Of a stretch of DNA of 64,000 bases, positions 1 through 64,000 are shown one piece after another; the stretch's first letter is position 1; each line of letters begins with the position of its first letter. The notes under the pieces were generated by a model. That model did no database searches and was not told the DNA's origin. It worked only from the letters and a program-made list of their open reading frames with translations. The DNA is taken from NCBI GenBank assembly GCA_951406725.2, contig OX597818.1, positions 76,570,001-76,634,000 of the forward strand, read 5' to 3'. The position numbers and the translations under genes were made by a program. The DNA comes from Octopus vulgaris. Its lineage: Eukaryota.

Positions 1-229
1 AAGGCTAAAAACAATGCAAAGCGCATTGTGACCGGCGATGTGTAGCAACATCTGATAGCCTGGTCGGTCACGGTGATCACGGTGATATATATATATATAT
101 ATATGACAAACTGTTATCGCAAAAAAAAAAAAGCAGATGTAAAATTATAATGACATTTCATTTTAGTTTTGTTGTTGTTCTGGGTTGTCTGTGTTTCAGC
201 TCCTTCCTGCAGCTTAGAGCTGCAACACT

Positions 230-1190
230 TCCCCAGCTTAGACATGCAACACATATACTGTTCCAAATATGGCCACCAACTATGTGTTTCCAGTGATACC
301 TGATACAACTTACCAAGTTTTTGCTTCCTTTGAGATGGTTCTGAGTGCACACATTACAATGGGTGTCACACTCACTCTTGATTCTCTATGAATATGCTCC
401 ACTTCAAATGCCAAGTCTTGATACCTTTTCACTTCTTCATTCAATGTCTTCACAATGTTCTGATCTGCAGGTACTGTTATGTCAATGAGGATGCATTCTC
501 ATTTCTGGTCAATTATGTTGCAGCTTCATATGCATGTAGATAGTCATATTCCAGTTGGGTTTCATTTGATCATTGTTAGTGACTCACAATGATTGGTGTT
601 TGTGCCACTTGTTAGTACAAGGGGACACTGAAAAGTTCCTGGCTTTAAGATATTGTGAAAGGCCTGGTTGGAAGCCCAACCATCTGAGAATTTTTACAAG
701 ACTTAGAAAAACTGAAGGACCATTGCAATAAAAGTGTGTGAGTCTGAGAGTGAAATATGTTGAATAAGATCATAACTGATCCTTGTGTATTTTCTTTTAC
801 TCAAAGTCAGGAACTCTTCAGCACCCCCTCGTACACTCTTGCCTACACATCCTGCATGTCTTCCCATGTACTCACTTTTTCATGGCATTCTTTTGTACTC
901 CATCCAGGCTAGTTTTGAACACCCACTAACTACATGTCAAATTGTTTCAGATGTTTCTACACAATCTACACAGTATTATTTCTGATGTCTTGTCCATGCT
1001 GTACTTGAATGCATTAGTTTGTAAACTTGTTCTTGCACAAGTTTCAAGCCTTCTGTCTTCTTTGAAAATCCATGACTTAGCCATCTCCAGGATTCTTTAT
1101 CAGATACATCTGATGTTTGTTAGACACTTTCCATGTTGAACTTTCTCTTTACAGTTATATTGGTGAACTTTTTCTCATCAGTCCTCTTTT
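230..1190 (-). mobile_element. Degraded R4/Dong-like non-LTR retrotransposon 3' fragment (CCHC knuckle + REL endonuclease), interrupted by a MITE
   Basis: Frameshifted minus-strand translation gives ESWRWL...CRLC..ETI*HVVSGCSKLA..EYK and CILIDITVPADQNI...KRYQDLAFEV...VTPIV, the typical R4-clade CCHC and REL motifs. Confidence 0.8.
618..831. mobile_element. Tc1/mariner-type MITE inserted in the R4-like LINE
   Basis: TIRs CAAGGGGACACTGAAAAGTTCCTG / CAGGAACTCTTCAGCACCCCCTCG, TA on both sides; second copy at ~43000-43216. Confidence 0.85.
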
Positions 1191-1216
1191 TTTACTGTTG
1201 TTGCTGTTGTTGTTAT

Positions 1217-1443
1217 GTGGAAAGCTGGCTGAATCATCAGCATTCCAGGTAAAATGCTTAGCAGCATTTCGTTTGTCTTTACATTCTGAGTTCAAATTCC
1301 GTCAAGGTTGACTTTAGCCATCATCCTTTCGGGGTCAATAAATTAACTACCAGTGAAACACTGGGCTTAATGTAATCAACTAGTCTCTCCCACCCAGATT
1401 TCAGGCTTGGTGCCTTTAGTAGAAAGGATTATTATTATTATTA
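1217..1443 (+). mobile_element. tRNA-like SINE, family A
   Basis: B-box-like GAGTTCAAATTCC, body TCATCCTTTCGGGGTCAATAAATTAA, (ATT)n tail; more than 12 related copies in the window. Confidence 0.85.
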
Positions 1444-2974
1444 TCCTCATCAGTGCTGCTACTGATGTTGACAATAGTGGCATCAGAATGTAGTAGTAGT
1501 AGTAGTAGTAGTACCGTACTTTGAAAACAGCAACTAGGAAAACAAATTAGCTTTCCTAGTTGGTAAATTAATTTAGATTCGTTTAGTGGAGAAATGTATG
1601 ATAAGATCTGAGGTATATGCAAAATATGTTTAACTCTTGAAGTCTAATGTGCTGACTAGTTCTGCTAATTCAAATAGGTAGAAATTTCTTTCCTTTTTCC
1701 AGTCAATTTAGAATATAAAGATGGAATTATATATACATCTCTATATAATAATAACAGCTGATATGGTCATTAACTGGTTGATTGGTTTATTTAGTGATAT
1801 TATATGTCGTTAATAGAGAGTGAGGAGGAAGTGAGAGGAAGACACACAACCTCAGACTTTGCACAATGTACTGGATGTGTTGTTCATAATACCACCACTA
1901 GAGTGATCACTTCCTTGACATGACTAAAAGAACCTCACAATTTTGTGTCTAAATATACTCATACACATGCCTGTATGCACATACACACACCTGTTTGTGT
2001 TTTAAAGTAATCTAATAATTGTTTAATGTTTCTGGTATCCTTAATTGCTCTGCGTGGTATGTTTTGGAAATGTGTAAATGTTAGAGTACAACTGTTTTAC
2101 TGATATATTTTGTTTTTACAGTTTTACTTGCATTGCCCAACTTCCCATCCTTACCACTGATATAATTCCACACTGTTGACATTTGCTGCTGTTTACCAAT
2201 ATCAGCCAATTCCCTTAACATTGTTCCTCCTACTTTGCATGCAATTTAGAACTTGGTGTGACAAAAGTTAATGCCAGTTCTGACCTAACAGCCTTATTCT
2301 CTTCATTCCAGCAGCCATCAATCTCCACTTACAAAAATAAACTTTCAACCTCTTATATAGAATCCAAGGGTTAATAAGGCCTCTCTGCATGTGTCAAAGG
2401 GAGCATCAAATGACTCATGCTGTTTTGTTACGATTGAAGTAGCTGAGGGTGGAGTAAGCTTTTGTCCAAGAATATCAGCATATACTTTGACAAAAACTTC
2501 CCACTCTTCCTTCTCCCCTCTCTCATACACAGGCTCTGTCATAAGTCATGAAATAACTACCAAGTGGAATTGAATTGTCATAATTAAATTTGTTTTGATT
2601 GAGACATAGTATCTAGGACTGCATTATCTAAAGTGTCCTTCTTAAGACAGACAGAGGGAGGGAGGAAGAAAGAGGTATTTGGCTTCTATTTCTTGCAGGC
2701 TGAGTGACCACATAGAGGCTCCTTCATTGGTTTGTTGTAGTGTATTTGCTTGGTAGTGTAGTGTTATTGTTTAGTCCTAGTCAGCTGTATCAAATAGACA
2801 TGTTATCAAACATGTTCCAGCTGCAGCTATGCCATCTTGACTGCTGATATACGTCTCGATATTTCCCAGTCCCGGAACCCAAAATATTGCAAATATGCTT
2901 CAAAGTTGAAGGAGCTTATTTTGAGCATTTTATATGAATTAGGCAAACTTTAAAATTACAATATATAGGAAGTA

Positions 2975-3395
2975 GACAGCAAGCTAGCAGTATTGTTAGC
3001 ATACTGGGAAAAATGCTTAACAGCATTTTCTCTGTCATTACATTCTGAGTTCAAATTCTGCCAAGGTTGACTTTACCTTTCATCCTTTCGGGGTTGATAA
3101 ATTAAGTACCAGTTGCATACTGGGGTTGATCTAATCGACTGGCCCCTCACCAAAAATTTTGGACCTTGTGCCTAGATTAGAAAAGAATATATAGTATAGG
3201 AAGTAGGTAGCAAACTAGCAGAATTGCCAGGCAAAATGCTTAACAGCTTTACCTCTGTCTTTACATTCTGAGTTCAAATTTGCCTTTCATCCTTTTGGGG
3301 TCAATAAAATGAGTACCAGTTGTGCACAGGAACTGATGTAATCAACTTACGCCCACCCCCCCAAAAATTACTGACCTGGTGCCAAAATTTGAAAC
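2975..3395 (+). mobile_element. Two tandem SINE family A copies
   Basis: Two successive ACATTCTGAGTTCAAATT...TTTCATCCTTT.GGGGT bodies. Confidence 0.8.
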
Positions 3396-4758
3396 CTATA
3401 TGTAGTATAGAAGTTTTCTACTCAGGTTTTTGTTAGTACTTGTTTATAACATAACAATATCTATCACTTTTCTTTTACCCACAACCTCATCTTTTCTTTC
3501 TGAAACATCAATCACTTCTGCATTTTTTTTTTTTTTTGATGAAGTTTTTCTTCTGGCAGCTCAAATATCATTTATATCAGCACCACCTAGGACTGTAATC
3601 CATCCTTATCAAAATTACAACTGATTAATAAAATTTCTTTACATTTTACACTGTTTAATGTTCACTTTTCCATGCTTGTACAGGCCTGACAGAATTTGCT
3701 GAGGCAAATTTTCTGTGATTGAATGTCCTTTCTGTTGCCAACCCTCACCTATTAACAAGTAAGATATTTCTCCAGGAAGACTGAAAATGAACAATACACC
3801 TCTCATTAATTAGAGGTCATTAAAATATCTTAAATTAGATTTTTGAAGTTATTTTTCATTTATGATATTTCATTACTTGCTTAATTTTAGAATCTAATCT
3901 CAGTAAGAAACTTTTATTTTTTTTTTTTTTTACCTCTAAATATGCATACTGCACTTTGTACTTTGAAGATACTTGAAGGTGTGTTGGAGACACCTTCATG
4001 GTATGAGTTAGCAATCTCAGAGTTCCTCATCCTCACTTGAATCAATTTTCTGGTAATCAATCAACCAAACAGCCAACCAACCACTACCAATCTCAAATCC
4101 TGATTACTTTTAAGAGAACAATTTGTTATTGGTCTGATTTCGAGGTGTGTACTTGTTGTGAAGTTAAGTTAAATGGACTATAAAAATAAGCTGTTGTGTA
4201 TATCATCATAGAAAAAGAGGATTAATTACTAATTAATATCTGCAACTCAATTCGTATTGATAAACAACAATTTATTCTAATCTGTTCTGAAGTTTTTGTT
4301 TGTTTGCTTTTCTTGATTGTTTGTTTTACTTTTTACAAGTATTCAAAAATACATTTGTCATCACCTGTATCCCTTTCATTCTTTTTATTTTAATTTGCAT
4401 TCTGTTGTCTTCATCTCATAGTAAGTCATCATCATCATCATTACTATCATTCTCATCATCATTGTCATCTTCATTGCTTTGTAATTTAGATTCCTTCCTC
4501 TTATTGGCCTGTTTTAACAGGATTATATTACTTACACTTTATCATAGTCTAAAATGTTTTTCAGTTTTAAGTGATAGCCCTTTATATGATTGATAGCTGA
4601 TAGTGCTCTCTCTCTCTCTCTGTATGTGTCTTGTCCACATTCTTGCAGAGAGAATAGTTTTAACCCTAGTAATTAGAGACAGTCTACTAGAATTAATAAA
4701 ATTTCCCTGCCAAGAATGTAACTAGTGGGTCCAGTTTTCCAGATTTTAATGCTGATGT

Positions 4759-4982
4759 AATAATAATAATCCTTTCTACTAAAGGCACAGGGCCTGAAAT
4801 TTTTGGGGAAGGAATTGGTCGATTACATCAACCTCAGTGTTTCACTGGTACTTAATTTATCAACTCCAAAAGGATGAAAGGCAAAGATGACCTCAGAGGA
4901 ATTTGAACTCAGAATGTAAAGACGGATGAAATGCTACTAAACCTTTTGACCAGCATGTTAACGATTCTGCCAGCTCACTGCC
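4759..4982 (-). mobile_element. SINE family A
   Basis: Reverse complement of the 1217-1443 element, with (AAT)n at the left end. Confidence 0.85.
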
Positions 4983-6177
4983 TTAGTGGAAGTAACAATA
5001 ATCTTTTCTACTATAAGATGAGACACATTGGACAATGTAGTCCTCAATATACAAAATATGGAATGCGTTTGATCATAAATTTGCTCAATCATGTCTAAGC
5101 AGCAAACAACAATACCATTGATTACCCCCACCCCCCATACTAGACTGGTACTTCATTTTGTCAACCATAGACAGATGAAAAGTACCAGCTGAGTACTGGG
5201 GTCAATGTAATCAACCTATCCCCCCACCTTCCCCAAAATTTCAAGCCTTGTGCCTATCGTTGAAAGGATGATGATGATTATTATTATCATTATTATTAAT
5301 ATTATTATTATTATTATTATTATACTGTAAATGACCATCAACGTTGCTTGTTGTTGTTACTCTGACATTTTCCTCACTGTTGATTACCAATGTGAATGTC
5401 ATTCATTACTCCTGACAATTAGAGATTGCTTCAACTTAATTATCTCTTCACTAATTTCGCTTTCCTCTACCATTATGTCTTTTCTGTCTAAGTTCAAGGC
5501 TAAATACTACCCCCTCTCCCTTCTACATCTCTCTGTGTGTCTCTTTCTCTCTGTCTCTACCACTCTCTCTTTCAGATTAGTTTTCACCTTGAACTGTTTC
5601 TGTACAAAAGGAAAGTTTGTTTTTAATGATATTTTGCTTAAAACTCTCTATACTTAACCAATATTCCTTGATAAAATCCACATTGCTTACCTTATGCTTC
5701 TTGCTAGAACCCCCATTCTTGTTAAAATCCCTATACTTGTTAAAATCCCTATACCTCTTAAAATCCCCTATATTTGTAACCCCACTCTCCATGCTTTATA
5801 TTTCTTGTTTCTGGATATTACATCATTCCACAACTTATATAAAAACCAATGGGAGCTCCTGTACACAGGCTCTCAAATCATATCCGCTTAAAAAAAAATT
5901 ATACATTGGATAATATACTGCTAGATAAACCATGTGTGAATAAAAGATTTGATGATCTCACAGCTGGAATGTCTTTGATTAAAGCCTGCTGGATCAGGCC
6001 AGTCTGGGTTAAGCAATATCAACAACGGTCAACTATCTCCATCTTAAATTATTAACTTTGTAAGTGATTTGCTTTTTGTTATACATTGTATAACACAACA
6101 CCAGTCTGGACAAGAATCATCATGAATGCAGTCAACTTTATCACTTAATCATAAAAGGATATGTTTGTATATTTATA

Positions 6178-6229
<52 letters not shown>

Positions 6230-6398
6230 AAGACAGTTGAACTGAGAATCTCTCTCTCCCTTGCTCTCTCTCTTTCTCTCTCTCTCTCTCACTCACTAAA
6301 AGTCAACTTTTTGGAGATACATTGAAATAGAGGACACTATGATACATCATTGAAATACAGACTATTGATATGTCATTAAAATGAAGCATTAAGATATA

Positions 6399-6880
6399 TC
6401 ATCATCATTTAGCATCCGCTTTCCATGCTAGCATGGGTTGGACAGTTCAACTGGGGTCTGTGAAGCCAGAAAGCTGCATCAGGCCCAGTCTGATCTGGCA
6501 GTGTTTCTACGGCTGGATGCCCTTCCTAATGCCAACCACTCCGTGAGTGTAGTGGGTGCTTTTTACGTGCCACCGGCACGGGGGCCAAGCGAGGCTGGCA
6601 ACAGCCATGAACGGATGGTGCGTTTACGTGCCACCGGCACGGGGGCCAAGCGAGGCTGGCAATGGCCATGAATGGATGGTGCTTTTGCGTGCCACCGGCA
6701 TGGGGGCCAGGCGAGGCTGGCAACGGCCACGAACAGATGGTGCTTTTTACGTGCCACCGGCACGGAGGCCAGTTGGGGCAGCGCTGGCGACAGCCACGAT
6801 CAGATGGTTTGCTTACTTGTCACCACCACTGGTATCACAGCTGCAATTTCCATTGATGTTGATCGACTTCGATTTTGGTT
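6399..6880 (-). mobile_element. RTE-like LINE 3' UTR with internal minisatellite
   Basis: (CAT)n tail plus TTCCATGCTAGCATGGGTTGGAC...GGATGCCCTTCCTAA matches the 3' end of the RT-coding copy at 62500-63682. Confidence 0.75.
6554..6815. repeat. GC-rich minisatellite, ~61-62 bp unit, ~4 copies
   Basis: Repeats of GGTGCTTTTACGTGCCACCGGCACGGGGGCCAAGCGAGGCTGGCAAC.GCCA.GAA.GGAT. Confidence 0.9.
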
Positions 6881-8640
6881 CTGCTTTCTGATATCTGATT
6901 TGATAGGACTATGGGACATTTCATTTGCTGTAATAATCTCACCACCTTAATAATAAATGTGGTTTCTGATTTTAGCACAAGATACGCAAATTTGAAGGGA
7001 GTTGGTTTACTTAATACCATCAACCCCAGTTTGTGATTGGTACTCTGTTTTTATTGATTTTGGAAGGCTAAAAGTCAAAGATAACCATATAAAGATTACC
7101 TTTCATCCCTAAAAATTAGCTTGCAGAAACCATTCCCAAACGAAACCATTGCATCCTGAAGTAGTCATGATCAGTGTAGTCAGACCCACGTTCTGTGCAG
7201 CACAGGATGAATTTATTAAGGGCTTTTACTAATGTTCTTCATATCTAATGTAAATTTTCCTTTTTTTTATGACTGTTCTTTTACTTCTCTTCTTGTCTCC
7301 CCCTCTCTCTGTCTTAGCCTCTCTTTCCCTCTCCCTCTCTTCTGTCTTACCCTCTCTTTCCCCTCTCCCTTTCTTCACCACTGTATCTCCCTTGATGGTA
7401 TTGTGTTGCATGAAATTCAGACTTTAACAGCAATAAATAAGTTTGGTTTTATTTATTTATTTTTCCTTATTTCTTTGAGTTTTATTAACAGTGTATGAAT
7501 AGAACAAAACAGTTGAAATTTCCTGCTTATTATGAATGCTTTACTGTTAATGTTTATGGAGAGACTATTCTGAAGTATAAGCATGTGTGATGATAACTCC
7601 AGATTGATGCTGGAGCAGGAGGGAGTGGTGAAATATTTATGATCCAACATTAATCCCCTAATTCCCCCTCCCTTCCATGTTTACACATTAATATCGAACT
7701 CTCTGGTGCCACAGTGTCAACATTCTACAGAACAAGAAACATATTTCTATTTAGATGAGGAAATGGGAAGCTTTTATTTAGAAATTTTGCTATCAACCAT
7801 ATTCTTCAGTTTTAGTGGCCATTTGATTCATCATTTACAGGAAGTGTGTATATGTATGTATATTCTTGTGTTTGGGTGTGGTCTATAATAATAACCTTTC
7901 TGTTATAGGCACAGGGCCTGGAATATGTTTTGGTGATGGGAGGGTACTAGTCAATTACATCAGCTCCAGTGTTTCACTGATACTTAATTTATCGACCCCC
8001 AAATGGATGAAAGGCAAAGTCAACTTTGGTGGAATTTGAACTCAGTATATAGCAGTAGACAAAATACCACTAAAACAGCTGATATAAATATTGGTCAGTG
8101 GATCTCTTCAGTCATACTTTACATTGTATTCAAAGAGGGGAAGAGGGAATAAAAGAGAGATACAGACAGGACGGGTGTGCATACTAGGCTCGATAGCAGA
8201 CAATGAGTAAAGGAATGGCATGCACAAACATACATACACAAACATACATACATACATACATACATTCATACATAAATACATGCCCTCTTGCATACATGTA
8301 ATTGAAAAACTGGTTAGAATTGGCAACAGGTAGAGCAACTGTCTAAAAATCCTGCCTCAAATAAATACCTATCTAGCTCTTGCTAGCATAGAAAAACAAA
8401 CATTCAATGAACAGATAACAGATACACCCGCATACACATATGTATATAGGTTACAGGTGTGGCTGTGTGGTAAGAAGCTTGCCTCCCAACCATATGGTTC
8501 TGTGTTCAATACCACTGTGTTGCACCTTGGGCAAGTGTCTTCTACTATAAACTTGGGCCAACCATAGCCTTGTGAGTGGATTTGGTAGACAGAAACTGAA
8601 AAAAGCTCATCGTTTATTTATATATATATATATATATATA

Positions 8641-9306
8641 TAAAAGTAGATAACTGGTACAACAAGGCACCAATATTTACTGGAAAATAGCAATCGTAAT
8701 AAATACGACGCTATTGTATCACTTCACTGTGTATATACTAGCAAAGACGCGTGTGTGCAACAAACATGAAAAAAATTTGTCTTACCTCTAGGAAGAACAT
8801 CTGATAAATGGACAACCTAGAATCAGATAATGCAGGACCGGTTTCTGACTCTTCAAATATGTTTGACAACGTAAATTTGATTAGTCTTCATCAGCTGCAT
8901 TTACCTAGACAAAATTTCAAATGTTGCCACATCAATACCAGTATACTTGTCTGAACGGCAAAACGTTAACAGAACGAAAACAGTGAAGAAGTTTCAATGA
9001 AATTAATAATGCAATACAAATGTATTACTTTCCAGTAAAGGATAGCCCCATAAGGGTAAAATTATACGTATAAAAGTAGATAAATGGTACAATAAGGCAC
9101 CAATATTTACTAGAAAATAGCAATCATAATAAATACGACGCTATTGTATAGCTTCACTACGTATATACAAGCAAAGACGTGTGTGTGCAACAAACATGAA
9201 AAAAATTTGTCTTACCTCTAGGAAGAACATCTGATAAATGGACAACCTAGAATTGGATAATGCAGGACCGGTTTCTTTTACTGGAAAGTAATACATTCGT
9301 GTTGCA

Positions 9307-9310
<4 letters not shown>
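8641..9310 (-). mobile_element. Hammerhead-bearing Penelope-pLTR/retrozyme-like element: 1.5-mer of a 430-bp unit with short terminal inversion, within (TA)n
   Basis: 8641-8846 is directly repeated at 9071-9276; 9277-9310 is an inverted copy of 9006-9039; (TA)n on both flanks; hammerhead motif inside. Confidence 0.75.
8829..8901 (-). ncRNA. Type I hammerhead ribozyme motif
   Basis: Minus strand AATGCAG-CTGATGA-A-GACT..TCAAAT..ATTTGA..AGTC-A-GAAAC-CG-GTC-CTGCATT: 7-bp stem I, intact core, palindromic stem III ACCGGT, GUC site; A.A mismatch at the base of stem II. Confidence 0.8.
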
Positions 9311-9337
<27 letters not shown>

Positions 9338-9570
9338 GAGAGAGAGAAAGAGCAAGGGTGTGAGAGGTATTGGTACCGAGAAGACCCAAAGAGTGGCAGG
9401 TAACACCAAGTAAGTGCTATGGACACACCATAGTTAAACTTTTAGTTCAATAGTGGTACGAGTGAGGAGTCTAATGTGGGTCTTGTATTAGCATGCATAT
9501 ATATATATATATATATATATGTGCATGCTGTGAGTAGTTTTCAGGACATTTTTAAGGAAAAAGATATATA

Positions 9571-9618
9571 GTCTTACAGCTGTTTCTGGGATATTATGGA
9601 TATCTCTTCATCAGAGAC
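9571..9618 (-). ncRNA. Type I hammerhead ribozyme motif (left arm)
   Basis: GTCT-CTGATGA-AGAGATATCCATAATATCCCA-GAAAC-AGCT-GTA-AGAC; stem III palindrome ACAGCTGT; stem II partly eroded. Confidence 0.75.
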
Positions 9619-10171
9619 GATGTGAGATGGTTAAATAGAGGTAAGTATTTGAGTTTGAAATTAGGAATTATTATGGAAAAGGAGGAGATAGCAAATATAG
9701 AGGTGAAAGGAGAATGACAGTAGAAATAAAATATATAAAGATTGTAGTTGCAGTTCCATTATTCGAAGAAAGTGGTAAAAAAGTTTCCTGTACATGATAT
9801 GTAAGTTCCAATAGTAGTTTGTTTAGTCATTTCAAAGTATGGAGCCATGGATTCTGTGTTACTCATTCGAAAGGATCTTCACACCATAAGACCCTTTCGA
9901 ATGAGCAACCCAGAATCCACAGCTCCATACTTTGAAACGACCAAACATGAACTACTACTGGTACTAACATACCATGTACGGGAAACTTTTTTATCACTTC
10001 TGTACACCACTTTCTTCAAATAATGGAACTGAAACTACAATATCTCTATATATTTTATATTTCATTTCTACTTTCATTCTTATTTCCCTCTATATTCCCT
10101 ATCTCCTCCTTTTCCATAATAATTCCTTATTTCGAACTCAAATATTTACCTCTATTTAACCATCTCACATT

Positions 10172-10219
10172 GTCTTTGATGAAGCGATATCCATAATATT
10201 CCAGAAACAGCTGTAAGAC
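10172..10219 (+). ncRNA. Degenerate hammerhead motif (right arm)
   Basis: GTCT-TTGATGA-...-GAAAC-AGCT-GTA-AGAC; first core C mutated to T. Confidence 0.6.
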
Positions 10220-11350
10220 TGTATCTATATCTTTTTCCTTATAAATGTCCTGTAAACTATTCACAGCTTTGGCTTTATCTCATTTTGTCTAATATATGTG
10301 TGCGTGTGTGTGTAAAATGTTATATAGTAACGGAACAGTTGTGGTAGTGGGTGGAGAGGCAGGCCAATATGCTGATATATAATGATACAGTTAGGAAGGG
10401 TGTGTGTGTGTGTCTGCATCTGTGCACGCATGCACACACACACACACACACACAATAACAGAAATGGCAATGACAGAGAGGAGGAAACAGAAGAGAGCAT
10501 AGGATTGGTATAGATGTTTAAATATGTTTTTCTAGACATTTTGACATTTTCTATAAACAGCAGTCATATCAATATCTTCTGGATTTTGTTTGTGTATATA
10601 TATATACCTGTGTGTATGAGTGTGTCTCTGTATTTGTGTGCATCCATATATATGCATGTTTGCATATTTGTGTGTGTGCACGTGCCTAAGTATGTATGGA
10701 TGTTTGCATATATGTATTTGTGCACATGTATGTGTATGGGTAAGCATGTGCAGGTATGACCATATGGTTGAGAAGTTGGTCTTGCAACCATGTAGCTTCA
10801 GGTTCAGCCCTACTGCATGGCGCTTTAGTCTCCTACTATAGCCCCAGGCATTTCAATGCCTTGTGAATGGATTTGGTTGATGCAAACTGAAAGAAGCCCA
10901 TCACATGTATGTAGACACACTTACACACACTGAAATCCATGTGATTCATTTGTGCATGGAAAAGTGGACATTAAAATGATGATGATGTTGTGTGTGTGTG
11001 TGTATAAAAGCACCTAACACACTGTAAAGTGGATGACATTAGGAAGGGCATCCAGCTGTAGAAACCATACCAAATCAGTCTGGTGTAGCTCCCTATCTTG
11101 TCAGCTCTGGTCACACTGTCCAACCCATGGACAACAGACATTAAATGATGATGATATATATTTATGAAGTTTGCTTCTCAACCATAAGATATTGCCATGG
11201 CATGGCACGCTGGGCAAGTGCATTCTGTTATAGTTTCAGATCAATCAAAACTGAAAGAAGCCCATCATATACATGTGCATGTGTATCTGTGACCTGTGCG
11301 TGGCCATGAGTAAATATGATCTTACTTGGAAACAGCTTAGGATTGTTGAT

Positions 11351-11422
11351 AGGAAGTGCATCCACCATAGAAAATACCCACTCGTCAGGAAGTGCATCCA
11401 CCATAGAAAATACCCACTCGTC
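11351..11422. repeat. Perfect 36-bp tandem duplication
   Basis: AGGAAGTGCATCCACCATAGAAAATACCCACTCGTC x2. Confidence 0.9.
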
Positions 11423-11768
11423 TGACCCATGCAAGCATGAAAAAGTGGTCCCGTTAAACAATGATGATAAGGATATAAACATTGTATATAATAGTTTCCA
11501 CTTTAGTGAAACACTTATTTACAGTAAAGTGTGACACTGTCACAACATCTGGTCTTTGTCTGCCAAAAACAACACAATTTGTCCTGATAAAGAAATTACA
11601 TAATTAACAGCTCTCCATATATTGTTAATTAATGTTTCATGTGATGATTGTCTTTTGTTGTTATTGCTGGACAGGACAGCATATTTCGTCTTTCCTATGT
11701 AGGTGTGTGCGCACGCGCGCGGTATGCATGCATACAAATATATGTGTGTATGTATGTATGTGTGTGTG

Positions 11769-11813
<45 letters not shown>

Positions 11814-14126
11814 TCACACAAACACTTTTTATTCAGTCTCTATGGCAACATGACTGATAATATTGTTCTCTGCTCTGTAATGGTGAGGGCAGGGTGGATG
11901 TTTAATAGATAACATTTATGCTGTTATACTCTGTGACCCAAGCACATTTTCCTGACATCAATACAGTGTTTGATGTATCTGTCGTTTTTGTTGCTTGTAG
12001 CACCTCCACTCCATCCAGACAACTCTGATCAAGCAGACTAGCCTGAAATCAAAATACATTCCACACATGACCACCCTGTCTAGTTTCTTTTTTCGTTTTT
12101 GTTTTACTTTTTCATCTACCGTGTATATCCTCCTCTATGGTGTGATTTGAGGAAAATCTAGCTATTTTTAGAAAGTCATGCAACTACATGAAGGCATATT
12201 CCTTTGAACCATTTTTTATATAACGTTTTAGAAAGACCTAGAACTGTGGCTTGCTTTAAGAGCTTCTTGAATTTGGGGTGCATGAGAATATTTGTGGGAT
12301 TGGTGTTAAGTTAAACAACAGCTTATCCATGTTCTTTTGCCATAAATCACCACATATATACAGTGTATTCATCTCTCAGCTCCTGTGTACTCTGACTTTG
12401 ACCTGTCATTTTGTGCATGAGCTATACTCAGCTTAATCAGTTCCTTTCCTTATAACTACTCTATTGTTGGCATACACACATACAGGGACACTCTCACACT
12501 CATAGATGTTTGTGTGTATGTATGTTTTGTACAATCTGCCTTTTGTATTGTTGTCTTCAACAAAGTGAGTGTTCTTCTAAACTTCTCATTGGTTAATCCT
12601 GATGGGAGAAAGGACTCTGATCAGAAATATTCCAACCGTAATTGCTTTTTCCTTTTTTTCTTTTTTTTTTTTTCAAGCATATCTCAAGAACTACATTGTC
12701 CATTCTTCCAATTTGTCTGAGATATCTATGATTTGATGAAGGTTTGGCTGCTTTTTCTAGCAGATCATGTGACCACAGTTTTACTCATTGTTGTCTACCT
12801 AGTTCACTACACTATTGTATGCTTCACCCTCATCACCAGCTAAGACAGCCAAATAATATTTATTTAGTGCACCTATTGAATGGTAATACAGTATCCTTAC
12901 AGTTCTGATATTGCGAGGTCTTCCTACAATAATGAAATTGCTTCTTTCTGGCTGTTATTATATTGACTCCTGGAGGCCAGTGTCATGAAGTGCCATTTTA
13001 TTCAACAGTATGTTCAGTTCCAATCTCTTATAAATATCTAGCAGTTCTTTCTTGCACAGATTCTGTAATGAAAAAAAACATCTGTTTGCAGAGATAAGGC
13101 TATAGAAATGGCAATGCCTGATTCTTATGAGAAAATTTAAAGATGTTTATGGAATCATTATCCACTGACATATTCAGACTGGTGTCTTCATCTTGGTTGC
13201 TATAGTCACACCATTTAAGCCATTGTATACTCCAGCTATTTTCAGAGGAGCTTGTGGCCAAGAACTGTGCAGTTATGACTGAGAATGCAAAGGTTAAACC
13301 AGTTACCCTACTAAAAATAAGTTTAAAGAAAATAATAATAATAAAAAACAATTAGTGGAGTGAGATGGGGAACAAAAAATATCAGGCATGGCTGAACATG
13401 TAGAGGTACAAGAGAAGGCAACAAGCCTTGTGGAATATAGTCAAGACAGATGTTAGGAAAGAGGAAGATGGTGATGATAGTTAGATAAGGAACAACACTG
13501 AAAGATATGACTACTGAGAGTGCATTTTATGTATTGGACTTTAATAACATTTTTAGTAAGCCCAGTATGTGATGAACATCACATGGACGTGCTTAGTTAT
13601 CAAAGAAAGAATATTAAAGCTACAGCCATAAATCATAACTTCTGTTTCTTAATTGTTCTATAGGACAACAGGATAAGGAATATAAGGGTTGATTAACGGT
13701 TTAGTTTAGCTAGTGAATATAAGTTCAGTCACAGATCAATCAAATATATGTGCGTGTGTGTGTGTGTGTGTGCTTGCCAAGACTGCGAGATAGCATTATT
13801 TAAAAGCTGAAACAATGCGAAGCATAGTTTTGAATAATAACAATCATCAATTACCTCCCCTTAGATTTTTTTCTACTTGCTGATTCATTTACAAACTCTC
13901 CTAGAAGCAACATGGACTAAAAACTTCTTTCAAAAAATACGAAATTGCAATTTTCCTTCAATTTACTGTCTTATGATAGTGAAACACGAAACCAGTCAAC
14001 TAATAATATTCTGTCTTTTAAGATATATTAAAAATATATAAATTGGGTGTATTTTCCTACTTTTATTATATACTTTTTCACTACAACTCACCATATGGGG
14101 AAGATCTCTTTTAAGAAATTCCATTT

Positions 14127-14168
<42 letters not shown>

Positions 14169-14372
14169 AAGTTAAATAAGGCCGGTTTTTGAGATTACCT
14201 TAGGTTTCACATCCATAAAGGGTTTAGCTTTATGGCGTATTATCTGATGATAAACCCTTTATGGACGTGAAACTTAAGGTAATCCCATAAACTGGCCTTA
14301 TCTAACTTTAATATATACTGCTTTATTACTTAGAGTGTGCTTCTTTCTTTCAGATTCATGTTTTTACAGATG
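14169..14372. mobile_element. Small fold-back element with degenerate hammerhead motif, within (TA)n
   Basis: Arms 14169-14226 / 14251-14308; CTGATGA 14244-14250 ... GAAAC 14269-14273 followed by TTAAGGTA; (TA)n on both flanks. Confidence 0.6.
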
Positions 14373-14421
<49 letters not shown>

Positions 14422-14543
14422 TAGAGAAAAAACACTATTATGCAATTCAAACAATGATATACATAAACCAAATCATAAATAAAAAATAAAATATATTTTT
14501 TAAAACATATAACTAGATCACAAAAAGGACAAAAATGAATAAT

Positions 14544-14633
<90 letters not shown>

Positions 14634-15619
14634 CAGGTAATGCACTATGTTCTTGAGCAAAACACTTCATTTCATGTTGCTCCAGTCCACTCAGCTGGCA
14701 AAAACAAGTAATCCAGCAATAGGCACTGTCCCATCCAGAGGGAAATATATACACACACCACAGAATCTAACAAACCAGCCTTATGAGCCTATGGCTCAGG
14801 AAAGACATTTGATCCTTTTTCACACACGTGTGCACACATATTCTCACTCTGGTCCCAGCAATATCACAAGTAGTCGAGAAACTTAAAAGAGAATATCCCT
14901 TAAATGGACAATAGATTAAGGACAGTCTGCCTTCATGGATTTGATAATGGGTTGGATAAAAAACATTACTGAATAGGACAGGCAGTAGAAGAAGACTGGA
15001 AGGTACTATAAATAAATGTTGTGACTATAACAACCAAGATAAAAAGACTCTAATAGAATACATCAATGTATAATAATGATAATTTCTAAAGAAGGGTGGA
15101 GTGTACAATTACTAGTGTTGTGACTATAACAACCAAGATGAGGATATAGACTGAACACATCAGCATATTCATTTTTGTGTCTCTTTCCTAAGTTGGACAG
15201 TTATTTATCCAAGGCAGTACTATTTATGGTTGGATGCTATTTATTTCACCCACCATTACCTGTTTTACAAGTCATGGACACATTGAGAGTGTGGAGCTGT
15301 GAACATAATGACAGGTTTCTTTTGGGGTAGGTGGGTTGGGGCTTTTGTTTTTTTTCCCACTCAGGTGTTCTCATACAAGAAGCAGAAATGCAAATCTTCC
15401 ATACAAATTTGTGCTCATGTTTTTGCACGTGCACACAAGACAATCTTCCATACTTCCGCTTAACCAATTCTCTCACAAGGCGTTGCTCAGCCTAATATAA
15501 TAGTAAAAACCAGTTGCCTGAGATGCCATGCAGTGGGAATGAACCTAAGAGTATGTGGTTGCAAAGTGAACTTCTTAACCATACATCCATATTTTCTCTT
15601 CTCAGAAATTCTCACATGA

Positions 15620-16408
15620 TATAACAAAGAGAAACAGGTTGTCCAGTTGGTGAATCTAGGTCTGAAACTAAAACATACCATTAAACAAGAGGTAGAACCT
15701 TCCTTTGCTTGCACACCCACTTCTCATAAATCACTTGAAGCCTCTCATGACCTCCTCATCAGAAAAACCATATCATTTTATTGTTCACCAATTGTGTGAT
15801 AGACCAGCAGATGTCTCAGTCTTAGGTCAACACATATAGCATTGAGATAGAGTTGGTTGATAGATGTGTGTAGTCAGGTATTGTTTGTTGTTTAATCTAC
15901 TTCAAAGCTTTTATCCTATACAGTAAAAAAAAATATGGTACTAGTAGCTTTTTAGTTTCATTTAAAGCCTTTTGTTACCATATTTTTGTTGAAACAAACT
16001 GCCTTTGTTTCAATTAATTTTGAAGAATTTAGTAAAATAACTTTGTCATTATTAACTGTTTTTGTTACCATATTTCTGTTGAAATACATAGCCTTTGTTT
16101 CAATTAATTTTGAAAATGATGAAGAACTTATCTAAAATAACTTTGTTGTTACCAAGCCAGTATTTGGAACATAAATTAGTATGACATTTTGATAGGAAAT
16201 TTTTATTTCGATCACTTTAAAACAGAAAGTTAGTATTGTAGAATTAGGGATGGTCTCAGGCAGGTTGGTATCAAAAGGGTGAGAGCCTTTCTACCTGGAG
16301 ATTTGTTTTTTATGTTCTGTGAACTTGGGCACTGCTATGGTTATGTGCTTCACAACCACATAGTGTCCAGTTTAATCTCATTACATGACACTTTAAGCAA
16401 GTCTCTTC
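15620..16408 (+). repeat. Local duplication, copy 1 (copy 2 at 22435-23625)
   Basis: Colinear matches such as TTTGCTTGCACACCCACTTCTCATAAATCA and TCTTAGGTCAACACATATA, continuing through a shared MITE and its downstream flank. Confidence 0.85.
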
Positions 16409-19400
16409 CATCACAGCTTTGTGTTGACCAATGCTTCATGAATAAAATCTGACAAACTGTGTAAAACATTAGAGAGATTGTTTAATATCAGAGCCTCATT
16501 GACCTGATAGAAATAGCAACCAAACCTCTCTCACATTACAATCAAGTATCCAGAATAGCATGACAGTCACATGTTTATTTTTTCCATTTATTTTCCCATT
16601 TTCTCCATATTAGCATAGCTTGGACAGAAATAGTTTTGTGGCAGGATTTTATGGCCAGATGCTCTTCTTGTCACCTACCTTCGTTTGTTTTTCAGTTAAG
16701 AAGTTTTATAGTCCACAAGTCTTTGAAAGCATGGAGCAATCAGTTGTAATGTCATCACAGAATGTCAACATCAACACCACTTCTTTGTTCAAATGGTGAC
16801 AATTGAAATGTTAACATTCATTGACACATCATGATCATCACATCTACTTTTGTATGTTTGCATGAGTTAGACAGAATTTATTGGCTGAGATTTTCTACAA
16901 TCGGTTGCCCCTCCTGTCACCAATTCTCACTTATATTGAGGCAAGCTAATATTTCCTCCTGATCAGGTATGTTTTTGCAGAATATTGGAAATGAATGACA
17001 CCACTTTTATGACAGGGTCACTTGTTTACAACTATCATATGGTGTCAAGACAATGAGACATAAACATACACACACTCATAACTCTGTCTCTCACACACAT
17101 ACATGCATGATGGACTTTTTCCAGTTTATGCCTACCAAACCCGCTCATATGACTTTGGTCAGCCTGGGACTGCAGTAAAAGATACTTGTCCAAAGTACCA
17201 CAAAGTGGGACTGAACCCAGAACCATGTGGTTGGAAAGCAAGCATCTTCATCACATAGCCATACCTGAATGTACTACATAGATATATTTTATTAATAAAC
17301 TGTGGAAGTTAGAGAGTGACTCAAGTTTGTGCATTAGCACTTATCAATGCACTGAATTTCCAGACCTTTTTGCTAGTTATAAATAAAATATATGTTTTCC
17401 TGTTTGCGTCACCAAACACATAGACACACACACGTATAATGTTCCATGATGGTAAGATCAACAAAAAAGGTACTTCATCTAGTGAGAGATAAATATTATT
17501 TAATAGACACAATACATGATTCTATGTGCTACTACTAGTTTCATGTGTTGAGAATATCCCAAACAATGTCCTATAATACGCCTGACATTTCAGCACAGTC
17601 ATCAGGCACAGCACACACGGCCTAATGAGCAAAAAATTGAATGAGAGAAGAAACGAGAAAAGGCGAGAAGGAAGTATATAGAAAAAGTGGAAGATTTAAA
17701 AAAAACAACAGAAAATGAAAAAGTAATTAGAAAGAAGCAAAAGGGGGATGATGATACTGATATGATAGGGTTGATCCATTTTCTGTCTAACAAATTCATT
17801 CATAAGGCATTGGTTAACCCAGGGTAATAGTAGAAAATGCTATATGATAATCCTAAATATGCAACACCTAACAGAATGTCAGGACAGTCTTGGGTAGAAA
17901 CTCTTTGATCATTGGCCTTCTTGGTTGTAATTCATCTGGGAGCAAAACTACTAATGTTGTTTTGAATGCTGGTCTAGTTGCTGGCATAATCCAAAACACT
18001 ACTGTTATCTTTCTGACTGATATAACAACAATAGACTGAGATTAGTTTGTGTGTTGACCATCCCACCAACATTGAAGTCCTCCTATGCACAGCTGAGAGC
18101 CAAGCACTTGCTGATGATACTGTAAATAAAAGATACAACTAATAGTTTTGATGGTGTTTGTTAAATGCCGCCTGAAATGAGGATAGTCAAGCAGCAATTA
18201 TTTTAGAAATTATGCTATGATAAACAGTAACATTTGGAGATTCTGAAGAGAATCATCATCATTGTCATTTTAACATCCACTTTTCTATGCTTGCATGGGT
18301 CTGATTCAGTTTTATCAACGAAGACTTTCTATGGTCTAATGCCCTTCCTGTCACCAACCCTCACCTGTTTCCAAGTAAGGTGATATTTCCCCATAGCCAG
18401 AAAGGTTTTTTTGCAGAGGAGATTGGAAATGGACACTGCTTGTAATGATGATGAATCACATTTGTAACTATTATGTGATGTCAAAACAACGAGACACAAG
18501 CATATACAAACACACACACACACATATATACTTTCCCAAGGTGCCACAACACTGGGACTGATCCCAAAATCAAACTTCTTAATCATACAGCCACATCTTT
18601 AGAAGAAAGCTAAGAATTTAGGGATGTGTTTGTTTTGTATGTGAGTGTTGAGGAGGTGCTTAGGATGTGAAATTTTGGGGTTGTTGTTTATCTCCAGACA
18701 AGATATTAAATCATACAAAACTTTTATCAAAGGCAAACCAAGAGTGATTATCTAGTCTCTTTCATTCAGGCACAAGTATTTAGGACTACATTTCTTTTTT
18801 GTTTTATAAGACAAAATGTGATTTAAGGGAAGTTTGGCTGCTATTTCTAACAAGTCAAGTGACCATACAAGTGCTTCCTTGTTGCTTTTTCCTTTGTCAG
18901 CAGTGTATTGGTAGAGATGATTGAGCATCAGACAGATTACTTCTAATTATTTATTCTACCTCTTTGTGCTCTGAGTTCAAATTCTGCTGAAGTCAGCCTT
19001 GCCTCTTATTGATGAATAAAAGTACCAATTCTGGGCAGTGGATTGACAGAACAGTAGGAATGTCAGACTGGATTCCTTGCATTATTCCAGTTCTTTGCAT
19101 TCTGAGCTTAAATCCACCACAGCCTACATGGATAGTAGACTTAATCCATATCCTGGATTAATACTCCACCAGGCACCTTGAGTGTCTTTTAGTGGAGTTC
19201 ACACTGTTGCAAGCATTCGGGCTCAGTCTCTGGTTTGAGTTTACATTCCTCCCTTCTGTGTCAGATGCTCTGTAAAGATTCATGGCTCTTGCTTTCTTTC
19301 CTTGCTGAAGGATAAAAGATAAATCAGTATTCATTGTAAACCACCACATGACATCTCACAAGCTGACAAAATCATAAAAATGTTTCTTTTGACTCATTAT

Positions 19401-19805
19401 GTTCTGAGTTCAAATTCTGCGGAGGTCAATTTTGCCTTTCATCCTTCCAAGATTGATAAAAATAGTCAAGAACTGAGAGTGGGTGTTATCAACTGACCTC
19501 CTTCCCTCAAAATCACTGACCTTGAAACAGTTATTATTTAACCACTACAGATTCACCTCAGTTCCTGCCATTCCTCTTACAGAATCATTATGAGGTCACA
19601 ATAGTAGTAAAAAGGCAAAATGCACGCCTCAAACTTTATAAATATGTTTCTTTTTTCTTTATTTCTGCTTGGTTTTGAGAAGTTGCACCACTCCTATTTG
19701 TCAATAGAGTGACATTAGAAAGAGATTCAATTGTACAGTTTACATATTTGTAGAAATAAACCATCCCACACATAATGACATGACGAAAAACTGAGTTTAA
19801 AGTAG

Positions 19806-19847
<42 letters not shown>

Positions 19848-20049
19848 CATGTGTGTCATCATTGCTTGATGTCCACTTTTCCATACTTCTATGGGTCAGA
19901 TGGAATATGTTGTGGCAGATTTTCTGTGATCCTATGCCCTTCCTGTCACCAACCCTCACTTATTTCCAAGCAAGGTATTTTTGTCCCTATAGCCAGATAT
20001 ATTTTCGCAGAACATTAGAAACAAATGACACTGCTTGTATGACAGTAAC

Positions 20050-20215
20050 TGGAGCATCACCTTAAAGGGTTTTAATCAAACAAATCAACCCCAGGACTTA
20101 TTCTTTGTAAGCCTATTACTTTATTGGTCTCTTTTGCCAAATTGCTAAGTTACAGGTACATAAACACACCAACATCGATTGTCAAGCATTGGTTGGGGGA
20201 CAAACACAGACAGAA

Positions 20216-20256
<41 letters not shown>

Positions 20257-20435
20257 CATACATACATACATACATACATACACGACAGGCTTCTTTCAGT
20301 TTCTGTCTACCAAATCCACTCAAAGTTTTGGTCAGCTTGAGGCTATAATAGAAGTCGCTTGTCCAAGGTGTCACATGATGGAACTGAACCTGGAATCATG
20401 TGCTTGGAAAGCAAGCTTCTTACTACACACCACAC
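20050..20435 (-). mobile_element. tRNA-like SINE, family B
   Basis: Matches the 45010-45407 element; internal (TA)n/(TACA)n. Confidence 0.8.
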
Positions 20436-21727
20436 CATACATGTTTATACTTGTATGTATATATGTGTGTGTATTTGTGTAGCTTCCACTGAAGAATATA
20501 AACATCAGCATGAAATTGAATAAATGAAGCTCTGGTCTTTCTCAGAACCTTGTAACCAACAAAAATAAACATGCAGATTTAATCCAACTACATCATGGGT
20601 TAGTGCTTTTTATTATAGCCCTGGGCCAATTAATGCCTTGTGATTATAAATGGAAACTGTGTGGAAGCCCTTCATGTGTGTGTATGTTTGTTTGCTGCCT
20701 CGCCTTCAACTGTGTGACAAGTAATTGTTTGTTAATGTCTATGTAACTTGGAAGTTCAGCAAAAAAGTACTGAGGTCAATTCAGTCAACTAAAATTTCTT
20801 AAGGCGATGCCCCAACATGACCACAGCTCAGTGACTAAAACAAGAAGAATAAAAGAATGAAAGAAATAATGTGTTTATGTAGTATAAACACTTGCACACA
20901 CACATATATAATGTTGAAGAATAGAGAGGAGAGAGAGAATAGTCCTAATTTGCTTTAGTACTAGTGTTGAACAGACTAGTAGTCATCGTCGTAGTGGTGG
21001 TGGTAGTAGTAGTAGTAAGGTGATCTAATTAATTATAGACACATGTGATTGGTTCGCAGAAATCCAAGTGGCAGAGAATGTAACATCAGTGAGTGAGTGA
21101 AATGACCCTGGTATTTTCTGTCTGTCTGCTGCACAGTGGCTCTCTCTCTCTCTCCCCACTACTAACAAATTCACTTCATATGACTGATCATTATTACAGT
21201 GAGCCGCTCACATTTCTGTGTCTGTAGAATGACAGTAGGTCATTGTCATTTAAACTTTGTGTGAAACAAAAACCTGAAAACAAACAACAGCTCTCCCCCC
21301 CACACCCCACACACACACACCAAAGACAAATAAAAATGAAACATTAAAAACTTTGTTTATGCATTTAAAAGAAAGTTTCTTTTTTTGTTTTCTTTCCACT
21401 CCTCCTTCACATCCCACTTCATCATCATCATCTAATGTCCATCTTCCCTGTCAACATGGGTTGGATGGTTTGACAGGATCTGATGAGCCAGAGGACTGTG
21501 GAGCTCCAGTGTTTGCTTTTAGCATGGTCTCTATGGCATGATGTCTTTCCTTATGCCAACTGCCATCTCTCATAATTCATGATACTGTTTCATTAAGCAA
21601 GATAAACTTTGTTATTGATCCCTAAGTCAACCCTTCATTAAGCTCTTAAATAATTTCATTACATTGTTTAAAACTCTATTTTTCCACAGAGTTCCATGTA
21701 AAATTTTATATGACTATTACTTTTCCT

Positions 21728-21775
<48 letters not shown>

Positions 21776-22434
21776 CAACTCTTATAACATGGTTAGCATT
21801 AGGAAGGGTATCCAGCTGTAAAAACCATGCCACAGGAGACAGCAGAGCTTGATGCAACCCTCTGGCTTGCCAGCTCCTGTCGAACTTTCCAACCCATGCC
21901 AGCATGGAAAATGGATGTTAAATGATGATGATGATGATGGTATTAATCATTAAAGAATAGATAGGATTGGAATGTAAGACACATTTCAAAAAACATGTTC
22001 TTAATAAAAATAGCAGAACTCTGTAGCGAAAGAAGTAGCTTGACTGTAATCAGCTAAGATAGAAGTATTCTAAGGATGCAAGTTATACACACATACAGTG
22101 AGGTAGAGAGTACAATGTGTCCTGATTGTATCACTGTCCCATGTATAGTTTACCACTGCATGTCAGTGTGCATAACTCCACATGTGCTTTTTTTGCTTTT
22201 TTTAATCCATTAGATGGGTTTAAAGTATATGTGGATCCGTAGATTGTACTTATGTACATTATGTACTCAAAGTTTGCTCCTATCAGGCCTGATTAAGGTC
22301 AGCAATCACTGATTGGTCAAGAAAAATTAACCAATGAACATTTCACAATACCACTGTAATTGTGAAATGTTAAATCCCCTCCACATCTGCTATCCCCTTT
22401 CATTTCTTTTTTTTTTTTTTTTGATCCAGTAGAA

Positions 22435-23625
22435 CCATACAACAAACAAGAACATGTTGACCAGTTACTTGGTGGACCTAGGGCATACCATTAAACAAAA
22501 GATATAGAACCTTCTTTTGCTTGCACACCCACTTCTCATAAATCATTTGAAGTCTCTCATGACCACCTCATCAGAACCTTGTCATTTTATTGTTCACCAG
22601 TTGTGTGATAGACCAGCAGACATCTGTCTTAGGTCAACACATATAACATAGAGATAGAGTTGGTTGATGGGAGTGTCTATTTTTGTGGTCAGGTACTGTT
22701 TGTTGTTTAATCTACTTCAAAGCTTTTATCCTGTACAGTAAAAAAGAATATATGGTACTTGTAGCTTTTTAGTTTCATTTAAAGCCTTTTGTTACTATAT
22801 TTCTGTTGAAACAAACTGCCTTTGTTTCATTTAATTTTGAAGAATTTAGTAAAATAACTTTGTCATTATCAACCCTTTTGTTCCTGTATTTCTGTTAAAA
22901 TATGTTTTGTTTCAATTAATTTGAAATGAAGAACTTAGTAAAATAACTTTGTTGTTATTAAGCTGGTGTATTTGCAACATAAATTAACATCAGGTTTTGA
23001 TGGAAGAAGGCTATAATTTAGATACAAACCTGCTTGAGACCATCCTTGGTTTTTATGATATAAACTTCATGCTTTAACACTTTAGCATTTAAACCGGCCA
23101 TAACCGGCCAAAATATTCTACCTTTTGTTTAAACCAGTTAGATCCAGCCTCTCACACCTACCATATAAAGTTTTTCTTAAAATGAGCAATCACATCATCA
23201 AAATCTTGAAGCTAAAAGATAAAGCATGATTAATTTAAGACAATTTGACTAAATAAACATTAAATTTGACAGAATAATCCGAATGCTAAAGGGTTAAAGT
23301 GTTTGTAGTTTAAACTTTCTATGAAAATTCAGTATTAATTTATGTTCCAAACATCAAGTTGATAACGAGAAAATTTGTTTCAAAACCAACTGAAATAAAT
23401 AAAGGTAGTGTATTTCAACAGAAATATGGCTACAAAAGGGTTAAAATAGAAACATTGTATCATAGACTCAAGGGCAATCACTGTTGGAATGTTATCAAAA
23501 AGGTTAAAGCTTTTTGCTGGAGATTTTAATATTCAGTGCATTTGGGCACTACTATGGTTGTGTGCTTCACAATTACATAGTTTCCAGTTCAATCCCATTT
23601 CATGGTACTTTGTGCAGATCTCTTT
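22435..23625 (+). repeat. Local duplication, copy 2, expanded by nested MITE insertions
   Basis: Colinear with 15620-16408 apart from extra sequence at ~23020-23444. Confidence 0.8.
23078..23293. mobile_element. TTAA-flanked (piggyBac-like) MITE
   Basis: TTAA-CACTTTAGCATT ... AATGCTAAAGGG-TTAA. Confidence 0.8.
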
Positions 23626-25897
23626 TTCAGATATTACCATCCTATTTTTTGTACAGATAGTATATTTAGAACTATATTGTATGATGTGTCCTTCTTAGTA
23701 TATTTAGGAGTACATTGTATAATGTGACTTCCTTTTTAATGCAGTTGTGTGATTTCAGGGATATATGCCTGTTATCACTAGTAGATTGAGTGACCCTGTA
23801 AAGATTCCATTGTTTTCTCATGGTGGGTATTTATTTAGAGTTAGTTGCACTTTTTTCACTAACCATTCAACCATAAAATAGGAGGGAAATTTCCAAAAGA
23901 CAAACATCTAATGTTTACAGTTGAATGACTGTTCACTGAAGGGGAACAAAATGCACAGCTTAATTAATTCATAAACTATAAATTACAATTAACTAAAATT
24001 ATAAAGTTATTGATCTTTTTACATCCTGACTGTATTAAGAATATTGTTATGTTAATTTGGCTTTCATTCTAGCAATTATTTACTAATTGTTACCGAAATT
24101 GAGTGAAGTTCTGTGTGTATTTGTCTGTAAATGTGTGTGTGTGTGTGTTATTGTTATTATTTAGGCAGTAAACTGGCATCAGACAAAATGCTTTGCAGCA
24201 TGTGTTCTGGCTCCTCACATTCTGAACTCAAATCCCTCTTTTGTTAACTTTGCCTTTAATCCTTTTAGTGTGTGTGTGGTGGGGGTCAGTAAAATAAGGT
24301 ACTAGTCAAGTATGATGGGAGCAGGGTGTCAGTATATATATATATATATATATATAAATATATATATAATCTTCCCAACTATATGGTCTCATGTTCAGTT
24401 AGACTGTGCAGCACCTTGGACAAGTGTCTTCAACTATAGCTCTAGACTGACCAAAGCAATGTGAGTTGATCCGGTGGATGGAAACTGAAAGAAGCTATTG
24501 TGTGTGTGTGTGTGTGTGTGTGTTTGTGTGTATTTTGTTATATCTCAGGAAGGTCAATATGCCAGTAATAAACACATATATTTCTCTGTTTATTAGTCAT
24601 CTGGTTAACCATTTAACTAATCAGTTGTTTAATTAATTGTTTGGTCAAGTACAACATTTGCTTGTTGTTGTATAGCCCCAGGTCTACATTCACGTTCCAT
24701 CCATGACCATCCCATCTTTTATTCAGACATAGCTGGTGCCATGTTAAAAGCACTGGTGCTGGCACCACATAAAAATTACCCAGTACACTCTGGAATAGTT
24801 GGCGTTAAAAAGGGCATCTAGCCGTAGAAATACCAGAACAGACCTTGGAGCCTAGTGCAGCCCCTGACCATACCAGCTCTGGTCAAACCGTCCAACCCAT
24901 GCCAGCATGGAAAATGGATGTCAAATGATAATGCTGATGATTGCACATTATGTAATGTGTCCTCTCTTTTTTTTTTTTTTTGTAAATATAGAGCAAATTT
25001 GACTGTTAGTTTGAGCTGGACATGTGACCCTGTTGCAACTTCGTTGTTGGCAACATTTGGTTTACATTTCTGCTGCCAGAAGTCTGTGTGATTCAAAAAG
25101 TCATTGAAAGCCAAACCCATTCTCTTTGCAAATCTGTTCCAGATGAAAAGCAACCTTGGAGCCAATGTGAAGATTTCCACTTAATTATTTTCATTGAAAA
25201 TGTAGTTATGGCTCTCTCTGCTTAGGCCTCAGATCATAGCAGGATTCTTTGCCTGGTTATGAAGATTTATATCATGACAAAATGTCATTTATTCATATTT
25301 AATTAAACCAATTGTATCATTATTGAAGAAAACGATAATTACAGTATCTATGACAGGTTCTTTATTCTATCTGCTTTATTAAAGAAAGTGAAATCTTTAT
25401 GTTTCACTGTATATTTATCTTTTTAACATTTAGTTAGATTTCAGTACACTGACTTCTTGGTGAATACTCTACAGTAGGTAGATAGGACCCTGTTAATATG
25501 ATATTAAGTAAAACATACTTCTTAATGATTACTGTAGGTAAGTCAGGCACTGTTAATGTGGGATTAAGTAAAATATCACTGACTTCCTAATGAATAATAT
25601 AGGTAGGTGAGAACCCATTAAATTAATGAGCTGGGAGGGTAAGCAGTCCCCTTCATAACTATGTACATGGTAACTCTATGAAAGCCTATTGGAGGAACAG
25701 TTTGTGTTTAGACTTAATCTAGTGCCTGGCTTAACACTATGACTAGCCTTTGGGTGTCTTTTTGGGGGTTGTAAGTATTTAGATCCAGGCTTGGCTTTGA
25801 GAATAACTTTCCCCTACCCATCTCTGACATCCTGAAAAGAGTGATTGGATTCTCCTTTTTCTCCTTTGAGATATTGAAATATTTATATAGTGTGACC

Positions 25898-25999
<102 letters not shown>

Positions 26000-26499
26000 C
26001 TTTTGTCTAATTGAAACTTTCAACAAAAGTGCACACCCATCAAGAATACTGGTATTCTGAATCTTTCAAATGTGATTGCAACTTTTTACTTGTCTTTTTA
26101 CTCCTTATGATGTGTTATCATACATTCATGTTATTTTCCATTTGTCTATCAACTGTTGTCTCTTGAACACTGAATACTGTCACAGTATTTTGTGGCTCTA
26201 TAATTTAATTTGACAAACTTACAGAAAAATTAATTGAAGCTAATCTGTCACTGTTGTATGAATCAAAAATATAAATCATCAAACTAGACTGAAATTTTAA
26301 TGGGTGAGCATTTATATCAAAGATGAGTGCTTTGCCTGTCTAGAATTTCTTTCGTTCTCTTTGGAAATGGCTAGCATCAGGATCATGGTTGTTAATTTAT
26401 TTCAAGAAGTTTCATGCCAAAAGAGAAGAATATTTAATTGCAAATGTTACATTAAAAACAAATTTTCAAGAGTAAATTGTCCACTAAATCAAGAAGATA

Positions 26500-27200
26500 A
26501 TACTAATGTATCCAGTTTTGGCACAAGGCCAGTAATTTTGGGGAAGGGGAGTAGTTGATACTATTGACCCAAGTACTTCACTAGGGCTGTATCAGATCTG
26601 AAAGGATGAAAGGCAAAATTGAACTCAGCGCATAGAGTCAGGAGAAATGCAGCTAAGCTTTTTGTCCCACATGCTTAATAATTCTGCCAGCTCGCCACCT
26701 TGTAATTATTTCAAATATTGGCAAAAGGCCATCAGTTTTGAAGAGAATGAATTAGTTGATTACATTGACCCCAGTAATTTACTAGCATTTTAATATGCTG
26801 ATCCCAGTACTTGACTGGTACTTTATTCTATCAACCCAAAAAGAATGAAAGACAGAGTTGACCTCAGTGGAATTTGAATTCAGAATGTTAAGATGGACGA
26901 AATGCCACTAAGCATTTTGCCCAGCGTGCTAATGGTTCTGCCAGTTCACTGCCTTAATAATAATAATAATAATGATGACGACGACCTTTTCTACTAAAGG
27001 CACAAGTCCTGAAATTTTGGTTGGAGGGGACTGGTCAATTACATTGACCCCAGTGTTTTACTGATACTTAATTTATCGACTCCAAAAGAATGAAAGGCAA
27101 AGTTAACCTTGGTGGAATTTGAACTCGGAGCATAATGACAGATGAAATGCTGCTATGCAGTACCTGGCGTGCTAAGAATTCTGTCAGCTCACCACTTTAA
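26500..27200 (-). mobile_element. Head-to-tail stack of three SINE family A copies
   Basis: Three successive GACCC.AGT...ATGAAAG.CA.A.TT.A bodies separated by A/T-rich tails. Confidence 0.8.
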
Positions 27201-30200
27201 ATAATAATAATGATATTTTTTTTTAATGTTTTCTTCCAAGTTTTCTCTGCTGTTTTCCTGTTCCTGTCTGGATATTCTAATAATCAACTTTAATATCACA
27301 ATAAACTTGGCTACCTGTAAACAGCAGAAGTACCTCAGTGCAATAAAAGGTTGCTATATTAGCAACCAAGGCAGAATGGAAAGCCTTGATAATGAATTAG
27401 AGCATGTAAATGAGCAGATAAGTATGGAGAATGTATCTATTTTTGGGAATGAACGAATGTTAGTATATCATGAAAGCATTATTTATAGACTAGTGAGGGG
27501 GCCCAAATAGAGACGGAAAAGCATATAGGAAGTTGTGATATTCATTCATGCTTCAATGGTATGAGCCGAGTCATTCTAATTAAGAATGCAAATCAGGTCA
27601 AATTTAGATAAATAGATCTTATATATAATGAAATAGAAATGGTTATATGGCACAGGCATTTTTATGTAGGGAAGAAGTTTGGTTTGTAACCACATGGTTT
27701 TGTGTTCCATCCCACTTCTCACCACCTCAAGCAAGTGTTTTCTAATCTAACTCTGGGTTAACCAGTACTTTGTAAGCAGGAACTGTGGAAGCCCATCATG
27801 TGTGTATGTATGCAATATATATAATTTGTGTGTGTGTGTACATCTTTGTATTTGTGTCATATTTAATTACCAGTGAAGGTTTAGTTATATAACCCATAAC
27901 TTAGCAGTTCAGCAGATAAGAGACCATTAAATAAGTACCAGAATTGAAATAAATACTAGGGTCAAATTTATCAACTGAACTCTTTTAGTGTGGTGCTCCA
28001 GCATAGCTGTGGTTCAGTGACTGAAATAAATAAAAGAATATGTTGTGTGTGTCTCTTTGGCATTATTTATGTAAATTGTTTACCATTAAAATCTGACTTC
28101 TTCAAGGTTTCTTGCACTTATTGCTGTCTTTTACTTCTTTTGGGAATTCGGTCCCCTAGTTAGTGTTTATGCATGTGCCTGTGTGTATGTGAGTGTGTGC
28201 CTGCCTGCATGTATGTGTAACTTAGATGTTGTTGATCATTGGGAAGTCAAGCAATGACAACATGCCAGTGTGTGGTGTTGTATTACATTCCACAAACTGA
28301 ATGATACGATATCAGCATCATATAATTAACTTGTATATTTTGTAAACACTCACATGCTCTCTTTTCTCGTACGCTTATATGCACACTCACACGTTCACAC
28401 GCACACACTCATATGCTCACACACATGCACACACTCATATACACACATAATGTATTAGTAAACTGAATTTAAGTCCCCATTTGTAAGCCTGTGTTTTCTG
28501 GGATTATTCCTACAAGTGGTTATTTGGAATATAGCATCCTGAGTATTTATTTATGGATTTAACATGGCAAAAAATTAAGATGACTTTTATAAAAACACAC
28601 TACCAAAACATGGGTCTTTATGCATTTAAGCAAAATGGAACAGTACTGGTGTGTGTTGTTTCATTTAGCAGTCAAACTTCATTGTCTAAAAATATCCATG
28701 CTGTATTTAAAAAAGAAATAAAAATACATCAGTGTAAGATCAACGGTAATTATACCTGTAAAGAAGAGACTTAGATATCTTTGTACATTCTAGCTGTTGT
28801 TACAAACAGCCACTTCCATAGAGGCCAGACAGTGAATCAAAACCAATATCACCTGATATTAATCATAGAACACAAGTCTGCTGCAAATTTCAAAAATTCC
28901 TTAGAATGATTCACGTCACCTGATGATGGCTTTTGCAAGAAATTTGGAATAATGACACTGTAGCTGTTTTAATTTTAAATATCATTAGCATCATCATTAT
29001 ATTCATTAAGCTTACATTTTTTGTTCCATTTTGGCATGTGTTGGAAAGATTTACAAAACAGAAACCTTCCTCCACTTGTTAATTCCAAATGCCTAATTGT
29101 GCCAGCATGTGTTTGCATGTGCATGCTTGCATGTGTGTCTGTGTGTGTGTGTGTGTGTGGCTATGTAATTTGAAGATGCATTCTGCCTGTTGTTGTTGTT
29201 TAGGTAAAAATTAATTCTGATCTGACAGACCTATGATTGAAGAAATTCCTCGTCACCCATGTATAGTGTATCTAGGACTGCATTATCCGATGTGTCCATA
29301 GTTTTTGTAACACAATAAGGTAGATTTTTGAGGGAGTCCTGATTGATATTTCTAGCAGCTTGAATGACCATGTAAAAGTTTTGTCATCACCTTGTGTTGT
29401 GATGATAGAATGATTTCATGTGTTATTAGCTTATGAAAGAAAGAATCAGTTTCAGAAAATGTCTATGTAAGAGTAAACATATAAATGTAATTGTTACATC
29501 ATCATCAACATCATTTTAATGTCCATTGTCCCATGCTTGTGTCAGTAAGGCAGATTTTCTGTGGCTAGATGCCTTTCTGGTTGCCAACCCTCACTCATTT
29601 CTAAACTAAGTAATATTTCCCTCATAACCAGGCATTTTTTTTTTTCTGCAGAGTATTTGAAATGAATGATGCTGCTTGTATGACAGTAACATTCACATGA
29701 TGCTGAGGCAAGGAGAATCAAACATGCACTCAGTCACACTCACATTTACATACATGTATTTACGCATATATGATGGGATTCTTTCAGTTTCTATCAAATC
29801 CACCTACAAGGCTAGAGGCTATTGTAGAAGACACTTGGCCAAGGTACCACTCAGTGGAATTGAACTGGAAACCATGTGGTCGAAAAGCAAACTTCTTAAC
29901 CACACTGCTACTCTTGTGCTGTTACATTGTAAAGTATTGAAAAAATAATTTACAATGCGATAAACAAAAAGTTCAGACAGAAGAAACTGGTCAAAAACTG
30001 GTCAAGTTTGTTTTCTATAACATGTACAAGTATGTAGTTAATGTAAGGAAAACGAGAAAAAAATGTATTGTAGCTTTGGGTAAAGCTATTTCTAAACAAT
30101 AATGGGTTGGCATTTGGTCAAGGTTCTAATGTTAAACATTATTTTTTTTTTTTAATATTTTTCTCTTTATCTCCTCTTCGTCCCACACTCTCCTTCACTT

Positions 30201-30967
30201 ATGTATGCAACAATTTATTGGCCTAAAGGTCTTCCATACATGAGGGAAGGTTCTAACTTTCAAAAGAAGAAGGTTCTTTGAAGTCACTGTGAAGAAATTG
30301 AGGAGGTATCACATGTTTATGGCTTACAAACAATTCTGTTGTTTCCTTTTCTTGTTTTTCACTTTTTTTTGTGTGTACATGTATGCATGTGTTTGTGTGT
30401 ATTTGTATGTGTGCACATTAATGTTTTTGTGTATGTGTGTTTGTATTGGTATTTCTAAATGCATGCGTGTATATGTGTATGCATGCATGTGTGTGTATGT
30501 TTTAGTATCTGTGTTTATATTTGCATATATATTTGTGTGTATAATTGTGTACCCGCATGTGTATTTGTGTTCCACTAACCTCAAATACTTACTTGTTGAT
30601 AAAAATCTTGGAGAGAATATTTACAATTAAAAACCATTGGCTCAATGAGAGAGAGAAGGTGGAGAGAGCCATATGCAGTCATTTAACCTGCTAGAAATAG
30701 TAACCAAATTTCCTTCAAATTTCACTCTGCTCTCTTAAAAAGAAAGGATACGTCTGATAATGCAGTTGTAAATATACTAAGTTTGAAAAAAAGACAGCAT
30801 AAGTACTGGTTGAAAAGTATAAATGAGAAGATGGATCCCTGTAGTACTCCATTCTGGAAATACAGGTTCTTGAAATGTTGTTCTTGTACACTTAATGTAG
30901 GTTTGGCAGTTTAACAGATGCTTTGCTAAGCTATGTTTTATTTGGTGCTAAGTTAATTTGTATGTGT

Positions 30968-31362
30968 GGTGCAGGTGTGGCTTTGTGGTAAGAAGCTTGC
31001 TTTCCAACCACATGGTTCTGGGTTCAGTTCCACTGCATGCTACCTTGGACAAGTGTCTTTTGCCATAGCCTGTGGCTGATGAAAGCCTTGTGAGCGGTTA
31101 GACGGAAAATTAAAGAAACCCATCCAGTGTGTGTGTCTTTGTGTCTTTGTTTGTCCCTCACTACTGCTTTATAACCAATATTTGTTTATGTCTGTAACTT
31201 AGCAGTTCAGCAAAAAGTGACTGATAGAATAAGTACCAAGTTGAAAAGAAAAGATGAGTACTGGGGGTCAATTTATTTGACTGAAAGTTCTTCAAGGCAG
31301 TGCCCCAGCATGGCTGCAGTCTAATGACTGAAACAGATAAAAGATAGCAAAAAAGATAAAAA
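30968..31362 (+). mobile_element. SINE family B, near full length
   Basis: A-box-like TGGCTTTGTGGT, B-box-like GGGTTCAGTTCC, 3' CAGCATGGCTGCAGTCTAATGACTGAAAC, A-rich tail. Confidence 0.85.
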
Positions 31363-31369
31363 GTATTTT

Positions 31370-33000
31370 TGTATGTGTGGGCAGCAGGGAATGGAGTCAA
31401 AAGCTTTTTTGATGTTGATAGTTTTTAAAATGGTGTGTATGTGAGAGGTTTTGGTTGTTGTTGAAGCCATCGGGTACTTTGTTAGGTTTGTGGGTTGCGT
31501 GATTGATTGTGGGTTATAGTGGTCTGAATCCATGTTGTGATTCTAAGAAAGATATGTGTGAATTAGTAATGTTAACCTTTTCATTGCTATATTCTTAACC
31601 AAAATACATCTCTTATGTGTTTCAATTAAATTCTACTGGTTTTATAAAACAATTCTTTATTATTTATCAACATATTAATGATTTTTAGAACACAATTTAA
31701 CAAGAGGTTCTTAAACAAATCTATTGCATTCATTTTTGTCTCAAAGTGACTCTAATTACAGGTAAATACAACTAAATATTAAATGCTTCAGTTAAATTCT
31801 AATATAATCATGAATTTAGACTAGTTTCATAAAACTTTTTTATTTATCAACATGTTAATGTGATTCTTAGAACACAATTTAACAAGAGGTTCTTAAACTG
31901 ATCAACTGCATAATTTTTTTCACAAAGCAACTCTAATTATAGGTAAAAACAGGTAAATTCAACTAAATATTAAATTATTTCAATTTTATTTAAACATCAT
32001 CATAGGAAACAAAGATTTTCGAGGATTTTTGTGGGTGTGCTCCTGGTCTACTAGGCACATTGCATCCTAGAACAAGACACTTTATTTCTTGTTGCTCCAG
32101 TCTACTCAGCTGAAACAAGTACCAGCTGACTGCTAGTGTAACCCTCTCTCCCTCCAACTGTCTCATGTTTTATGTTCTGCTAGTCAAAGAGTAGGTTCAC
32201 CAAGAGAGTACCTATATCTGCTCACAACTTCATAGGCATTACTTACAACAATTAGTAAAAGGATGGGCTATGTTGCCAAGTCATTTGGTAATGGTAGCTA
32301 TTCTGTTTCGCTCTCTCTCTCTCCTTTTGCATAGGAGGGCTATGGGTTTGGATCTGTACAGTCTTACTGCACCAGTGTTTTTATTCAGTATTAGAATTGT
32401 TATGATTTTTTCCCCTGCTTCTAGATTCTGGGAATATGATAGTTCTTGTACCGGTAGTTGTAAATGTTGGTGAGTGCAAGGGTTCCTTTTGGCCCAAGAT
32501 ATTTTGGAGATATTTTTGCGGATTTCCTCTACCCTAATACTTTTGAAATTTCTTTTTGGAAAGAACTTAAAATGATAGTCCAGGTGGAAAGTGTACATTT
32601 TTTTGTGTTCCTATATAGCTTACAGTCACAGATTTTCAATAAGGACTTTTGTTTGATATTACATTACTTGAGGTTCTCATGACATGGGATGTTGCAAGAC
32701 TGATATTGCTGTTAATTAATCTATATAGTGTTGCCATGTTTGTTTTGTGGTTTTTGTTGGATACAAATGTTTGCCAGATTTCTTGAGTTTTTTTTATAGT
32801 ATATATTTATTTCTTGTGGAGTTATTTATTTATTTGAAAGAGTTTTATATCAGTTGTGTGTGAGTTTTATTTATTTATTTAATTTTTTTTTTTGGTGTAT
32901 TATTGTGTTTGAGGTTGTGTCTAATTCTTATGAAGTTGGCTATTTCTTGGGTATGATTTTTTTAATGCTATATTTCTTAATATATTTCCTTGTTGTATAA
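31370..33000 (-). mobile_element. Highly degraded, interrupted LINE reverse transcriptase fragments
   Basis: Minus-strand peptides INIKKAFDSIP (~31390-31420) and SKPIALL (~32330-32350) resemble RT motifs DxxKAFD and YRPIALL. Confidence 0.45.
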
Positions 33001-33838
33001 TATCGTTAGATGTGTTTATAGTTAATTTATTGAATATATGTACTGCAGTGTGTGGAAGGTGTGTGGCCAAATGGTTTGGGTGTTGCACTAGCAATCATAT
33101 GACCATGGTTTTGATTCTCAGACTGAGCATTCTGTTCTTGAACAAAACACTTCATTTCACATTGCTCCTGTCCACTCAGCTTTAAATGAGTTCTAGGAAA
33201 AGCTGAGAAGTTAGCCCTGTGATGGAGCGACATCCTCTTCTAAGGGAAATGTTGTAATCTCAGATACGTACATCATGGAAACTGGATTAAGCTTCGGCCT
33301 TACGAGTGATGTTGGTAAGGGTAGATGAGGGTGGTGGTGTGGTGGATGAGGGTAATGGTGGCAGAGTTGGATAATGGTGATGTAGATGAGGGTGATGTTG
33401 GCAGGGATGAATGATGGTGATAGTGGGAGGAGGTGGATGATGGTTGGAGTGGATGACAGTGATGTTGGTGGGGAGTGGATGATGGTGTTGTTGTTGATGG
33501 TGGATGACAGTGATGTTGGTGGGGTTGATATTATTAAAGTCAGTAGGGTAGATATTAATAATGTCTTAGGGTTTGTGCATAACACTTCGGTATAAATCAT
33601 TGTTGTAACCTGCACTTTTTCATGCTAGCATGGGTCAGACAAAATTGACTGAGGCAGATTTTACTATGGTCAAATGCTTTTCTTGCTGCCAACTCTCACC
33701 TGTCTACTAGTTGAGTAATATTCCTCTAGTCCTTCAAATTCAAACAGCACTATAACTGGACAGGTTTTGACAGATTGCGAAAGAATGACATTGTTTGAAT
33801 TTGCAATGTCACAACAAAGAAATGCAAATGTATATGTA

Positions 33839-35044
33839 CACAGACATGACAGAAGTAAATAATCAGAAGTTATTATCGTTAAAATTTATTTAAATCTGAA
33901 ATCATACATTTAAATTATTTATTATTATAATGTGAATATCTAATATTTAGTAGACATGCCCTTTGCATTTTTCAATGTGAGAATCCTTTAAGGCATGCTG
34001 CTGATCAGATGATGAATATTCCCTTGGGGAATTTCTTGCCAAGTTTCATGCAGTAATCTCAAAAGATCTGGCTTGTTCTTTTTATGAAGTGTCCTGTCCA
34101 TTATGCCCTAGAGGTGTTTAATAGGGTTCATATCTGGTGATTGGCTTGGCCATGGAATCTTTTTAATGCCATTTTTTTTTCCAACCAATCTTGAGTCTTA
34201 TTAACCATGTGACAGTATATCCCCATCTTCCATAAATAAAGAGTCTTTTCCAATTATTTCACCACTGGAGAAGATTGGAAGGAGTCCTTTCTGCAATATG
34301 GGCACATATTTATCTGAGTTTATGTTTCCTTCACACTCCACCAGCTCTGATTGATCATTGCTCCAAATTGCTCCCCAGACCATTACATCAATCTTTTCAT
34401 GTCAAATGTTTGATCACAGAGTCTCCAGACCCGCACTTGACCACTGTCAGAAAATACAGTAAACCTAGATTCATCAGAGAATATTATAGTGTCCCAAAAT
34501 TCTAGCGGCCACTCCATCATCGCACTGGTCCAATCTTTTCTCTGCTTGATATTAGCTAGTTGAAGGAGGGGCTTCCTTCCTGTTGCTCTGTCATAGTAAC
34601 CATGTTTGCGGAGATACCTGACAGCTGTTCTGAGACTGACATCAACTTTTCCTGCTATGTCAGAGGCCTTGCAATGAGGATTACCCTCCACACTTCACTT
34701 AACAAAGAGAGGGGTCTTGTCAGAGGGCCCTGGTCTACATGGACAAGGTGATGTGTACTCCTCCTCTCTGGTGGATTGCACAATCACCCTATTAACTGTA
34801 GAAAGTGGGATCCCCAGTTTTTTTGCGATTTTACCTTAAGTCTACCTTCAGATTGATCCACAATATGGCCTCTTTGAAATTTGGACAGTTCCAAGGCTTC
34901 TTTTGTATGTGGCATGATTAAACAGCCACATATAGAACCTGAAACTTTAAAATGTCTGTTAATAAAAAATATAAACTTTTTCAAGTTAAAATGAACATAA
35001 AACAATGTTTGATGGGGTGTCTATTTAACTCTGTCATGTTTGTG
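33839..35044 (-). mobile_element. Full-length decayed Tc1-like DNA transposon (~1.2 kb)
   Basis: TIRs CACAGACATGACAG..TAAATA / TATTTAACTCTGTCATGTTTGTG, TA on both sides; transposase remnant inside. Confidence 0.9.
33940..34915 (-). pseudogene. Tc1-family DDE transposase pseudogene (frameshifts, stops)
   Basis: MPHTKEALELSKFQRGHIV...RKPLL...WDTIIFSDESRF...MVWGAI...FMEDG...SPDMNPIKHL...KGMSTKY*; the catalytic E position reads K. Confidence 0.88.
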
Positions 35045-37777
35045 TATATGTATACATACATAAATACACACACACACGCTCAAAAATTTCTTTCAGTTTC
35101 TGCTGACATAATCCACTTACAAAGCTTTGCCCAAGGTGCCCCACAATGAAACTGACCCCAAAACCATGTAATTGCAAAGAAAACTTGATAAGCTCTTAAT
35201 TGCCAATCTTCTATCTTCAGTAATTTCTCACGTTCAGTTGAAAGCAATCCTATTTTCAGGTTTTTTGTAGTTACTTAACTTTGCCTATACTTGCTTAACT
35301 TTGTTTATAGTTTCTGAAACTTGCTGTTCAAAGTGATTGGGAATATTATGAATTTTTTTTACTTTCTTTCAACATTTCTGAAGAAGATATAAATTTTCCT
35401 TTGAGAAGCAGCCATCTGCAACTGGCAGCCACAATGAAAGTAGGCCAGTTCTCACTAACTTACTTGCCCTGCCAACTTCATACACTCTTCTGAAAAGTAA
35501 AACTTGCTACATAATTACAGCAGTGAACTATTCAGTCATGTTCACATAAGAAAAAGAAAATAGTGCTCCAGCTGGGTCATGACACAAGCAAAGTCGTACA
35601 CACGTATGTCATCATCATCACCATTACTGTGTTAACATCTTCTTTTCCATGTTTGCATGGGTCAGACAAGAGTAGGTACGAGCAGAGTCCTTTTTGGTCA
35701 GATGTCCTTCCTGTTGCCAACATCTATTTATTTCCAGATGAGATAATAATATCCTAGTCTGTGAGACAACTAACAACCCAGACATGTTTTTTATGTGTGA
35801 AATTGGACACAAACAGCACTGTTTAAGGCACCATCTGTTTAATGAGATTATGTAATCTGTCAGGACATGTCGAGAAGCTTGGATATTCTTTCAATGTAGA
35901 CTGCAAGTCAGTGACACTGAGAGGAAAACCATTGTTTATAACCAGCAAACACAAGGGAAACACAAAAACACTATAGCACACAGGCACCCATGCGCGCGCA
36001 CACACACACACACACTTCAGTTTTCATCACCCAAATACATTTGCAATGCTTTGGTTGGTCCAGGGTTGTACTAGAAGACACTTGCTCAAGGTGCCATGCA
36101 GTGGGACCAAACGAAAGACCATGTGGTTGAGAAGTGAACTTCTTAACCACACAACCATGTGCCTGTCACTTAATGGAATTCTCATTCCACTTCACCTCTT
36201 GCTAAAACATTCATGCATAGCTTTTCCCAATGGGGTAGAAAAATATTGATTGTTTTTAATTGATAAAGGATTGGTGCATGTCACCTTCACAGGTGCCACT
36301 CTCTTGACTAATCCCACTGACAGCTAGAAACCTCCTCTAATATGTTGCAGTCTAGTAATAAACCATTTTTGATACTGACCATCTAAAATCAACCCTAGAC
36401 CTATGATACAGATTCACCATTTTAAAGTGATCTAAATTAAAACCTAATCAAAATTTCACCATTAGCATATTCCAAGCACTAGCTAAATAACAACAAAGTT
36501 ATTCTACTAAATTCTTCATTATTTTCTAGCTTAATCAAAACAGAAGCAGTATATTTCAACAGAAACATGGTTACAAAAGGCAGTCATTTTCTGTTCACTG
36601 TCTGGTGTTTTTTTTTTTTTGTTCCTCCCACACTCTTCTTACCTCCTAATTCTTTTGCTTTACTCTACATGGCACTCATTGTATTTTACAGTTAGGATAA
36701 CTGGAACAACCATACCTTAGCTAAGGGCTCCTGGCTAGTCATGGATGGCAAGGATGACCTGTTTTTAAAGGTCATTGTTCATTTGTTCATTTTACATTTG
36801 TTTTTTTTTATACCAGTATGGGTTAAATGACTGGATTACTGAACCATTGTTTCCACAGTCAGATACCTTTCCTGTTGCTAACCCTTATTTGATTTTCAAT
36901 TTTTTTGTTTTTCGTATTACAAATATCTTCAAAGGCATGGAGCAAACAGGCAATTTGTTGACAAGAAAAGTGACACACCCACTTGTAGCAACTTCCATAC
37001 AAACATGCAAATTTTCAAATATATACTCACACACAGTAGGCTTCTTTCAGTTTCTACAAACCAAATTCTCACAAGAATTTTGAGTCACTCTGAGGTTATA
37101 GCATATAACACTTGCCTAGTGTATGTGTGTATTTGTTTAATGCATATATATCTATTGAACCTGTGTATTTGTTCAGCATGTGGATTTATGTATACATCTG
37201 TTCAAGATAAGTACATGTACGCGCACACACATAGGCATCTATGTCTGTTCAACACGTGTGTGTATATACATGCGTGCACACACATATGCACTCATGTGTC
37301 CCTGGATATAACATTAAACTTCATCCAGTAGTAAGGCTCCAGTTTGGGAGAATTGAAATTGTGGGGAGCATAGAGCCACTCCTTAATCACCATTAGTCTT
37401 AAGTTTATTCTAACCTAGACTGGTAGGATCTGTCAGAGTCCCATCTCTGGGTTAGATGTTTCAGGGGTCAAGGAGACTCTCGTTATTTTTGACAAAGCTC
37501 ATGGGGACAGTAGATCTTCAAGAAGAAAAATACTGACAAAACTTGCGGTCAAAATAGTACCAGTTGTCTTGATCTGCTTTTCACTAGAACCTTCTATAAT
37601 GACCGAGAGAGTGGCAAAAATATTGTACATGCTTTTGTCATTTAAATCCAATGATATACAGATGTCTCGCTGTCAGTCATTGTGCGACAGCTACCATCTC
37701 ACAGATGAGGTAATCATCATCAACTTATATATATATATCTGTCGATGTGTGTATAATAAGAATAATGAAATTATTGT

Positions 37778-38046
37778 ATACAGTGCTCAGGTGCACCACA
37801 ACTTGTGAAAAGTGCGTATAAAGCATGTGCCTTAATGTACAAATGTCTGGGAAGTGAACAGTGTATGAGTCAGATACATGTTTGCGTGTGTATGGAGGGG
37901 AGAAAATCAGGTGTAGTGTTGGCGAATGTCAGGAAGCATGGACGTTTTGAAGGATGCAATGCTCCCGACAACTAACAACTGATGCCGGCAGTTTGTTCCA
38001 TGCTTCAGCAACTCTTAGCGTGAAAAAATGTTTCCGAAAGTCATGG
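37778..38046 (-). mobile_element. CR1-like LINE 3' fragment
   Basis: HDFRKHFFTLRVAEAWNKLPASVV matches the FFxxRVxxxWNxLP C-terminal motif; related copy at 54328-54655. Confidence 0.75.
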
Positions 38047-38108
38047 TATATATTTATATATATAAAGTATATATTTATTTTGACATGTGTGTATATATCT
38101 GTTAACGC

Positions 38109-38160
<52 letters not shown>

Positions 38161-40199
38161 GTTAACGTGTGTATATATATCTGTTGACATGCATGTGTAT
38201 ATTTATCTATTGAGACACGTATATTTATCTGTTAACACATGTGTGTATATATCTTATGACATGCATGTGTATATATCTGTTGACACATGTATGTTTGTGC
38301 ATATATATATATATATATATATCTTTTGACATGTGCGTGTGTATATATTCTTTCAATGCATGTAAAATCAAAACAAAAGAAAGAGATACCTTTCTGTGGT
38401 CAATTGATCTGCAATAAAGAGCAGCTAAATTTCCCTCAACTCACACTCTACCATGTGAATAAAGAAAAGAGACATTGAATAATGTAGTCCAAGGGGTAGC
38501 TATGCTATGTCTGGATAATCATTGTCAGAAAATCTATTATCATTAGTCTGCTGGATCAGAGCTAACCTAAGATTCAACAATAACAGTTCATAGAAGATGA
38601 AACATTAAACTAGAATGATTAGATTTATATGCTGTTGTTGTTTAGCCTCAGAATAGCCCTGACCAGGCAGACTGTGATCAAATCTTTTCCAGCCATGACA
38701 TGTTGTCATTTAGCTATAGCACATCAAGAACCATATTTTCCAATTCTCCAATGATTAGAGGGAGATTTGGTTTGCTATTTCGAGCACATGCAAGCAACCA
38801 TCATGGCTCCCCCATTGGTTTCTCTGTTTTTTTTTTAAAAATATATTTCTTATTATAGTGAGATATATATTAATCCTATGTTTAGTTCTTAAATCAGCGA
38901 TGTGGTGAAATGACACACAAGCTTTGACCATGCTATCTTTGTAGGGGCATCAGGGACTATATAATGCTTCTTTCTTTTTCTTAATCAGTACTTGGGGAAT
39001 TTGAGGAAATTGGATAGTTATTTCCAGCAACTTAAGACACCACATTGAGGCTATCATTAATATCATGAATTTAAAAAAAACAAATCTATTTGTTTCTTGT
39101 ATTTTTTTTCTCCTTTATAATAGTCTATTTCTCCCAAATTTCCCAAGGTAGTTGTATACAGTCTCAAATGTTCAAATAATAAGGCTGTCAATGACATTAA
39201 TTAATAAACACTAGGATGATTTTACATTTAACAAATCTACCTCACTAATTACTTAATAAAGAGACATTCCTACTATTAATTAGAAGTAAACCAGTTTGTA
39301 TTGCATAATTAACCAGAGTTTATTTCATGCATAGCTAGGATTTTTTCATGTGACTGTTAGAAACCTATGTGCGCTCATATGTGACTTTATTTACATTATA
39401 TAAGTGTGTGTGTGTTATAGGTATGGCTATATAGTTAAGTAGTTTGTTTGCCAACTATGTAGTTTTGGGCTCAGTCCCACTAAGTAGCACATTGTGTAAT
39501 TGTTTTCTACTATAGCCCCAGGTTAGCCAAAGCTTTGCGGGTGCATTTATTAGATGGAAACTGAAAGAAGCTTGTATTATATAGATTTGTGTGTGTGAGT
39601 GTCACTGTAATAAAAGTAATGTTATTCATTTCCAGTTTTCTGTGAAACCATGTCCTGCCAGGGGTAAATTTTACCCTACTTGGAAACAGGCAGGGTACTT
39701 GGAAACAGGAAAAGAATCTAGCAATAGAAAGTGTGTCTCAATAAATTTTGTCCAGCCTATGCAAGCTTGGAAAAGTGGATGTTAAAATAGTGATGATATC
39801 CATGTGTGTGTGTGTGTGTGTGTTTATGTACATGTATATATATATATATATATGTATATTGATGTGTGTGTGTGTATATATATAATGTGTGCATATGTAT
39901 ATGAATATATGTTCTTTTATTCTTTTACTTGTTTCAGTCATTTGACTGCAGCACTTAAAGGGTTTTAGTCGAACAAATTGACCCCAGGACTTATTTTTTT
40001 TTAGACCTAATACTTATTCTATTGGTCTCTTTTGCCAAACCGCTAAGTCATGGAGACACAACACATCAACACCATTTGTCAAGCAGTGATGAGGGCTCAA
40101 ACACAGCAACGAAGACACACACACACACACACACACATATATATGTTATTGATGAACTTCTTTAATCTACCAAATCCACTCACAAGGCTTTGATCAGAA

Positions 40200-40573
40200 C
40201 TGTTCTCTTCCTCTCTCTCTCATTCTTCACTCTCTCTCTCCCCCTCACCATTCTTCAGGGTCTCCTCGCAGCCATCCCCCTCACCATTCTTCAGGGTCTC
40301 CTCGCAGCCATCCCCCTTCTTCTCTCCCTTCCTCTTGCTCCTCCTCCCCCCTTCCCGTCGTCCACCCGCGACGATACGTCCGCCCTGACTGTCTTTTTGG
40401 CCTGGCCTTCAAGGTAACTGGATGACATTCTTCCTGCTCTCCTGTCGTTCACAAAAAATTCTGTGTTTGCAATACTTTTTTCGTTCGGCGTCAACAGCCC
40501 TTCTTATCTTGTTTTTCCCTGTCCTGTCTTTTACTGTTATGTCTTTTTACTGTTTATATTTTTTTTACTGTTT
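40200..40573 (+). mobile_element. Unclassified CpG-retaining repeat 3' end with 36-bp tandem duplication
   Basis: Truncates a SINE; CCCCTCACCATTCTTCAGGGTCTCCTCGCAGCCATC x2 (40241-40312); T-rich tail runs into the microsatellite. Confidence 0.45.
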
Positions 40574-41812
<1,239 letters not shown>

Positions 41813-42999
41813 AAAAATATACAAACTGGGACAAGAACGCAAAACATTTAGAAGATGATACAAAAAACACGGACGGGACATTCGAAGCCTTCAATCTTCA
41901 GTCAAGAACCGGATCATCCTCGCAATTTCGGCTGATTAATCTTGAGCCGCTCCGATCCGGCCAGCCCCAAGGAATATATATGTATATGTGTATATGTATA
42001 TATATGTATATATATGTATATATATGTATATGTATATATATGTATATGTATATATGTATATGTATATATATGTATGTATATATATATATAGGTATGTATG
42101 TATGTATATGTATGTATGTGTGTATGTATGTATGTGTATGTATGTATGCATATTTGTATGTATGTATGTATAAATGTATGTATGTATGTATGTATATATA
42201 TATATATGTATGTATGTATATATGATGATGATGATTGTGTCATTCTCATCTGCTACATTACTTACAATATAAATTAGTTCACTATTTAAAATTTACCAGA
42301 GTTCTTTAAAAACAATGATAAAAATATTTTTTAATGATGGTCACAGATTTGAAGGGAAAGAAGAAACTCAGTTGTATTGACCCTATCCAGTACTTTCATT
42401 GGCCTCTTCAAGGCAGTTAGTAGTAGTTCTTTATGTCAACTAACTTTTTTTCAACTACAACTTCAATTTTTAGCTTTTCAATGGCACTGATTGTTCACCA
42501 ATACATCAAGCTCTTCCTGGAAAAAGGGAGACATAAAATTGTCAGATTTAGCTCACACACTGTATGTGTGTGAACCAAACAATTTAGAATGACTCTTGTC
42601 ATTTATTAATACTGTTGTTGTTCTTGTTGCTAATCAAGGAATAATAAAGATTGTCAACAAGAGTGTCCAGCTTTAAAATTTTGTCTCAAATATGTCCTCT
42701 GTCTGACCCATGCTAGTATGGAAGCACAGATGTCAAACATGAATAGTTCTACTTCAAGCTGATAAAAGCATGATTTAACTATGTGAAGTTGGTCTTTAGT
42801 CTTTGCCAAGTTGCTTTGTTTAGCTTTTATCCTATAGCTGTAGTTTTAACATCACTACATGTAGCTATTTTGTTAATAATGCAAAACTAGATATCTCTAA
42901 CTCCTCACCTCCATAAATTTTCTTGTCATTTCAACACATATATACACACACACATATAAACTTACATTTTTTATACCTCTAGATATATATACATATATG

Positions 43000-43216
43000 T
43001 GAGAAGGTGCTGAAAAATTCCTGGCTTTAAGGGTATCTTGAAAGGCCTGGTTGGAGACCCAATTTTCTGATTTCTCTTACAGGGTTTAGAAAAACTGAAG
43101 GACCGCTGCTATAAGTGTGTGAATTTAAGGGGGGAATATGTCAAATAAAATCATAATTAACTGATCCTGCTGTATTTTCTTTTACCTAAAACCAAGAACT
43201 TTTCAGCACACCCTCA
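43000..43216. mobile_element. Mariner-type MITE, same family as 618-831
   Basis: GGTGCTGAAAAATTCCTGG ... CCAAGAACTTTTCAGCAC; colinear interior. Confidence 0.8.
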
Positions 43217-44631
43217 TATTTGCACACACACACACACACATGTGTGCTTGCGTTTGTATTCTATTCACCAAAAAAATCTAATGTGTGAATAGAACAATAC
43301 TGTAAAATGAAAAAAAATAAGATGCACCTATGTATACATAATTGATTATGTTGGAAAACTAGAAATAAGATAGTCTGTTTCTGCCATCTTGACATCCCCC
43401 TTGCATCCACCCATACATATGTAGACACACAAATAGATCATCTTTGGTTTGGATGTGGAGTACATTGTTTATCAGAAACATTCATTATACATTCTTGTGC
43501 AAATGAGGCTGGGGTGGGGTGTAACTTAATTAGGATTTAAGCATGATCTTTTCTTTTTTCTAACCATACTATACTATGTTCTGATTGATCAGTTTTGAAA
43601 CTGGTGATGGTTTTGTTGATGGTGGTGGTGGTGTTGTCCTCTGGCCATACATCATCTGTTGTTGTCCTGGCCATTTTCATAGTCTGTGATTTGAGGAAGG
43701 TTTGACTACTGCTTCTAATTGAACAAGCAATCGTGTATATACAAGAGTGTTTCAAGTAATGCAATTTTTATTTGCATTATTTTCTAGACTCACTCTGTGT
43801 GTGTGTGTGTGTGTAGGTGTCTTCATTGGCTCTCAACAAACTATTAGTCTCTAATTTGTTGTTAGTTCTTGTTGTTGTTGTTGGTGGTGGTGGTGGTGTT
43901 TAGGTCTTGGCCAGCTCTGGTCAAGCATATCTATGATCAAAGGTATTCTGGACTTGATAACCTTGTCTTTTTTTCGTATATCTAAAAATAAAATGTTCAA
44001 TGTATGTTTTTTTTAAAGACAAGGTGTGATTTGAAGAAGATTTGGCTGCTGTTTCTTACAGGGTTATTGATCATGCAAAGGCTCTTTCATTAGGTTGTTT
44101 GCTGCATGTAGTCCTCAGTATCAGTCAACCATCTGAGCCATCAATGGTTGATACTATATCAGTTTTCAAGACACTAGTTTTTACCTTGCTGAATGACACA
44201 TACAAAGTATATTTCTATAGGTGACAGTGGTAGCATTGTAAAATTAAGATGTGTTTTATCAACTTCAATACTCTCTGTCCTATATTGAGAGATAGAAGGG
44301 ATGTCTGTGCCCTTTTTTCAGGAGTGGGATAGTTTGGTGTGGGTCTATCAAACAGTTGTGTAAAATATACAAGACTGCTCTTCACCCATTTGTTACTACA
44401 TTTCTGTTGAAACAACTGCCTCTATTTCAGTTAATGCTAAAAAAAAAAAAATTAAGGATTTAGGAAAATATCTTTCTCATTATTAAGTTGGTGTTTGAAA
44501 CATGAATTAACATGGAATTTTGATGGAGGGTTTTAAATTCAAATCACTTTAAAACAAAGAACTTGTATCATAGAACAAAGCAGCAATCTCTGGTGAGTTA
44601 CTGAATGCAAAGACTGATAGTCATACAATAT

Positions 44632-44869
44632 TTAACTCTTTTGTTACCATATTTCTGATGAAATATACTGTCTTTGCTTCAATTAATTTTGAAAAATTTG
44701 ATAAAATAACTTTTCCATTACTAAGCTGTTTGGAACATAAATTAATATGAACTTCTGATAGAAGAAAGTTTTATTATTGTTTTTTTTTTGTTTTAGATCA
44801 CTTTAAAGCAGGAAGTTTATATGATAAATGCAGAGGTGGTCTTATTTGGTTTGATATCAAAAGGATTAA
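44632..44869. mobile_element. TTAA-flanked MITE (CCCTTTTG-type ends)
   Basis: TTAACTCTTTTGTTACC ... GATATCAAAAGGATTAA; related copies near 16050-16281, 22870-23507, 36360-36580, 44385-44620, 58020-58245. Confidence 0.75.
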
Positions 44870-45009
44870 GGCTCATCATTCTTAACTGGGTGGGGTAGAA
44901 TTTAGAATTTCAGAGGAAAATTTGGGGATTCCAGTGAGGAAATTGGTTTGGAGTTCAGAAATTCTCCTTCAATATTTACATTTTCTTTTGCATTTCTAAT
45001 TTTTTTTTT

Positions 45010-45407
45010 CTTTTTTACTCTTTTACTTGATTCAGTCATTTGACTGCGGCCATGCTAGAGCACCGCCTTTAGTCAAGCAAATCGGCCCCAGGATTTATTC
45101 TTTGTAAGCCTAGTACTTATTCTATCAGCCTCTTTTGCCGAACCGCTAAGTTACGGGGACATAAACACACCAGCATTGGTTGTCAAGCGATGTTGGGGGG
45201 GACAAACGCAGAAACACACACACACACATACATATACATATATAAGACGGGCTTCTTTCAGTTTCCGTCTACCAAATCTACTCACAAAGCTTTGGTCAGC
45301 CCAAGGCTATAGTAGAAGACACTTGCCCAAAGTGCCACGCAGTGGGGCTGAACCCAGAACCATGTTGTTGGTAAGCAAGCTACTTACCACACAGCCACTC
45401 CTGCACC
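45010..45407 (-). mobile_element. SINE family B, full-length young copy
   Basis: Retains CpGs; head GGTGCAGGAGTGGCTGTGTGGTAAG with B-box-like GGGTTCAGCCCC; tail GTAAAAGAGTAAAA. Confidence 0.9.
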
Positions 45408-46955
45408 TGTTAATTAATGTTAAGGATGTTAGTGTTAAACAAATAAAAACCTGTTAATGTTATGCAATAAATAATGTGTACAAAATAACATTTTTCTTCT
45501 GATATGTTTGTGGGGAAATCAGGATAAAGAAATGGTAAAGGAGCAGTGGGGATTACAAGAGAAAAGGTATGAAACATTGCATTTGATAGGGGTATACTGT
45601 GTCCCACAAGGTATTTAAAAGTTGGGAAACATTTACCACCAATACCACCTCCTCTTCCACTGAGCTAGCAGTAGGTAGAAATAAAATTTGTAAGAAACTG
45701 GTATTGTTGCTGTTGTTGTTGTTATAGAGTGTGAGAAGGAAGCAGCTTGTGAGATAGTGTTGAGAAAGTTGTTGCGTAATATGTGAGTCAAGTGTTGTTA
45801 AGGAATGTTTTTTTTTCCACTGTGAACATTTATTTGTGACAATTGACAGATCTGCTCTCTTCTCTCTCTCTCTCCTCTCTCTCTCTCTCTGTGGTGGGGG
45901 TTGTGAATCTTTCTTTTGTTTATGTTTTTATAAGAATTCATGTTGTTATGATGCTAATTGTGGGAAGAGTGGTTAGTTGACAGATATGGTAACACCAGAT
46001 TAAATGTCTTAAAATTTTCTTTTTCTTTTTTGTGCCTTTCACATAATTTTTTAAGATCAAATCTTGCCAGATTTGGGTTCATTCAACTTTGCTGTTCAGC
46101 TTACTGAGATCAAATTAAAACAAATACAGCAATGGAATGGTTCTTCAGTTCAATCCCTAGTACTCCTCTTTCTTCCTGACAAAATTTGTTTTTGTTGAAA
46201 ATTACTTTTGTCATGGAGAATGACCAAGATTAGTAAAGAGTAATATCTAGTATAGCACCTTGTGTATCTAGTGTGCAGTACCCTAAGTATCTAGTGTAGT
46301 ATTGTACCAGATCCATACAGTATCTGGTATATACTACACAGTATTTGGTGTGAACTAAAACTAAAGTTTTGAACTAAAATTTCATTATGGTTGCTTTCAT
46401 CCGTCATGGCTCAACAAAGCTATTACTGATTGTATTTCAATTAGTAATTGTTATTCTTATTGATTAATGATTTTTTTTTATTATCTATATTTTACACTCC
46501 TCTTGCAAACTGGTCTCCTGACAAATGAAACTTGTTAATACTATAGTATAGACTATATAATTCTTATTAAATACAGTTTGTAATTGGGGCTTCTATCACT
46601 AATGACCTTAGAAAGAAAGCTATTAACACACCAGTTTCACATTTCTTGTGTCCTAAACAACAGACTAAACTTTTATATGTTGGTTTGTCATAAGCAGAAA
46701 TATAATCACTGGCTGTTTTGATAAGTTAATATTTTGTAATTAAAATATTTATATATACTATTTTTCACTTGAGGTTCTTTGCTTGTGTGTGCACATGTTC
46801 ATGCACACACACACCTTGTTAAGTAATGTACACGCACGCACACAATAATGACAGGCTTCTTGCAGTTTCTGTCTACCAAATCCATTCAAGGCTGAGACTA
46901 TAGTAGAAGACACCTGCCTAAGGTGCCACACAGTGGGACTGAACCCAGAACCACA

Positions 46956-47025
<70 letters not shown>

Positions 47026-47031
47026 AAAACT

Positions 47032-47101
<70 letters not shown>

Positions 47102-48267
47102 TACACACACACACACACACACACAGCACCATTTACTGGCCATGTTCTGTGCTGGCATGGGTTGAACAGTTTGATAGGATCCAATTGAACCAAGGACAGC
47201 ATCATACTCTACTGTCTACTTTGGCATTATTTCCGCAGCTTGATGCCCTTCCTAATACCAGTCACTTTACAGCCTGTACTGGGTGCTTTTTTTTTCATGT
47301 GTTGAGCACTACCGAGATTACCATGCAGCTTGTAAGACTGTAGACTTTGCAAGAGATGAGAGGTGAATTATGAGAGAAGGGTGTCATAGCAGAATACATT
47401 TTTTTGTTGTGGCCAAGCTATATGGTTACTCACAATATAGAAGAGAGAGTGGGGAGATCAGAATGGGTCGGGGGGGGGGGAGATAAAAATAGTGGTGGAT
47501 GAGGTGTCAGGTCGAATCCTCTACATATGAGGTGAGTGGAAGTGAGTGGGGACGGAAGAATTGGGAGTGTAGATGGTTGAGGTTTGCCAAACTATTTGGG
47601 GAATGGGTGAAGGGTGTGTGAACATAATGAAGAACAGGTGTTGAAGGGTGGTCAGTAGGGGAAGTATCGAAGAGTAGGTGACAACTGTAGAGTTTAGATA
47701 GGGTTGGTTGAGGACTGGGTGTTGTGAGTGGTGGAGGTGACAATGATGCATGGGGGTGAAGAGCAAAAGTAGGTGCTGACTGATAATGCTTGGAGTGAAG
47801 AACTGTAGAATAGGAATGAGGATACAGGAGTTGGGGTGGGGGGGGAGAATGTGTGGTTGGGCAGGTTGCAAGAGTATGGTGGAGGTGGAGAGGGCAGCTG
47901 TAGTACAGACCTAATTGTTGAATAATACAGATATGTACTTCATGAGTCGGGAATATTTTTCTTGCTGCACACCATGGTAAACTTTGTATTTTGTGTTTTA
48001 ACAGTTTGTGTAGCTGTGCTTTGTTTAAGGAGTTTTGATTACTGTCTTAAACTGTATAGACATTATCTTGGTTCTGCAGAAAAGCAGAGAAAGACAAAGG
48101 AAATAATTAACTATTGAAATAATATCTACTAATTAATATTCATTGATATCATTTATTGCTGTATCTTTTATTTCCAAATATCTTTAGAAATTTTATTGTT
48201 CAGTCATCTGGATAAACTTGTAAAACTTTTTGTATTTGTAAATTTTTGTTTTTATAGTGTAATTATA

Positions 48268-48999
48268 CAGAGTGGCACACAAAAATGTAGTTCCAGTTCT
48301 ATAACATAGTGTGAATACAGAAATAAATTTACACACATGAAAAATCACCCAGCCTTCCATTTGCAAGTGTCCTTGTATTATTCCAACCACTGGTAACTGC
48401 TGAACAAAGATGGTGCACTAGTCGACTGTTTGCTACATTATCCTCACCACATGTCACTACATTAGTTGATGTAAGATTGCATTAAGTGAACATCTCTAGC
48501 CATTTCTGCAAGGTGACGTACTCAATATCAGAAAGAGTGGAGATTGTAGAGGTATATGTGAGAACAGGTTCTGTTTAGCAAATGCATGAAATTTTCAATG
48601 TCAAGTTTCTGGGCAAAGACTTACTGGCAAAGAGAACAAGACAAATGTTGATTAAAAAGTGGAATGCTACAGGGTCAGCTCACAGCACCCCCAAACAAAG
48701 AGACCCTACAGTTTGAATGCTGGAAGTTAATCAGGACATTTGCCAAGTCCAAAGAAGTCAATGTGTAAATTGGCCATATCATTCACATATCATTTCACAT
48801 ATGTACAGCAATTAAAAGTGAATGACAAGAGCAAACAAGTAAATTAATGCACATGGCTTCTGAATAGCAGTTACAAATGGTCAAAATAACACAATGACAC
48901 TTGCAAATGGAAGGCTGGGTGCTTTCACATGTGTGTAAATTAATTTCTGTATTTACACTACACTATAGAATCCAGGCTACTTTTTTGCATGCTACCCTA
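48268..48999 (+). mobile_element. Internally deleted Tc1/mariner element with ~105 bp TIRs
   Basis: TIRs 48268-48371 / 48896-48999, TA flanks; internal TYSISERVEIVEVYVRTGSV*...LIKKWNATGS resembles a transposase N-terminal HTH (DUF4817-like). Confidence 0.8.
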
Positions 49000-51849
49000 T
49001 ACTAAACTTCATTTAATATTCAAATTCATTCACATTATTATACAATAAGAAGCATATAAGATACAGAAACATCCAAATTTTTTCCTCTAGTTATTCAACA
49101 GATAAACTGCAAGATTTCAGTCTTTGAAATGCCACATAAGCACTCACTTAACCCATTGTGAATCACTGTGAAAGTAAACTGTACCTGTTGGTATGAGTAC
49201 TAGGTCTTACATAATAAGGGGACAAGGGAGTAATAGTCTATCAAATAGGGACATCTGGGTGAAGATATTATATTTGATGGCTGGTGTGCTGTTCACTAAC
49301 TGACAGGGTGGACAGGCGGGGCAGACATCACTTGTTCTCATTTGTCTGATAAAGGTCACACGAGTGACTTTAATGTCATAACTCTGGTAAACTACTTGAG
49401 TGTGTGGGCAAAACTACACAATGACTTCAATGGTAAAATTTCCTGGCTAAAGAGGAAAAAGTTCCCCGACTGAACTATAACATTCTTGTGTTCATGACAA
49501 AGAGGAACTACCTAGTTGGAAGTAATACCAACTGTGGTCAAATGTAGGAAGAGATGAGCACTTACAGGTTCTCATGACCAAGACATGCCATGTGATTTCA
49601 TAATAATGGAGAACAAGCAAAGAGTCATATATATATATAATTAGATGAAATTCTCATTAAATAAATCATTAAACTCTCATTAAATGGTAAGTGTATCATC
49701 AAACAACCCTGGAGTGATGAAAGATAAAATTGACAGTGGCAACGTTTCCATTCCTGCCATTCACTGTTAGCACAGTTTTTTCTACATGAACTGTTACATT
49801 TATTACCTGTACTAGCATGACAGCCTGTTTGTGATCAGTCTTTCTCTTTTAAATATGGGTAAGTCACATTAAATATAGAAATATTAATGGGAGAATGTCC
49901 AGAGACACCTGCTACATGAAACCCATTTAATAAAGTAGTCACTAACATATTTAATATAGTAAACCAAGACATTTTAATTTATTCACTATATCAGGTTAGC
50001 ACTCTACAAATTGTTGATCATACAACAAGCAACCCTGGATATTTACCCAGGTTATTTTTGTAAAGAAATAATAATTGCAGTAACAGATACATTATTCTTC
50101 ACTGAGGGAGTTCTAATAAGACAAAAACATGCCTGGATATTTTCTGACAACTATGGACATGTTTCAGGCTGTTTATTTAATCAAGAGAGAAGGTAGTGCT
50201 CACAATTCTTCATAGAGGCCCTAAAACTGGTGGGAGGGAAGGAGGATGGTGTCCTCAAACCAGAGACCTTGCCTGAATGATTCGCAACAAGGTGGACTTT
50301 GCTGAAGGTACCCAAGGACCAGAGTCAGGGTGAAGCTAGGTGACAGGTTAAGTGTACCTCTCAAAGTTCAGTATACCACCTAGAAATAAAGTCCACCATC
50401 CAAACGTTCAATCTACCATATAGAGAGGTTTAGAACCTTAGATTAAATCTACCATCCAAGGATTAAATCTACCATCCAAATGTTCAGATATATCTACCGT
50501 TAGACCTCTTCAACATAGTGTAGTCAAAGATTTTACCTGGAGAAAAAAAGTTACAAAACAATGACCAGTATAATTTATTTGATTAAAAAACAAAAATGAG
50601 CTAAGGAAAACAACAATGACCTGAATTTGGATAAGAGTGAAGGACTTACTGTCCTTTACCTGCAGACAAAGGTCAGACATTTTTTCCTCTTGAATATGTT
50701 AGCTTTCATAGATTCCTAATCCCTTAAAGTTATCCCCCATTTTTTTATCATAGTTGCTTACTGTTACCACTAGGTTTTAGTTTTCTTTCCATAACTAAGA
50801 GGAAAATTTCAAGTAAGATTTTTTTGCTTATGGCTTTTAGTACATCATTGGCTAGATTTGTACCATTAGGCCATTTTTATTAGCTCATTTTTAATAGACA
50901 TTTTGTTACCTTATTGGTAACTTGTTGGTTTATGTACACCCACTCATAGACAAGTTATAACCTTAATGATTTATATACATCCACTTATAATCATTTTACA
51001 ACATTGTTAGTTTATTTGCACTCAGTCATATACATTCAGTAAATTTGTTGGTTTATATACACCCACTCATAAGCATTCTATAAAGCACTCGATCATAGAC
51101 ATTTCTTCACCACACTGGTTTATACACACCTACTCAAAGACATTTTATAACCTTATTGGTTTATACACATCCAGCCATAGACATTGCAGCTATCTCAGCA
51201 TTATAGCCTCTACCAGGAACTAATTACTCACAGACACACTATCATTATGTTCTTGTATGAAACAGTGTTAGATGGAGGGATAGATGTTATTGACCAATCA
51301 GAATGGCAGTGAATTAGCAGAATCATTTGAACATCAGATAGAATGCCTGTTTGCGTTTGGTTATGTACCTTTATGAGTTCAGATCCTACTGAAATCAGTT
51401 ATGCCTTTCATCCTTTGGTAGTTGACTATATAAAGTATCAGTTAAATACTGGGGGTTAAGTGTAATCCATTGTACCCTCCTCCTGAATATGGTGCCTTAT
51501 GCCAATTTTTAAAATTGATATTGGGCTTTGAGTAGTTGTATCAGAATCTCTGTACTCTAATGTCCTATTTAGCTGGAGTTTAGTCTCATTTCCTCTTAAC
51601 TACACAAGTGTTTTACCCAAGAACACAGCACAAAGCACTTCATTTCATGCTCCTTAAGTCTACTCAGCTGAAAATTAGTAGCAGCAACTGCTGGAGGTTA
51701 ATCCTGTAAAGGACTGGTGTCTTGTTAAAGGGTGGGTAATATTGTTCTTTCCATCACTTAAGACACCATGTAAACTGGGACAAGCTCTGACCCTGTGAAG
51801 TTGTACATTCATGGCAGGCCTAAGACCAGTCTGGATAGAGATTGTCAGT

Positions 51850-53260
51850 CACTACACATTTTGTTGGTCACCAGCATGAATACAATATTTCAACTAAAGA
51901 ATAAGTATAAAATTACATGGATGCACCCTGGTTCTAAGAAATGGCATCTTATAGATTACATGCTCACCAAGAAACGAGACACTAGGGACTTTGCTGTTGT
52001 AAAAGTGATGCGTGGTGCAAAGTGCTGGACTGACCACAGGCTGTTGCGTGCCAAGGTGAATTTTGTTGTCAAGCCTAAGGTTAGAGCAAATAATAAGTTA
52101 CCTAAACGGATTAATGTCGATTAACTTAAGATTCCGTCTGTACGCAATGAGTTTGTGAGTGAGATAAATAATTTGTCCTGTGATGGCAGTTGGAAGTCAT
52201 TCAAAGAAAGAGTATACAAGGTTTGTAGTAACATTCTTGGCTTTGCTGTAAAAAAATACCAAGATTGGTTTGACAATAATAATGAAAAAGTTAGTCTTAT
52301 CTTAGAGGAGAAGCAAAAGGCATTTAACATGTTGCAAAATGTTGACATGTCAGCGAACAGGACATTGGCTACCTAATTCAAGGTAGTAAAAGCAACAGTG
52401 TTGAGGAAGCTGAGGATGATGCATGAAAATTTGGTGGAGTGATAGATGCAATGAAATCCAAGAAGCTTCAAATGCTAACAATTCCAAACTTTTTTACTCT
52501 CTCTTGAAAAAAGTTTATGGACCAGTTTCATCAAAGGTTGCACCACTTCAGAACAAGGATGGCACAGAATTATTAACAAATCCTAAGGATATTGTTGAGA
52601 GATGGAAAGAACATTTTGATGAGTTGCTCAATAGACTCACTGAAGTTGACCTCTCTTTCCTTGATAATATACCTGAAAGACCAATAAAACATGTTATAGC
52701 AGAAATTCCAAACCTGACTGAAATAAAAGCAGCGATCAGGAAATTGAACAATGGAAAGGCCCCTGGTATGAATGAACTAGGTGCAGAGATATATAAATAT
52801 GGTGGTGATCATTTCTGTACATGTTGAAGGGTGTGATTCTGAGGGTTTGGCAAAGTGAAGAGGTTCTTCCGGATTGGCATGATGCAACTATGGAGATACT
52901 TTATAAATCTAAAGCTGGAAAGGTTGTCTGTGATAATTATCATGGCATATGTCTGTTAGCTGTTGCTGGAAAGGCCCTTTGTTGGGTAATGCTGGACAGA
53001 TTGCTTCTGCACATTGCTGATGATGTTCTACCAGAATCACAATGTGGGTTTAGATGGAGGTCTGAAACGACACATTAAGAGAGTGCATATAGTGGAAACT
53101 GTTTCTCCTGCCAGCAAGCAAAGTTGTGCAGTATGTAATAAAATGTGTAAAAGTTTGGCTGGGCTTAAAAGTCATATAAGGGCATCACATGGCATCAATA
53201 ATGAATCATTTCAGTAAGTCTTTTTGGCAATGGCTTTCCTCATGTAACGAGGGTGCAGCT
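51850..53260 (+). mobile_element. RTE (BovB-like) LINE remnant: APE C-terminus, linker, RT start, then C-terminal zinc fingers
   Basis: TWMHPGSKKWHLIDY...CWTDHRLL; RWKEHFDELLN; NGKAPG; NYHGICLL...LPESQCGFR; then CAVCNKMCKSLAGLKSHIRASH; frameshifted. Confidence 0.9.
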
Positions 53261-53294
53261 ATGATGTATGTATGCATGTATCTATCTATATTTG

Positions 53295-53329
<35 letters not shown>

Positions 53330-53473
53330 GGTTCAACAGGGGTCTGGCAGTGTTTCTACAGCTGGATGCCCTTCCTAACGCCAATCACTCCGTGAATGTA
53401 GTGGGTGCTTTTTACGTGCCACCTACATATACATACATATACACAAATATGTTTGTATTCCATGCCTTAATTT

Positions 53474-53523
<50 letters not shown>

Positions 53524-53654
53524 TAAGCAAACTGTCAGCAGTTTGAAGTGTTATGAAAATACTTGTAGTGAATTAATGTTGAGTATAAAAGTTGTGAAAT
53601 CTGGACATTTAATATGTTAGCTGTAATAAACACACTTTCACTGAAGTTTGATGG

Positions 53655-53716
<62 letters not shown>

Positions 53717-54327
53717 TGATATTATCGAGAGATTGAAATATTATAAACTTGACATATTCATCTAGAGAATATCTTTTATTGTTACAATTACATTGTGCCA
53801 GTCATTGAAGCCACTAAAACCGCTCATTCATTGTTATATCCACTTCTATTAATATTATTATTTTATAATAATAATATTTTATTAGGTAGCCACAGGGAAG
53901 TATGGTGTCAATAACTGGGTCATAGATTTATGATAGAAGTCTTTGATATCAAATATATTATTATCATTGCTATTATTACCCAATAAAGAAATTATTATTA
54001 TCAAATAAGAGTGATGGTTTAGCAGAGTTGTTAGTGTTGGGGGAAAAAATGTCCTGTTGCATTTGTTTCAGCTCTTTACATTGTGAGATCAAAACCTGCC
54101 AAGGTTAATTTTGCCTTTCATCACTCCTGAGTTGGCAAAATAAACTATCAGTCAATTTACTCATCACTTGTTTCCAGTTAGAAATTTTTATAATTAAAAA
54201 ATACTAAACTAAAGTAAATATACCAGTATCAGGTGTACATGTTTGTGTATGTATGTATATATATATTTCTATGTAGCTGTGTGTATACATGTCTGTTATA
54301 ATGATAATAATAGTAAAGTGCTAATTG

Positions 54328-54655
54328 TATACAAAGCTCTGGTGCACTACTGTCAAGAAAAAGGTAAAAAAAGGGTCAGAAAACAGCAGTAAGTTAAGTA
54401 AAGAAAGACAGCTATGAAAGCTAAAAGTACATGCACAGTACCACAGAATAAAACAGAAACAGGAAAGAGAAAAGTGAAAGTGTCATAAAGAGGAAAGGGT
54501 GCATAAGCCTTAGTGTTGGGGGATTTGGGATGCATGGAATTTTTGGAGGTTGCAGTGTCTTGTTACACTTAACAACTGACATTGGTAGTTTATTCCATGC
54601 TTCAAAAATTCTGACCATGAAAAAATGTTTCCAAAAGACATGGGTACTGTTTGGG
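54328..54655 (-). mobile_element. CR1-like LINE 3' fragment
   Basis: HVFWKHFFMVRIFEAWNKLPMSVV; homologous to 37778-38046. Confidence 0.7.
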
Positions 54656-55277
54656 AAATGTATGGAAAGGGTAGACCCAAAGAGATGTGGGACAAAATGG
54701 TGAGAAAAGATCTTCAGATGTTGGGCCTTCAGAGGGGATGACAAGGGACTGAGGCTTCTGGAGATTTGCTGTGCTTAAGAAGGCATGTCAAGCTAAGTAA
54801 ACTCATGGCTGTCCTTGCATATAGGCATGTCCCCTACATCCCTCCACAACTGAGTGATCTTAATCTTATGAGCTCATGGGTGCTGATACCAGGTAAAAGG
54901 CATCCATTCTGGTTCCACATAAAAGTGTCTAAGCCAGTGCTATGTAAAAGCACTCAATATACTCTGTAAAGTGGTTGGCATTAGGAAGGGTATCCAGTCA
55001 TAGAAACCATGCCAAAACTGATGTGGAACCCAAGCAGCTCTTCAGCTGGCTTGCTCCCATCAAACTGTCCAACCCATGCCAGCATAGAAAACAGATGTTA
55101 AATGATGATTGATATATATATATATACGGTTTAAGTAATTGAGATTCAAGTGAGTTCTAATGAATTCACATGAATATGGTCCTTAACTAGGATGCACTGG
55201 AAATCTATATGGTGTTAACCATACGACAAGTGGGGTGATTACAAATAGGAAAAAAGCAACAAGAATGGGTTAAAATA

Positions 55278-55361
55278 TCGGTACAATTGTTTCATACGCG
55301 GACATCTTTAATATGCTACAAAAAATGCAGTAAATATAGATGGCTCGTACTCGTCAGCCGA
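55278..55361 (-). ncRNA. Type I hammerhead ribozyme (left arm)
   Basis: TCGG-CTGACGA-GTACGAG...CGCGTAT-GAAAC-AATT-GTA-CCGA; stem II has one G.U pair and one mismatch. Confidence 0.8.
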
Positions 55362-55710
55362 AAAAATATCAGAGATTCCCAAACATCAAAAGGGGTAGAT
55401 ACAAATGAGGGTGTGAGTTTAACTGCATTGAAGAAAGTTCGATTCCTGGAGATTCGATGAAAGGTCTTGAACTTACAGAATATGTGCATGTCCATATATA
55501 GTTCATAGTGAATTTCGCACGATTGTATCCAAAATTTCTTCACATAACTTGATTAACAATTCACTATGAACTATATATGGACATGCACATATTCTGTAAG
55601 TTCAAGACCTTTCATCGGATCTCCAGAAATCGAACTTTCTTCAATGCAGTTAAACTCACACCCTCATTTGTATCTACCCCTTTTGATGTTTGGGAATCTC
55701 TGATGTTTTT

Positions 55711-55795
55711 TCGGCTGACGAGTACGAGCCATCTGTATTTACTGCATTTTTTTGTAGCTTATTAAAGATGTCCTCGTACGAAACAATTGTACCGA
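55711..55795 (+). ncRNA. Type I hammerhead ribozyme, apparently intact
   Basis: TCGG-CTGACGA-GTACGAG...CTCGTAC-GAAAC-AATT-GTA-CCGA: complete core, 7-bp stem II, stem III palindrome ACAATTGT; predicted cut after 55791. Confidence 0.9.
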
Positions 55796-55823
55796 TATTT
55801 TAACCCATTCTTGTTGCTTTTTT

Positions 55824-55857
<34 letters not shown>

Positions 55858-56597
55858 CATGACCATGGGTGGTACAGGTTATTGCAAAGATGATGGATAT
55901 TCTTATAGGATTCTAGTGAGTTAGTTGCTAGATGTCAAAACTTTAATGTGTCAATGCCCAGAGGAGCAAAACATTCAAGATATAGTAACTGAGAGAGAGT
56001 ATTTTCTGGCTGCATATCTCTGGACAGCTTCTGAAAGATTGACAGTATGGACAAGATTGGGAGGCGGGGTCCAGACTAGAGATACAAACTGTATGATGGG
56101 TATGCTACAAAATGTGTATATGTATGTATGTACTTAGTGCAGTAGATGATGAAGAAATATACAGCATATCATTATGTATTAAGTCTCAGTGTGAAATCAG
56201 GTTCCATGAAAACTGTCAGCAGCTGCTGAAGATGAATGTCAAACTGATTGATTTCATTGTTAGACAGCTAACCATTCCAAGCTGCTAAAATGTTTGCCAT
56301 GAGGAACAGTTTCACAGCAACACTAAATACATATGGATATGATATGTGTATGCATGCATATGTGTGTTTGTGTATATTTTATCCACACTGTATTGGTTCT
56401 TTTGTAATTAATGCCAAGGGCCAACCCTGTACTGTTATGTACGTGAAGTTGTGTCAGACACAAGATTTGTTTATATTTCATTAAGCAACCTTCAGATACA
56501 ATTATTAACAGTCTAATGGAAGGTGCGTGAATTGTAACCAGTCCAATTTGATATTGCCCAAAATACACCAACAGGGACTTGATTTGCAGCAAAACTT

Positions 56598-56631
<34 letters not shown>

Positions 56632-57590
56632 ATCATCCTTTTAACATCCACTTTTCCATGCTCACATGGGTTGGGCAAAATTTTGTTAAGGCAGATTTTC
56701 TATGGCCAACTACTTTTCCTGTCACCATCCTTCACTTGTTTCTAACAAAAGTAATATTTTCCCATGGCCAGGCATGTTTTCACAGAAGATTGGAAATGGA
56801 GAACACTGTTTGCTTGACAATTACACTCATTTACAACTATTTTGTGTGGTCAACACAAGGAGACACTAAGACATTCACACATATATACAGGTGCACACAT
56901 GCACATATTTGTGTGTGTGTGTGCATGTGTATATATATATATATGGTGGCTGTCTGCTCATTGCAGTGCTTGACCTCTTTTAGTACCTATAATTGCTTTT
57001 TCCTCACATGAGATCTAAAATTACTTTTGAGCCCTGATGAGCTGATTACATATATTGCAGCAATGTCTCATTTCAGCATTTGCTCAATTTTCTGCTTGTT
57101 TATCATGAATGTTTCTGCTTCAATCCCTCATGTGACTAAATGCACACACATCTGTTCTACCAAATCCACTCACAAAACTTTTCTGATCTGCCTGGGACTT
57201 TAATAGAAGACATGTGCATAGGTGCAATGCATTGGAAGTCAATCTGAAACCAGGTGGTTGGGAAGTGTATGTGCTCACACACACACACACACAAAATCAT
57301 CATCATCATCATCATTTAACACCATTGTCCATATTGGCATGAGTTTGACAGTTTGACCAAGGCTAGCAAGCTGAGGGGCTGCACCAAACTCCAGTCTGAT
57401 TTGGCATGGTTTCTACAGGTGGATGCCCTCCTAACACCAACCACTCCAAGAGTGTAATGGGTGCTCTTGCATGCCACCTGCATGAGCCATGACTGTTTTT
57501 ACTTGGCTCGATGGGTCTTCTACTCAAAGACGGCATATTGTCAAAGGTTTCAGTCTCATGCTTGAAAGGTGCTTTTATGTGCCACCAGCA

Positions 57591-57652
<62 letters not shown>

Positions 57653-59171
57653 TTATGCAAATATCTGCTTAGCTTTCCATGTGTCTCTATCTGTGCATTT
57701 ATCTATGTGTTTATGCCTATCTCTTTATTAATATTTCAATTCCCATATATGTTTAATACCATTAAGAAATACTTGAATAGAAAGACAGCTGTGACTAATT
57801 GATAAAATCTGACTCACCAACCTCTATCATTGTTTTTGATCTTCACATCTCCATTTACCCTTTCTCTTATACACCTCTTTTTACTCTTTCTATATTATCT
57901 CACTTCCCAAGTCCTAAACAAAATAATTTTACCACATCTTGTTCACCAAAACTGATACTATATTCTAGTACTTCTCACCTCTATTTGTTTTACCAACCAA
58001 TTTTGGCCTACTGATACTTATCCCTCTTGTTACCATATTTCTGTTAAAATTCACTGGTTTTGTTTCAAATAATTTAGAAAATTTTGAAGAATTTTGTCAA
58101 ATTACTTTGTCTTTATTAAACTGGTCTTTGTAAACTGAATTACTATGGAATTTTAATGAGAAGATTTTAATTACATCACATTAGAATGGGAATTTTGATC
58201 ATAGAACCAGGGGTGGTTTCAAGCGGGTTTGTATGAAAAAGGCTAAACAGATCAGTGATTTCATTAGTGTATTTGGAGTGGAATGGAGACTACAAAAGTA
58301 GATGACACTGTACCTTCTAATTTCATTAACATTTCTTTTTATTAAAATTAACTCTTTGCAAAGTTCTCAACTTCTATACATGTGACTCCTGGTGTCCACC
58401 AGTAGAACTTATCTGCAAGGTTGAGTTTTAGAACTAAAAACTGTTAATGTTTAAAGTGTTTATTTTTCTGCATCACTGATTGTTGTATTGCTGATTAGAT
58501 GCATTATAAGGACATTTGATATACATAATTAGTAGAGCATTGGTTAAAATGTCTTGTAGCTTTTGCTTACATCCATTTATATTTCTGTGTTCTTCAAAAT
58601 CTGTCCTTGTTGACTTTGCCTTTCATCCTTTCAAAAATCAAAATAAATTTTGATGTACAAGTATTCGATTTAATATAATCAATTGTAACTTGAAAGACTG
58701 TACCTCAGCATGGCCACAGTCCAGTGACTGAAGCAAGTGAAAATAAATATATATATGTATATATACAAGATGCAGCATATACATTTACCCATCATTTGAA
58801 CAATAATTTACCCACTATTCAAACCTAAATGGAAACATTCTTATTCACAAAATAATTTCAAATGTACACTAACACTAACATTCTTTTGTTTTATTGTTTA
58901 TCCTTAATTAAATATGGAAGCTCAAACAAAATGGGAACAAGTTATAACATTAAAAACAGCTGGTTTTGTAAGGTGATAAAATAGCTGAGGGAAGATTAAG
59001 GTCTATGGTAAAAGCAAAAGGTGACCACTTTGAATTGTAAATATATGTAAAATATTGTCAATAAATATAACAATCAACCTAAAATTTTTGATTTTATAAT
59101 AAAATGAGTAATGAATAAATATGTTTATCACACCTGGCACATGTGCATGTGTGTGTCATATATTTTTAAAA

Positions 59172-59381
59172 TTCTTATACAAGAATGTTATTAACAGTCA
59201 CTTCAAAATTTTGGCCAATTAAGCCATCATCAGACTGCAATGCATTAGAATTAGGTTTGCATTTATAAGGTCTCTGTTGAATTAAAATCATCTGACTCTA
59301 ATGTATCGCAGTCCAATGATGGCTTAACTGGCTGAAACTTTGAAGTCACTGTCAACAACATTCTTGTGTAAGAACAATAAA
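59172..59381. mobile_element. Old fold-back element with complementary-degenerate hammerhead motifs
   Basis: Arms 59172-59254 / 59292-59374; left (-) GCAGT-CTGATGA-TGGC..GGCC-AAAAT-TTTGAA-GTG-ACTGT; right (+) GCAGT-CCAATGA-TGGC..GGCT-GAAAC-TTTGAA-GTC-ACTGT; AATAAA follows. Confidence 0.7.
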
Positions 59382-60904
59382 TTTCTACTGTGCAAAAGTA
59401 TAGAGTATCCCATCAGATTAATGTAAAATTGGTTTTATTACAACTGAACATAAAATCAAACATTAATATTACACACACACATAAAATGTGTGCATATGAA
59501 AATGTATGGACTAGAGGTTAGAGTATTCAGCTCACAAAGCTCATAAAATCTTTGGTTCAATTAGGAGACATGACATGGCACTCAGTCCAATAATAACCCA
59601 TTATTAATGTTGTCACAGTTGTAATAGTAACACCGATGTGTAAATTATCATAAATTATCAACACTGTGACTGGAGTTAGAGAAACTGTGATAAGACATTA
59701 TTCCAGTCTACTTAGTTGTAAATGAGCAATAGTTAAGTGTTGGTGCTGTCCTCTCTTCTGCCAGTGTTACATTCTGCTGTGTCAAGTGTGGAAGGGCTGA
59801 GAGGAGTAATGTGTCTGCCCACGACTACTTTGGCACTTAAAACAATCAGCAAAAGCATGATACAAACTACCACATCATGCTTGCTAGTTACAGCTAAGCT
59901 TTAGAATTATGTCTGCGTGTGTGTGTGAGTGGGGGGGAGGATAGATGTATGCATAAAGACCAGCATCTCAAATTTTATTGAAACTCATTACTTATGAATT
60001 AAATTAGTTTTTTTCTGAATTTGTTTGTAGTCTTTTGTTTTTCTTTTATTTATGTTTACTGCAGACTATTTGAAAAGGTTTTAATTCATTCTTTTTTCTT
60101 TCTCTTCAATTTTAGGTAAGCCGTGTTATAGAATTTGTCTTGGGGATTTTGGTAAGGATCTTTGTTTCCTAGTTTCGTTTATTTTCAGTGTTCAAATTAA
60201 AAAGGGCAAAAAGAAAGGAGAAAAAATAGGGGGAGGGGACTTTACTTGCTCCTGTATGAATTTCTATGATTGTTTACTTTCGTTAGTATTTGGAATGTGA
60301 TTTAATTATTTTCTTTGTCCTATTTTGTATTTATTTTTTTTCCTTTTTTCATCTTCTAAACTATTTGAGTAAAACAACATATATATGTGTGTGTAGAGAG
60401 AGAAATGAACTTGTGTGTTTTGTGTGTGTTTGTACATTTACGCACACACATTTGGACATATACACATACATACTTATAAACATACATATTCATGTATACA
60501 TTTACAGACATACATTTGCATGCATTTTATGCATATACACATACATACACACATATTTACATGCACATATGCACACATACATACATACATACATTCACGC
60601 TTATATGTGTGTACATTTGTACACGTTTATGCACTCTCACATACTTATATATGTTTACATGTGCATACACACCTATACACACATTTATATAGACAGATGA
60701 ATGTGTTTATGCTTACACACATGCAAATTTTCCTTATATTTATATATACTTAAGCATGCTTGCATACATACACACACACGATCATAATATCAAGTTGCAT
60801 GTGGCCTGACCAATACTGACCACAATCTAAGATTTTCATGTGTGTGAGTGTGTATACGACCATGCATCTGTGTGTGTATAAATATATATGTGTATTTGCA
60901 TGCG

Positions 60905-61390
60905 TATTCAATATGATCTTCGAATTTTAGGCCTCACAGAAGTGACAACTAATGACAGAGACCTTTGGCAATATGCTGTGCTTGATAAGACTCATCATGT
61001 AAATAGCACCAATAAAATTGTAATCATGGCTGTTGCCAGCAGCATGATCGTCAAAATGATCATTGAATATTGGGCCTCACAGAGGCGAGGGACGAGGTGG
61101 TAAAGCATGATCCTGGAATGTTGAGCCTCACGGAGGCAATGACAAGTGAGTGAGACCTTGGTGATATGTTGTACTTGAGAAGACTCATCAAACCAAGTGA
61201 AACCATAGTCGTGACTGATGCCAGTGTCAATGGCACCTGTGAAATTGTAGTCTTGGCCATTTTTGGTGGCATGTAAAGAAGTGCCAGCTGTAAGAAACCA
61301 TGCCAAATCAGACTGGAACCTGGTGCAACTCTCTAGCTTACCAATTCCAGTCAAACCAGCATGGGAAGCAGATGTTAAATGATGATTGTG
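60905..61390 (+). mobile_element. RTE-like LINE 3' fragments
   Basis: DLRILGLTEVTTNDRDLWQYAVLDKT, with a second similar segment downstream, then the 3' UTR and (GAT)n tail; homologous to 62990-63680. Confidence 0.75.
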
Positions 61391-61870
61391 ATCATCATCA
61401 TCCTTTAAGATTCGTTTTCCATGCTGAACAGTTTGACCAGAGCTGGCAAGCTGGAGAGCGGCTCCAGGTTCCAGTCTGATTTAGCTTGGTTTCTACAGTT
61501 AGATGCCCTTCCTGATGCCAACCACTTTACAACATGTGCTAAGTGCTTCTAACATGGCACCACCACAATTGCTTTTCATGTGACATCAGTACAGGACTCT
61601 TGCAGGCCAATCTTTTTCACTAGATGGTGTGGACTTAATATTTCTGCTGTGGAGTACAGGTCCTCTTGAGTACAGCAAGGCACCCATCTGAAAAGTTCAG
61701 TGTTCTTAGGTTGTCCTTCAGTATCTCATCCCATATTTTCCTAGGTCTCCTTTTCCATGAGTTCCATCCACTTTGAGCGAACGGCACATCACATGGCCCA
61801 ATCAGTGTACACTGCATCTAATTCCTCTTATGCCTATCTTCTCTCTCAATACACTAACACTCTGTTGCAC
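61391..61870 (-). mobile_element. RTE-like LINE 3' fragment, tail-to-tail with the previous copy
   Basis: (CAT)n tail, 3' UTR, RRPRKIWDEILKDNLRTL. Confidence 0.7.
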
Positions 61871-62499
61871 ATATGCACACACCCTGATAGTGAAATAAAA
61901 CTCAGAGTAAATGTACCCTAAGTATTCACAAGTACATTACAAGTATCAAATTCACTACAATTTCTACAGTTTTTCCACCTTGTCATCACAGTTTCTCTAA
62001 CTCATTCATGTTGTTGATTATTCGCAAACTGGTGTTAGTTTTACATTTGTTACAATGTTAGCAGGAAATCTAAAACAGTTCCATATACTAAAGCATGTGT
62101 GTATTAGACCATGATTAGGAGAGTAGTGTAATGGTAATGGAGCATGGGTGATAATGGAACTGTTATAGGTTCAAATCTTGGATGTGTATACACACATGCA
62201 CTCACATGCACATATACATATATAGGATAACATTATGCCGTAAAATGCATTAAGCATTTTTTGTAATTTTCAGACACCTTAAACTCATAAGAGTGAAACC
62301 AGTTTGTGAGCCAAAGCATAACTAGACCTTGCAGGCCAGATCAGGATGATTTTTTGACCATGCTGGTTTAAAAGGTTTGTCTGGTAAGCTGGAGAGCTGC
62401 ACCAAACTCCACTATTTTTTGGCTTGGTTTCTATGGCTTGATGCCCTTCCCAATGTCAACCACTCCATAGAGTTAACTTTATTAACAATAAAAAATGGA

Positions 62500-63682
62500 A
62501 ATGCCAGAGGGAGAAACTAGAAGTATTTGATAGCTTCCGCTACCTAGGTGACCAAGTTTGTAGTGAGGGTAGATGCTCTGAGAGCATTGCCACTTGAATA
62601 AGAATAGCCTGGGCAAAGTTCAGAAAGCTCCTACCTCTACTGGTGACAAAGGGCCTCTCACTCAGAAGGAAAAGTAGACTGTATGATGCATGTGTGTGAA
62701 CTGCCATGCTACAAAGCAGTGAAACCTGGGCCATGACTGTTGAGGATATATGTAGGCTTGATAGAAATGAAGCTAGTATGATCCACTGGATGTGTAATGT
62801 CAGTGCGCACACACAACAGAGTGTAAGCATCCTGAGAAAAATGTTGGATATAAGAAGCATCAGATGTGGTGTACAAGAGAGACGACTGTGCTGCATATGG
62901 ATGAGAACTGTTTGAAGAAGTATCATTCCTTAACAGTGCAAGGAACCTATGGAAAAGGGAGACCCAGGAAGACATAGGATGAAGTGGTGAAGCACGACCT
63001 TCGAACATTGGGCCTCACAGAACGAATGACAAGAGACCGAAACCTCTGGAGATATGCTGTGATTGAGAAGACCCGGCAAGTAAAATAAGATCACAGCTGT
63101 AGCCTGTACCAGTGTCGCATAACCAGCCCATTTAAAAAGTACCTTTGAATCATTGGGTGACACGCCGTGCTTGAGGAGACCTATTGAGTCAAATAAAATC
63201 AAAATCACAATCGGAATCTCAATCAAATCGAATTCAAAATGGAAATTGTAGTTGTGGCTGATGCTAGTACTACCTGACTGGCTCCTATGCTGGTGGCACG
63301 CAGTAAGCACCTTTCATGCACAGGCCAATGCCAGTGCTGCTTGACTGGCTTCCCGTGCTAGTGGCACTTAAAAAGCACCATCCTAATGTGGTCGATGGTG
63401 GGCCCCTGCCTACACCCCAACTGGCTCCTGTGCCGCTAGCACATAAAAAGCACCATCTAAACATGGCGAATGCTAATGTCACCTGGCTGGCTCCCGTGCC
63501 GGTGGAATGTAAAAAGCACCTACTACACTCTCAGAGTGGTTAGCATTAAGAAGGGAACCTAGCTGTAGAAACCCTGCCAGATCAGATTGGAGCCTGGTGC
63601 AGCCTCTTGGCTTGCCAGTCCCCGGTCAAACCGTCCAACCCATGCCAGCATGGAAAATGGATATTAAACGATGATGATGATG
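62500..63682 (+). mobile_element. 5'-truncated RTE-like LINE (RT C-terminus, 3' UTR with minisatellite, (GAT)n tail)
   Basis: FRYLGDQV...RIAWAKFRKLLPLL...LYDACV*TAMLQSSETWAM. Confidence 0.88.
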
Positions 63683-64000
63683 TTAGCAAAGTTTGTGTGT
63701 AGAGATGTGTGCTAAAAATCTCAGCCACATATTCATCATTTTAATGTCCATTTTTCAATGCTTGCATGGATCACATGGAGTTCATCGAGACAGATTTTTT
63801 ACACAACATCCAGCTATAAAATCCTTCCTCAAAGAACATGTACATCCAACCCAAGCAAGCATGAAAAGATAGATATAAAATAAATGAATACAATTATAAT
63901 TGAACAAAGTCATTACTCACAAGTATGACCGAGTAGCTTGTACTATGCTTTCACTAATTGTTCTAGGTGCAGAAATAGGCATCCTGCTGGCCCTCACATC

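What the first reader, a model, noticed from the sequence alone, without database searches (positions are those of the whole stretch)
8641..9310. Retrozyme-like 1.5-mer defining a 430-nt cut-to-cut monomer
Seen: a 206-bp direct repeat at 430-bp period. The upstream (minus-strand) copy starts almost exactly at GAAACCGGTC, so predicted GUC sites at 8836 and 9266 bracket one unit, though the upstream copy holds only the 3' half of the ribozyme. A 34-bp inverted copy of internal sequence caps the 5' end. Established: animal non-LTR retrozymes are short tandem hammerhead repeats that yield circular RNAs. Inference: reverse transcription went more than once round a ~430-nt circular template, or across tandem pLTRs, then switched template.
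Basis: partly seen in the sequence, partly recalled or inferred. Interest (0 to 1): 0.78.

Follow-up and report, generated by a model that had tools for sequence, protein, structure and literature searches.

The report
Penelope-type ribozyme repeat in TA microsatellite
This is an old copy of a common non-coding jumping element that carries a self-cleaving RNA motif and was pasted into a TA microsatellite in the pattern typical of Penelope-like retrotransposons; it is an ordinary member of a known class, and whether it ever made circular RNA is still open.

Summary
In detail: 206 bp repeated at a 430-bp period (94% identical), one complete type I hammerhead on the minus strand, an upstream half-ribozyme, and a 34-37-nt inverted cap, all between two (TA)n tracts. 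Public DNA runs show a high-copy family (1,572 and 1,635 contigs laid) in which the 430-nt junction is shared by many copies, so this is not a local duplication. Partial tandem, head-to-head inverted 5' piece and TA target are the published signature of Penelope-like elements (PLEs), and animal non-LTR retrozymes are now described as their non-autonomous derivatives. Both ends face (TA)n, so the cap is better read as a second cDNA primed from the opposite target end than as a template switch. Depth falls from a fixed 3' end and 5' breaks are scattered, which argues against permuted starts and against the cut site setting the 5' end. Circular versus uncleaved tandem template cannot be told from DNA. 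The ribozyme scores below Rfam's cut-off and has an extra A before GAAA; cleavage, expression and the autonomous partner are untested. Verdict: new member of a known kind, modest interest.

The parts
8451..8612 (+). Older SINE-like interspersed repeat whose TA-rich tail is the insertion target
   Evidence: 13 other matches in the window at 69-96% identity, most followed by TA/TG microsatellite; the label SINE is recalled, not tested
8619..8642 (.). Left (TA)n target tract, next to the 3' end of the main (minus-strand) copy (start site A, about 8641)
8641..8846 (-). Downstream copy of the 206-bp repeat: 3' half of the hammerhead plus 195 nt after the cut site; small hairpin at 8653-8674 close to the end
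8825..8905 (-). Complete type I hammerhead motif: 7-bp helix I, CUGAUGA (8894-8888), helix II of 4+6 bp flanked by an extra A on each side (8887, 8846), palindromic ACCGGU helix III, predicted cut between 8836 and 8835
   Evidence: Rfam HH9 24.2 bits, E 0.0023, under cut-off; pairs listed; shuffle control
8836..9265 (-). Cut-to-cut unit, 430 nt, about 33% GC, no ORF of 100 aa or more
   Evidence: junction at 9057-9079 covered by many contigs in both DNA runs
9006..9042 (-). Internal segment copied in the cap; 9006 is the inferred second start site B, 57-65 nt downstream of site A on a tandem or circular RNA
   Evidence: a second locus with an opposite-strand joint at 9038 and a 34-nt short side (table 5)
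9071..9276 (-). Upstream, 5'-truncated copy holding only GAAA, helix III, the GUC site (cut between 9266 and 9265) and the helix I 3' arm
   Evidence: cofolds with the downstream catalytic strand into a hammerhead with a 6-bp helix III
9274..9310 (+). Inverted cap (RNA sense on the plus strand), joined head-to-head to the main copy through a 3-nt overlap and ending on the right (TA)n tract
   Evidence: summed depth only 25 and 0 in the last bin against 1e4-1e5 elsewhere, so this exact junction is not family-wide
9308..9333 (.). Right (TA)n target tract

Best explanation
An old, non-autonomous insertion made in trans by a Penelope-like element (PLE) protein; in current terms a non-LTR retrozyme monomer with a partial upstream unit. 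The template RNA held the 430-nt unit more than once in sequence. The GIY-YIG endonuclease cut both strands of a (TA)n tract. The left end primed cDNA at start site A (8641); synthesis ran 636 nt through one intact hammerhead and through the 3' half of the next, and stopped at the foot of helix II (9276). The right end primed a second cDNA at start site B (9006 in unit coordinates), which stopped after 34-37 nt. The two cDNAs were joined at a 3-nt overlap. Shown: the anatomy, the family's copy abundance, the family-wide junction, inversions at other loci, common origin of the two copies. Inferred from PLE literature: enzyme, two-ended priming, start sites. Not shown: transcription, cleavage, template topology. 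For topology I put an uncleaved tandem transcript at about 55%, a ligated 430-nt circle at about 35%, other routes at about 10%.
For: Partial tandem with a 5'-truncated upstream copy, adjacent inverted 5'-truncated copy, tail and (TA)n target are listed as PLE hallmarks (PMC8557442; PMC3846280; PMC8969392). A purified PLE protein cuts AT-rich DNA and extends both strands, starts at two neighbouring internal sites and uses mainly uncleaved RNA (PMC11167929). Family: 1,572 and 1,635 contigs in two DNA runs, summed depth 1e4-1e5 against medians of 43 and 54 for the 8 longest pieces listed per run. Junction shared: a variant at 9068 sits in 29 and 32 contigs up to 50 and 41 nt from their ends; a joint 9066 to 8648 with 11 letters between gives the same 430 period. 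3 of the 15 joints shown (32 in all) change strand: 8812/9177, 8817/9247, 8917/9038. Depth falls with distance from site A: 97k, 57k, 22k and 85k, 55k, 25k. At 13 of 13 family-variable sites checked outside the 12 differences both copies carry the same base; for 9 of the 12 differences the table shows one copy with the family base (5 private to the upstream copy, 4 to the downstream). A second head-to-head element with hammerhead-like cores lies 200 bp away.
Against: No autonomous partner or RT/GIY-YIG ORF was found; no genome is held and no ORF of 100 aa or more overlaps the element. The A-to-B offset is 57-65 nt, longer than the 30-40 bp tail in print. Target-site duplication cannot be read inside (TA)n. 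Summed contig depth is not a copy number by the tool's own warning, bins are not independent, and the spacer carries several near-fixed differences from the family that could lower its depth. Short contigs cannot show whole loci; only 15 of 32 joints and 40 of 161 variant sites were displayed. The ribozyme is under Rfam's cut-off and departs from the PLE consensus by an extra A before GAAA.
Confidence: 0.82

Rival explanations
1. Rolling-circle copy: the self-cleaved 430-nt monomer was ligated to a circle and the reverse transcriptase went about 1.5 times round it. This is a version of the best explanation that differs only in template topology.
For: Both copies come from one haplotype (13 of 13 shared sites). 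The cDNA crosses both GUC sites without a scar. Coral, mussel (350-390 nt) and axolotl retrozymes make abundant circles, and this route is proposed in print (PMC7229834; PMC4209133). The circular monomer's predicted fold keeps helices I and II.
Against: A homogeneous tandem transcript predicts the same DNA. Uncleaved RNA was the main substrate in vitro. Only 1 of 9 predicted frog retrozyme dimers cleaved (bioRxiv 2026.07.22.740005). Closing helix III in the monomer costs energy (-8.7 against -13.4 kcal/mol) and the core has an extra A. Starts are not permuted, although fixed starts are also possible on a circle.
Confidence: 0.3
2. The cap is a terminal template switch or repair fill-in: the single cDNA stalled at helix II and copied 34 nt from its own internal sequence in reverse before joining the target.
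For: 3-nt overlap at the junction; the cap's source lies inside the same insert; this junction is locus-specific.
Against: The cap ends in RNA sense exactly on the opposite (TA)n flank, as a primed 3' end would. A second locus has an opposite-strand joint at 9038 with a 34-nt short side, which would end at about 9005 (which side is the short one is my inference). At 9018 and 9040 loose ends of other contigs carry the cap's base (table 7).
Confidence: 0.15
3. Local DNA rearrangement: a single monomer insertion later duplicated 206 bp and inverted 37 bp by slippage or repair next to unstable (TA)n tracts.
For: Microsatellite flanks; the two copies share one haplotype.
Against: The junction between the duplicated part and the spacer is present in many other copies (depth 19k and 14k over 9057-9079), and other loci show the same class of inversion.
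Confidence: 0.04

Closest known systems
Animal non-LTR retrozymes (Cervera and de la Pena 2020, PMC7229834; Li, Clavereau and Pollet 2026, bioRxiv 10.64898/2026.07.22.740005)
   Same: Non-coding unit of 150-450 bp, low GC, type I hammerhead, many dispersed copies, tandem junction, presumed PLE helper; mussel units are 350-390 bp.
   Different: This locus has one complete ribozyme only, so it fails the 2026 definition of an active retrozyme; cleavage and circles untested; extra A on both sides of helix II; extended helix II.
Endonuclease-positive Penelope-like elements, pLTR structure (Craig et al. 2021, PMC8557442; Adineta Penelope, PMC3846280)
   Same: Partial tandem, head-to-head inverted 5'-truncated piece, hammerhead near the 3' end, (TA)n target, unreadable TSD.
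   Different: No RT/GIY-YIG ORF; offset between the two 3' ends is 57-65 nt against a 30-40 bp tail; clade of the helper unknown. Four short motifs of this element and two of the neighbour gave no homologous hit in the PLE sequences of that paper's supplement.
Poseidon element PAc of Anolis (Frangieh et al. 2024, PMC11167929)
   Same: Two neighbouring internal start sites downstream of the ribozyme, AT-rich target, both strands extended, uncleaved RNA used.
   Different: PAc is autonomous and its start sites lie inside the ORF; here the unit is non-coding. No sequence relationship was tested.
Twin priming of LINE-1 (recalled, no call)
   Same: Two target ends prime two cDNAs that are joined at a short overlap, giving a 5' inversion.
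   Different: In LINE-1 the two segments cover different parts of the RNA; here the inverted segment is also present in the main copy, so it came from a second unit or a second RNA.

Membership tests
Non-LTR retrozyme | Type I hammerhead architecture in the unit | tested here: met
   Helices and core laid out; Rfam HH9 E 0.0023 but 24.2 bits, under the cut-off of 52; 0 of 100 shuffles
Non-LTR retrozyme | Short unit (150-450 bp), low GC, non-coding | tested here: met
   430 nt, 33% GC; no ORF of 100 aa or more; three minus-strand frames broken by stops
Non-LTR retrozyme | Many genomic copies | tested here: met
   1,572 and 1,635 contigs in 2 DNA runs; 20 of 24 listed runs hold part of it, 10 studies
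Non-LTR retrozyme | Tandem arrays of two or more full units in the family | tested here: inconclusive
   Unit-to-unit junction is family-wide but no listed piece is longer than 323 nt on the stretch
Non-LTR retrozyme (active, Li et al. 2026) | Two consecutive units each with a complete hammerhead at this locus | tested here: not met
   Upstream copy holds only the 3' half; definition
Non-LTR retrozyme | Self-cleavage and linear plus circular monomer RNA | not testable with these tools
   Only contigs of runs guessed to be RNA were available
Penelope-like element insertion | Partial tandem with 5'-truncated upstream copy | tested here: met
   definition
Penelope-like element insertion | Inverted 5'-truncated copy adjacent to the 5' end, head-to-head | tested here: met
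   9274-9310; 3 opposite-strand joints at other loci among 15 shown
Penelope-like element insertion | (TA)n or AT-rich target | tested here: met
   8619-8642 and 9308-9333; one locus only, flanks of other copies not seen
Penelope-like element insertion | 30-40 bp optional tail between two start sites | tested here: inconclusive
   The two 3' ends are 57-65 nt apart; the cap itself is 34-37 nt
Penelope-like element insertion | Target-site duplication | tested here: inconclusive
   Hidden by the microsatellite, as reported for other TA-targeting PLEs
Autonomous Penelope-like element | ORF with telomerase-like RT and GIY-YIG endonuclease | tested here: not met
Non-autonomous PLE derivative | Sequence shared with the pLTR of an autonomous PLE in the same genome | not testable with these tools
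   No genome held; collection scans gave chance hits only
PLE minimal hammerhead consensus (CUGANGAH, G10.1-C11.1, GAAA, palindrome) | GAAA follows C11.1 directly | tested here: not met
   Extra A at 8846 and 9276; consensus from the supplement of PMC4209133

The most novel reading that the evidence does not exclude
The family keeps a fossil record of how PLE inversions form: both target ends are primed on one RNA molecule, possibly a 430-nt circle, and the cDNA started at site B stalls 21-29 nt short of site A because the first enzyme or its RNA:DNA hybrid sits there. Two loci (this one and the 8917/9038 joint) fit. With thousands of copies the cap-length distribution would test this directly, on a question the PLE literature calls open. 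In addition, two unrelated elements in this window share a hammerhead core with an extra A on both sides of helix II, which may be a working lineage-specific core variant.
Probability: 0.2. Interest if true: 0.65.

Novelty: new member of a known kind. Interest (0 to 1): 0.3.

Why it matters
As it stands it adds one more family to a known class and links, at one locus, the retrozyme label with the PLE insertion signature (two start sites, inversion, TA target), which the 2026 preprint argued from phylogeny in vertebrates only. It would matter more if the caps proved to have a fixed stop, or if a 430-nt circle proved to be the template, since the origin of PLE tandem and inverted structures and the role of their hammerheads are both described as unresolved.

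Tried and rejected
Whole-genome search: no genome held. Exact-pattern scans: 1 metagenome locus (53% GC, match limited to the 20-nt pattern) and 59 viral loci, longest alignment to the element 26 nt in 60 of 60 loci: chance. Expression: no RNA holder listed; two runs guessed to be RNA gave 5 and 57 contigs, which may be DNA and cannot show strand, ends or circles; not counted either way. Table 6 (piled ends) was empty and says little for contigs. Loose ends before 9005 and 8655 first looked like element ends but resemble diverged homologous sequence, so they were not counted as termini. Four joints that skip the cut site (8737-8861, 8745-8855, 8753-8840, 9230-8869) have unknown letters between and may be diverged subfamilies; left uninterpreted. 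Nearness of the 5' break to the cut site: about 5% for a uniform break on 430 nt, computed after the fact; not taken as evidence. The 670-nt fold z-score of -9.5 reflects the built-in repeats; the ribozyme region alone folds no better than shuffles (z -0.5). Other Rfam matches (coronavirus UTR, microRNA families) are far under their cut-offs and follow from TA runs and long hairpins. Bacterial promoter scan is not suited to this DNA. A whole-window inverted-repeat scan was swamped by a microsatellite at 41 kb. Earlier scan notes: none by sequence or place. Literature: searches for octopus/Penelope/retrotransposon/hammerhead, cephalopod/hammerhead ribozyme/circular RNA, retrozyme/octopus and hammerhead/C11.1/G12/insertion listed no paper whose title or abstract start describes this family or this core variant; Repbase and Dfam were not available, and the supplement of PMC7229834 could not be read, nor bioRxiv supplements; either may hold related families.

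Full report
Observation. The repeat is as described: 8641-8846 and 9071-9276, 206 bp, 94.2% identical, 430 apart, with a 37-nt inverted match between 9006-9042 and 9274-9310. The longest exact direct match is 73 nt against 8-11 in 20 shuffles. Both ends abut (TA)n tracts. The left tract is the tail of an older interspersed repeat with 13 other matches in the window. The window is about 35% GC, microsatellite-rich animal-type DNA; from memory it resembles octopus DNA, but no call tested this and no conclusion depends on it.

Ribozyme. On the minus strand 8814-8912 matches Rfam HH9 at E 0.0023, 24.2 bits, under the cut-off of 52. Helix I has 7 pairs, helix II 4+6, helix III is the palindrome ACCGGU. 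A descriptor hit of this quality arose in 0 of 100 shuffled windows. The extra base after CUGAUGA fits the published PLE consensus; a second extra A before GAAA does not (supplement of PMC4209133). That A is in both copies and no change at 8846 is among the 40 of 161 variant sites and 12 of 19 indels displayed, so it is probably family-wide. Closing helix III within one ribozyme is unfavourable (-8.7 against -13.4 kcal/mol), whereas the upstream half and the downstream catalytic strand cofold into a hammerhead with a 6-bp helix III as their best structure (-26.6). So the upstream GUC could be cut in a half-dimer. In the whole 670-nt transcript, however, the cap pairs with its internal source and encloses the upstream half, so this locus is a poor candidate for a source of circles. 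Activity is untested.

Family. 20 of 24 listed runs, from 10 studies and 4 organism labels, hold part of the stretch. I laid 4 of the 24. The two DNA runs gave 1,572 and 1,635 contigs with summed depth of 1e4-1e5, against medians of 43 and 54 for the 8 longest pieces shown per run: of the order of a thousand or more copies, a rough inference since the tool warns that this is no copy number. The unit-to-unit junction is shared: depth 19k and 14k over 9057-9079, a variant at 9068 in 29 and 32 contigs, and a joint 9066 to 8648 with 11 letters between, which is again 430. The last bin of the cap has depth 25 and 0. The 430-nt unit is thus a family trait and the cap junction belongs to this locus.

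Ends. Depth falls with distance from the 3' end at 8641: 97k, 57k, 22k in one run and 85k, 55k, 25k in the other (rank correlation -0.67 and -0.63 over 18 non-independent bins; -0.40 in one of the RNA-guessed runs). That is the pattern of a fixed start with 5' truncation, not of permuted starts, though higher divergence of the spacer could contribute. Of 15 joints shown (32 in all), 3 change strand: 8812/9177, 8817/9247 (the same unit position on both sides, a fold-back, seen in both DNA runs) and 8917/9038. With a joint at 8945 they place 5' breaks at 8747-8945, not at the cut site. The 8917/9038 joint has a 34-nt short side; if that is the inverted piece it ends at about 9005, as our cap ends at 9006. 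This is one contig and my inference.

Age and origin. The copies differ at 12 sites. For 9 the table shows one copy with the family base: 5 changes private to the upstream copy, 4 to the downstream; one CpG decayed in opposite ways in the two copies (8825, 9254). At 13 of 13 other family-variable sites checked both copies agree, also where that base is the minority (8692, 8748). They were one sequence at insertion and have drifted since, about 3% each. This fits a circle and a homogeneous tandem transcript equally.

Mechanism. The main copy is RNA-sense on the minus strand with its 3' end on the left tract; the cap is RNA-sense on the plus strand with its 3' end on the right tract; they meet head-to-head at a 3-nt overlap. 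Each target end therefore looks like a primer. This is the arrangement described for PLEs: partial tandem, inverted 5'-truncated copy, optional tail, (TA)n bias hiding the TSD (PMC8557442: passages, section 15 and supplement searches; PMC3846280: passages; PMC8969392: passages). A purified PLE protein cuts AT-rich DNA, extends both strands, starts at two neighbouring internal sites and uses mainly uncleaved RNA (PMC11167929: parts 1-2 of 4). The cDNA passed 11 nt beyond the upstream cut site, so a linear cut-to-cut monomer was not the template; an uncleaved tandem RNA (about 55%) or a ligated circle (about 35%) remains. The stop at the foot of helix II is most simply a stall at structure or chance.

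Comparison. It works like a PLE-mobilised non-autonomous element and meets the structural definition of an animal non-LTR retrozyme (PMC7229834: passages, first third of results, discussion; PMC4209133: parts 1-2 of 4 and supplement passages). A 2026 preprint files such retrozymes as non-autonomous PLE sequences and reports cleavage in 1 of 9 tested (parts 1-3 of 5). This locus fails that paper's test for an active copy. No helper ORF was found, so PLE descent rests on insertion anatomy. If the host guess is right, PLEs with a TA preference are already catalogued in that group (passages and supplement rows) and hammerhead matches in a related genome (passages). One earlier scan note describes a similar TA-targeted Penelope-type unit in another genome; it was not checked and is not counted as support.

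Against my reading: one locus with visible flanks, truncated tables, no partner element, a start-site offset longer than the published tail, and no RNA evidence either way.

Verdict. Real feature, new member of a known kind, interest 0.3. The most novel reading left open is that cap lengths in this family record two primings on one RNA, possibly a circle (probability 0.2).

Noticed in passing
window 9527-10267: Head-to-head inverted pair (354 against 380 nt, 84% identity, 8-nt spacer) close to the next TA tract, with a minimal hammerhead-like core in each arm (minus about 9614, plus about 10178), each with an extra A on both sides of a degenerate helix II; no sequence similarity to the finding. 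Probably a second, unrelated PLE family.
   Followed up: partly
window 17605, minus strand: Third hammerhead-like core found by the descriptor scan (relaxed hits average 0.1 per shuffled window); no clear element structure on reading the region.
   Followed up: partly
table 7, loose ends behind 8823 and 8809: Other contigs carry different helix I and helix III sequences at the ribozyme position, one with a UA cut site and no extra A before GAAA: sister subfamilies with variant hammerheads.
   Followed up: no
window 8860: Nearly all family depth has the base that would extend the inner part of helix II by one pair; this copy has lost it.
   Followed up: no
window 9006-9013 and 8827-8834: The 8 nt before start site B are the same as 8 nt of the helix I 3' arm; chance or a repeated binding motif.
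   Followed up: no
window 34386-34694, minus strand: Fragment of a Tc1/Tc3-type transposase (Pfam PF01498, E 5e-7, just under the cut-off).
   Followed up: no
window 51774-52827: Two open frames that look like a decayed LINE endonuclease-to-RT region (recalled; no Pfam hit).
   Followed up: no
window 40400-42300: Long TA/TACA-type microsatellite with a strand inversion at about 41440.
   Followed up: no
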